From contig CALMKR010000111.1 of NCBI GenBank assembly GCA_937867625.1, positions 1 through 37,281 on the forward strand: a DNA stretch of 37,281 nt, read 5' to 3'. The notes under the pieces were generated by a model that worked only from the letters and a program-made list of their open reading frames with translations, made no database searches and was not told the DNA's origin. Source of the stretch: an uncultured bacterium. Its GTDB lineage: Bacteria; Patescibacteriota; Minisyncoccia; Phycocordibacterales; UBA918. Both the position numbers and the translations under genes were made by a program. Shown here one piece after another: positions 1-37,281 of this stretch; the first letter of the stretch is position 1; each line of letters starts with the position of its first letter.

Positions 1-18
1 AGAGTGCGGTGAGAGCTG

Positions 19-87
19 CGCGGTGCAGCAACCTTGTGTAGCTTTTGTAGTGGGTTGCGTCGTGGTCCTGAGTACGCAAGGGGGGTG
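19..87. repeat. Left copy of an imperfect ~69 bp direct repeat shared with the right end (37199-37267)
   Basis: cgcggtgcagcaaccttgtgtagcttttgtagtgggttgcgtcgtggtcctgagtacgcaaggggggtg aligns at a constant offset of 37180 to 37199-37267. There are 3 mismatches (positions 32, 40, 42). Weaker similarity with one indel continues to about 98. Confidence 0.85.
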
Positions 88-189
88 TGGCCGAAGCTTG
101 GGGTGGGGGTCCTCGCGCCCGCCCGCGCGTGACACGCGCTTATACCCCCGCCGCGCGTGCGCGCGTCGCTTGTACCATAGCTTCAAGTC

Positions 190-299
190 GCCGGTGTCAT
201 TCCGCACCAGTGCCGGTGTCAAAGCGCACCGCCTCGGTGTCGGAGTGACACCGGATGATGCACCGCGCATCGTGATTCGGGGTCAAAGTGCACCGCCTC
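190..299. repeat. GC-rich cluster of short direct and inverted repeats (iteron-like)
   Basis: gccggtgtca occurs at 190-199 and 212-221. Its inverse, tgacaccgg, is at 246-254. The 21-mer ggtgtcaaagcgcaccgcctc (215-235) recurs as ggggtcaaagtgcaccgcctc (279-299). GCACCG-type hexamers recur several more times between about 200 and 370. Confidence 0.7.
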
Positions 300-611
300 C
301 CGACGCAAAATCAACTACTTATCGGGTGGCACACCGAGTGCAGTAACTCTTTTCGCCTAGTCGCACCGATTCGTCGGGAAGTGATACTAGGCGCATGAGT
401 CACCCAGCCGATGATAAAGCTGCGTGGCTATCTTGCCCTATGCCGCGCCAGATACACTGACACTGGCTTCGTGTGACGCTTTATCAAGCGTATAACGAGC
501 TAATAGCGAGCTTAGATGGGTCATGCCAGCCTTGGGGGAAACAAGGCTGTTATAGGCGATTTAAATGCGAAGGCTGTCGAGTCTGGCATTACTATCGTTA
601 GTTGCTTGTAT

Positions 612-670
612 CTTGGTCTTTGGGCCTAAGCTTGCGCGTCGCGCAAGCCATCCAAAGTCCAAAGACCAAG
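612..670. promoter_or_regulatory. Nested perfect inverted repeats just upstream of the first + strand gene
   Basis: Outer arms cttggtctttgg (612-623) and ccaaagaccaag (659-670) are perfect 12-mers. Inner arms gcttgcgcg / cgcgcaagc (630-648) form a 9 bp stem around a single t. The structure ends 38 nt before the ATG at 709. Confidence 0.5.
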
Positions 671-708
671 TCTAGAGGCAATTAAGCCCGAAGACATAGG
701 AGTCAACA

Positions 709-966
709 ATGACACAAGAAGAAGCACAACAACGAATCGCGGAACTGGAAGCAAAGCTTGCAAGAGCATTGAAGCCAAAGACTAACACCATCAAGGTAAG
801 CCCTAAAGGCGCTGTATCTGTGTATGGCTTAGGAAAGTTCCCAGTCACGCTATACTCTAGCCAATGGGAAAAGCTATTCGGGATGCAAGAAGAAGTTAAA
901 GAGTTTATTATGGACCACACCAGTGAGTTGTCTGTGAAGGACAGCGTCGAGGTTGCCAATGGGTAG
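709..966 (+). CDS. Hypothetical early protein (85 aa)
   Basis: ATG is preceded by ataggagtcaaca (AGGAG RBS). The protein is plausible, with a helical N-terminus (QQRIAELEAKLARAL). No recognisable domain. Confidence 0.6.
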   Translation: MTQEEAQQRIAELEAKLARALKPKTNTIKVSPKGAVSVYGLGKFPVTLYSSQWEKLFGMQEEVKEFIMDHTSELSVKDSVEVANG

Positions 967-973
967 TGCAGAT

Positions 974-1060
974 ATGTTCGAGCTGCTGATATGCGTTAGC
1001 GTATTGGCAGTGAATATTGCAGTTGTGATAGCGTTCACCGAGCTAAGGCTTGGTGAATAA
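974..1060 (+). CDS. Possible 28 aa hydrophobic micro-protein (MFELLICVSVLAVNIAVVIAFTELRLGE)
   Basis: Short ORF below the track cut-off. Its TAA overlaps the ATG of the next gene (TAATG at 1058-1062), suggesting coupling. It consists of a single hydrophobic stretch. Confidence 0.3.
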   Translation: MFELLICVSVLAVNIAVVIAFTELRLGE

Positions 1061-1281
1061 TGGAACAGCTTATGACTATGGCATTGGTTATGATATATGC
1101 CTCGTGCGTCGTGGCAATGGCAGATGATAACAAGCCGAAGAAGAGTAAGGCAGTGCGTTACTGGGTCGTGGATGGTGTGCGTTATGATGCCAAACTCGAC
1201 GCAATTTTGAAGGCAATTGAGGGTAAAACTCCAAGTGTCGTGGAATGCACGCAAAAACCAGTGGAAAAACTGGTAAAATAG
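1060..1281 (+). CDS. Hypothetical small protein with hydrophobic, signal-like N-terminus (73 aa)
   Basis: ORF with a ggtga purine run upstream. N-terminus MEQLMTMALVMIYASCVVAMA is followed by a charged region. Confidence 0.5.
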   Translation: MEQLMTMALVMIYASCVVAMADDNKPKKSKAVRYWVVDGVRYDAKLDAILKAIEGKTPSVVECTQKPVEKLVK

Positions 1282-1518
1282 TTACGGAAAGTTACACTCA
1301 AGGGGGGTTTATAAACCTTTATATATATTACCAAATAGTTCAATACTTACCTAAGTTACTATAATCTACTTTTTTCTTATTTATATTTATATACTCTTTT
1401 AAAGAGATATATCTGTAACAATAAATAAAATTTTAAAATTCCCTTTAAATTTCAAGCACGTTACAGTGTTACAGCAAAATCATTTTCTTGGTGTAATGCG
1501 CGACGCGCCATCCGTAAC
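1281..1518. promoter_or_regulatory. AT-rich non-coding region with iterated GTTAC motifs (candidate origin or early control region)
   Basis: GTTAC at 1281, 1291, 1355, 1460 and 1468, the last two as tandem gttacag-t-gttacag. Inverse GTAAC at 1415 and 1514. Palindrome agatatatct at 1405-1414. Perfect TATAAT at 1360-1365. No credible ORF. Confidence 0.45.
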
Positions 1519-1856
1519 TATGCCACAAAACTAAGCATGCTGCACCACATCCAACAATTAACGCAGCACCGCAAGTGCAGTACCGCTGATGGGGGGTAAA
1601 AATTTGTGACACAGAGTACCTGGATCTAATCTAACTTACGACGCAATCTCAAGGAATCTTGAGAAAACTGCACACGAATCGAGCATGACACACCACGCAC
1701 CAAGATCCACATCCAATGCGCGGCACGTCACACAAAACACCCCAAAACAAGTGTAACTTTATCCATTTAATACACCGAAAACCCACTGCCATCTGCAACC
1801 AATTGCATTTGAGCACACAATTTCAACAACAAAAACAAGAAAGGAATTTCACTGCA

Positions 1857-2156
1857 ATGAACATCGAACCAAGCTACACGCAGTGCAGCGACGTGGAACT
1901 GACAGGTCCCACGCCTCAAGCTTCATGTCATACCACCCGTATAGACAGTGAAGGAACATGGTATATACACACTGCATATCTTAAGGCTACGTCTATCAAT
2001 AGGATAGGTTATGGTCCTTACATAATTAATAAGCATGGAGTACATGAACACGTAACCCAGATATGTGAGACATCAGACCTATGGTGGCAGTTCACAAACA
2101 AGACAATGAATAAGCAAAGGAAAAGACACAACTGGAGTTACTATGAATGGCTTTAA
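1857..2156 (+). CDS. Hypothetical protein, first gene of the coupled Ubl operon (start uncertain; the ORF is open from 1716)
   Basis: ATG at 1857 follows gaaagga. The end overlaps the next ORF start by 14 nt. No recognisable domain. The upstream part of the ORF lies in A/C-rich, low-complexity-looking sequence. Confidence 0.4.
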   Translation: MNIEPSYTQCSDVELTGPTPQASCHTTRIDSEGTWYIHTAYLKATSINRIGYGPYIINKHGVHEHVTQICETSDLWWQFTNKTMNKQRKRHNWSYYEWL

Positions 2157-2523
2157 TCAAACAGTAAGAACAAAGCTTACCCATAAGGGTGAGAAGATAC
2201 AGATCACGACGCCATACGAGCGAGACTACGTACCATACCAACCCCTGGTGTCACCGGAGGATAACCATAGACACGCAGCATCGACGCTCATAAACAGGCA
2301 TCTATCACAGGACATGTACACCCTGGCGTCTGCATGGATAGACATAGAACACATGCTCGAAGCAGTGCACGTAGTGGTCTTCATACCACTGGTGTCACAG
2401 CCCGAGGGCTACGCTACACCACAGGCCCAAGGTTCAACGATCGGACCCCACCCCGACCCAACTATAGAACAGCAACAAACTCTCGCCACAGAGGCGGGAC
2501 TAAACACAAAGGAGACAACATGA
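2143..2523 (+). CDS. Hypothetical protein (126 aa) coupled to the Ubl gene
   Basis: ATG is preceded by ctggagttact (GGAG). Its TGA stop overlaps the ATG of the Ubl gene (ATGA at 2520-2523). The C-terminal third is P/Q/T-rich. Confidence 0.5.
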   Translation: MNGFNQTVRTKLTHKGEKIQITTPYERDYVPYQPLVSPEDNHRHAASTLINRHLSQDMYTLASAWIDIEHMLEAVHVVVFIPLVSQPEGYATPQAQGSTIGPHPDPTIEQQQTLATEAGLNTKETT

Positions 2524-2735
2524 AGGTATTTGCACAGGTTATTGGAGGCGATGCGGTCCAGTACACATTACAAGAGGGGGCTACAATAGCGGACCTTAAG
2601 AAACAGGAGCCTAAGTTTGCTAGCTACCAAGCTTCAATCAATGGCGACTCGGCAGATGACAACGATGAGCTATCAGACTATGCGGTCGTTACATTTTCTG
2701 AGAAAATAAAAGGTGCCGCACCACGTCATAATTAA
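2520..2735 (+). CDS. ThiS/MoaD/ubiquitin-like beta-grasp protein (71 aa) with a C-terminal ...KIKG-AAPRHN tail
   Basis: AAGGAG lies 6 nt upstream. MKVFAQVIGG...YTLQEGATIADLKK...ASINGDSADDNDELSDYAVVTFSEKIKG follows the ThiS/MoaD layout: a short beta start, a helix, an (I/V)NG segment, an acidic loop, a final strand, then Gly. It sits in an operon with E2-like, JAB and E1-like genes. Confidence 0.7.
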   Translation: MKVFAQVIGGDAVQYTLQEGATIADLKKQEPKFASYQASINGDSADDNDELSDYAVVTFSEKIKGAAPRHN

Positions 2736-2803
2736 TTGTTGACACCATTGCAGTGGGGCGCTTGCGGTTGCTTGCGCCTTATGCTTTACGAAAGGATAGA
2801 ACA

Positions 2804-3982
2804 ATGACTGATATGACAACAAGAGTAGAGTTGAATAGAATATATGGGACTCCACCACTGCCAGTTATGCCGTATGAGTATGTACCCATAGTAGTGGGAC
2901 ATGTAGACCATGGCAGTACAGTAGTGCTACCGAAGGAGCCGGTCAGTGCTAACACATACGTGAAGGCACAGCAGACGGCTGCGCTCCTAGGGGTACGACT
3001 AACACCTGAGCGACGCGAGCAGCTCAAGGGAATAGCGACGACGGCAGAGGCGAATAGGTTACTCATGGAGTGGAAGGCTGAGCCTATTACACCACTGGTG
3101 TTGAGCGAACAGGACAAGATGAACCTGTCTAAGATAGGATCACCGACCTCGAGCCATGAGTACAAACAATTGCTCAAGGATATTGAGATGAGGCACGTCA
3201 ACATAAACAAAAACCACACTGCCATCGAGAACTACATAAAAGAAATACAAACTATTGAGACAAGGAAGCAGATACTAGAGAACTTGCCTCGATACGATAT
3301 GGTAGCAGAGGTACAAAAGATACTATCCACTGGATTGTACAAGTTGAACAGCATCAATGAATCGCACATGATCTTTGAGTTAACCAACTTGGTATGTGAA
3401 CACGTAGACAAAGAGCTAGGTATTGATCTAAGAGTACCTCTCGGGGATTTCATAGTGGTAGTGTACTACGATGGTATGCGCGTAGCTGTTGAGCCATGTA
3501 GGCACAACACTAAGGTTAACAATTACGTTCACCCACATGTCAACACATCATACGAAGTATGCTGGGGTAATGCACGAACCATGTACACCAAGACAAGAAC
3601 AACGTTCGATCTCTCTGGTTTGATGACAACACTGTACACGTTACTCAAGACGTACAACCCCGAGTCACCATACGCGAAGCTAAGAGAATTCGATATGAAG
3701 AAGTATCCTGATAAGTACAAGGATGCGATCAAGTACATACCATGCGGTGAGGTAGGTATAGATACGTCAGACATGGATGATAACTATAAGGAAGAACTTG
3801 AAGATGTGGATGGTAACACATGGTTTATCTACGATGGATACCATAAGAAATGTTCCATCACTAACATCACGATAGGTGATGACGTACCTTACATCAAGGT
3901 AGGAGATGAGTATCAAAGGATCAATGCAAACAGGTACTCATGGACACATAGGGATGACATAACAATAGGAGATGACGAATGA
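2804..3982 (+). CDS. UBC/E2-like protein with long N- and C-terminal extensions (392 aa from ATG 2804; the ORF is open from GTG 2753)
   Basis: aaagga RBS lies 7 nt before ATG 2804. The core reads NYVHPHVNTSYEVCWGN (HPH 3530-3538, Cys 3560-3562), then MTTLYTLLKTYNPESPY. This mirrors the eukaryotic E2 HPN...C...LLxxPNPxxP signature. A beta-rich segment precedes the HPH. Confidence 0.7.
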   Translation: MTDMTTRVELNRIYGTPPLPVMPYEYVPIVVGHVDHGSTVVLPKEPVSANTYVKAQQTAALLGVRLTPERREQLKGIATTAEANRLLMEWKAEPITPLVLSEQDKMNLSKIGSPTSSHEYKQLLKDIEMRHVNINKNHTAIENYIKEIQTIETRKQILENLPRYDMVAEVQKILSTGLYKLNSINESHMIFELTNLVCEHVDKELGIDLRVPLGDFIVVVYYDGMRVAVEPCRHNTKVNNYVHPHVNTSYEVCWGNARTMYTKTRTTFDLSGLMTTLYTLLKTYNPESPYAKLREFDMKKYPDKYKDAIKYIPCGEVGIDTSDMDDNYKEELEDVDGNTWFIYDGYHKKCSITNITIGDDVPYIKVGDEYQRINANRYSWTHRDDITIGDDE

Positions 3983-4257
3983 AGGTAGTATTAAGCGAGC
4001 TAGTGCATACCAAGTGTATGTACTGGGTAAACAAATGCGATAAGGAAGTAAGTGGGTTTGGTATCACGAGCATCATAGATATGGATGGTATGAAACAAGT
4101 GTACGTCCACGATGCGTGGTTACTAGAGCAAGAGGTAGGTGCAGCACACACTGACATCGACGCGAAGGCATTGGGTAAACTAATGCAGCAGTCCCTCGTG
4201 CATCCCAAGTATGGTGGTAACAACATAGGAACGTACAAGCTCAACTGGTGGTGGCAT
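3979..4257 (+). CDS. JAB/JAMM (MPN+) metallopeptidase, exon 1
   Basis: ATGA overlap with the E2-like stop. Contains the upstream acidic residue (CDKEVSGFG, Glu at 4045-4047). Ends ...KLNWWWH, immediately followed by an in-frame TAA that I interpret as intron sequence. Confidence 0.8.
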
Positions 4258-5038
4258 TAACTCTTGACATGACATACGAACCACGCTTATGATATTAATA
4301 TGAATGAATACTATTACTATTTAGGATTAATAGCAGCAGATGGATACTTAACTAGGCACGGAGTAGGGTTAGATCTTTGTGAAAAGGATATAATATTTGC
4401 TTGTGCTAAACACTTCAAGTGCCATGAGCCTAAGCAACATGGTAATCTTTGGAGAGTTTTAATTTCTGATAAAGAATTAAGACAAACCATTGTTAACAAA
4501 AGGATAAGAACACCGTATAAGAAAGATATGGTGTGGCCGAGCATACCAAAAAAGTACACTAATCATTTCATTAGAGGATACTTTGATGGAGATGGCAGTG
4601 CTACACTGGAGGACAACGGACGAGGCACGATTAGAACACGAGCCAATATTCGTGGACCTAAGTTGTTTCTAGAAGGGCTACATAAACACATTGGTATCGG
4701 TGGAATAAATCACTCGCATCCAAGATGTAGCACGATAACAATAGGTACTCCATTACTAAAGAAGTTTATTCATATCATATATAAAAATAGTACAATACAT
4801 ATTAAGTATAAGCATGATCGTTTGATGAGTGCCACGAGTCTGGTAACAGGCTCTAGTAAAACCTTCTCTGATTGAGGTGGAAGCCCTAAGGGGTGACACT
4901 GCGCAAGCCCTTGGCAGCGTAAGAGACTAAGTGAGAAGGCCCCACTTATGTGGGTGATGCGATAGTCCGATCTAATATGAAAGTATTAGAGGTACGTAGA
5001 AATACTGTACCCCTCTAGTAATAGAGAGTAACATATTG
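4258..5038 (+). mobile_element. Group I-like self-splicing intron (781 nt) carrying a LAGLIDADG homing endonuclease
   Basis: Joining 4257 to 5039 is in frame (781 = 3n+1 matches the frame shift). It restores H-S-H-VNMNVFW-S-ST-D, the JAMM motif HxHx7Sx2D. The last exon-1 base is T (U) and the last intron base is G (5038), as in group I introns. An internal free-standing ORF has its own start. The 163 nt after the ORF contains several stems, e.g. cccac-ttat-gtggg and agtatt...aatact. Confidence 0.75.
4300..4875 (+). CDS. LAGLIDADG homing endonuclease (double-motif, 191 aa), intron-encoded
   Basis: Two LAGLIDADG motifs: YLGLIAADGYL near the N-terminus and FIRGYFDGDGSA mid-protein. Markedly AT-rich compared with the flanks. 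Confidence 0.9.
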   Translation: MNEYYYYLGLIAADGYLTRHGVGLDLCEKDIIFACAKHFKCHEPKQHGNLWRVLISDKELRQTIVNKRIRTPYKKDMVWPSIPKKYTNHFIRGYFDGDGSATLEDNGRGTIRTRANIRGPKLFLEGLHKHIGIGGINHSHPRCSTITIGTPLLKKFIHIIYKNSTIHIKYKHDRLMSATSLVTGSSKTFSD

Positions 5039-5584
5039 TCACATGTAAACATGAACGTATTCTGGAGTAGCACTGACACTGAGACGATCAAGTCTATAGG
5101 TAAGAATGGCATGTGCGCAGCTACAGTCTTCAACAAGAAGGATGAGATGCGTTCAGCTATATGCTACAAGACAACACACCAACTATGGGGTGACACCACA
5201 CAACTGGTAGATGATGTGCCTACGGTATACGAATACATACCAGACGCACGCATACCAGAGTGGGATGCTGAGTTCGTGGCTTGTGTTAAGGAACGGAAGT
5301 ACGAACCAATAGGTAAGCTACTTGGTAGTAGCGAAGCACACCAGCCGTGGCTTGGTAACTACAAGGATAAGAAGACTAAGTTATCCAAAGAAGAGTATGA
5401 CTGGGGTATCATCGGCTTAGGTGTAGATGTTGAATGTGAATACCTTAAGGTTCCTAGGAAAAGGTATGTTAAGGATATCGTAGAGAACAACACAAGTACC
5501 ATCATGGCATATGACATGAAGCTTCAGGCTGGCATAGATAGTGGCGAGCTGGTGTACCATAACAATATACTAGGAGGTAGATAA
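5039..5584 (+). CDS. JAB/JAMM metallopeptidase, exon 2
   Basis: Begins SHVNMNVFWSSTD, the rest of the JAMM motif (His 5042, Ser 5066, Asp 5075). No plausible RBS or ATG of its own; the track start at 5036 is a TTG. The stop overlaps the E1-like start (TAATG at 5582-5586). Confidence 0.8.
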   Translation, partial: SHVNMNVFWSSTDTETIKSIGKNGMCAATVFNKKDEMRSAICYKTTHQLWGDTTQLVDDVPTVYEYIPDARIPEWDAEFVACVKERKYEPIGKLLGSSEAHQPWLGNYKDKKTKLSKEEYDWGIIGLGVDVECEYLKVPRKRYVKDIVENNTSTIMAYDMKLQAGIDSGELVYHNNILGGR

Positions 5585-6252
5585 TGGAGGCTATATACAA
5601 AGAACACTTAGTAAGACAGTCGGACCTGATACCAGTAGATAAGATAGAAAAGTTGTCAGTGCTAGTGATAGGGTGCGGCGCTATCGGTAGCTTTGCTACG
5701 CTTGCGCTTGCGAAGATGGGGGTCGAGCGGTTCACGGTGTACGACCACGACGCAGTGGACATAGTCAACATGAGCAACCAGTTCTATAGGTTCAGTGACA
5801 TAGGTACGAACAAGGCTATGGCGTTACGCCAGTTGGTGCATGACTTCACGAGGGTTGACATCACAGCACAACCGACGAAGTTCCTACCTGGTATGGTTCA
5901 CACTGCTGATATAGTTATCATGGCAGTGGATAGCATGGAGGTTAGGGCATCCTTATTCCCACATATAAGAGCGAAGTACTTGATAGATACTAGGATGGGT
6001 GCTGAGAAGTACACACAGTACGTAGTAGACATGCGTACTAGGGCTAGCAAGGAAACGTATGAGAAGACACTATACACAGATAGTGAGGCGGTGGCTGAGC
6101 GATGCACTGCTAAGTCTACCATATATACAGCACTGACAGCGGGCAGCATGGTATGTAAAGCGGTCAAGAATATACTTGCCAATGAAGCGCATCCTAAGAC
6201 TATACTTATGGATCTAAACAAATCAACCAACAACGTAATGATGTTTCAGTAG
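5584..6252 (+). CDS. ThiF/MoeB/E1-like adenylyltransferase (222 aa)
   Basis: Rossmann GxGxxG (LVIGCGAIGSFATLALAKMG), then YDHDAVDIVNMSNQFY and AVDSMEVR, matching the ThiF/MoeB nucleotide-binding and adenylation motifs. Cys174 (AERCTAKSTIYTALTAGS) sits where MoeB/ThiF carry their crossover-loop Cys. No C-terminal CxxC pairs or rhodanese domain. Confidence 0.85.
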   Translation: MEAIYKEHLVRQSDLIPVDKIEKLSVLVIGCGAIGSFATLALAKMGVERFTVYDHDAVDIVNMSNQFYRFSDIGTNKAMALRQLVHDFTRVDITAQPTKFLPGMVHTADIVIMAVDSMEVRASLFPHIRAKYLIDTRMGAEKYTQYVVDMRTRASKETYEKTLYTDSEAVAERCTAKSTIYTALTAGSMVCKAVKNILANEAHPKTILMDLNKSTNNVMMFQ

Positions 6253-6261
6253 GAGGCATAT

Positions 6262-6426
6262 ATGTGGAAGCATAACAAAAAGTTTAAAGGTAAAGTGTTC
6301 GTTAGTAGCTACGACAGAACAGGCAAGGATCGTGTGTTCACACTATCAATGCCAGGTACTAAGGTAGCTAGATCATTTGAATCATGGCAACAGGCGGTGA
6401 AAGATGGCTGGTCCAAAGTTAAGTAA
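6262..6426 (+). CDS. Small basic hypothetical protein (54 aa, MWKHNKKFKGKVFVSSYDRTGKDRVF...)
   Basis: Strong AGGAGG lies 5 nt upstream of the ATG. Below the ORF-track length cut-off. Confidence 0.5.
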   Translation: MWKHNKKFKGKVFVSSYDRTGKDRVFTLSMPGTKVARSFESWQQAVKDGWSKVK

Positions 6427-6706
6427 CCAAGCACTGGTAGTGTGGGCTGTGATAGGACTCTTGTTCCTCGCAGCTGCCATCGCTACACCACGAGGCAATG
6501 ATCAACGATCAATCAGGCGTGCGTGTTTCTCTAAACAGATACACATGTGTGGTGATCTACTGTGTGAGTCAAGCGATAGTGATGTACCAGAACATATAAT
6601 GCGTTCGATGTACCATATACTAGAAGATTGTATCAGTAGACCAGAAGCAATAGAAGATCAGTACTATGACAGTACAATGCAGAGTAGGATGTTAGATGAA
6701 TACTAA
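6404..6706 (+). CDS. Hypothetical membrane-anchored Cys-containing protein (100 aa)
   Basis: N-terminal hydrophobic helix ALVVWAVIGLLFLAAAIA. The start overlaps the preceding small ORF, so the start is uncertain. Confidence 0.45.
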   Translation: MAGPKLSNQALVVWAVIGLLFLAAAIATPRGNDQRSIRRACFSKQIHMCGDLLCESSDSDVPEHIMRSMYHILEDCISRPEAIEDQYYDSTMQSRMLDEY

Positions 6707-6914
6707 AGTGTTCTTACTACAAGATGACAAGGGCGAACAGCTTGAGACGTTCAGTCTTGACCAACATCTGGTGTCGTTGCTACGCACTGAGGTGGCAGCA
6801 TCGTTGTTCAAGCTTAGGTATGGTGAGACTATAAAAGTTATTGGATATAACCAACAACACTACACAATCACTGCAATGGGGTACGTAGAAAATAAAAAAC
6901 CCACTGGTGTTTAG
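6696..6914 (+). CDS. Hypothetical protein (72 aa)
   Basis: ORF overlapping the previous stop. No recognisable domain. Confidence 0.45.
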   Translation: MNTKVFLLQDDKGEQLETFSLDQHLVSLLRTEVAASLFKLRYGETIKVIGYNQQHYTITAMGYVENKKPTGV

Positions 6915-6922
6915 TCAGTGGG
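6900..6922 (+). terminator. Weak hairpin at the end of the early operon
   Basis: cccactg (6900-6906) pairs with cagtggg (6916-6922) and straddles the stop at 6912-6914. There is no following T-run, so it is weak as an intrinsic terminator. Confidence 0.2.
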
Positions 6923-6968
6923 CAGTACAAAAGTATCGTAGAGGTAGGCTAGAATACTCTGCATTAAG

Positions 6969-6996
6969 TTGCAAACTAGTTGACTCTTTATATAGT
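6969..6996 (+). promoter_or_regulatory. Sigma70-like promoter candidate upstream of the primase-helicase gene
   Basis: TTGCAA (6969-6974), a 16 nt spacer, then TATAGT (6991-6996), about 46 nt before ATG 7043. It overlaps a short inverted repeat, ttgac...gtcaa. Confidence 0.3.
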
Positions 6997-7042
6997 GTCA
7001 ATCAATTCTTTTCATTCAATTTAAATTAAAGGTAGGACAAAT

Positions 7043-9403
7043 ATGCAAATTCAAATACTGGGATTGCGCGATTATTATGATCACAGGCGCAAGATGAACA
7101 GGAAGTCTACTCGATTCTTTGAGAATGGGTGGAGATTAAACAGCATACAGGAAGTATTCGGTCCAGAGTGTATTGAGTTAGTGAACAAAATTCCAGAGCA
7201 TCAAAGGTTTAACCTATACTATACAGCAGCGCATTGCTTTGAAGATAATAAACGACGCATGTATGAGATGCACATTATACCATTTGATATAGATAACATA
7301 GAGTACAATGAAGGGTACAAGGATACATGCATGGCTGTGGCTAACTGTGTAGCTAGAGCCACGGGTGTACCAGTGGATAGGTTAGGTGTTCTATTTAGTG
7401 GTAATGGGGTACAAGTTATAGTTAACATAACTACTCCAATAGTAGATGTTGCTTACTTTGATCAGTATAGAAAACACTATGGTGTTATATGCGCGAAGCT
7501 TGAAGCTGAGCTGCGTACAGCAGGTATTAAAGGTGAGGTGGACCCAACTGTATTCGATGATGCCAGGATTCTAAGGTTACCACACACGTACAATGAGAAG
7601 AAAGACAAGCCTAAGCGTATGGCTGAGGTCATACAAGGAAGCGTCCAGCCAGTGGAGTGGGACATTGTAGGTATCTCTGGAATTGATGAAGCTAATGTAG
7701 AGGTATTATCAGATGCAGTGCTAAAGAACTACGCGAAGCCTGACTCCGACGCAGTAGTACAGGAGTGTGGCTTCATACAACACTGCAAGAATAGCCCAGC
7801 GATTGTTAAAGAGTACGAGTGGTATGCTATGATCAGCATAACAGCAAGGCTTGATGAAGGTGAGAAGTTAACACATGACCTATCGGCTGGGCATCCACAA
7901 TATAATTCATTTGAAACAGAAGCAAAGATTCAACAGGCCCTAGCATCGGCAGGTCCTAGGACTTGCGCGAATATATCCACGATGTTTGAAGGGTGCAGGG
8001 ACTGCAAGCACTGGGGTAATGTCAAGAGTCCCATACAAATTAAGGGGCCAGAGTACATAGCTAGCCAAGACTTCGGGTATCGTGAGCGCACAGTGGACAG
8101 CAAGGGTAACGTCAAGTCTGGTAAGCCAGCCTTCAATGACATCATCAAAGCGTTCTCTGTCCTTTATAACTACCGAGTCATGAGCGATACCAAGCAGACG
8201 TACATCTTTAAGGACACCCACTGGGTTGAGTTCGAGGAGTTGTTTATACGGCAGTGGTTGGCTAATATAATTAAGCCTAGTCCTACTATGGCTGAGTCAC
8301 GCGAAGCACTATACAGATTACAATCTGCCAATGTGGTGGATCGTAACGAGTTCGCAAGCACAGCAGTGGGGATGTTGAACTTCACCAATGGTATCTACAG
8401 TATCAACGAGGACAAGTTGTACGAGCATGGACCTGAGTACGGGTTCTTCTACGTTATACCCTATGCGTATGATGCAGCTGCAACAAGTCCTAAGTGGGAT
8501 GCGTTCTTACTCCAGATCATGAACGGACGCCAGCACTTGGTTGACCTACTCATGGAGTACGCTGGTTACTGCCTTAGCTACGACTCATGCTGGGCGCAGA
8601 AGTGTTTGGTACTTAATGGCACTGGTAGTAATGGTAAGTCTGTATTCATGGAGACACTAGGTAAAGTAGTTGGCCCTAATAACGCCAGCTCCATACAACT
8701 GCAAGATATGTTGGGTAGTCCAACAGCACGATTCAATATGATGCACAAGATGTTTAACTATTCAGATGAAACAAGTAGCAAAGTGTTCAGGGAATCTGCA
8801 CTGTTTAAGTCACTGGTACAAGGTGGCACTATGGCAGTGAAGAAACTCTACGTTCAAGAGACACACGTAGAGAACAAGACTAAGCTTATCATATCATGCA
8901 ATGAAGTACCCAGCTCTAACGATAGCACACATGCTTTCTTCAGAAGGTTCATCATAGTACCATTTGATTTTGTTATTAGCCCCGATGATCCTGGGTTTAA
9001 CCCAAGGTTAAAGGAAGACCTATGGGAAACAGAACTACCTGGTATATGCAATGCGATCATTAGATCGTACAAGAAATTGATAGAGAATAAAAGATTTACA
9101 GATGCGCCCGAATCATTAGAGATGGTTCGTGAATTCCAAAGGGAGACCAACACAGCACAGCTCTTCGTAGAGGACTGCGTTGAATTTACAGAAAGCTTCG
9201 ATGACATAGTGGAGAACTCTTTACTATACCAACAGTACGTACTGTACTGTGAAATGAGTAACTATGATCCTTTGAATAGCATCGTGTTCTTCAGAAGGGT
9301 GCAGCGACTCCAAGGTATGAATACAAGGATGACTGAGATAAAAAGAATAAACAATAAAGCAGTGCGAGTTCGCACTCGAATGAAATTAAACAAAGAATGG
9401 TAG
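7043..9403 (+). CDS. Bifunctional AEP primase-polymerase / D5-P4-type SF3 helicase (786 aa)
   Basis: N-terminal AEP motifs are IPFDIDN (DxD), FSGNGVQVIV and ILRLPHTYNEK. Cys cluster CANISTMFEGCRDCKHW. C-terminal Walker A is LNGTGSNGKSVF, with a Walker B-like LIISCNE. The overall layout matches phage/plasmid P4-alpha/D5 primases. Confidence 0.9.
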   Translation: MQIQILGLRDYYDHRRKMNRKSTRFFENGWRLNSIQEVFGPECIELVNKIPEHQRFNLYYTAAHCFEDNKRRMYEMHIIPFDIDNIEYNEGYKDTCMAVANCVARATGVPVDRLGVLFSGNGVQVIVNITTPIVDVAYFDQYRKHYGVICAKLEAELRTAGIKGEVDPTVFDDARILRLPHTYNEKKDKPKRMAEVIQGSVQPVEWDIVGISGIDEANVEVLSDAVLKNYAKPDSDAVVQECGFIQHCKNSPAIVKEYEWYAMISITARLDEGEKLTHDLSAGHPQYNSFETEAKIQQALASAGPRTCANISTMFEGCRDCKHWGNVKSPIQIKGPEYIASQDFGYRERTVDSKGNVKSGKPAFNDIIKAFSVLYNYRVMSDTKQTYIFKDTHWVEFEELFIRQWLANIIKPSPTMAESREALYRLQSANVVDRNEFASTAVGMLNFTNGIYSINEDKLYEHGPEYGFFYVIPYAYDAAATSPKWDAFLLQIMNGRQHLVDLLMEYAGYCLSYDSCWAQKCLVLNGTGSNGKSVFMETLGKVVGPNNASSIQLQDMLGSPTARFNMMHKMFNYSDETSSKVFRESALFKSLVQGGTMAVKKLYVQETHVENKTKLIISCNEVPSSNDSTHAFFRRFIIVPFDFVISPDDPGFNPRLKEDLWETELPGICNAIIRSYKKLIENKRFTDAPESLEMVREFQRETNTAQLFVEDCVEFTESFDDIVENSLLYQQYVLYCEMSNYDPLNSIVFFRRVQRLQGMNTRMTEIKRINNKAVRVRTRMKLNKEW

Positions 9404-9732
9404 GTAGTATGAGTAAAGAATTAGATTGGTTTAGAGATAAGGTTGGCACAACAATAGGGGAAGCTTCTATGCTTTGGAGTGAGATACCCCATGGTGTGTT
9501 CAATAGTACGAAAGCACAGCTCCTTAGCGAACGTCTGCTAAATGATTACGAGGCACTGTTAACAAAGATTAGTTTGCTAAAGCAAGACTATGAATCATTG
9601 AAGAGATCACGAAGCGTGTTGTTTGAAACAGCAGAGAACATCATGGAATTAAATCACACAGTCAATAAAGAAAAGTATGATCTTGAGCAAGAGCTGTTCA
9701 AGTACAGGATGAAGTACGGAGAGTTAGTTTAA
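9397..9732 (+). CDS. Hypothetical coiled-coil protein (111 aa; alternative start at 9409)
   Basis: ORF overlapping the primase stop. Helical, heptad-like sequence. No domain recognised. Confidence 0.5.
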   Translation: MVGSMSKELDWFRDKVGTTIGEASMLWSEIPHGVFNSTKAQLLSERLLNDYEALLTKISLLKQDYESLKRSRSVLFETAENIMELNHTVNKEKYDLEQELFKYRMKYGELV

Positions 9733-11174
9733 TGAGGCCTTTATGGAAGCACCAAGAACACGCACTTAGCATTGGTATGTGTGTTAGAGATCTTGCACTA
9801 TTTATGGAAATGGGTGTGGGTAAATCAAGAACGATGATTGAGATTCTCAGACGCAAGTACGCAGAAGTAAACAGGGTACGACGCACGTTGATATTCAGTC
9901 CTATCATAGTATGTGAGAACTGGAAGCGAGAGTTCGCTATGTACTCTAAGGTTAATCCGCGAGACATCGTCGTACTTACTGGACCTGGTAAGAAAAGAAT
10001 CCTAACACTTCTAAAAGAATTAGGACAAGATCTTAATGCCAACAAAATTATAATCACTAACTACGAAGCAGTGGAGAACGATGACATCTTTGCAATACTA
10101 ACCCAGTGGAATATAGAGATCATAGTATGCGATGAATCCCAACGACTCAAGAACCCCGACTCAGTACGCGCTAAGAAAGTGGTAACCCTTGCAGATAAAA
10201 CACAGCACAACTACATCCTAACAGGAACACCGATACTTAACTCAAGCTCTGACATCTTCATGCAGTTCAGGATATTAGACAGAGGTCTAACGTTCGGTAA
10301 GAACTTCTATACATTTAGACATGAGTACTTTGAAGACGAGAACGCACGACGCAAAGGCACACAAGGGTACTTCCCCAAGTGGGTTCCTAAAGCGCACACG
10401 TTTGCAGTGCTCCAAGATCTGATTAGTAAGTCAGCACTACGAGTACTTAAGTCTGAGTGTTTAGATCTACCACCACTGGTACGGCAGGTTGTGCAAGCAG
10501 AGATGAGTGCTGAGCAGAAGAGGATGTACAAGGAAATGATGAACGAGTATATCACCTGGCTCACTACAAAGAAGGAAGAACCACGCGCAGTAGTCGCCCA
10601 ACTTGCAGTCACTAAAGCACTGCGGTTACAGCAGATCGTTACTGGTTTTGCCAAGGATGAGAACGGTAGTGTGCACAGACTGGACAGTGTGCCGCGACTC
10701 AAGGTGTTGGAGGAACTACTAGTTGACCTGACTCCACACTCCAAGGTAATCGTATGGTCCATGTTTAAAGAGAACTACTTAATGATTGCAGAGTTGTGCA
10801 ACAAGTTAGGTATCAAGTATCGTGAGATCCATGGTGACATTAGCCACAAGGATAGAGAGCAGAACATGAAGGACTTTAGATCTGAACCTGACATTAAGGT
10901 TATGATAGCAAATCAAGCAGCAGGTGGGACAGGTATCAACCTAGTGGAAGCAAGCTACGCTATCTACTATAGCAAAGGGTTCAAGCTAGAAGATGACTTA
11001 CAATCGGAAGCACGAAACTACAGGGGTGGGTCAGAGATACACGACAAGGTTACAAGAATAGACATCGTAGCTAAGGGTACGATTGACGAATTGATTACAG
11101 AAGCATTAGCAAATAAACAATCCGTCGCAGATAATATTCTGGGATGGAACTTAAAGGAGGTAGGAAGTGAGTGA
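9732..11174 (+). CDS. SNF2/Rad54-family (SF2) helicase/translocase (480 aa)
   Basis: Motifs: MGVGKS (motif I), VCDESQRLKN (DExx box), LTGTPILNS (motif III), QAAGGTGINL (motif V) and QSEARNYRGG (motif VI). Confidence 0.9.
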   Translation: MRPLWKHQEHALSIGMCVRDLALFMEMGVGKSRTMIEILRRKYAEVNRVRRTLIFSPIIVCENWKREFAMYSKVNPRDIVVLTGPGKKRILTLLKELGQDLNANKIIITNYEAVENDDIFAILTQWNIEIIVCDESQRLKNPDSVRAKKVVTLADKTQHNYILTGTPILNSSSDIFMQFRILDRGLTFGKNFYTFRHEYFEDENARRKGTQGYFPKWVPKAHTFAVLQDLISKSALRVLKSECLDLPPLVRQVVQAEMSAEQKRMYKEMMNEYITWLTTKKEEPRAVVAQLAVTKALRLQQIVTGFAKDENGSVHRLDSVPRLKVLEELLVDLTPHSKVIVWSMFKENYLMIAELCNKLGIKYREIHGDISHKDREQNMKDFRSEPDIKVMIANQAAGGTGINLVEASYAIYYSKGFKLEDDLQSEARNYRGGSEIHDKVTRIDIVAKGTIDELITEALANKQSVADNILGWNLKEVGSE

Positions 11175-11643
11175 CGAAGAACAACTGGAGTTATGGGATG
11201 AACCCAAGACACCAGTGAGTGAGGACAAGCTTGAGCTATTGGATCAAACCATAGCAGAGCTACGCACGGCGCGTGAAGCACGCGACTTGGCAGAGTCTAA
11301 GTATAACATTGAAGCAGCATCGTGCAAGGTTATAGAAGACAAACTTATGGGACTGCTTAAAGCAGTGGGTAGGGATAGCTTCAAAACCCCTGGTATAGGT
11401 ACTGTATCTATCACGCATAGACAGAACTTCACGACGCCTAAGACAGGCGAAGACAAAGTAGCCTTGTTCAACTACATCAAGGGACAGTACGGTGAGGAAG
11501 TGCTACGCTCTATGGTAAGCATACACTCAGCAACTCTTAACTCGTGGGCTAAGAAGGAACTGGAAACAGGAGCATTAGTTATTCCAGGGTTAGGACAACC
11601 AACAGCAACAGAAATAATAGCGTTCAGAAAGGACACAAAATGA
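11167..11643 (+). CDS. Hypothetical replication-module protein (158 aa)
   Basis: Acidic N-terminus followed by a coiled coil. Its position between the helicase and the SSB-like gene resembles Gp157-type proteins of other phages, but I cannot verify this. Confidence 0.5.
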   Translation: MSDEEQLELWDEPKTPVSEDKLELLDQTIAELRTAREARDLAESKYNIEAASCKVIEDKLMGLLKAVGRDSFKTPGIGTVSITHRQNFTTPKTGEDKVALFNYIKGQYGEEVLRSMVSIHSATLNSWAKKELETGALVIPGLGQPTATEIIAFRKDTK

Positions 11644-11864
11644 GCAGAGAGAATTTCTTTATAAAGGTTCACACAATAGATACCGATAAGGTTAAAGGTT
11701 CGGAGGTATTACTCCATGCTGATCATATCGTAGCCATTGTTAACCTAGACAACAAGGGATCAACAGTATTAACAATCACTGGTGTAGTGTACACGGTTCG
11801 CGAAGCAGCTGCCAACATCATGGAGAAGCTAACGAAGTTTAACGTAGGAAGGGAATTAACATGA
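11640..11864 (+). CDS. Hypothetical protein (74 aa)
   Basis: ATGA overlaps on both sides. No domain recognised. Confidence 0.5.
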   Translation: MSRENFFIKVHTIDTDKVKGSEVLLHADHIVAIVNLDNKGSTVLTITGVVYTVREAAANIMEKLTKFNVGRELT

Positions 11865-12622
11865 GTAAAGATCTAGCAACTAAACAAGCAGGAGCCGTAA
11901 GCACAGACCTAGCAGAGTGGGGCAATGATGTGCACGTAGGTAAAGACCTACTGATATCTAAGGTGCTAACCATGCAGGCTATGAGTGAACTAGTAGTAGA
12001 GTCCGACGCCAAGATGGGCGAGTTCCGCGACTCAATCACTAAAGAACTCCTTGGTGATATCACCAAACCAGTAGCGTTCGTACCATTCCACTGCATTAAG
12101 AAGTGGGACATCTCTGAGTCAGAGAATGGAACAGACTTCAAGTGGGTCAAGTCAGTACCAGTAGTAGAAGATCCAACACATCCTGACTACAACGATAACT
12201 GGGAGTGGACAGTACAAGAAGCTAACAAGACTATCAAGCGTGTCAGACGCTTAGACTTCTTCTGCCTTATCGCAAGCCAGATTGGAAATGGTGGATTGCC
12301 AGTGACTATCAGCTTTAGATCTACTAGTTACAAGGCTGGACAGATCTTATTTAATCAGATGTATGTACGTAACAAGATGGTTAAGAAATCCCCAGCTGGT
12401 ATCGTTATGAACCTAGGTGGTATCAAGGATAAGAATGAGAAGGGTACGTTTGTGGTAACACAAGCAGTCCCACTACGCGATGCTACATCTGCGGAACAGA
12501 ATGAAGCATTGACTTGGTACAAACTAATCAAGACATCTACCGTTGTGGTTGATGAATCAGATAATACCAAGGGAACTTCACCTACACCAAACGTAGAAGA
12601 AGCTTCAGCTGGTAGGTTCTAA
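11861..12622 (+). CDS. Hypothetical protein, possibly a T7 gp2.5-like ssDNA-binding protein (253 aa)
   Basis: The size, the position in the replication module, and an acidic C-terminal tail ending in Phe (...VVVDESDN...NVEEASAGRF) are reminiscent of gp2.5-type SSBs. No motif-level proof. Confidence 0.55.
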   Translation: MSKDLATKQAGAVSTDLAEWGNDVHVGKDLLISKVLTMQAMSELVVESDAKMGEFRDSITKELLGDITKPVAFVPFHCIKKWDISESENGTDFKWVKSVPVVEDPTHPDYNDNWEWTVQEANKTIKRVRRLDFFCLIASQIGNGGLPVTISFRSTSYKAGQILFNQMYVRNKMVKKSPAGIVMNLGGIKDKNEKGTFVVTQAVPLRDATSAEQNEALTWYKLIKTSTVVVDESDNTKGTSPTPNVEEASAGRF

Positions 12623-13029
12623 TGAAGCAATGCAGAGCTGACCATTTACATACAGCATTTAAAAGAAATCTTTATTGGGTGGAAAAGGACGGCTCTGTAT
12701 GGTGCGCGGAAAAGAAGTGCGGATTTCATACAAGACCCTCGCATAAAATGAAGACAAAATACAGAACACACAAAGGTGCAGGGTACTATATAATTCAGAT
12801 ATGTGTAAATAATATTAAATTCTATTACCCTGTTCATCAGGTTGTATGGTCGTACTTTCATGGGACTCCAGTGGTTGGGCAAGAAATAAATCATATTGAT
12901 TGTGACAAAACAAACAACCGTATAAGTAATTTAGAAATAACAAGCAGAAAGGGAAATGCAATGCACGCATACATTAACAATCGTATGTTAAAAGAAAGAT
13001 GTAAGGTTACAGGAAGGATATTAAAATGA
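12622..13029 (+). CDS. HNH homing endonuclease (135 aa), free-standing
   Basis: EINHIDCDKTNNRISNLEITSRKGN is a classic HNH_3-type H-N-N/H core. The gene is AT-rich compared with its neighbours. It has a TAATG overlap upstream and an ATGA overlap downstream. Confidence 0.85.
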   Translation: MKQCRADHLHTAFKRNLYWVEKDGSVWCAEKKCGFHTRPSHKMKTKYRTHKGAGYYIIQICVNNIKFYYPVHQVVWSYFHGTPVVGQEINHIDCDKTNNRISNLEITSRKGNAMHAYINNRMLKERCKVTGRILK

Positions 13030-13781
13030 TTCTACTTTTAGATATCGAATCGACGGGCCTAAAGCCTGGGGTTGATCGTGTCGTTGAGTTAGGCATGATG
13101 GTAACATCTGAGGACTACACAGTTGTGCATAACAAGTATAGCAAATTGATTTGGGACGACACATATCCAGAGATGCTACCTGAAGTGACGGCAGTGAATG
13201 GCATCACTACTGATATGCTAAAGGGTAACAGCATACCACCATGGGTGGCTTGCGCTGACATCGAAGCGTTGATGTATTCATACGGAGTACGGTACATTAT
13301 TGCTTACAACGCACAGTTTGATAAAGAGTTCATTAGCAGAGAGATGCAGGTAGTTGGTAAGACTAAGTACCAGGACTACAAATGGTTATGTGCTATGGCA
13401 GATGTGAAGGCTAACATGAAGTGTTCTTCATGGAAGCTTATGCACGTAGCTCTTGATCATGGTGTGACTGTCAATCCAAAGGAACTACATAGAGCTATTA
13501 ACGATGTGGAGTTAATGAGGCAGATGCTTGTAGCAGCCGACGCTAGACCAACGGAGATGTACGCATATCAGCAATCACCTAACGTATACGTGCAAGCCCA
13601 TGTAAAGAAACCATGGGATGATGATGGTCTTAGTACACAGCAGGCTAAGAAACTAGGCTTCTCTTGGGAGAAGGCTCGTGGTGATAGCAGGATATTTCAA
13701 AAGACTTGGGTAAAAAGAATAAAAGAATGTGACCTATTAGAACAACAAGCCACGTTCCCATTTATAACAACAATCCTATAG
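13026..13781 (+). CDS. DnaQ/epsilon-like DEDDh 3'-5' exonuclease (251 aa)
   Basis: ExoI LLLDIESTGL, ExoII IAYNAQFDKEF, ExoIII HRAINDVE (Hx4D). Confidence 0.85.
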   Translation: MILLLDIESTGLKPGVDRVVELGMMVTSEDYTVVHNKYSKLIWDDTYPEMLPEVTAVNGITTDMLKGNSIPPWVACADIEALMYSYGVRYIIAYNAQFDKEFISREMQVVGKTKYQDYKWLCAMADVKANMKCSSWKLMHVALDHGVTVNPKELHRAINDVELMRQMLVAADARPTEMYAYQQSPNVYVQAHVKKPWDDDGLSTQQAKKLGFSWEKARGDSRIFQKTWVKRIKECDLLEQQATFPFITTIL

Positions 13782-13789
13782 GAGGATAT

Positions 13790-13960
13790 ATGATTAAAGA
13801 AACTACGATTAGAAAACCGATCAAGAAGCCAGTGAACTCACAGGTAACTTTTGCTACAGAGACTAACAAGAAGATCACTGTGGTATCTAAGAAGCTAGGA
13901 GTTACTCGCAGTAAACTGATTAACTCTATCGTGACAACAGCACTAGCTAAACGGAAGTAA
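13790..13960 (+). CDS. Small ribbon-helix-helix-like DNA-binding protein (56 aa)
   Basis: AGGAGG RBS (taggaggatat). QVTFATETNKKITVVSKKLGVTRSKLINSIVTTAL fits the beta-strand / helix / helix pattern of Arc/CopG proteins. Below the ORF-track cut-off. Confidence 0.5.
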   Translation: MIKETTIRKPIKKPVNSQVTFATETNKKITVVSKKLGVTRSKLINSIVTTALAKRK

Positions 13961-13977
13961 CAACCTGGAGGTAGGCT

Positions 13978-15663
13978 ATGTTTATTTCCATCGACACAGA
14001 AAGCACGGGCCTAGAGGAGAGTGACAGACCGTTCTGTGCAACTATCTCTGGGCAAGGGTTCGATGTGTACACTGAGAATCCAGAGGAGGCACGAAGCTTA
14101 GTTCATAGTGCCAATGGTTTGTATCTTCAGAATACTAAGTTCGACGCACGTATGTTATCCCACTGGGGTATCGACGTGTTCAAGAGACCAACGTATGACT
14201 GCGCGTTCATGTCTAGGATACTACGCAATGATCACTTGCAGTATAGCCTATCAGCTCAAGCTAAACGGCAGGGTATGGAGAAGTCCACTGCCGTTGATGC
14301 AGCTCTCAAAGCGGGTAACCACTACGAGCAGCGAAGGGATTACTTCGGTAGACCATATAAGGTTCCACGTTACGACCAAGTGGATAGGAATATTCTTAGG
14401 CAGTACGCGATCCTTGATTCAAAGATAACGTACAATCTTGGCACATACTATCATACAGTTGCAGATGCAAACGATCGTGTGGTAATGGATATGGAATCTC
14501 GGCTTACTCCAGTGTGCTACGCTATGGAGCGAAGAGGTGTGATGCTTAATAGAGAGTACACGCTTCGTGGTATGTACCATGAGAAGGCACTGCTAGATGG
14601 GTACAAGAAACAGTGGAAGGATAGAACAGGTGCTGACTTTGTTAACTCAGCTAAGTCTGTGAGTAAACACATTGCAGCATCCTTACCTCTAACAGATGAT
14701 AGTAACCCATCCCTAACTGACGATGTTATAGAAGAACTTCTACCAACTGTGTCTGAAGGTGACAAGGAACGGCTGCTCCTAGTGCGTAACATTAGAACAT
14801 ACGATAAGCGTATCAGTACATACTATGAGTCATACCTAAATAAGGCAGGGCTAGTGGATGACGTTGTACATCCCACTATGTGGCAAGCAGGTACACGTAC
14901 AGGGCGCTTTAGCTATAGTGATCCGAATCTTCAGAATATACCAAAGGAAGAGGATAGTGTTGAACCATTCGTTATCAGAGGGTGCTTCAGACCTAGACTT
15001 GGTTACTCTTTCATATCATTTGACTATAGTCAGATGGAGTACCGTATGCTCGCTGATTACGCAGGTGAGATGGACGTTATCAATGCAGTGGTAGCAGGGA
15101 AGGACTTCCACCAAGTCACAGCAGACATGTTTGGTGTAACGAGGAAGATGGCAAAGACTATCAACTTCGCTATTCTATACGGAGCAGGTGATGCAAAGCT
15201 TGCGTTGATGCTAGGTATCAGCGTACAGGAAGCACGACGCTTGAAGGATAAGTACTTTATGGCACTGCCAAAGGTTGAACGTTTGGTGAATGACATCATA
15301 TCAGTTGGCAGGGGTCGTGGCTTCGTGAACAATTGGATAGGTAGAAAGCTATACGCTGATAAAGAACACTGCTACGCTCTTCCTAATCACTTGATTCAAG
15401 GTGGAGGGGCTGACGTTGTGAAGCTTGCAATGATTCAGATAGCGGATTATCTTAAAGGAAAAGATGTTCACATGGTACTACAGATTCACGATCAGTTAAT
15501 ATTTGAGTATCCCAATGGCATGGATATGACCTACGCCAGGGGTATTAAAGAAATAATGGAGAACGAATACATTAGTAAGTCAGGTAAGATGAAGCTTACT
15601 GTGGACTGCTCTGTATCAGGAAATTCAATAGCAGAACGAGACATGAGAAAGGTTGCTCTATGA
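13978..15663 (+). CDS. Family A DNA polymerase with N-terminal 3'-5' exonuclease domain (561 aa)
   Basis: Exo motifs are ISIDTESTGL, NTKFDARML and YAILDSKITY. Polymerase motif A is FDYSQMEYRMLA, motif B is RKMAKTINFAILYGAG, and motif C is LQIHDQLIFE. Confidence 0.95.
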   Translation: MFISIDTESTGLEESDRPFCATISGQGFDVYTENPEEARSLVHSANGLYLQNTKFDARMLSHWGIDVFKRPTYDCAFMSRILRNDHLQYSLSAQAKRQGMEKSTAVDAALKAGNHYEQRRDYFGRPYKVPRYDQVDRNILRQYAILDSKITYNLGTYYHTVADANDRVVMDMESRLTPVCYAMERRGVMLNREYTLRGMYHEKALLDGYKKQWKDRTGADFVNSAKSVSKHIAASLPLTDDSNPSLTDDVIEELLPTVSEGDKERLLLVRNIRTYDKRISTYYESYLNKAGLVDDVVHPTMWQAGTRTGRFSYSDPNLQNIPKEEDSVEPFVIRGCFRPRLGYSFISFDYSQMEYRMLADYAGEMDVINAVVAGKDFHQVTADMFGVTRKMAKTINFAILYGAGDAKLALMLGISVQEARRLKDKYFMALPKVERLVNDIISVGRGRGFVNNWIGRKLYADKEHCYALPNHLIQGGGADVVKLAMIQIADYLKGKDVHMVLQIHDQLIFEYPNGMDMTYARGIKEIMENEYISKSGKMKLTVDCSVSGNSIAERDMRKVAL

Positions 15664-15965
15664 CACCAGATTTAACTATGTATAAATTGTTTAAAAAGCT
15701 TAAGGAAAAGTACCCATCTGTCATGGTGACTGTTACAGAGTTTGATATAATAAACGCTCCAGATCTAATCATGAATAACACTGGTTATGTACAGTTGGTA
15801 GAGCGTAAGTTCAAAGAGAAGGGCTTGCGCATTACCAGGTTCTCTCATAACTATAAGACTAATGAACTAGGGCTTGTGTTTCTCGCAGGGGATAGTGTGC
15901 TACAGAAGTCATTTGAAGTGCACGGATTGGTAGGGTACAATGTCACGAACACCGAAGAACTATGA
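15660..15965 (+). CDS. Hypothetical protein (101 aa)
   Basis: ATGA overlap with the polymerase stop. No domain recognised. Confidence 0.5.
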   Translation: MTPDLTMYKLFKKLKEKYPSVMVTVTEFDIINAPDLIMNNTGYVQLVERKFKEKGLRITRFSHNYKTNELGLVFLAGDSVLQKSFEVHGLVGYNVTNTEEL

Positions 15966-16242
15966 TGACCAACTCGTGGTTCTAGAAGACCATTTAATCC
16001 TAGGCTGGAGTATCAACGTATCTCTTCGCAGAGCTGGAATCTCGCAGCTTCAGTACTCAGCTTTACTAAAAGAAGACGAAAGACTCCAAGCTCTTGTAGC
16101 TAGGTATAGGAAGAGAACTACTACCAAGAATGGTGTGACCTACGAGCGCATCATGCACGCATCGGAACTTCTTCCTCCTGAACCAGAACCCACACTAGTG
16201 GAGTCATCCGAACTGGTATTACCAAGGGGGAGACATGGCTAA
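15940..16242 (+). CDS. Hypothetical protein with a possible helix-turn-helix (100 aa)
   Basis: ILGWSINVSLRRAGISQLQYSALLKED looks HTH-like. It overlaps both neighbours. Confidence 0.45.
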   Translation: MSRTPKNYDDQLVVLEDHLILGWSINVSLRRAGISQLQYSALLKEDERLQALVARYRKRTTTKNGVTYERIMHASELLPPEPEPTLVESSELVLPRGRHG

Positions 16243-16537
16243 GAAAAATCCAGAAACATTGTTCAAGGAAATAGTACAGCGACATCTGGCTGATATAGAA
16301 GACCTATGGGTAGTGAAGGTACAGCAGGTGACTCTTCGTGGTACACCTGACATGCTCATCTGCTACAAGGGTAGGTTCTTCGCGTGGGAATTAAAGACAG
16401 ACGTGGGCGTTGCATCGAAGCTTCAGCTACACACAATAAACAAAATAAACAAAGCAGGTGGGGTGGCACGAATTGTTACACCATCAAATTTTCAACAATG
16501 TTGGGAGGAGTTATTAAATGCAGATCAATCTAAATGA
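16235..16537 (+). CDS. VRR-NUC / PD-(D/E)xK nuclease (100 aa)
   Basis: GGGGAG RBS. RGTPDMLICYKGRFFAWELKT carries the G-x-P-D...E-x-K nuclease core. It is followed by Q...I...GG-A, as in VRR-NUC domains. Confidence 0.75.
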   Translation: MAKKNPETLFKEIVQRHLADIEDLWVVKVQQVTLRGTPDMLICYKGRFFAWELKTDVGVASKLQLHTINKINKAGGVARIVTPSNFQQCWEELLNADQSK

Positions 16538-17072
16538 AGTAATCTATAAGATGCTTTTACTAGAAGCCAGTAGATGGGTAGGGGTAAAGGAGCAAGGTGG
16601 GAACAACGAAGGCCAAGTCATCGAGATGTTCCAAAAGGCAGTGGATGGTAAGGATAGTCGCGAGCCGTGGTGCATGGGTAAAGTACAGAGCGATTGCATG
16701 TGGGCGCTTAAATACTTTGAAGTAGCACATCCGCACATCGTGGGATTCATGAAGCTAGCCTTATACCCCAGTGAGCACTGCTTAACTGTATGGCACAAAA
16801 CTCCAGAGATCTGTAGGACTACCAGTCCTTACCCTGGGTGCGTGGTTATCTGGCAGTATGGCAACACAGCTAATGGTCACACAGGCATCGTTCAATCTAT
16901 CGAAGGTGACAAGATGAAGGTAATCGAAGGCAACACTGGTGATGGCCTAGGAGTCGTTAGAGATGGTGATGGTGTATACATACGTACTAGAAGTACTAAA
17001 GGGACTGGTGATATGAAAGTCGTGGGCTTTCTTGAGCCGTTTGTTTTTCCAACACAAGCTTCACAAGTATAG
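16518..17072 (+). CDS. CHAP/NlpC-P60-like peptidoglycan hydrolase (endolysin candidate, 184 aa)
   Basis: GGAGG RBS. Catalytic-type Cys in REPWCMGKVQ and His in ANGHTGIVQSI, followed by the VIEGNTGDG motif typical of this phage amidase family. Confidence 0.75.
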   Translation: MQINLNEVIYKMLLLEASRWVGVKEQGGNNEGQVIEMFQKAVDGKDSREPWCMGKVQSDCMWALKYFEVAHPHIVGFMKLALYPSEHCLTVWHKTPEICRTTSPYPGCVVIWQYGNTANGHTGIVQSIEGDKMKVIEGNTGDGLGVVRDGDGVYIRTRSTKGTGDMKVVGFLEPFVFPTQASQV

Positions 17073-17343
17073 GTTTGAAAGAGTTTAAGTACTCTTCTTT
17101 CATTTTTCTAAAGGTAACAGGATCAGTACAGATTAACCCATTGGCTTTTGTCAGTGGGTGGATAGCTATAGGTTGCTCTGATATGATCACGTTAGCACGA
17201 TCCACGACACTATGCTCACGCACCTCTGATAAGTCAGTGTCTACAAAGTACACTGGTATCGGGTACTCATTGCATGCTGCGAGGCTAAGGGCGAATATTA
17301 ATGATGTCCGTCTGAGTTTTAGCTTTACGCCTTCTAATTTCAT
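16996..17343 (-). CDS. Putative lipoprotein (115 aa), o-spanin candidate
   Basis: Basic n-region, hydrophobic core and lipobox (KLRRTSLIFALSLAAC). The start is embedded 59 nt inside the upstream gene in another frame. The 3' end overlaps the convergent endolysin gene by 77 nt. Confidence 0.45.
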   Translation of the reverse strand: MKLEGVKLKLRRTSLIFALSLAACNEYPIPVYFVDTDLSEVREHSVVDRANVIISEQPIAIHPLTKANGLICTDPVTFRKMKEEYLNSFKPILVKLVLEKQTAQESPRLSYHQSL

Positions 17344-17572
17344 TCTTCTCTTCCTCGGTTAGACCATCAACAGCCATTAAGTTTTGATCAATAAGTACTT
17401 GCTCATAATCAGCTAGTGCTTTAGCTACAGCTTTCTCAATCTGATCTTTAGCTACTTCCTTCTTAAACTTTTCCTCTGCGATGGCCCAGATTTTGACAAC
17501 AATCCAGGACAGGAAAGCCTGCCCTGAACTGCTAGCGCCTATTCTAATGATTAGGTTCGCTAACCATGCCAT
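17285..17572 (-). CDS. Hypothetical membrane-associated coiled-coil protein (95 aa), i-spanin or holin candidate
   Basis: Hydrophobic N-terminus (MAWLANLIIRIG...FLSWIVVKIWAIA), then a charged helical segment. It overlaps the lipobox ORF in Rz/Rz1 fashion. Confidence 0.5.
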   Translation of the reverse strand: MAWLANLIIRIGASSSGQAFLSWIVVKIWAIAEEKFKKEVAKDQIEKAVAKALADYEQVLIDQNLMAVDGLTEEEKNEIRRRKAKTQTDIINIRP

Positions 17573-17573
17573 A

Positions 17574-17789
17574 CTATAATTTAACCTTTGCTGCTAATTC
17601 ATTAGCAAATGGTTCAGCATTAGCCATAACAGCAGGTACAACGATATCATCTATCTTGTTCTCACTGTTAGCTGCCACTGCCTTAGAGTATTCAACACCA
17701 GCTAGGAAAGCTGATTTAACAATCTGCTTTACATGTGGTTCGATCAATGCTTTCTGTGCATCATTCAATTCAAAAATATTCTTTTCCAT
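17574..17789 (-). CDS. Hypothetical protein (71 aa; start moved to the internal ATG)
   Basis: The internal ATG at 17789 is preceded by agggagataaa. This avoids overlap with the upstream gene, which ends at 17800. Confidence 0.5.
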   Translation of the reverse strand: MEKNIFELNDAQKALIEPHVKQIVKSAFLAGVEYSKAVAANSENKIDDIVVPAVMANAEPFANELAAKVKL

Positions 17790-17799
17790 TTTATCTCCC

Positions 17800-18060
17800 T
17801 TATAAATTTTGTAGAAAAAGTGCAAAGTCTTGCTCAGCAGCGTTTTCCACGTTTTGTTGTTGGTTCCATTTGGCTGCCACCGCAGTTTTGATGTCAGCAA
17901 TTGCCAAGTCTTTAGCTGCTAGTGCTTGATCCATCTCAAGTTGTGAGTAGATCTTGTCACTCTGACCAGCTTCTAACTGTAGCTTAAGCTTTTCAGCTTC
18001 TTGCTTCGATACTTCCAATGATACAAGCAAGGCTTGTAGTTGGCTAATTAATTCTCCCAT
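17800..18060 (-). CDS. Hypothetical coiled-coil protein (86 aa)
   Basis: aaaggagagtac RBS. Heptad-rich sequence (LQALLVSLEVSKQEAEKLKLQLEA). Confidence 0.5.
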   Translation of the reverse strand: MGELISQLQALLVSLEVSKQEAEKLKLQLEAGQSDKIYSQLEMDQALAAKDLAIADIKTAVAAKWNQQQNVENAAEQDFALFLQNL

Positions 18061-18094
18061 GTACTCTCCTTTTTATTTGGCACATTATTGTGCT

Positions 18095-18340
18095 TTATTT
18101 TTCTCGTGGCTCTAGTCGTCCCCTAATATAGGATACGTCTTTAGATATCATTGAGATACCCTCTTTAACTTGGGATATCTCTGCTTCAACCTTCTCAACC
18201 CTACGCTCTAGCTTCGTGGCATCTTCCTTAGACTGGAACTTTTCAGTTATGAAGTACACCAACATTGCAAGGGTTACCCCGAACGACAGCGTTTCCGCTA
18301 AACTCAATCTCCATTGGAGTAGTGGTCCCTTATGCTCCAC
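18095..18340 (-). CDS. Single-pass membrane protein with coiled-coil C-terminus (81 aa; GTG start), holin or i-spanin candidate
   Basis: Transmembrane segment LAETLSFGVTLAMLVYFI, then a charged helix (KLERRVEKVEAEISQVKEG). GGAG lies about 10 nt upstream of the GTG. Confidence 0.5.
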   Translation of the reverse strand: MEHKGPLLQWRLSLAETLSFGVTLAMLVYFITEKFQSKEDATKLERRVEKVEAEISQVKEGISMISKDVSYIRGRLEPREK

Positions 18341-18342
18341 TG

Positions 18343-18474
18343 CTATTTACTCCAAATTGATTTTTTACAAACCCAGTCATCACCATTTTCAGTAGGGCTA
18401 CAGTTTTGAACCACTACTTTATATGATGCACAACTTGTTAGTGCTAACATTGCTAATAATAAAATCCATTTCAT
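18343..18474 (-). CDS. Small lipoprotein (43 aa, MKWILLLAMLALTSCASYKVVVQNCSPTENGDDWVCKKSIWSK)
   Basis: Textbook signal peptide plus lipobox (LALTSC). ATGA overlap with the upstream gene stop. Two further Cys residues in the mature part. Below the ORF-track cut-off. Confidence 0.55.
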   Translation of the reverse strand: MKWILLLAMLALTSCASYKVVVQNCSPTENGDDWVCKKSIWSK

Positions 18475-18749
18475 TTTAACTCCTTGGTTACATATCTAAC
18501 TTTGCCGTTTTTAATTCTTTCAAAATGTATCTTTGTAACGCCCATTAATTTCAAAGCGTTAATCACTTCGTCCCAGTATTTAGGATCTAACTCACCACTA
18601 CCATTCTTAGTAAGCGATGTGATCCTTGCCTCTTTATCATTGTTAAATAACTCGACATCCATAGAAAATGTGTAGGGATCACCAAATTCAACGAACTTGT
18701 CCCCACCTCTGATTGCGTACGCATTTTCTAACTTCTTGATGTGAATCAT
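18471..18749 (-). CDS. Hypothetical protein (92 aa)
   Basis: aaggaaaataa RBS. No domain recognised. Confidence 0.5.
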   Translation of the reverse strand: MIHIKKLENAYAIRGGDKFVEFGDPYTFSMDVELFNNDKEARITSLTKNGSGELDPKYWDEVINALKLMGVTKIHFERIKNGKVRYVTKELK

Positions 18750-18765
18750 TTATTTTCCTTATTTT

Positions 18766-20466
18766 TTATTGAAAATGTTCTTCAATAAAAATTTGTCCAG
18801 ACCCACCAGCGCCGCCTGCGTTGCCAGTTGTCCCAGCTGCGCCGCCGCCGCCTCCAGAGCCAACAGAATAACCGTACGTTGCTGAAGGGTTATAAATAAT
18901 TGCATCAATATATCCTCCAGCACCACCGCCGCCGCCTGCATAACCATCAGTAGCACTATCCATTGACCCACCACCGCCGCCTGCTCCAGTGTTTGAGCCA
19001 GCAGCCCCTCCAGTAGTGCTGCCAGCCCTTCCACCGCCGCCAAAAGGTGATGAGGCTCCAGCAGAACCTCTCGTGTAATTTATTGTTTGACCAAAAAAAC
19101 CGAAAGTTCCGTCGCCGCCGCCAAGTGCAATTCCTACTGGACCAGTACCTAGCGATACAGAGCCTCCAGCACCACCTGTAAATCCGTTACCTCCAGTGCC
19201 ACCATTGGCTGCGAGCAATGATGTTCCGAAAGTTGTATTACCTCCAGTGCCACCAGTATTACCGGAGTTTGCTGTACCAGCACCGCCTCCACCGCCACCT
19301 CCGCCTACCATTTTTACTTTTAAATACTTGACTCCGTTTTGAAGCGTGTGTGTTCCAGATGATGATAAGTATTTCGTAATTACAGGAGCCTTCATCTGAG
19401 AAATAATATTCCAATTAGTTCCGTCGCAAACTAGAGTAACTTCGTCGAATTGATAATTTAGTTTTATGTTAGCAAATCCGTTTATGGTTTCAGAAGCGTT
19501 ACCATCAATAGTTAATGAGTTTGTATCACTTGATGTTTTTACAACTCTTAAAACTTTTCCAGAATTTCCACTTGCTGCATAAAGTGTTAATGTCCATGCA
19601 GAGCCAGTATATACCAAAATGACATCATCACTAGTTGTTGCCGTGTAAGTAGTCGTCTTTGATGTAACAGCTAAAGCGCTTCCCGTAACAGACGCCCAGA
19701 TAACACCATTTGTTTGAGTAGAATCAGCCTTTAAAAACGTGCCATCACTTCCAACACCTTGCCTTGCAACTGTTGCTGAAGCGGTGGCAACGTATAAGTC
19801 ACCTTTAGTTGTCAGAGTTGATCTTGCTTGTTTGGCATTAAGTTGAACTTGTAAATCACTTGTTGCTGTACCTAAATAACCAAGTTGAGTGGCAGTTACA
19901 GAACTAGCAGCAAGCTCACTTGATGCGCCTGTTACTAAAGCGCGACTCGCAGTTAAAGGAGTTGTTATAGTACCAGTAAATGTTGGTGACGCTAAAGGAG
20001 CTTTTAATCCAAGTGCAGTATTCAAATCTGTTTGGTCACTCAAGGTTCCTGTAATAGTTCCCCAGACACCGCCGCCACCAGATGAGCTAGACAGAAGGTC
20101 CCAAGTACCAGCAGCAGATCCGGCTGCGCGAAGGTGAAGTTCTGCTTGAGCGCCCCCTGCGATAGTTCCTAACAGTCCACCCCCACTAGCGTTAACTGTA
20201 ACTAATCCAGTTGATTTGTTTATAATTAGAAATTTACGACCTAGCACCAGTGTGGTAGCGTCGGGCATTACCACTGTGTGCGTGGTAACACCAGTGATGA
20301 TTTGTTTTGTCTCGCTGGCTACCGTAAGGGTTAGCGTACCAGCGGCACTTGCAGTGGTAGTAAAACCTTCAATTAGGGCAGGGCCTTTTATGTAGGTCCC
20401 AGCTCCTAATACGTTAAGCGATAATAGAAGGGCTATTAATAAATATTTAAATTGCGTCTTTTGCAT
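18766..20466 (-). CDS. Tail fibre/receptor-binding-like protein with C-terminal glycine-rich domain (566 aa from the internal ATG)
   Basis: Last large gene of the virion module. S/T/A/G-rich beta-type body. The C-terminal ~190 aa is made of GGxGG/GxGG runs (VGGGGGGGGAGTANSGNTGGTGGN...GGGGGAGGY...GGAGGSGQIFIEE), as in the glycine-rich domains of podovirus fibres. The N-terminus MQKTQFKYLLIALLLSLNVLGAG looks signal-like. Confidence 0.7.
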   Translation of the reverse strand: MQKTQFKYLLIALLLSLNVLGAGTYIKGPALIEGFTTTASAAGTLTLTVASETKQIITGVTTHTVVMPDATTLVLGRKFLIINKSTGLVTVNASGGGLLGTIAGGAQAELHLRAAGSAAGTWDLLSSSSGGGGVWGTITGTLSDQTDLNTALGLKAPLASPTFTGTITTPLTASRALVTGASSELAASSVTATQLGYLGTATSDLQVQLNAKQARSTLTTKGDLYVATASATVARQGVGSDGTFLKADSTQTNGVIWASVTGSALAVTSKTTTYTATTSDDVILVYTGSAWTLTLYAASGNSGKVLRVVKTSSDTNSLTIDGNASETINGFANIKLNYQFDEVTLVCDGTNWNIISQMKAPVITKYLSSSGTHTLQNGVKYLKVKMVGGGGGGGGAGTANSGNTGGTGGNTTFGTSLLAANGGTGGNGFTGGAGGSVSLGTGPVGIALGGGDGTFGFFGQTINYTRGSAGASSPFGGGGRAGSTTGGAAGSNTGAGGGGGSMDSATDGYAGGGGGAGGYIDAIIYNPSATYGYSVGSGGGGGAAGTTGNAGGAGGSGQIFIEEHFQ

Positions 20467-21295
20467 CGTATGCCACCTTGTAGTTAGCACTGTCTGTCAG
20501 TGTGTTAAATGTAATTGTAAATCCTGAAGTTGATCTTGCACTCACGTAACCTTGTAAAAAGATTGGACTAGAGTCGATCTCATTTATGATTGTAAACCCT
20601 GGAACATATAAAGCATTTGCAGTGACGCCTGAGAACACTACTGTGTGCGAACTAACTCCACTTGATATCGCTTCTTCGCCTACACGAAGGAATCCTGCTC
20701 CATTAGTACCGTTGGTTCCATTAGTACCATTTGTTCCGTTGGTTCCATTAGTACCATTTGTTCCGTTGGTTCCATTCGCACCTGCTGGTCCTGTGGGTCC
20801 CGTTGGTCCTACAAGAGTTGAAGGATCTAGATACTCAAGACCATCTAGGGTAGCGTTAATAGTTAGAACGCTTCCAGCAACTGGTGGTGACACAAGTGTT
20901 GTGTCTATGGCTGCGGAATCACCAATGGTTAACTTGATACTTCTACCTATGTCACGCGCTAGCTCTTGGATTAGTAGAGCCAGCTTATCCATGGCTTCTT
21001 CATGGTCAGCAGGTAGGAATGGGCCAGTGGTTAGGTACGTAGTAGTCTGTACCTTCGGTGCTTCTCTGTAGATAATAAGAACTTGTGCAGATGTGGGGGC
21101 TGTCCCCATGACCACGTCAGTACCTACAACTGTGAAGTCCACGCCTTGTGCTAAGGTAGTCTCTACTCCAGTGGCTATGACCTTACGTATGGCTTTAACG
21201 TGCGTAGCACTTTTGAAATCAAAGGTAATAGCGAAGTCTGTTTGAGAGCCATCACCTACATAGGAAACATCTGTGAGTGTATTACTTACTGACAT
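20447..21295 (-). CDS. Tail fibre protein with collagen-like G-X-Y segment (282 aa)
   Basis: The N-terminus VSYVGDGSQTDFAITFDF is typical of podovirus fibre or adaptor N-domains. There are 13 uninterrupted G-X-Y triplets: GPTGPTGPAGAN(GTN)x8GAG. Confidence 0.75.
   Translation of the reverse strand: MSVSNTLTDVSYVGDGSQTDFAITFDFKSATHVKAIRKVIATGVETTLAQGVDFTVVGTDVVMGTAPTSAQVLIIYREAPKVQTTTYLTTGPFLPADHEEAMDKLALLIQELARDIGRSIKLTIGDSAAIDTTLVSPPVAGSVLTINATLDGLEYLDPSTLVGPTGPTGPAGANGTNGTNGTNGTNGTNGTNGTNGTNGAGFLRVGEEAISSGVSSHTVVFSGVTANALYVPGFTIINEIDSSPIFLQGYVSARSTSGFTITFNTLTDSANYKVAYDAKDAI
20702..20773. repeat. Tandem 9 bp repeat x8 (27 bp higher-order unit) encoding (GTN)x8
   Basis: + strand units attagtacc / gttggttcc / atttgttcc are repeated head to tail, in frame with the fibre gene. 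Confidence 0.9.
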
Positions 21296-24200
21296 TAATT
21301 ACCCCCAAACAAAGAGTACCCTGACATGTCCAGTGGCTTAGCTTTTTTGATTGCATCGTTTATCCTTTTCTGAACATCCGGTGAAGCTTCGATTTTCCTT
21401 CTGGCTCCATCTTCATATTCTTTAAAAACTTTATCAAGACTATTTATTGTTGCTTTGTACAAAGATATCTTAGCGTCGTTATCTAAATAAGACTTCTGTC
21501 CAGCCTCCACGATATCCTTCATGTGTCTGTTTAAACTCTCGTTAACTGCCTCTTTTAGAGTCATTCCACCCATCCTAGCGGACGGCTTATTCATCTCAAC
21601 AATTAAATCATCGTACTCATTGGCAGTGAGTTTCACTCGTGCACCAGCGGGTGCAGACGACACTTCCATGGCCGGCATTTCCACCTTGTAGGCTGGTTCA
21701 AATCCAGCAAGTCTTAGGCGTCCCTCGAAGTCTGATAAGACTCTAAGCTTTTTTCCTACTTCTGAATTCTCAGTGTCTATCGTAGGCCACGGTGATAGGG
21801 CTGTAAGCCAGTGGGCTTTTATAGGTTCCCCAAAGATGTCCCTCTTAGGCGGTAGTCCGTACCCAATGGTGTCTGCTAGTTGGGCGCGGAACATTCCCAT
21901 GAATTCATCTTCGTCACTCTTCACTGTGCGCTGTTCAAACTTCATATCTTCTGCGTACAACCCTTGAGCTGCGTTGGATATCTGTTTGATGGTTCCACGA
22001 AGTGGTACAACAGTATTGGCTAGGGTAGTTTGAAGAAGATTCGTTATGGCTTTAGTGTCCCTGCCGTTAATTGCTTCTACCAAGGCATTAACAGTTTGCA
22101 TAGACTCTGGGGTCACCTGAGAGAAGGCAACTGCTCCTAATGTATGAATGTAGTCACTTGTTTCTAGGTCCTGGTTTCCATGAGCCACAGCAGAGTATAC
22201 AGATGCCATCCTTAGAACCTTACCAATTGGATCAAGTGGTCTAATGTAGTGTGCACCTAACCCTAGTTCTGTTAGATCAAGTGTAAAAGGTGTGACCCCT
22301 TTACCACCATCTGCTAGGGCTTGTTGTTGCTTAAAGTTAGGCATCTCTCCGTGTAGATAGCCAGCGTCGAATAGTGAGTATACTCCATAAGAGAATAGTG
22401 ATCCGTTAACCATCTTGGCTACTACCTGATCACGGGCTTTCCCCCCTGCAAGTAAAGCGTCCCTTGTATTTTTTAGTGCCAAATTCATAACAGGCACATA
22501 CTCCAGTGCATTAAGAGTGGTGTTCACCCCTGTCCTAAAGAATGGCATAAGAAATCTAGCTAGTCCTGTTGGATCTTCCTCTAGTGCCTCGCTGATCTTG
22601 CCAAGAACTGGTACGTCTGTGATGCTTCGTGATTGTGTGAGCTTCTCACCCATGTCTCTAGCATTTTGAATCATTTGTTGTGTAGGATTGTCCAGCACAT
22701 CGTCGATGTACTTAGAGATGTACGCTGTCCTCTGTGAAGACGGTACGCCTAAACGTTCAGCCATCTGCATGGCTTCTACAGCAGCTTGAGCTTTAACAAA
22801 AGCGTGTTCATTTACGTACTTGCTAACTACATCGGCAGACATAACTAGTCTACCAGTGGATGTGGCAGCTGCCATACCCTTTTGGTACAACCATCCCCAC
22901 ACAGAGTTAGCCCCTGCTGTGTCAGCGTCGGAAGCTATGCGAGAGAAGTCACCGTTTACAGTATATCCAGTGGGTTGATGCCCTTTTATTAAAGATTCAA
23001 TACCAACCTTGTGTGCTTTCCACTGGGATTCAATAATACCAGAGGCGAAGGCGTTAGCTTCTGTTATACTGGACTTTCCACCGAACTTAGGGATAGCTCC
23101 TATCAACGTTGCTGTATAGTTATCAGCTGCTTGCATTGCTGTAGCAGCTTGATTCAGTACGTACACATTACCAACTGTTTTCACAGTAAGTACTGAACTA
23201 GTCCATACACTGTACGCAGCATCGGTGAACTTTCTCCATCCTGTTTGTCTCACCACTTTCTTCATAGTGTTCATATTTTTAATTGTTTCATCTGCGAACT
23301 GTTGGTTAGGTATTTCACGTAATAGTTCAACCATCTTGAGGCGTTCTTGAATAGATCTAACCCCACCGTAAGCATCCATGTACTGTTGCATAAGCTTAGC
23401 TCTACCTTTAGATCCTAAGATATCTAACCCTATCTTTACAGACTCTTCATCTGTTCCTGCCTGCACAGCTCTCGCTAATCCTTCAGTAATTCCAAGGGTA
23501 CGGCCAGCTTCAGAGGATACGGCTTCCTTCACTGATAACACTTTCACTTGATAATCTAGTGCTTCCTGCGCAGCTATAACATCTAAGGGACTGTTTGTAG
23601 CAAGTGCTTTGGAAGCTAGCGCCTCGGCTCGGAGCTGTGCCTGTACACCCTCAAGGTCTAACGCTAGAGAGTCCTCTGCTGCTAGGGGGCGCGTCGGGTC
23701 TTGTTTTCTACTATCCAATAATTCCCTAAACCACCCTGGTGTCTGTTGTCTCTTCTGACCTTCAGCTATCATACCAGGTAGTGTTTGAGCACCACGTTTA
23801 GACGATAATGTTGGATCAACTTTAAGCAAATCCTCCGCACTTACACCCTGTACTGGTGCATCTTTACCAATGTTGGCTGCCCAATCCTCTAGTGTAAACT
23901 GCTCAAACTCTACAGGAGGTGGATTATCCATTGCTGGTGCCGCTTTAGGTACTGGAGCGTTGTCTACTTGTTGAACTACTGGAATACCTTCCACTGCTTT
24001 TGGCGCAGCTTCGACTACCTGCGCAGCTTCGTCTGTAGCTTTTAGGAAAGGTAGTAACCTCTTACCACCATTGTACATCCCTCTTATCCCTGCGATGGCT
24101 CCACCAATTAAGGATTCACCAAAGGTATAATCAAGAACATTCTTCAATCTTCCTTCTATCTCTGTGTCCTCAGGTTTTTTCTCAGAGTATCTAAAAGCTT

Positions 24201-24942
24201 CATCAAGCATCAACGTTTTACCAATTGCAGTGTCTTTGAATAATTCAGCTAGCCCTGCCGCTTTAGGATCTAACAACATGTACGAAGCTGCTCCAGCTGC
24301 AACAACTCCAGCTACAGGGCCAGAGGCTGCCATCGTGGCTGCCGCTGCGACAGCAGGGGTTAAGGATTGGCCGATATTGGCAATAACCTTTGTTGTTTCT
24401 GGATAATTTTCATCTTGGAATTTAGAAAAATCTATCAATGCAGTGGGTTCAAATGAATCCACCAGGCCGTGGTCTTTAGCTATCTTACCTAAAGCGTTGT
24501 ACCCTTCCTTGAAAGCGTTTACACCGGAGTTGAACGCGTTACTGGCTCCAAGTGCTACACCAGCTGCCACCTCTATAGGAGCTGCTACTGTACTCTTGGT
24601 GTTTCTGGTAACTACGTTGTTATCCATTTTGTCTATTGTTCTTGCTACCTTCTCTAGGAATGGCGCGTTCTTTTCTGCATCTTTATAAACTTGTGCTACA
24701 AGTTCCTTGCGCTTTTCTAATTGGAAAGCCATGTCTTCTTCTTGTAAAGAAGTACCCATCATCTTAAACAATGCTTCAGCCTCAGCTTTAGCTTGAGCCA
24801 TGCTCACGTCATTAGTAGGAACTTCTTTAGTCCTCATACCAGCTGAAGGTGGGACACGCGGAGGCGGTTGTGCAGGTCTATCACTGGCGTCCGGCGGGAC
24901 AGCTCCTACGGTATCCATCATGTCATCAAATATATCAGCCAT
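21295..24942 (-). CDS. Large internal virion / ejection protein (T7 gp16 position, 1215 aa)
   Basis: Assigned from its size and its position just before the fibre genes and after two smaller internal-protein-like genes. No lytic transglycosylase motif recognised. Confidence 0.6.
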   Translation of the reverse strand: MADIFDDMMDTVGAVPPDASDRPAQPPPRVPPSAGMRTKEVPTNDVSMAQAKAEAEALFKMMGTSLQEEDMAFQLEKRKELVAQVYKDAEKNAPFLEKVARTIDKMDNNVVTRNTKSTVAAPIEVAAGVALGASNAFNSGVNAFKEGYNALGKIAKDHGLVDSFEPTALIDFSKFQDENYPETTKVIANIGQSLTPAVAAAATMAASGPVAGVVAAGAASYMLLDPKAAGLAELFKDTAIGKTLMLDEAFRYSEKKPEDTEIEGRLKNVLDYTFGESLIGGAIAGIRGMYNGGKRLLPFLKATDEAAQVVEAAPKAVEGIPVVQQVDNAPVPKAAPAMDNPPPVEFEQFTLEDWAANIGKDAPVQGVSAEDLLKVDPTLSSKRGAQTLPGMIAEGQKRQQTPGWFRELLDSRKQDPTRPLAAEDSLALDLEGVQAQLRAEALASKALATNSPLDVIAAQEALDYQVKVLSVKEAVSSEAGRTLGITEGLARAVQAGTDEESVKIGLDILGSKGRAKLMQQYMDAYGGVRSIQERLKMVELLREIPNQQFADETIKNMNTMKKVVRQTGWRKFTDAAYSVWTSSVLTVKTVGNVYVLNQAATAMQAADNYTATLIGAIPKFGGKSSITEANAFASGIIESQWKAHKVGIESLIKGHQPTGYTVNGDFSRIASDADTAGANSVWGWLYQKGMAAATSTGRLVMSADVVSKYVNEHAFVKAQAAVEAMQMAERLGVPSSQRTAYISKYIDDVLDNPTQQMIQNARDMGEKLTQSRSITDVPVLGKISEALEEDPTGLARFLMPFFRTGVNTTLNALEYVPVMNLALKNTRDALLAGGKARDQVVAKMVNGSLFSYGVYSLFDAGYLHGEMPNFKQQQALADGGKGVTPFTLDLTELGLGAHYIRPLDPIGKVLRMASVYSAVAHGNQDLETSDYIHTLGAVAFSQVTPESMQTVNALVEAINGRDTKAITNLLQTTLANTVVPLRGTIKQISNAAQGLYAEDMKFEQRTVKSDEDEFMGMFRAQLADTIGYGLPPKRDIFGEPIKAHWLTALSPWPTIDTENSEVGKKLRVLSDFEGRLRLAGFEPAYKVEMPAMEVSSAPAGARVKLTANEYDDLIVEMNKPSARMGGMTLKEAVNESLNRHMKDIVEAGQKSYLDNDAKISLYKATINSLDKVFKEYEDGARRKIEASPDVQKRINDAIKKAKPLDMSGYSLFGGN

Positions 24943-26552
24943 TATTTTTGCTCCTTAGGAATTTGTTGTAACGCTTTTCTTAACGCCTCATTAGCATATC
25001 GCAATTTGGCAGGATCTCCAGATTTACTAGCGTTCATAACATCCTGTTTTAATTGTGGAATAGATCTCTCTACCGCACCTGGGGTAACTTGATTAATAGT
25101 TGGTAATCCTGGGATTCTTTTCTCCATGATACCTTTCACACTTAAGGCTTTGTCAAGCTTAGGAACTTCTGCCTCATATATGCTAGATACACTTGTGTTC
25201 GGCTCACTAAGAACTCTTTTAACAAACGTAGCTTGAGTCGCGGCTATTGCGGCTGAGTGCTCTCGCTTAACCTTATCATCGTTTATTGCAGTGATACTTG
25301 TTTGGGCGTATGTGTCCATAACTTTTAGGTACGTACCCATCTCTGTCATTCTTTCTCTAGGTATAGATCCAGCTGACTCACGCAACCTGTTGGCAAGTTG
25401 GATAAGATCAGAGTGTCTCGCGGCTGTGATGCCACCCTTCTTTTGGAAAGCTTCGTTGATCTTCTCTACAGCAGTCTTCTTGCCTTTTATAGATATAGCA
25501 CCCTGCTCTTGTATCATCTGATTGATCACGCTTGATTCAAATAAATCATCTACTACTCTGTTAACAGAGGTACGGAAACCCTTAGCTTCTTCATAGTCTT
25601 TTGTAGTAATCTTCTTAGTTTCTAGCAGTGCTAACGCTTCCTTCTCTACGACAAGTTGTTCGTATGGCGTTTTGGCTGTAGCGAATTTCTTTGTCAATGC
25701 AGCTGTTGTATCTGCACGTTGTTTAGTTTCAACATAGTCACTATTTTTTCTATTCCAGTCGATGTCTCCACGGGACCTGGAAATAGCATTATATCTTTCA
25801 TCGTTAATTTCTTTTAATTCTTTTGCTAGAGCGTCTGGCTCAAACAGTACAGCGTGCTTTAGTAATACCTTCTGAGCCTCGTCGTAGGACTTCCCATCAC
25901 TGAGCCGTGCTCCTACTTCCTTGTACTTATCTGATAATCCCTTAACAACCCCTGCCATCTTTTCTCTAGATACAGTATCTTTCTGTGAGTTTAATACTTG
26001 ATCAGACTCTTCAACTAATAGCTGGGTCTGTGCAAGATACACTGGCAGTGATGAAGGATCTGCTTTAACTTTCTCACCGATAGTAGCAAAGGCTTCGTTA
26101 AACTGGGTTTTTAGTTTTGCTTGGTTTGCCTCAGCACCAGTCTGCATAAATGCACCGACATGTTGTACTTTCGCAGCTGCAATATATTGATCATACAGAG
26201 GCTTTGCTTCTTCAGGAAGCTGGTCCCTCATCAGTACTCTCTTCTCTTCAACAGAACTGAATATCTGATTAGAGTGGTCTACACCATCTCTATCATCCAT
26301 GGAACTAGTTCCCTTAATTCGCTGAGAATTTTGTAGCATCTGAAGCTCAACTTCATCTGCATACTGCCTAGCTAAGGGTTCGTAGTTAGTCTTTTGTTTA
26401 CCATCATCAAGAGCATTACCAAGATCAAAGATAGCTTTACCAAGTGCTTCTTGTGTTTCATTAAAAGCCCTAGCAGATTCAGAGCCACCAATTGGTATTG
26501 GACTACCTACTTGTATTCTATTTGTTTCTTGGATAACTGGAATCATTGCCAT
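24942..26552 (-). CDS. Internal virion protein (T7 gp15 position, 536 aa)
   Basis: Assigned from synteny in the tubular B / gp14 / gp15 / gp16-like series. Highly helical, charged protein. ATGA-type overlap with the downstream gene. Confidence 0.55.
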   Translation of the reverse strand: MAMIPVIQETNRIQVGSPIPIGGSESARAFNETQEALGKAIFDLGNALDDGKQKTNYEPLARQYADEVELQMLQNSQRIKGTSSMDDRDGVDHSNQIFSSVEEKRVLMRDQLPEEAKPLYDQYIAAAKVQHVGAFMQTGAEANQAKLKTQFNEAFATIGEKVKADPSSLPVYLAQTQLLVEESDQVLNSQKDTVSREKMAGVVKGLSDKYKEVGARLSDGKSYDEAQKVLLKHAVLFEPDALAKELKEINDERYNAISRSRGDIDWNRKNSDYVETKQRADTTAALTKKFATAKTPYEQLVVEKEALALLETKKITTKDYEEAKGFRTSVNRVVDDLFESSVINQMIQEQGAISIKGKKTAVEKINEAFQKKGGITAARHSDLIQLANRLRESAGSIPRERMTEMGTYLKVMDTYAQTSITAINDDKVKREHSAAIAATQATFVKRVLSEPNTSVSSIYEAEVPKLDKALSVKGIMEKRIPGLPTINQVTPGAVERSIPQLKQDVMNASKSGDPAKLRYANEALRKALQQIPKEQK

Positions 26553-26554
26553 GC

Positions 26555-27082
26555 TTAAGGTGCTCCTGTGATGTTCTGATTATTATTCCCAAATAGTTCA
26601 GCGTCTAGCTTTTTTAATCCTGCGAAGTTTGTACCAAATCCTTTACTAGATGTGTAATTATTAAGTCCGGTAGTAGCACCCTGCATAAGATTGTACCCTG
26701 GGCTAGACAATGTAGCAGCTGTCGTATCACTTCTACGTGCGCGTAGGCTGGCTATTTTCATATTCATTTCACCTTGAAGTTTTATCGCTGCTAATTCTTT
26801 TATCTTCGCTGCACCCACGGCAGCTACATTAGAAATTGCTGAGCCACTACCAATGTCCACACCACTGGAGATCTCTGCTCCAATGGTAGCACCTCTTCGT
26901 GATTCGTAATCTCTCCCTACGATGTCTAGCTCCCTATCCATCTGATCTTTGGCTAGTGCTGCTTGATCTCTATAAAACTTAGCGTTTTCATATTCGGCAG
27001 CTGCTTGGTCAAGATTTGCCATCCACTGAGAGAACACCTGCAAGCCTGTACCTACGCCCATAAGGACCGCTGGTAATGCCAT
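26555..27082 (-). CDS. Internal virion protein (T7 gp14 position, 175 aa)
   Basis: Hydrophobic N-terminus (MALPAVLMGVGTGLQVF), then a helical region. Assigned from synteny. Confidence 0.5.
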   Translation of the reverse strand: MALPAVLMGVGTGLQVFSQWMANLDQAAAEYENAKFYRDQAALAKDQMDRELDIVGRDYESRRGATIGAEISSGVDIGSGSAISNVAAVGAAKIKELAAIKLQGEMNMKIASLRARRSDTTAATLSSPGYNLMQGATTGLNNYTSSKGFGTNFAGLKKLDAELFGNNNQNITGAP

Positions 27083-27519
27083 TATTTAACCCTCCCAAAA
27101 CTTAAGTACTCTTCTTTGTCAGGTCCCATCATAGGGTGCCTTCCTTCGTATGTAAACCCTAAACCCTCAGCCCATCGCTGAAGGTGCGGGTACTTTGCCT
27201 TAACGTAGATCTGCATACGATGAATACCTGGTAAAGTTTCAAACACTTCCTCAATCTTCTCTTTTGCAAACCTATGATACGACTTCTTGCTGTAGTCAAA
27301 ACTAATAGTAGTAACAGACCATATCTCAAGGACACCCTGCCACGGCTGTGAGTAGCCAAACATTATTCCTATTCTACCAAGGCTATCCTTTATAACAAAC
27401 GATGTTCCTACTGATTCCAGTAAGCGTTGTTCTAGGTCTTTTTCGGACTTGTAGAAGTACTTCGCAGTCTTCATAACCACTGGTACATCTTCTTTCTGAG
27501 CAGCCCTAATCTCAATCAT
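27082..27519 (-). CDS. GNAT-fold (RimJ/RimL-like) N-acetyltransferase candidate (145 aa)
   Basis: The C-terminal IHRMQIYVKAKYPHLQRWAEGLGFTYEGRHP resembles the GNAT beta-alpha-beta segment ending in (K/E)xGFxxEG. The N-terminus IEIRAAQKEDVPVV is typical of GNAT starts. The classical R/QxxGxG/A motif is not obvious. Confidence 0.5.
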   Translation of the reverse strand: MIEIRAAQKEDVPVVMKTAKYFYKSEKDLEQRLLESVGTSFVIKDSLGRIGIMFGYSQPWQGVLEIWSVTTISFDYSKKSYHRFAKEKIEEVFETLPGIHRMQIYVKAKYPHLQRWAEGLGFTYEGRHPMMGPDKEEYLSFGRVK

Positions 27520-29710
27520 TAGTGACCCCCTCTAGTACTACAGATGTAATGTTCATAGGAAAAGGGTCAGATGTTTCAAACTCCACCTGAAATCTTCTTC
27601 CAACGTATTGGGGAAGTGTAACGACCTGCTCCCCCGTAAACACTGGAGTAACTTCGTCCCCTGGAACTGTTGGGTCTCTAAAACTTAGCTCAGTGCTGTC
27701 ATTAGCCCCTGAAGTTTTAAACGTACACGCCAGGGTTTTGTATAAATTTATGATCATCTTAGCAGCGGTCTTCACCTGGTTCACTGGAGTACCAAACTGC
27801 GCCCCAGCTGCTATAGGCATTGTCTTCAAATACGAACGGTACTTAAGACCAATCAAGCACTTGACGTAAGCCCTAGGTAATGTGATGGCTCCAGTTGCTA
27901 CAGTGAATTCCCCTATGTAATAATTATCTGCAATGACCGATACGGTCTCTCCATTCAATCTTGCTAATCCATTGTGTGTCGTAGATGCAGTGGGTGAAGT
28001 AGGGTTCGTGGCTATCACAGCTGAGTCCACATAAATCATCTGGTCGCCTACCCCATAGAAATCATAGGTAGTGCCTTCAAATAAATCGTTTAGTTTTTCT
28101 ATAGACGTAACTGGTAATGAGCTAACTGTCCTAGTCAGTACCAAGTACAGGGAGTCAACTCCACCTGACTTAGGAAGTACAGCCATATCTTGTATCGTAG
28201 CACCTTCAGCAGAAGAAAACTTCCACTCTGCCCAAGCGTTAAGCTTGTAGTCTCTATCAATAGAACAACTAAATAATCTACCACTGTTTGTAAGTGCTAG
28301 AAGTAATGAAGTACTTCCTAGCTCAATCGACGCTAATCTTTTTATAGTACTAGCACTGGTATAGTGCTCAGCCATAAACATTAAATCTCCAGATTTGTAC
28401 TGGTCTTCGTTAAAACTGTACACAGTGTCGCGAACTTTCTTCCCAGCTCTCTGTACAAACGTAGAGTAATTATTAACCCTGATAGGTTGTACGCGCTCTG
28501 CCCCAAATGATGTAGAAGAATCGAACTGTTTGTTCAAAGGTCCTAGTATCTGTCCATTACCACCGTACGCTACGATATCTAAACGTGATGTATGTATCTC
28601 CAGGGTTTTGGAAGCAGCCATAGCTGTAATCTCATAAGTCTCTGGGCTGATCGCTATGGCTGCTGACCAAGGACGAGCGTTGTCCGTGGTAAATGTTGCG
28701 AAGTCTGCGTCTTGTTGAAAAGGAATCTCCATAAGATCGAAGATATTTCCAGCTCTAGTACCCCAAATTGTGTCGGGGTATGAAGTGTTGCCCCCATAGT
28801 ATATTCTCTGCTCATACGGTACAATAGTCTTAGGCCATCCTCTAGCCCCAGACCACGCTGCTACTTCAAAGCTTGTTCCAGCTGCTGCGCCAACTACCAG
28901 TGGAGCTGCGCCTGGGATCGTTGCTAACACTAATGCATTAGCAATCGTGGCACTTGTTATAGAGCCTATCATGGCAACGCCAGTGGTTCCTCCAGAGGAG
29001 ATCTTAACAAATGTTCCTATCAAAAGATCCTTAGAGTCTGATATGCCGTCCCTAGTCACCCATCTACTGTACGAAGATGTCAACTGCACAGTATTGCCAA
29101 CTGCGAATGAGGCTCCTGTCACAGTTATAGTACCGTCAATACTATCTGCTGAAATAGGCTGATATGGGACTCTCTCCCATTGATTAGTGTTTGTTCCTGA
29201 TTTAGTAACTGTAGCTGCGTGAAACGGTATCATACTGAACACACCAGATGATGGAGTGTATATGATTCGTGGGGCTATCCCATCGGTCACGTAGTATATC
29301 AAATCTCCTACTTGTGCAAACTGTGCGGTCTCAATGTTTGCATCTGCTACGTTTGATGATAGTGGGCATGTAAGAGTGACACTTGTGCCAGTATCAACAT
29401 TCCATACAAACCATTCATTGCCAACGGCAGTGGGGCTTGAGTTGTTTGCTACTAGCAGATATCTGTTACCATTAGATAATCGAAAAGGAATTATTCTGTG
29501 ATCAACAGATGTCTGTACGATCGAATTGTATGTGCTTGTCAAATCTTGGAAGGACGTACCAGGTCTTCTAAATGCCCCACCTTGAAGCTGCGGGATCATA
29601 TTCTCAAGGGTTTCACATGCCTTGAAGTACTCTTCAGTATCCGCACGCGAGATCATCTTCTGTGACCAGGCACCTGCACTGAAATTATTTAGGATGGTGT
29701 TGAACTTCAT
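27512..29710 (-). CDS. Tail tubular protein B / nozzle (T7 gp12-like, 732 aa)
   Basis: Assigned from its size and position after the gp11-like gene. The N-terminus NNFSAGAWSQKMISRAD...LENMIPQLQGGAFRRPGT follows the gp12 N-terminal pattern. Confidence 0.7.
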   Translation of the reverse strand: MKFNTILNNFSAGAWSQKMISRADTEEYFKACETLENMIPQLQGGAFRRPGTSFQDLTSTYNSIVQTSVDHRIIPFRLSNGNRYLLVANNSSPTAVGNEWFVWNVDTGTSVTLTCPLSSNVADANIETAQFAQVGDLIYYVTDGIAPRIIYTPSSGVFSMIPFHAATVTKSGTNTNQWERVPYQPISADSIDGTITVTGASFAVGNTVQLTSSYSRWVTRDGISDSKDLLIGTFVKISSGGTTGVAMIGSITSATIANALVLATIPGAAPLVVGAAAGTSFEVAAWSGARGWPKTIVPYEQRIYYGGNTSYPDTIWGTRAGNIFDLMEIPFQQDADFATFTTDNARPWSAAIAISPETYEITAMAASKTLEIHTSRLDIVAYGGNGQILGPLNKQFDSSTSFGAERVQPIRVNNYSTFVQRAGKKVRDTVYSFNEDQYKSGDLMFMAEHYTSASTIKRLASIELGSTSLLLALTNSGRLFSCSIDRDYKLNAWAEWKFSSAEGATIQDMAVLPKSGGVDSLYLVLTRTVSSLPVTSIEKLNDLFEGTTYDFYGVGDQMIYVDSAVIATNPTSPTASTTHNGLARLNGETVSVIADNYYIGEFTVATGAITLPRAYVKCLIGLKYRSYLKTMPIAAGAQFGTPVNQVKTAAKMIINLYKTLACTFKTSGANDSTELSFRDPTVPGDEVTPVFTGEQVVTLPQYVGRRFQVEFETSDPFPMNITSVVLEGVTND

Positions 29711-29712
29711 AG

Positions 29713-30270
29713 CTAGTACCTCGCGTTAAGCCAGGAGTCAGCATATACTCTGTCGCCAGCACCCTCCTGTGCATCAAATGTTCGTGCCGCTCGTAGAGCG
29801 TCTCTATAGTCTACCTTTAATGATTCTTTAAGTCCTGCACTTTGTGTCAGTGGGATACAAATGTCAACAGCTAGGGCACAAGCCAGAGCTTCTGCCGCTG
29901 TGTCATCAAACAATCCTTCTGCTGCATCGCAAATGTACTTGATGTATGCCTCGTTGTTGTCAGTAAGTATGTACCTACCCTCTACCTTCCATGGAAAAGA
30001 AGTTTCCCCCTCCATACCAACAACACGCAGGCAGTCCACTGGTAATGCATACTGATACGAAAACTCAAACACAGGCTCTGTCACAGATAGTGCCAGCTGA
30101 ACCCTTTTAGTAGCAAAATTCCAAAGGTGTCCTCGGAGAAATGCTTTCTTTATCTTTGGGTACTGTTCTTTGCAAACCCTACCCTCCGCAGTATCAGCGT
30201 CGAGGCTAATAATTCTATTAGCCCCTACCTTAGTCAATGCACTGTTGCAGATATCCGTATCAGATGTCAT
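29713..30270 (-). CDS. Tail tubular protein A / adaptor (T7 gp11-like, 185 aa)
   Basis: AAGGAG RBS. ICNSALTKVGANRIISLDADTAEG...LRGHLWNFA parallels T7 gp11 VNDILASIGEPPVSTLEGD...QSRGWTFN. Confidence 0.7.
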   Translation of the reverse strand: MTSDTDICNSALTKVGANRIISLDADTAEGRVCKEQYPKIKKAFLRGHLWNFATKRVQLALSVTEPVFEFSYQYALPVDCLRVVGMEGETSFPWKVEGRYILTDNNEAYIKYICDAAEGLFDDTAAEALACALAVDICIPLTQSAGLKESLKVDYRDALRAARTFDAQEGAGDRVYADSWLNARY

Positions 30271-30278
30271 ACAGCTCC

Positions 30279-30686
30279 TTAAATTTTAGAGAAGTACATA
30301 GCAAACTTGTACAAACCTGTACCAGTTGCAGATACTGAAGGAGTCACAATGATCTCATCCTCAGTTGTATTGCTGTTATCCACAAGAACTGGTACTAAAG
30401 CACCTGCTGTAGCTACTGCTAAAGAAGCAGCGTATTTAGTCGCAGATCCTGAGATACCAATGCCAAGAGTTCCACCGTTTGTAGGACTTACGTACTGAAG
30501 AAAGTGAACCTTTGCTCCAGCTGGAATCTTGATACCTGTTCTTAGTACATCTGTAGTTGCAAAGTTCGCCGTACTGGTGAACTGATCATAAGAACACCAC
30601 AGCTCACCTTTAACTTGCCCAGGGGCAATCTTAACAGATGGTACTGCGATTTGTTTTGCGTAGTTAATTGAATCTAAATTAGCCAT
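30279..30686 (-). CDS. Hypothetical beta-rich virion protein (possible capsid decoration or minor capsid protein, 135 aa)
   Basis: AGGAGA RBS. It lies directly downstream of the capsid gene and hairpin. The function is a positional guess only. Confidence 0.45.
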   Translation of the reverse strand: MANLDSINYAKQIAVPSVKIAPGQVKGELWCSYDQFTSTANFATTDVLRTGIKIPAGAKVHFLQYVSPTNGGTLGIGISGSATKYAASLAVATAGALVPVLVDNSNTTEDEIIVTPSVSATGTGLYKFAMYFSKI

Positions 30687-30705
30687 ATTAATTTTCTCCT
30701 ATGTA

Positions 30706-30729
30706 AAGGCCCACATAATTGTAGGCCTT
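30706..30729 (-). terminator. Stem-loop directly downstream of the major capsid gene
   Basis: aaggcccaca-taat-tgtaggcctt (written as the + strand) forms a 10 bp stem including one G-U pair on the - strand RNA. It starts 16 nt after the capsid stop. There is no U-run, so it may be an attenuator or processing site rather than a full terminator. Confidence 0.4.
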
Positions 30730-30744
30730 ATGGTAATGAAGCTA

Positions 30745-31668
30745 TTAAGCTTCCTTACAAATTACTTCTACTACTTGCTCTTCTTCCATACGAGTTCCAC
30801 CGATAGACATTCTAGCGTACACTTGCATAGCGTACCCCTTGTCATCGCGTTCACTCATTTTGGTAACGAAGTCTTCACCTTTAGATAACAACAAACCTTG
30901 CTCAGCAAAAGCGAAACAAGCTCTGTTAGTACCAGTTAATGAAACACCCGCTCCAACCACACCAGTTGCTACAGTTGCAGTTGTTGAAGTAGTTAAGCCA
31001 ACGCGCTCTGTTCTAATGAACTCAAAACCCATGAAAGAGTTTACTTCGCCTTGTACTAAAGCTTTTACGCTGTTGTAATCCGCTGAAGTAACTTGAGTTT
31101 CACCTAACATTGCGTCGATCTGAGAAGAAGTACATACGAAATATCTCTTACCAATAACTTCGTCAGCATCCATCATAGCTTTTACTTTTCTTAATGTATA
31201 AACATTAAGATTTGAGAAAGCTGCTCCAGTTGTAGCTGCGAATTTCTGTGCGTCTGGGTGTGCAACAGTAGTTGCTCCAGCTTCACCAGAGTAGGCACTG
31301 CCTACAGAGGCTGCGATGATGACATCGTCTTTAGATCTACCAAATGCCCAAGCAGCTGCAATAGCGTACTGAGAAGTTGGGTCGATCAACATTCTAATCT
31401 TATCTTGATCGTCTACTAGATCTGCCCACTCATAATCTTCTAACGTAACCATACGTCTTGAGTGAGGAGTGTCTAATTGTGGAGTAGCTGCGTGTCTACC
31501 AGTTCTACGAACTGCTGATACAGTACCAATTCTATCAAAGAATTGTGCTTTACTCTTTTGTGATTCTTGTCTTACTTTTGGCTCAAGTCTTGAACCTTGT
31601 TGTTGTGACAACATCATAACGTTTGCGCTATATTGTTGTACAAATGCTTCTGTGATTTGTGTAGACAT
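30745..31668 (-). CDS. Major capsid protein (HK97-fold, 307 aa)
   Basis: GGGGGA RBS. Assigned from its position after the scaffold gene. The N-terminal segment (FFDRIG...R..G.......DTPHSRR......YEWADLVD) is typical of podovirus capsid proteins. Confidence 0.8.
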   Translation of the reverse strand: MSTQITEAFVQQYSANVMMLSQQQGSRLEPKVRQESQKSKAQFFDRIGTVSAVRRTGRHAATPQLDTPHSRRMVTLEDYEWADLVDDQDKIRMLIDPTSQYAIAAAWAFGRSKDDVIIAASVGSAYSGEAGATTVAHPDAQKFAATTGAAFSNLNVYTLRKVKAMMDADEVIGKRYFVCTSSQIDAMLGETQVTSADYNSVKALVQGEVNSFMGFEFIRTERVGLTTSTTATVATGVVGAGVSLTGTNRACFAFAEQGLLLSKGEDFVTKMSERDDKGYAMQVYARMSIGGTRMEEEQVVEVICKEA

Positions 31669-31829
31669 AATTGTCCCCCATATAAAATGTTAAAGTTTAG
31701 GATGCGATTTTTGGATTGTCCCTAAACTAGGGGTCCTGTTAGAGAGTAGCACTCATTGTCGTGCTCAACATGAAAGGGCCAAGGTATTGGTTGTCCTTAG
31801 CCCCATGCTTCCAGGGTTTAAAAATAAAA

Positions 31830-32789
31830 TCAAGTACTTTTTTCACTAGCCATATTAAATAGGGCTGCAACCTCTTCGATAGCTGCCTTATGTCCAGGGT
31901 GGGACTTAACATGGTAAGGGTGTGTTGGATCACCAATGATCTTATTGGCTTCTTTTCTAGCTTCCATAGGTGACAAACGTCCTGAAGTTCCACCGGAGTC
32001 GGCAATCTTACCTTCTTTGAACAACTGCTCTCCCATACCAGATAGGAGTTTCACCAAACGTACATCGTTAGCAAGTCCAGTTTTAGCAAAGTAGTCCATA
32101 GTTTCTTTATCAGCGAACTTTGTAAGAGCGTTGTTAGCGTATTGAATCTTATCATCAAAAGCTTTACCCCACTCTGTTCTAAGGTCGTTAATTTCTTTTG
32201 CTACTTGCGCTTCCCTAGTTTTTATGATCTCAGCTTCAGCAGAAGCATTTGATTGAGTGAACCAGTCGGCAAGTTGTTGAGCCTGCTTAGGAAGAATACC
32301 CGCTTTGTGTGATAAAGTTTTAAATTCATCTATAAACTTCTTATCTAACGTAGCCTGCTCACCAAACTTTACTTCGTACTTGTCAGGTGTCTCAGGTAGC
32401 CCTAACTTTTGGAACACATTCTTCCAGTCTTCTTCAGTTGAATGTTTACCTGGTACGGGAATCTTATCTGCTCCAATTAATTTCTGAGCATTGATGTAGG
32501 ACTGGGCCAACCCCTGAATGTCAGTGAACTTTTTGAGCGAAGCATCTTCCTGTAGCTCTTTAGGGAGCGCACTAATCCAATTGGTAGCGCCTGCGGCTCC
32601 AGCAGCATTAGGATCTCCACCGGATTTGTCTACTCCACTCGCTGCACCCTGAGCACCTTGAGCTGTGGGTGTTGTAGAGCTTCCGTTACTTCCACCTGTA
32701 TTAAGTAAACTTCCTGCTCCTCCACCGCCACCTCCTGTGCCGTCTCCCTCTTTATCAAACAATAGTTTCATTAGCCCGAATCTTTTCAT
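31830..32789 (-). CDS. Scaffolding protein (319 aa)
   Basis: Lies between the portal and capsid genes. The N-terminal third is Gly/Ala-rich and looks disordered. The rest is long, charged and helical. Confidence 0.65.
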   Translation of the reverse strand: MKRFGLMKLLFDKEGDGTGGGGGGAGSLLNTGGSNGSSTTPTAQGAQGAASGVDKSGGDPNAAGAAGATNWISALPKELQEDASLKKFTDIQGLAQSYINAQKLIGADKIPVPGKHSTEEDWKNVFQKLGLPETPDKYEVKFGEQATLDKKFIDEFKTLSHKAGILPKQAQQLADWFTQSNASAEAEIIKTREAQVAKEINDLRTEWGKAFDDKIQYANNALTKFADKETMDYFAKTGLANDVRLVKLLSGMGEQLFKEGKIADSGGTSGRLSPMEARKEANKIIGDPTHPYHVKSHPGHKAAIEEVAALFNMASEKST

Positions 32790-33024
32790 CTTCTTCTATC
32801 CTTTCACGTATGTGATTAATGTCCAGTTTTAATATCGTAAGTATCCTAAGGATGGCGTTTCGTTCACCCTCCCTTAAGCATGTTACGTTTTGATTTTCAT
32901 GAAAGGTCGAGTTCATAACGTAATGTGTTTTCATTAAGTCATTGAGTACTCTCTTACCAGCGACAGAGCCAAACACCGTGTGGTAGTCCTGTAATTTTGC
33001 TACATCTAAGTTCTTCTTAGCCAT
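32755..33024 (-). CDS. Conserved small head-module protein (89 aa)
   Basis: ORF between portal and scaffold, overlapping both. FGSVAGKRVLNDL...REGERNAILRIL recalls a small family seen at this position in other podoviruses. I cannot verify this. Confidence 0.5.
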   Translation of the reverse strand: MAKKNLDVAKLQDYHTVFGSVAGKRVLNDLMKTHYVMNSTFHENQNVTCLREGERNAILRILTILKLDINHIRERIEEDEKIRANETIV

Positions 33025-34591
33025 TCGCCCCTACCTTCTGTGTAATGTTAGCCATCTGTCCAGCGTTCTGTAGCTCTTGTGCTTCCTGTGCCGCATCCAG
33101 TTGTGCTTGCTGTGCTTCGGCTCGCTGTTGGCGAAGCTTCTGCACATCTGCCGCGCTTCGTAACCCCAGTTGTGGAAAGCCGTAAACTCCAGCGACTATT
33201 CTAGCGCAAGCATCACCATTGAAGTTGTCTGCAACAGATGGGTCCATTTGCATAAATGGAGCAACAGCCTGTACAGTTCTAAGAATGTTCTGCGCATCTG
33301 CTAGCCTCTGAGATTTGGCTATCAAAGATGAGTATCGTACATCTAACGTATGCCCTTTCATAGCGGCAGGTGCTGGTTTGATCTTACCTTTTCGTAACAT
33401 GATGTTGAATACTCTGTTTATCAACGGTCTAAGATACTCTGACTGCATTCTACCAAGCATCGGGCCTAGTAGTCGCATAGACTCCTCAGTTCTCTGTAGA
33501 ACTTCCGTAGCTGTCATCATAGGGCCACCTTGACGAAGCTTCAACTGGTCTACGTAGAATGTGTCGCGTACTCTTTGCCTACGATCTTCCATCGCTTGAT
33601 AACCAAACTCCAGATTGGTGTCGTTGAATATAGGTTTGATCACATCGTTAGACCCTGATCTATAATAATTGATACCACCTGGGCGAGTTACGATAGGTAG
33701 TGCAAAGCCGTCGTCTGGCATCTGGATCGGAGGATCTACCTTCTTCTGCGCACCGATTAATAATGTTTCATTCATCTTATTCAACACTTTAATCTCCGGC
33801 AAACAGCTCATACCAGGTGATCTACCGTAGTCTTCTCCACTTGCCTTACTCCAACGGGGGGTAAGATATGGAAATTCGTTGAATGTTTCTTCTTTTAATT
33901 TGTGGTTTAAGTCTGGAAGAATATACACTGAGTAGTACTTCTCCGCACACTCGTAAACGCAGTGGACAACTTTGTACTCTGTGCCCTTCTGCTCAGTATA
34001 TTCTTTAAGTACATCTCTGTGCATCCCTTTTTCAGAGAACTCTTCTATCAAATCATGAGCTTTCCAGCGTGCTTCGTGCATAATTAACTCAACCTTACCG
34101 GACCTGGACTCTTTTATGAAGTAATCAGCGATGAATTTAGTAGAGAATCGTACTATTGTGTCGTCATCTTCCTCTATAAGCTGACAAGCAGTTCCTATTG
34201 CACCTAAATCTACGTACAGTTCATGTACCTCTGTTTGAAAATTTGAATTATTTATGACATTGTGTATGTCTCTTGTTGTTTCCTGTAGCCAAAGGCGTAC
34301 TTGGTCATCATTATCTGTTATAATATTCCCAGTTGTCATCTCAAACCACGGTGAATCGGGATTTGTTAGCATACTGTGCAGTGCCCCTGCTAATAACTCA
34401 TTCGAGTGTACCGCAGTGTTATCTAATAACTGCCACGTTCTCTTCTCACCAGGGGATTTTTTATTTAATACTGTATTCTTCCTAGGTAAAACGAAGTCTG
34501 TAACCTCTTGCCAGTGAGATTCCCATGTGCCTCGTGATCCTTTTAATTTCCCTAAGAGCTTTACTATCTGCTCTATGTTCATCTTCTTCAT
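33017..34591 (-). CDS. Portal (head-to-tail connector, T7 gp8 type, 524 aa)
   Basis: GEDYGRSPGMSCLPEIKVLNKMNETL parallels T7 gp8 GESYGRSYIEEYLGDLRSLENLQEAI. The N-terminus has the W...W....D...P pattern. The C-terminal tail is Q/A-rich. Confidence 0.9.
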   Translation of the reverse strand: MKKMNIEQIVKLLGKLKGSRGTWESHWQEVTDFVLPRKNTVLNKKSPGEKRTWQLLDNTAVHSNELLAGALHSMLTNPDSPWFEMTTGNIITDNDDQVRLWLQETTRDIHNVINNSNFQTEVHELYVDLGAIGTACQLIEEDDDTIVRFSTKFIADYFIKESRSGKVELIMHEARWKAHDLIEEFSEKGMHRDVLKEYTEQKGTEYKVVHCVYECAEKYYSVYILPDLNHKLKEETFNEFPYLTPRWSKASGEDYGRSPGMSCLPEIKVLNKMNETLLIGAQKKVDPPIQMPDDGFALPIVTRPGGINYYRSGSNDVIKPIFNDTNLEFGYQAMEDRRQRVRDTFYVDQLKLRQGGPMMTATEVLQRTEESMRLLGPMLGRMQSEYLRPLINRVFNIMLRKGKIKPAPAAMKGHTLDVRYSSLIAKSQRLADAQNILRTVQAVAPFMQMDPSVADNFNGDACARIVAGVYGFPQLGLRSAADVQKLRQQRAEAQQAQLDAAQEAQELQNAGQMANITQKVGANG

Positions 34592-35070
34592 TATGTGCTC
34601 CTACCTGTTAGCAAGGGGCCATAGCTTGATGCAGCCCCTACTGTTGTTAATAGTGTGGCCGCTTTGCCAGGTTGTCTTCTTCTAGACGTAACCATCTCTC
34701 CCACTATTGTATTGATACCTTCTTGCTTCTTCGTGGCTGCCGCTTCGGCGTCGGCATTCTTCTGCATCTGCTCCTCAGTGTACACCTTAGCAAGCTGCTC
34801 TCGCGTCTTCCTCTCCCTAGGAGTCTCTCCCGCCTTGTACCCCGCAAGTAGAGATGTACCGCCTGTCATGCTGGCCGCGCTAATTTCCAGTAATGTGTTA
34901 CCTGCATTGTTGAAGTCCCCTGTGGCCATAGCTCCGATGCCTTGTAGTATCCTACCACCGCCCTGCTCAAGGTTCTGTCCCGCTGGATTCACCACTTCAT
35001 TGACCGCATAGTCAACTGTATTATCTATAACACCAATCCCTGTCTTCGACTTACTCTTACCTGAACTCAT
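34591..35070 (-). CDS. Hypothetical protein between terminase and portal (159 aa)
   Basis: AAAGGAGG RBS. G/A/T-rich sequence with a basic centre. No domain recognised. Confidence 0.5.
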   Translation of the reverse strand: MSSGKSKSKTGIGVIDNTVDYAVNEVVNPAGQNLEQGGGRILQGIGAMATGDFNNAGNTLLEISAASMTGGTSLLAGYKAGETPRERKTREQLAKVYTEEQMQKNADAEAAATKKQEGINTIVGEMVTSRRRQPGKAATLLTTVGAASSYGPLLTGRST

Positions 35071-35081
35071 ACGTCCTCCTT

Positions 35082-36380
35082 TTATACGACACTGTAGTCG
35101 TTATCAGTCTGCCTCGGATATCTACGTTTGTCCATAACCGATGGCATATCTTCTCTGAATCCAACTGCTAAAGTCCTGAACGCATCAGCACCATGGGATG
35201 CCCAGTTGTGCAGCGGGGTCTGCTGGAAGATCTGGTTCCTAGTATCATACTTCCTCTCATAATTCCTAAGCGCCCTAACTCCTCTATCGCATCTATCCTT
35301 ATCAAACCAGCACTTCTTCAGCATGGTTCGTGCCGCTTCGATCCCGTCCGCTACAGGAAGCTTCGCAACAACTTTTATATTACGCAACCCCAAACTCTGC
35401 AACTTCTCCAGGCGCGTCTTCCCATCTGAAAATTCCCTAACCTTCACATCATGCGGTAGGAAGTGCCCTTCATATACGTAGTTCTTCGCCTTCAGCTCTC
35501 GCACGTAGTGGTCCAGCCCAGCCCCAGATGTCTCCAAGTAATCGACTACTCTGATCTCCCTACCGTGCTGCTGCACAAACCAAATGGCAGTGGTATCATC
35601 TATGCCAAGGTCCCACGCTGTCCATACACCAAGGGCTACGTCGATGGGTACACTAGAGAGCTTATTGTTCTGCTCCAACCACTCCATCTCCTTACCATAG
35701 TAAGCTCCTACCAGTGCTGCTGCGAAACTACACTCAAACTCCTGCATGTACTCACTGTCACTCATGACAGCCCTGTTCTGCTCCAGCTCGGATCGTGCTA
35801 TGATGCCCGTCTCGCTAGCCTTAAACATGAAGGACTGCCAGTGCTCTGTACACTTCCCCAACTCATATAAATTATAGAAATGGTTCTGCCCCTTAGGCGT
35901 TCCTATGAAGACAGCCCACCCCAGTCGGTCAGTCAGGAGCGGTCGGACGACCTGTGTCCACACGATAGGGTTCATATCCCCATACTCATCGAACACCACG
36001 CCATCGAGGTACATCCCTAAGAGTGAGGCAGGGTTCTCAGCCCCGAGCAACATGAACCTGATCCTGTCCTGCGTCGCGGGTCGGGGTATATCCACCCGTA
36101 GCTCCGACTCATTGACCTCAACACCAGGTATGTTCTTCGTGTAATCCTTGAGCAGGTCCCACGCAATACGCTTCGCCTGCCCGTAGGTAGGCGCAATGTA
36201 CGCATACTGGGGGTTCTTCTTCATGTTCAACAGCCCCTTGTGCACGATCTCGTTCAACCCAAAGTGGGTCTTCCCGATCCGTCGATGACCCACCACGACT
36301 CTGTATCGTGCCCCAGACCTATGTACTGTATCCTGCTGTGGTCGTGGCCTGTAGCCAGTGTCTATTACTCTAACGGACAC
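35082..36380 (-). CDS. Terminase large subunit (432 aa, GTG start)
   Basis: Walker A-like VVVGHRRIGKTH, Walker B VVFDEYGDM, and a C-terminal RNase H-like nuclease region (WTAWDLGIDDTTAIWF). It overlaps the TerS stop. Confidence 0.9.
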   Translation of the reverse strand: MSVRVIDTGYRPRPQQDTVHRSGARYRVVVGHRRIGKTHFGLNEIVHKGLLNMKKNPQYAYIAPTYGQAKRIAWDLLKDYTKNIPGVEVNESELRVDIPRPATQDRIRFMLLGAENPASLLGMYLDGVVFDEYGDMNPIVWTQVVRPLLTDRLGWAVFIGTPKGQNHFYNLYELGKCTEHWQSFMFKASETGIIARSELEQNRAVMSDSEYMQEFECSFAAALVGAYYGKEMEWLEQNNKLSSVPIDVALGVWTAWDLGIDDTTAIWFVQQHGREIRVVDYLETSGAGLDHYVRELKAKNYVYEGHFLPHDVKVREFSDGKTRLEKLQSLGLRNIKVVAKLPVADGIEAARTMLKKCWFDKDRCDRGVRALRNYERKYDTRNQIFQQTPLHNWASHGADAFRTLAVGFREDMPSVMDKRRYPRQTDNDYSVV

Positions 36381-37150
36381 TGTACACCATCATCGCTAGG
36401 AGCATGCTCGTTAGGAACACACAGTACACTATTAACGAGAACATCCTGTTGTGCAGTCGTACTAGGTCCCGCCGCTGCTCCATCATTGTGTCGTTCAGAT
36501 ACCTGTTTATCTTGTTCTGCTCTTGGTTGAACCTCATTCGGAACTCCTATACCAGTGTACACCACGATCTGCGTCGGTGCCGTTAATGTTGCTTCTATCT
36601 TCGCCTTAGGACTGTAGCGGGCGTTGTCTACTCCAGCGGCCCACACCAGGGCCTTGTGTCGGGCGGTGCTGCTCGCCACGTTGTCCTCGTCCATTGTGTG
36701 TACCTCCTCCATGGCAGTGTCCCTAAGGTACTCCCCTCGATCCTCTCTAGCCTGCGCAAGCTTCTCCTCCACACCAGGAATGTTGCGCTTCCACGAGCAT
36801 AGCTGCACGTAGGAAGGCATATCAGGCATGGAACATATTTCCTTGAGCGTTCTTCCGTTGATGATCTCATTGCACACCAGCTCAAGGGTCACTTCTGAGT
36901 ATGGAGTATAGGACTGTACAGTTACTGTACCGTCTGCTAGCTCCTCCTCAACGAGAACCGTGGCTCCGTTGAGGGTTCTGGGAACCAACTTCGTCCTTAC
37001 ACCAGTGGTGTCACGCTTAAGAATAAATTCCGTAACTCCAGTGGTGGAGTTGTATATATGGATGTGAGCACCCACGCTGCGTGCTTTGTGAGTGCGATTG
37101 CGAAGCAGTTCATCGAAGCTGACTGCTGGGATTTGGATATTTGTGGACAT
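36365..37150 (-). CDS. Terminase small subunit candidate (261 aa)
   Basis: Lies immediately upstream of TerL. LVCNEIINGRTLKEICSMPDMPSYVQLCSWKRN...KLAQAREDRGEYLRDTAMEE matches the HTH plus helical pattern of TerS DNA-binding domains. Confidence 0.7.
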   Translation of the reverse strand: MSTNIQIPAVSFDELLRNRTHKARSVGAHIHIYNSTTGVTEFILKRDTTGVRTKLVPRTLNGATVLVEEELADGTVTVQSYTPYSEVTLELVCNEIINGRTLKEICSMPDMPSYVQLCSWKRNIPGVEEKLAQAREDRGEYLRDTAMEEVHTMDEDNVASSTARHKALVWAAGVDNARYSPKAKIEATLTAPTQIVVYTGIGVPNEVQPRAEQDKQVSERHNDGAAAGPSTTAQQDVLVNSVLCVPNEHAPSDDGVQCPLE

Positions 37151-37198
37151 TACTCCAGTGTGTGGAAAAGGAGGGGGAAGTCAAGTTGTAGCGTGGGA

Positions 37199-37267
37199 CG
37201 CGGTGCAGCAATCTTGTGTGGGTTTTGTAGTGGGTTGCGTCGTGGTCCTGAGTACGCAAGGGGGGTG
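37199..37267. repeat. Right copy of the imperfect ~69 bp direct repeat
   Basis: See 19-87: 66 of 69 positions are identical. It lies 49 nt outside the TerS start codon. Confidence 0.85.
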
Positions 37268-37281
37268 GGGTCCGAATCGGG

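Follow-up and report, generated by a model that had tools for sequence, protein, structure and literature searches.

Tagging chemistry of the ubiquitin type is known from bacterial anti-phage immunity. The ISG15-like anti-phage system Bil (BilABCD) distributes four roles over separate genes: a ubiquitin-like protein (Ubl), an E2 with a catalytic Cys, a JAB/JAMM peptidase and an E1. The E1 of Bil is built of several domains, IAD-AAD-CYS (PMC11601596), and some BilA homologues have short C-terminal overhangs past the conserved Gly (10.1101/2023.09.04.556158). In archaeal sampylation (SAMP/UbaA/JAMM), a JAMM peptidase serves both to process the modifier and to take it off again (PMC4443979). Caldiarchaeum/Asgard-type and eukaryotic ubiquitin operons comprise Ub, E1, E2, a RING E3 and Rpn11. 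The prokaryotic operons classified by Iyer, Burroughs and Aravind as types 6a-6e have a common theme on mobile elements: an E1-like protein, an E2-like protein and a JAB, with or without a Ubl (PMC1779556).

Described here is a four-gene Ubl-conjugation kit carried by a small marine-type phage. It lies in a window of 37,281 nt, the whole stretch of DNA analysed, and all features given below are on the + strand. The order of the genes is Ubl (2520-2735), E2-like protein (2804-3982), JAB (3979-4257 plus 5039-5584) and E1 (5584-6252). A first-pass annotation had proposed such a set adjoining replication genes in a phage; its open reading frames (ORFs), coordinates and motifs were confirmed, as was the phage setting, and its family assignments were supported. 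The cassette may be read as a virus-specific variant of the prokaryotic Ubl-conjugation systems, with a predicted enzymology.

Organization and distribution of the cassette

Most of the genes abut tightly. Two ORFs upstream, of 99 aa (1857-2156) and 126 aa (2143-2523), overlap by 14 nt (2143-2156), and the stop codon of the latter overlaps the Ubl start in an ATGA at 2520-2523, both overlaps being as originally annotated. A further ATGA joins the E2-like and JAB genes (3979-3982), and JAB and E1 meet in a TAATG (5582-5586). The proposed translational coupling of all four cassette genes is not supported. Coupling is absent between Ubl and the E2-like gene, which lie 68 nt apart (gap 2736-2803), and the E2-like gene is preceded by its own ribosome-binding site, AAGGA. 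Related loci contain no homologue of the 99-aa ORF. For the 126-aa ORF just two were found, both weak (loci L008 and L001, E ~2e-5) and both immediately upstream of Ubl; this ORF matched nothing in Pfam or NCBIfam, and phrog_3199 at E=0.003. It is outside the conserved core of the cassette and may be a lineage-specific accessory gene.

The cassette family was confirmed at 154 IMG/VR loci. Among the 80 of these that were fetched, about 45 have the order Ubl-E2-JAB-E1, and in ~9 others E1 and JAB have changed places; the Ubl-E2-JAB-E1 order also occurs in Logan/ENA/NCBI contigs and in MAG contigs. The arrangement is far more than chance: dozens of viral contigs, independent of one another, have the same four families in the same order. 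In a set of 185,579 species genomes the cassette was present only on 9 small MAG contigs, and the family is near-exclusively viral. When 50,697 deposited phage genomes were searched by tblastn with the JAB and E2-like sequences, there was no match. Recurrence in well over 100 uncultured phage contigs, and almost never in cellular genomes, therefore suggests that viruses use this tagging chemistry as well. Related loci yielded no further consistently linked gene; the sole recurrent neighbour is a D5-type primase-helicase (15 loci, one lineage).

The Ubl and the E1-like enzyme

The Ubl gene encodes a 71-aa precursor of the ThiS/SAMP2-like beta-grasp type. Its earlier assignment to this fold was borne out by a family profile of 38 homologues, which gave a full-length match to P. 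furiosus SAMP2 in the PDB (5lda_B, E=9.1e-7), followed by 1rws (2.5e-6), H. volcanii SAMP2 (4.5e-3) and MoaD (0.048). Pfam ThiS is matched by 14 of the 38 members and SAMP2 by 6; the window's own Ubl, scanned singly against Pfam, fell below threshold. The C-terminus reads ...EKIKGA-APRHN. In the family alignment a conserved C-terminal [VIT]KG[GA] is followed by 0-37 extra residues; tails of 1-37 aa follow KG[GA] in 28 of 41 distinct homologues, and a processing peptidase is therefore required. The mature Ubl probably ends at ...IKGA (2520-2717), with APRHN (2718-2732) as the predicted removable tail. On this reading the conjugating end would lie here, and not at the C-terminal Gly assumed at first.

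The E1-like adenylating enzyme (5584-6252) is minimal, a single ThiF/MoeB-type domain of 222 aa (Pfam ThiF, E=5.4e-25), in agreement with the initial assignment. Its conserved residues, those of the ATP site among them, are R11, GxGxxG (30-35), D54, N62, K77, D116, R121, D135 and R137, and the candidate catalytic Cys174 (6103-6105) is present in 99% of 75 homologues. The enzyme has neither CxxC pairs nor a rhodanese domain. One related locus encodes an E1-SWIB domain fusion. The best PDB matches are ATG7 and MccB (~4e-7), a similarity of the shared nucleotide-binding region only.

The E2-like protein

The E2-like protein has 392 aa. A helical region towards the N-terminus (aa ~49-159) precedes a core of UBC type (aa 160-310, nt 3281-3733), and the C-terminal domain is rich in beta structure (aa ~309-380). 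Its start is placed at ATG 2804, because homologues and a 99%-identical database protein favour this codon over the GTG at 2753 that was chosen originally; the residue then numbered Cys270 is Cys253. The E2 hallmark that had been recognized is in place: HPH (3530-3538), Cys253 (3560-3562) 8 residues after it and LLKTYNPESP downstream. The family numbers 707 cluster representatives at E<=1e-3. Across 150 sequences there is no variation at G214, H243, C253 or G255, and the H243/C253 spacing is that of UBC enzymes. The N- and C-terminal regions are highly variable across phages, with protein lengths of 288-654 aa.

Placement in the UBC/E2 fold, a prediction of the first-pass annotation, was supported by profile and model. 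UBC E2 enzymes are the top PDB matches of the family profile (1q34, E=3.2e-4; 1.2e-3 in another search), a link that spans the active-site half only, at E ~1e-3 to 3e-4. In the alignment HPH falls on HPN, Cys on the catalytic Cys and YNPeSPY on PNPnSP. Pfam UQ_con is matched by 6 of 67 members (best 7.8e-7); the window's own protein, scanned singly against Pfam, was below threshold. The AF2 model has a pLDDT of 87.5 at full length and of 96.3 in the core (pTM 0.90), where the order of helices and strands is that of the UBC topology. A Foldseek search of solved structures gave no significant match, the best being the E2 Ube2W (E=0.049, prob 0.91, TM 0.44-0.47); in BFVD the model matched a Yasminevirus E2 (E=3.5e-3, prob 0.99). 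Against solved structures, the support that the model lends to an E2 fold is consistent but weak.

The JAMM peptidase and its group I intron

The JAB gene is interrupted inside an invariant motif, WWWH-SHV. Exon 1 (3979-4257, aa 1-93) encodes Glu23 and the first His of HxH; exon 2 (5039-5584, aa 94-274) encodes SHVNMNVFWSSTD and the C-terminal domain. The spliced product of 274 aa has E23 and WWWH joined to SHVNMNVFWSSTD, which gives HxHx7Sx2D across the junction. It has 225 homologues, many of them uninterrupted and 250-300 aa long, with E23, W91-W92-H93, S94, H95, S103 and D106 invariant. The family profile matched the Caldiarchaeum Rpn11-like protein 6fjv (E=7.1e-7) and next eukaryotic RPN11, and PF14464 Prok-JAB is found in several homologues. 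The two segments had been recognized as a JAMM metallopeptidase from this motif, and the family data agree.

The annotation of the gap between them can now be refined: it is a group I intron of 781 nt (4258-5038) with a LAGLIDADG homing endonuclease. The end of exon 1, GTGGCAT, is complementary to the proposed P1 guide GTGCCAC (4829-4835), its last T pairing as U.G with the internal guide sequence. Proposed elements are P2 (4836-4853), P3 (4862-4868 with 4933-4939), P7 (4925-4929 with 4963-4967), P8 (4941-4954), P9 (4971-4990) and P9.1 (4991-5011), and the terminal G is at 5038. Locus L017 has the same intron at the same site, 84% identical over 512 nt; a consensus fold of the two copies recovers P2, P3, P8, P9 and P9.1, the last of these with two compensatory pairs. 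In intron-less JAB homologues the joined exon sequence is unbroken (e.g. L014, 28/30 nt). The endonuclease ORF (4300-4875, 191 aa; Pfam LAGLIDADG_3, 4.4e-5; phrog_4645 endonuclease, 3.1e-19) is 81% identical in protein sequence to that of the L017 copy. A promoter-like, sigma70-like site, TTGACA-18-TATGAT, lies at 4264-4293. The phage group I introns of T4 td and nrdB likewise pair a 5' splice-site U with a guide G, end in G, possess a P3-P9 core and carry a free-standing endonuclease ORF within a loop; they too are inserted in an enzyme gene's most conserved codons, and related phages differ in their carriage. Unlike these, the present intron has its ORF in the P1 loop and matched no Rfam model. 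We know of no earlier case of a JAMM peptidase gene as host of such an intron.

Proposed pathway and alternative explanations

The cassette is, on balance, likely to be a self-contained phage-encoded Ubl-conjugation pathway, expressed with early/replication genes. We infer each chemical step, which way transfer runs, what is targeted and how the phage benefits, in a scheme of the following kind. The group I intron would self-splice to yield a whole JAB gene, a step that is partly supported. The JAMM peptidase would cut the Ubl precursor after ...IKGA, releasing APRHN. The minimal, probably homodimeric ThiF-type E1 would adenylate the new C-terminus and form a thioester on Cys174, from which the Ubl would move to Cys253 of the E2-like protein, with HPH in place of HPN. 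An isopeptide bond would then be made on a host or phage protein. The E2-like protein, which is extended at both its N- and C-terminus and has no E3 partner of its own, probably picks the substrate itself; neither an E3 nor a candidate substrate was found. The JAMM peptidase may also reverse the modification.

Alternatively, the Ubl could be a sulfur carrier on the model of ThiS/ThiF, MoaD/MoeB, TtuB/TtuC, CysO/Mec+ or QbsE/QbsD. The E1 would adenylate it, a thiocarboxylate would form and sulfur would pass to a nucleoside, DNA or a small molecule, while the JAB would trim the tail only and the 'E2' would have a different role. In the known QbsD/QbsE and Mec+/CysO pathways a JAB does trim residues after Gly-Gly, and the ThiS/SAMP2-like Ubl and the location among DNA-metabolism genes also fit. 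The best NCBIfam models of the E1 are indeed ThiF sulfur-carrier adenylyltransferases, but at scores far under the equivalog cut-offs (78.9 bits vs 159). The E1 has no rhodanese, and no rhodanese, cysteine desulfurase, PP-loop ATPase, ThiG or MoaE was found among the scanned ORFs of the window, in line with the first-pass annotation; nor is such a partner consistently linked in related loci. Sulfur transfer would moreover not explain why a protein whose UBC-type His...Cys site is invariant is always linked, and is improbable.

Conjugation could also serve in conflict, an unlikely but somewhat better candidate. In counter-defence, the JAB would remove Bil-type Ubl marks made by the host, or host Ubl/CBASS conjugation would be blocked by the phage Ubl; in superinfection exclusion, the Ubl would be put on virion proteins of a competing phage, in the manner of Bil. 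That Ubl conjugation can decide phage-host conflicts is known from Bil and type II CBASS (10.1101/2023.09.04.556158; 10.1101/2023.09.26.559546). Expression of the cassette is from the early arm, and the variable ends of the E2-like protein are as expected for a conflict interface. However, the JAB alone would suffice for stripping host marks, and no PADLOC Ubl, E2 or JAB model was matched beyond a marginal JAB (E=0.017). In many phage lineages, moreover, the cassette keeps to one position next to core replication genes, whereas Bil is sparsely distributed in bacteria. An acceptor other than a protein lysine (a lipid, nucleotide, DNA end or cell-wall precursor; cf. ATG8-PE) is very improbable: ATG7 and MccB, the E1's nearest solved relatives by sequence, do serve non-canonical acceptors, and the E1-SWIB fusion points the same way, but the ATG7/MccB similarity is confined to the nucleotide-binding region, the E2 motif is like that of canonical UBC enzymes and unlike ATG3/ATG10, and positive evidence for any such acceptor is nil.

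Comparison with known systems

The cassette was compared with Bil, CBASS, PRTRC and ThiS/ThiF, and membership tests for all four failed. The resemblance to the PRTRC cassette suggested earlier was not upheld: only the E1 gave a match, sub-threshold, to PRTRC_ThiF (51 bits, cut-off 144.75), and the other PRTRC models were unmatched. The theme of types 6a-6e, a set that includes CBASS Cap2/Cap3 (6b) and alongside which PRTRC was considered, is shared. Unlike the phage cassette, however, types 6a-6c have E2-E1(-JAB) fusions, type 6d an E2 without the classical His plus an alpha-helical partner, and type 6e polyUbl proteins (PMC1779556). The phage example given in that work, TAPI and TAPK of lambda/T1, consists of a Ubl and a JAB only, acts in tail assembly and is a different system.

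Bil has the same four roles in separate genes and, in some BilA homologues, short overhangs like that of the phage Ubl. The phage E1 is a single domain of 222 aa, not a multidomain protein; the Collimonas Bil Ubl has two ubiquitin-like domains, the phage Ubl one ThiS/SAMP2-like domain of 66 aa; and the phage E2 has 392 aa, with extra domains. The cassette has no PADLOC matches beyond the marginal JAB, the BilB structure 8tyz_C scores poorly against the E2-like model in Foldseek (E=0.76), and Bil resides in bacterial defence islands whereas this kit is phage-encoded. Sampylation has in common with it a small MoeB/ThiF-type E1 and, in SAMP2, the closest match of the Ubl profile. An E2 is, to our knowledge, not part of sampylation, but in the phage cassette an E2-like protein is linked in every case; the phage E1 reaches 29 bits on the UbaA model (cut-off 450), and the setting is a bacteriophage. 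In comparison with the Caldiarchaeum/Asgard-type and eukaryotic operons, the cassette is without a RING E3, its E1 is minimal rather than multidomain, its Ubl is ThiS/SAMP2-like and not ubiquitin-like (Pfam ubiquitin matches 1 of 38 members), and the third residue of its E2 motif is His, not Asn. With these operons it nevertheless shares the classical E2 active site (H-P-[N/H], Cys 8 residues on, downstream xNPxSP), a JAB nearest to the Caldiarchaeum Rpn11-like protein and RPN11, and a Ubl made as a precursor.

Genome context and gene layout

The phage cassette is real, conserved and almost confined to viral contigs, and is a variant of the prokaryotic ubiquitin-like (Ubl) conjugation theme. 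Its genes lie on the forward strand in the left arm of the window. Two ORFs of 99 aa (1857–2156) and 126 aa (2143–2523) stand in front of the Ubl gene (71 aa, 2520–2735). The E2-like gene (392 aa, 2804–3982, or 409 aa when the start is placed at GTG 2753) is followed by the 5′ part of the JAB peptidase gene (93-aa ORF, 3979–4260), an endonuclease ORF (191 aa, 4300–4875), the 3′ part of JAB (182-aa ORF, 5036–5584) and the E1 gene (222 aa, 5584–6252). The gene overlaps listed in the first-pass annotation are present: 14 nt at 2143–2156, ATGA at 2520 and at 3979, and TAATG at 5582–5586. That annotation also had the Ubl and E2-like genes translationally coupled, which they are not, because 68 nt separate them.

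With about 37.2 kb, the window looks like an entire podovirus genome. Near both ends (19–95 and 37199–37276) lies an imperfect direct repeat (94%) some 78 nt long, and the GC fraction of the ends is 0.54 versus about 0.43. Terminal repeats in GC-rich ends suggest a complete linear phage genome, not the overlap of a circular assembly. The forward-strand arm encodes a D5-type primase-helicase, an SNF2 helicase and a split PolA; the reverse-strand arm encodes terminase, portal and tail proteins, and the portal is 42% identical to portals of the HTVC010P group of Pelagibacter phages. The family A DNA polymerase is divided into separate exonuclease (13026–13781) and polymerase (13978–15663) ORFs with a 196-nt gap between them, and is directly preceded by an HNH endonuclease ORF (12622–13029). 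Two further ORFs of the early arm (11167–11643 and 11861–12622) match Pfam families named for cyanophage Pam3, DUF7307 (gp33-like) and Pam3_Gp34; the same pair occurs in a syntenic contig, L003. On the reverse strand, ORF 20447–21295 adjoins a tail-protein gene and contains nine overlapping copies of a repeat with a 9-nt period (20682–20800), which looks like a collagen-like Gly-X-Y stretch.

The E2-like protein

When the window proteins were scanned against Pfam, NCBIfam, PADLOC and PHROGs, the E1 and the homing endonuclease were the only two that could be placed. Among the cassette proteins scanned singly, only the E1 exceeds a curated model; the Ubl, E2-like and JAB proteins remain below cut-offs, and family profiles were therefore needed. 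A k-mer homologue search with the E2-like protein returned one near-identical copy and nothing more. Exhaustive phmmer searching yielded relatives in 707 cluster representatives at E ≤ 1e-3. In an alignment of 150 sequences (numbering from ATG 2804), G214, H243, C253 and G255 are invariant, and conservation is 90% or more at P244, H245, L281, Y284 and P289. The active-site signature is of the HPN type, H243-P244-H245, with C253 eight residues past H245. The top PDB matches of the family profile are eukaryotic UBC enzymes, namely 1q34 (E = 3.2e-4) and 1z3d (5.1e-4), then RAD6 and UbcH5. In the alignments to 1q34 and 1z3d, HPH falls on HPN, the cysteine on the catalytic cysteine, and YNPeSPY on PNPnSP. 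The window protein alone reaches only 12.6 bits (E = 0.11) against Pfam UQ_con, for which the cut-off is 27. That model is matched by six of 67 family members (best 7.8e-7); the Prok-E2 models are matched by none of the 67.

An AlphaFold2 model was built on the 150-sequence alignment. Its pLDDT is 87.5 for the whole protein and 96.3 for residues 160–310 (pTM 0.90). The order of elements in the predicted core follows the UBC topology: a helix, a four-strand meander, the HPH loop, the cysteine and three helices. Two strands are unusually long (15 residues). Foldseek comparison of the core with the PDB gave Ube2W as best match (probability 0.91, E = 0.049, TM 0.44–0.47), the next UBC-type folds in the list being Cdc34 and an RWD domain; for bacterial BilB, E was 0.76. 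No solved structure matched the core at E ≤ 1e-3, and the full-length model was uninformative. Modelling the core alone raised model confidence, and still the PDB matches were not significant. Against the predicted viral structures of BFVD, the top matches are uncharacterised phage proteins, and an annotated giant-virus E2 (Yasminevirus) matches at E = 3.5e-3 (probability 0.99). Motif, profile and predicted topology together make the assignment of the 2804–3982 product as a putative E2 well supported, with structural comparison stopping short of proof.

The modifier

Related loci supplied 41 distinct Ubl homologues. Their profile aligns with Pyrococcus furiosus SAMP2 (5lda_B) at E = 9.1e-7, positions 1–66 on residues 1–69, so placed that its KG[GA] sits on the terminal GG. 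It also matches Haloferax volcanii SAMP2 and, less strongly, MoaD, and Pfam ThiS is matched by 14 of 38 members. This agreement over the whole domain identifies the Ubl as a predicted beta-grasp modifier of the ThiS/MoaD/SAMP type. The C-terminus consists of [VIT]KG[GA] followed by 0–37 further residues: 13 homologues stop at the motif, and the other 28 carry tails. Because its own motif is followed by the tail APRHN, the window Ubl is predicted to be produced as a precursor, whose mature end is probably KGA. The conserved lysine before G[GA] has a practical consequence. After trypsin digestion a modified lysine should retain a Gly-Gly or Gly-Ala remnant, which would allow existing diGly proteomics to find the targets.

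The JAB peptidase and the E1

Joining 3979–4257 to 5039–5584 gives a JAB protein of 274 aa with 225 homologues. Many of these are uninterrupted proteins of 250–300 aa on contigs of 37–41 kb, and PF14464 is recorded on several. Residues E23, W91, W92, H93, S94, H95, S103 and D106 (numbering of the spliced product) are invariant in 40 sequences, and the spliced protein carries the full JAMM zinc site, E...HxHx7Sx2D. The nearest PDB entry to its profile is a Caldiarchaeum Rpn11-like protein (6fjv, 7.1e-7), followed by eukaryotic RPN11.

The E1 matches Pfam ThiF at 5.4e-25 (88.4 bits, cut-off 28.1), which places it among the E1/ThiF/MoeB adenylating enzymes. Its ATP site is conserved (GxGxxG, D54, K77, D116 and arginine residues), and 99% of 75 homologues share Cys174. 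CxxC zinc motifs and a rhodanese domain are absent from the protein. The best NCBIfam models are ThiF adenylyltransferases, reached at half their cut-off (PRK08644, 78.9 bits versus 159).

An intron in the JAB gene

The JAB exons are separated by 781 nt (4258–5038) that have the sequence features of a group I intron. The last base of exon 1 is T and that of the intron is G. A guide, GTGCCAC (4829–4835), pairs with the exon 1 end GTGGCAT and places a U.G pair at the splice site. Immediately 3′ to it follow a GNRA-capped P2, P3 (CCTTCTC/GAGAAGG), P7 (GACTA/TAGTC), P8, P9 and P9.1, which include the P3-P7-P8-P9 core that, with the U.G in P1 and the terminal G, is expected of group I introns. These pairings were picked by eye and their coordinates verified; P7 is a proposed, unscored pseudoknot. 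No Rfam model matches the intron, whether gathering or E-value thresholds are applied. IMG/VR contig L017 (1–513) has a second copy at the same site, 84% identical, and the consensus fold of the two recovers the nested helices with two compensatory pairs. Two independent ENA assemblies have the same allele with the intron.

Support for the exon junction comes from many homologues in which the joined exon sequence is uninterrupted at the nucleotide level. At the insertion site the intron-less JAB gene reads AACTGGTGGTGGCAT joined directly to TCACATGTAAACATG, and the close relative L007 has an uninterrupted gene. The insertion falls inside the invariant zinc-site motif, and close relatives lack the intron. 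The ORF in the P1 loop (4300–4875) encodes a LAGLIDADG endonuclease. Just upstream of its start codon, inside the intron, lies the best sigma70-like site of the first 7.2 kb (TTGACA-18-TATGAT, 11 of 12 matches, 4264–4293). It may be the promoter of the endonuclease; sigma70-like sites as a whole are no more frequent in the region than chance predicts.

Distribution and distant relatives

Scanned with the JAB profile, IMG/VR yielded 154 confirmed loci. The order Ubl-E2-JAB-E1 is found in about 45 of 80 fetched loci, E1 and JAB are swapped in about nine of the 80, and JAB-E1 is kept in more distant loci. The cassette is also present on Logan, ENA and NCBI contigs, and one of these copies is part of a prophage-like stretch within a 314-kb contig. 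The primase-helicase is the only recurrent neighbour in related loci; no other gene is consistently linked. An 82-kb viral contig encodes an E1 with a fused SWIB/MDM2 domain (PF02201; L006:9199–10254). The same contig has an enlarged JAB (398 aa) and E2-like protein (576 aa), and an Amidoligase_2 gene about 6 kb downstream. Among 185,579 species-representative genomes only nine matching loci were found, all on MAG contigs of 2.5–49 kb, and on re-scanning the E2-like gene adjoins JAB in eight of them.

Searches of 50,697 deposited phage genomes gave no match, either by tblastn with the JAB and E2-like proteins or by megablast with the region, and an IMG/VR scan with peptide patterns of the E2-like protein gave none. 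The close family is absent from cultured phages. The cassette has been overlooked partly because of this lack of JAB and E2-like tblastn matches in deposited phages, and partly because the window Ubl, E2-like and JAB proteins, scanned singly, fall short of every Pfam and NCBIfam cut-off.

Relatives of the E1 at about 28% identity occur in crAss-like, Flavobacterium and Xanthomonas jumbo phages. In Xanthomonas jumbo phage PhiXhv-12 (L088, PV764601.1, 1280–4654), the gene immediately 5′ of a ThiF-type E1 encodes an 892-aa protein with the stretch IHPHM...C.G. Profile comparison (hhalign probability 68%, E = 4.9e-5) makes it a probable distant E2-like protein; no JAB adjoins the pair. In crAss-like phages (L087, uncultured phage cr126_1, MT774391.1, 1316–4702), a JAB peptidase with HSHHx7SGTD, annotated 'metalloprotease', is located inside the replication module and adjoins a ThiF annotated as 'thiamine biosynthesis protein'. 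Upstream of these is a 393-aa protein with a YMHSHIH...C.G stretch; an E2-like identity could not be demonstrated for it (hhalign probability 3.9%). Further upstream, a 308-aa protein has, by eye, a beta-grasp-like N-terminus and an L7/L12-like C-terminus.

Proposed mechanism

Component identities, conserved residues, linkage and intron anatomy are matters of observation. The cassette is best read as an autonomous conjugation cascade, of which we infer the chemistry and the target. (i) The intron would splice out to give an intact JAB gene. (ii) JAB would trim the Ubl tail. (iii) The E1 would adenylate the Ubl and then carry it on Cys174. (iv) The Ubl would move from the E1 to Cys253 of the E2-like protein. 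(v) With its own extra domains and without an E3 partner, the E2-like protein would select the substrate. (vi) JAB could reverse the mark. Candidate roles are replication control, host takeover, counter-defence and exclusion of rival phages, between which sequence does not decide.

Alternatively, the cassette might serve a sulfur-carrier pathway instead of conjugation. This reading is disfavoured, because no sulfur-relay partner is found among the scanned window ORFs or the recurrent neighbours, and because it leaves an obligate UBC-type protein unexplained. Nor does the E1 show the marks of the ThiF/MoeB sulfur-carrier activators: it misses the equivalog cut-offs and has no rhodanese domain, and the same ORFs and neighbours include no ThiG, MoaE or other sulfur-transfer partner.

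Significance

Recent work has shown that bacterial operons of E1, E2, JAB and Ubl genes provide anti-phage immunity by tagging proteins of the phage. The interest of the present cassette is that it puts Ubl-conjugation chemistry on the virus side. A widespread, near-virus-restricted cassette would mean that phages use this chemistry for their own ends, and opens to testing what a phage tags and for what purpose. The broadest form of the proposal is that tailed phages own a near-virus-restricted, complete Ubl-conjugation lineage, in which a SAMP2-like modifier and a minimal E1 are combined with a classical UBC-type E2 site and a peptidase like Rpn11. It would be expressed early beside the replication genes and would covalently modify host or phage proteins. 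The family is large, with over 700 E2-like clusters (50% identity), and its distant relatives may extend to Xanthomonas jumbo and possibly crAss-like phages. We regard this proposal as evenly balanced between right and wrong. If it is true, ubiquitin-type tagging acts on both sides of the phage–bacterium conflict, and phages may have served as a reservoir when ubiquitin enzymes first evolved. Compared with the bacterial Prok-E2 families, the cassette parts look more like the classical components of archaea and eukaryotes, a likeness based on the HPx-x7-C and NPxSP motifs of the E2 and on the Rpn11-like peptidase. This bears on the origin of ubiquitin enzymes.

Comparison with known systems

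A literature search found no description of the phage cassette; prior mention is possible in two papers of Burroughs and Aravind (PMC2701696, PMC5938088) that lay outside the search. PADLOC gives no match to the Ubl and E2-like proteins, a marginal one to JAB, and for the E1 matches to CBASS E1-E2 models only. Type II CBASS was rejected since an E2-E1 fusion is expected there and the two are separate genes here; no CD-NTase is encoded in the window or linked loci. The likeness to PRTRC cassettes proposed in the first-pass annotation was not borne out. Only the E1 matches a PRTRC model (PRTRC_ThiF, TIGR03736), scoring 51 bits where 144.75 are required, and the other proteins have no match to any PRTRC model. 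Membership of Bil was also rejected, on the PADLOC outcome and on the E1, which is multidomain (IAD-AAD-CYS) in Bil and a single domain of 222 aa in the cassette. The cassette is unlike every one of the operon types 6a–6e (PMC1779556). In its predicted way of working, it resembles Bil and the archaeal or eukaryotic ubiquitin systems.

Follow-up and report, generated by a model that had tools for sequence, protein, structure and literature searches.

The stretch of DNA analyzed here, called the window throughout, is 37,281 nt long and looks, from its genes for primase-helicase, DNA polymerase A, portal and terminase, like a complete podovirus genome of ~37 kb. Its capsid protein is ~50% identical to those of HTVC010P-type Pelagibacter phages. 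Positions 2526-6252 of this HTVC010P-like podovirus hold a gene block in the order Ubl candidate, E2-like protein, JAB/JAMM peptidase and E1 (Table 1). The Ubl candidate (69 aa, 2526-2735, ...KIKGAAPRHN) gave zero matches when family libraries were searched, and the JAB and E2-like proteins were unrecognized by PADLOC, PHROGs and NCBIfam. Zero matches were likewise obtained when the JAB protein, with its two parts joined, was searched by tblastn against 50,697 GenBank phage records, and when the interrupted locus was searched by blastn against GenBank phages. Hundreds of homologues make up the JAB family, many of them from metagenomic contigs of ~37-40 kb.

The JAB gene is interrupted. Its first open reading frame (3979-4260) ends in ...LNWWWH followed by TAA, and the second frame, SHVNMNVFWSSTD, opens at 5039 and runs to 5584. 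Joining base 4257 to base 5039 gave a 274-aa protein in which the JAMM motif H-S-H-x7-S-x2-D is restored. An earlier reading of the letters alone (the sequence-only reading) had described this interruption, with a stop at 4258-4260 after ...NWWWH and an in-frame resumption at 5039, and all of its coordinates held. The conserved WWWHSHV protein is obtained from two junctions only, 4257/5039 and 4258/5040. U stands at 4257 and G at 5038, and only the first of the two junctions gives the insert a terminal G, in keeping with the claim that the group I splice-site rules single it out. The predicted ligated-exon junction reads ...GGTGGCAT/TCACATGT (here and below, a slash marks the junction or insertion point).

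Table 1. Coordinates of features in the window and in two related JAB loci.
Feature	Position	Strand	Remarks
E2-like protein, upstream neighbor of JAB	2753-3982	+	HPH-x7-C segment versus HPN...Cys active site of Ubc2/Rad6; weak match
JAB/JAMM peptidase exon 1 (M1-H93)	3979-4257	+	Ends CAU, first His of H-x-H
Group I intron (predicted), 781 nt	4258-5038	+	In-frame UAA 4258-4260 at start; terminal G 5038
P1	4251-4257 (GUGGCAU, last 7 nt of exon 1) with 4829-4835 (GUGCCAC)	+	U4257-G4829 wobble
Sigma-70-like promoter motif	4264-4293	+	TTGACA-18 nt-TATGAT, 11/12 matches; consensus scan
Double-motif LAGLIDADG homing endonuclease ORF, 191 aa	4300-4875	+	ATG start; in P1 loop
Internal guide sequence and P10 strand	4826-4835	+	4829-4835 for P1, 4826-4828 for P10
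P2 hairpin	4836-4853	+	7 bp, GUAA tetraloop; two bp changed compensatorily in relatives
P3	4862-4868 with 4933-4939	+	Encloses P4, P5, P6 and P7 5' strand
P4	4876-4879 with 4897-4900	+	
P5	4883-4886 with 4891-4894	+	
P6	4901-4904 with 4917-4920, plus 4907-4908 with 4914-4915	+	
P7	G4923-C4968, bulged A4924, 4925-4929 (GACUA) with 4963-4967 (UAGUC)	+	Pseudoknot with P3; encloses P8 and J8/7
P8	4941-4945 with 4950-4954	+	Bulge relative to family
P9	4972-4978 with 4983-4989	+	GAAA tetraloop
P9.1	4991-4995 with 5007-5011	+	
P9.2	5013-5017 with 5022-5026	+	GUAA tetraloop
P10	5039-5041 (UCA) with 4826-4828 (UGA)	+	3 bp in window, 4 bp in relatives
JAB/JAMM peptidase exon 2 (S94-R274 and stop)	5039-5584	+	Starts S-H-V-N-M-N-V-F-W-S-S-T-D
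ThiF/E1-like adenylyltransferase, downstream neighbor of JAB	5584-6252	+	
L080 JAB intron, ~1.07 kb	L080:2903-3973	-	Rfam group I, 84.3 bits, E 1e-21
L085 JAB intron locus	L085:2650-3775		Rfam sees nothing

Searches with the joined 274-aa protein returned 225 homologues. At least 20 full-length, intron-less ones were aligned gap-free across the junction (consensus LxWWWHSHVxMxVFWSGTD), a comparison that the sequence-only reading had proposed as a check and that confirmed both the junction and the recreated motif. Matches at exactly 66% query coverage were considered as further split genes and rejected; they are full-length and uninterrupted, with WWHSHV. The protein database held neither a spliced cDNA nor a near-identical intron-less allele, the best full-length homologue being 50% identical. 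The JAB family profile matched solved Rpn11-type JAMM proteases (E 1e-6), with WWHSHVnmnvFWSgtD opposite WYHSHPGLDVFLSPTD. An AlphaFold2 model of the spliced protein reached a pLDDT of ~85-92 over residues 1-158, and the best Foldseek matches of its MPN domain were BRCC36, Rpn11, CSN5 and Pyrococcus JAMM1. The JAMM zinc site of the MPN fold (E...H-x-H-x7-S-x2-D) is present only with the exons joined, as H93/S94-H95...S103..D106. The window protein alone scored below the Pfam Prok-JAB cut-off (12.4 vs 25); its homologues carry PF14464. Alignment, profile and model thus support the view that the split host gene is one JAMM/MPN peptidase gene.

Two arrangements other than an intron were considered at this point. 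Exon 1 and exon 2 could be a naturally split JAB, translated apart (exon 2 from the TTG at 5036) and assembling afterwards, with a free-standing endonuclease gene between them. That TTG does lie directly before SHV, and gene-calling programs treat the halves as two genes; the break nevertheless falls at residue 93/94, between two zinc ligands and inside one beta-strand of a single MPN domain (residues 1 to ~160) that spans the junction, ~220 homologues are single polypeptides, and a complete, covarying group I core (described below) has its 5' and 3' ends exactly at the break. We regard a split gene as very improbable. LAGLIDADG domains are often found in inteins, and an intein was rejected outright: the insert of 781 nt is 3n+1, so exon 2 lies in another frame and an intein is impossible; stops stand in the exon-1 frame at 4258 and 4270, and zero Hint-domain motifs were present.

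The insert was folded by hand as a group I intron. Rfam model RF00028, applied to the isolated segment 4815-5050, aligned 4832-4989 as P2-P9 with 24.5 bits (E 1.6e-4), below its gathering cut-off of 50 bits, and Rfam scans of the whole window or of the 1.1-kb region, at the gathering cut-off and permissively, gave zero group I matches. The hand fold agrees with the Rfam alignment and completes P1-P10. Both an Rfam scan and a manual fold had been proposed with the sequence-only reading; a complete P1-P10 could be folded, and the Rfam score stayed under threshold, which reflects a limit of the RF00028 model rather than a structural failure. Rfam at its cut-off also detected 0 of 12 tested sibling loci, which fits the published under-representation of phage variants in RF00028 (PMC11878797).

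Several local features agree with this fold. The pair G4925-C4967, next to bulged A4924, occupies the expected guanosine-binding position and is invariant in 87 distinct copies of the core, and the 3' end of the intron carries a motif, GUAACA-N-G/, that is conserved family-wide. P1 pairing is kept in all copies of the window's intron (same-site relatives); its exon strand is fixed by the Trp-Trp-His codons, so covariation cannot support P1. In a construct with the ORF deleted, P1 and all nested helices were present in the minimum-energy fold (z = -3.8). Other placements of the guide sequence were rejected. Within the 42-nt 5' flank, no G precedes a U, as pairing with A4256 would need. GUGYYR-type candidates inside the ORF (~4419 and ~4599) were discarded for standing apart from P2; ORF-less siblings have the 3' strand of P1 immediately before P2 and a P1 loop of ~40 nt. 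P7 (ending at 4929), P3' (4933-4939) and P8 (from 4940) are consecutive, with no P7.1/P7.2 helices, so that the core is not of subgroup IA2, to which more than half of the group I introns of viruses belong (PMC11835236).

The core motif AGAGACTAAGTG...GATGCGATAGTCC was found in 73 IMG/VR contigs with highly varied downstream exons. From a structure-blind MAFFT alignment of 30 family cores, RNAalifold recovered P3, P4, P6, P8, P9 and P9.1 independently, with compensatory changes in 27 of 32 pairs. When the hand structure was imposed on the family alignments, 89-92% of cells were paired, vs ~40% with partners slid by 1-3 columns; double-change cells in the 30-core MAFFT alignment numbered 215, vs at most 67 in slid controls, and none of 500 shuffles reached the observed pairing score. 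A covariance model built from the 30-core alignment found 127 copies in 84 fetched loci. Among 104 distinct copies, compensatory change was seen in 37 of 40 pairs and the P7 pseudoknot covaried at 4 of its 6 pairs; this larger alignment was fitted to the model and thus leans towards the structure, and the MAFFT result is without such bias. In the window, the model found exactly one copy, at 179.6 bits (mid-range for the family), the next best score being 11.8. Covariation of this extent supports membership of the intron core in a large viral family of compact ribozymes (~210 nt). Support for the claim that the insert is a group I intron comes from the sub-threshold RF00028 alignment, RNAalifold, pair covariation that exceeds shuffled and slid controls, P1 and P10, the intron's final G and the guanosine-binding pair.

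Many viral contigs were seen to carry 3-5 ORF-less copies of the ribozyme inside 2-3 kb (L044:1496-3266, L016:1230-3326, L010, L030, L041, L048 and others). The exons between the copies in L044 resemble a phage major capsid-type protein, judged by eye only. Elsewhere in the window, 196 nt (13782-13977) lie between a 251-aa ORF (13026-13781) and that of DNA polymerase A (13978-15663), and in this gap the family model gave only noise (8.6 bits).

The reading of 4300-4875 as a LAGLIDADG ORF with its own start was borne out by family searches, a PDB sequence search and the predicted fold. Its product matched Pfam LAGLIDADG_3 (24.1; cut-off 22.5) and PHROG 4645 "endonuclease" (3e-19), and the PDB search returned the solved enzyme I-Tsp061I. 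The two motifs, LGLIAADG (D14-G15) and RGYFDGDG (D98-G99), have aspartates, D14 and D98, that are invariant in 40 homologues. An AlphaFold2 model (pLDDT 92, pTM 0.88) has a duplicated alpha-beta-beta-alpha-beta-beta-alpha topology; its top Foldseek matches were I-Tsp061I, I-AniI and I-OnuI, and the matches listed were of LAGLIDADG fold, nearly all of them homing endonucleases. Together these results support a double-motif LAGLIDADG homing endonuclease. GC content is 0.36-0.39 in the ORF region vs 0.42-0.48 in the flanks.

The ORF leaves flanks of 42 nt (5') and 163 nt (3') within the intron. Both had been described as non-coding, with stems in the 3' flank; the lengths and the stems stand, but the ORF overlaps the core, its last 47 nt running through P1', P2 and P3; 4829-4868, from the guide sequence through P2 to the end of the P3 5' strand, is ORF sequence too. 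The ribozyme is thus not confined to the 3' flank. The endonuclease stop (4873-4875) lies inside the conserved J3/4 sequence CUGAUUGA (4869-4875), which offers UGA in two frames; between the window and its relatives there is a 1-nt indel, and a different UGA is used. The window's P1 loop, which holds the ORF, is 571 nt long (4258-4828), vs the 40-nt scale of ORF-less siblings. With an ORF in a loop of that type, reading into the core, the element gives the impression of a compact intron whose P1 loop has taken up an endonuclease gene.

Upstream of the endonuclease ATG, a consensus scan picked out the promoter motif listed in Table 1. Its TTGACA is invariant in three aligned relatives, a constant 6 nt separates its -10 element from the ATG, and a Shine-Dalgarno sequence is absent before that ATG; the fixed spacing and the absent Shine-Dalgarno sequence suggest a leaderless endonuclease mRNA. 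The scan found no more promoter sites in the region than expected by chance, which weakens the idea of an internal promoter, so that expression of the endonuclease from 4264-4293, possibly as a leaderless mRNA, is put forward only weakly. A 21-nt stretch in the same part of the intron, TTGACATGACATACGAACCAC (within 4264-4299), is near-invariant in all copies, beyond the requirements of a -35 box. The ACCAC in it complements GUGGU of exon 1 (~4249-4253) and could pair there in competition with P1.

The same intron, 779-781 nt long, was found at the identical site in five related contigs, four from Logan and one from IMG/VR. Among the best 80 viral JAB loci, 79 were uninterrupted through residue 94. 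Intact target sites, TGGTGGTGGCAT/TCNCAYGT, exist (L078 and L079), and the intron-less target of the window's element is predicted to be AACTGGTGGTGGCAT/TCACATGTAAACATG, with insertion between CAT and TCA in the codons for the H-S-H zinc ligands. That the intron occurs sporadically, and at a single fixed site, fits homing, as the sequence-only reading had proposed from the position of the insert within the most conserved codons.

The intron could have homed in and since decayed, with an inactive ribozyme, the JAB gene a pseudogene and the Ubl/E2/E1 module left without a peptidase. P10 of the window is down to 3 bp from the 4 bp of its relatives, and P8 is bulged relative to the family. Every core helix is nonetheless intact and the bit score of the copy is mid-range; both exons are open in the five intron-bearing contigs and 62-95% identical (amino acid) to those of the window; the differences among copies are compensatory, with such changes in P2, P3 and P9.1 among the same-site introns; and the endonuclease ORF is unbroken and retains its catalytic residues. 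A splicing-dead copy is accordingly improbable. We conclude, from sequence comparison and structural models, that 4258-5038 is very probably a mobile group I intron, with a LAGLIDADG gene in its P1 loop, that homed into the zinc-ligand codons of a phage JAB/JAMM gene.

In the proposed mechanism, P1 (GUGGCAU with GUGCCAC, wobble at 4257) would present the 5' splice site in the pre-mRNA, and an external guanosine, bound at the P7 pair G4925-C4967, would attack it. Exon 2 would next be positioned by P10 and the terminal G5038, and its ligation to exon 1 would yield a message for the uninterrupted 274-aa peptidase. Ribosomes that reach the intron would be halted at its edge by the UAA at 4258. Expression of the endonuclease would probably start from a separate promoter at 4264-4293, possibly with a leaderless mRNA; the enzyme would cut intron-less JAB alleles, and repair would copy the intron into them. 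JAB peptidase activity may on this mechanism depend on splicing.

Beyond the clade of the endonuclease itself, its nearest relatives in a set of 5.8 billion proteins were 28-35% identical, and those that were looked up (7/7) interrupt other JAB genes that neighbor ThiF/E1 genes. These sibling JAB introns are inserted after the second His (HSH/), 6 nt or two codons downstream of the window's site. In L080, L082 and L084, the JAB gene next to ThiF is broken at ...DIHSH/ and resumes CNFGAFFSSVD. The ribozyme of this type is different from the window's family and has a P7.1/P7.2-like insertion, and the endonuclease gene (L080:3001-3795) is antisense to it. L085, L167, L168 and L169 represent a third JAB lineage, broken at ...ETHSH/ (L085 and L168 resume HTMGAFWSGTD). 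Their ribozyme belongs to the window's family (33-144 bits), and their LAGLIDADG ORF is on the sense strand, near the 3' end and after P9.1 (in the P9.2 loop in L085), not in P1. L169 is a Bacillus cereus group genome (GCA_027710125.1). L168 also carries a second copy of the family ribozyme (L168:4322-4580, 86.5 bits) and another LAGLIDADG ORF of 312 aa (L168:4624-5562); the second copy lies just downstream of the interrupted JAB, at the expected E1 position, and the E1 gene may be interrupted too.

By this comparison, three endonuclease-ribozyme combinations appear to be aimed at one catalytic motif, the JAMM H-S-H. It is a tentative proposal, somewhat short of an even chance, that one LAGLIDADG lineage specialized on the JAMM H-S-H DNA of Ubl-system peptidases and was joined to ribozymes on three or more separate occasions (the P1 loop of the window's compact ribozyme being one location, a 3' loop in that ribozyme family the second, and an unrelated, IA-like ribozyme, with the gene antisense, the third), with splicing possibly gating the timing of deconjugation or Ubl processing. 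A literature search for an intron in a JAB/JAMM gene found no report.

Phage group I introns with homing endonuclease genes have been reviewed (PMC3984707, PMC11878797). The window's intron resembles those of T4 td, nrdB and nrdD, SPO1/Bastillevirinae DNA polymerase and 0305phi8-36 in sitting within a block of conserved codons in a protein-coding phage gene, and shares with known phage introns the in-frame stop at the intron 5' end, the internal endonuclease ORF and the sporadic distribution. It differs in its host gene, which encodes a JAB/JAMM peptidase and not a protein of DNA metabolism or virion structure, and, from most phage introns, in its LAGLIDADG endonuclease; such enzymes are rare in phage introns (PMC3984707), with one case in PMC11878797. 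Also unlike known phage introns, the window's core was missed by Rfam at cut-off.

The Physarum PpLSU3 intron, which encodes I-PpoI, likewise carries its ORF in the loop of P1, with the entire catalytic core downstream. PpLSU3 interrupts nuclear rDNA, and its enzyme is of the His-Cys box type; the window's intron, unlike it, lies in a phage protein gene and has a LAGLIDADG enzyme whose ORF runs into P1'/P2/P3. The sibling JAB introns share with the window the endonuclease lineage, the JAMM H-S-H target and the E2-JAB-E1 neighborhood. Models of collaborative homing and composite-intron origin (PMC3984707, section 12) predict, from repeated capture of endonucleases by ORF-less introns, one lineage and one site with different scaffolds and loops. 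A free-standing endonuclease beside an ORF-less JAB intron, as in collaborative homing, was not found among these loci, and the order of events is inferred.

The type of element is textbook; worth recording are its host gene, the recurrent targeting of JAMM, an ORF in the P1 loop that overlaps the core, and a family invisible to Rfam. The list of genes known to harbor phage group I introns gains a peptidase of a ubiquitin-like system, and homing into the codons of the JAMM zinc site appears to recur, in phages and in one or more genomes of the Bacillus cereus group. The compact phage ribozymes of this large family escape the standard Rfam model, so that automated annotation reports the interrupted genes as fragments. 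For studies of phage Ubl/E2/JAB/E1 modules, the peptidase described here needs in-silico splicing before expression or modeling. The three endonuclease-ribozyme combinations at one target are material for studies of how mobile introns are assembled, and, if the proposed specialization of one endonuclease lineage is true, they would form a natural series on how endonuclease genes and introns assemble and switch scaffolds.
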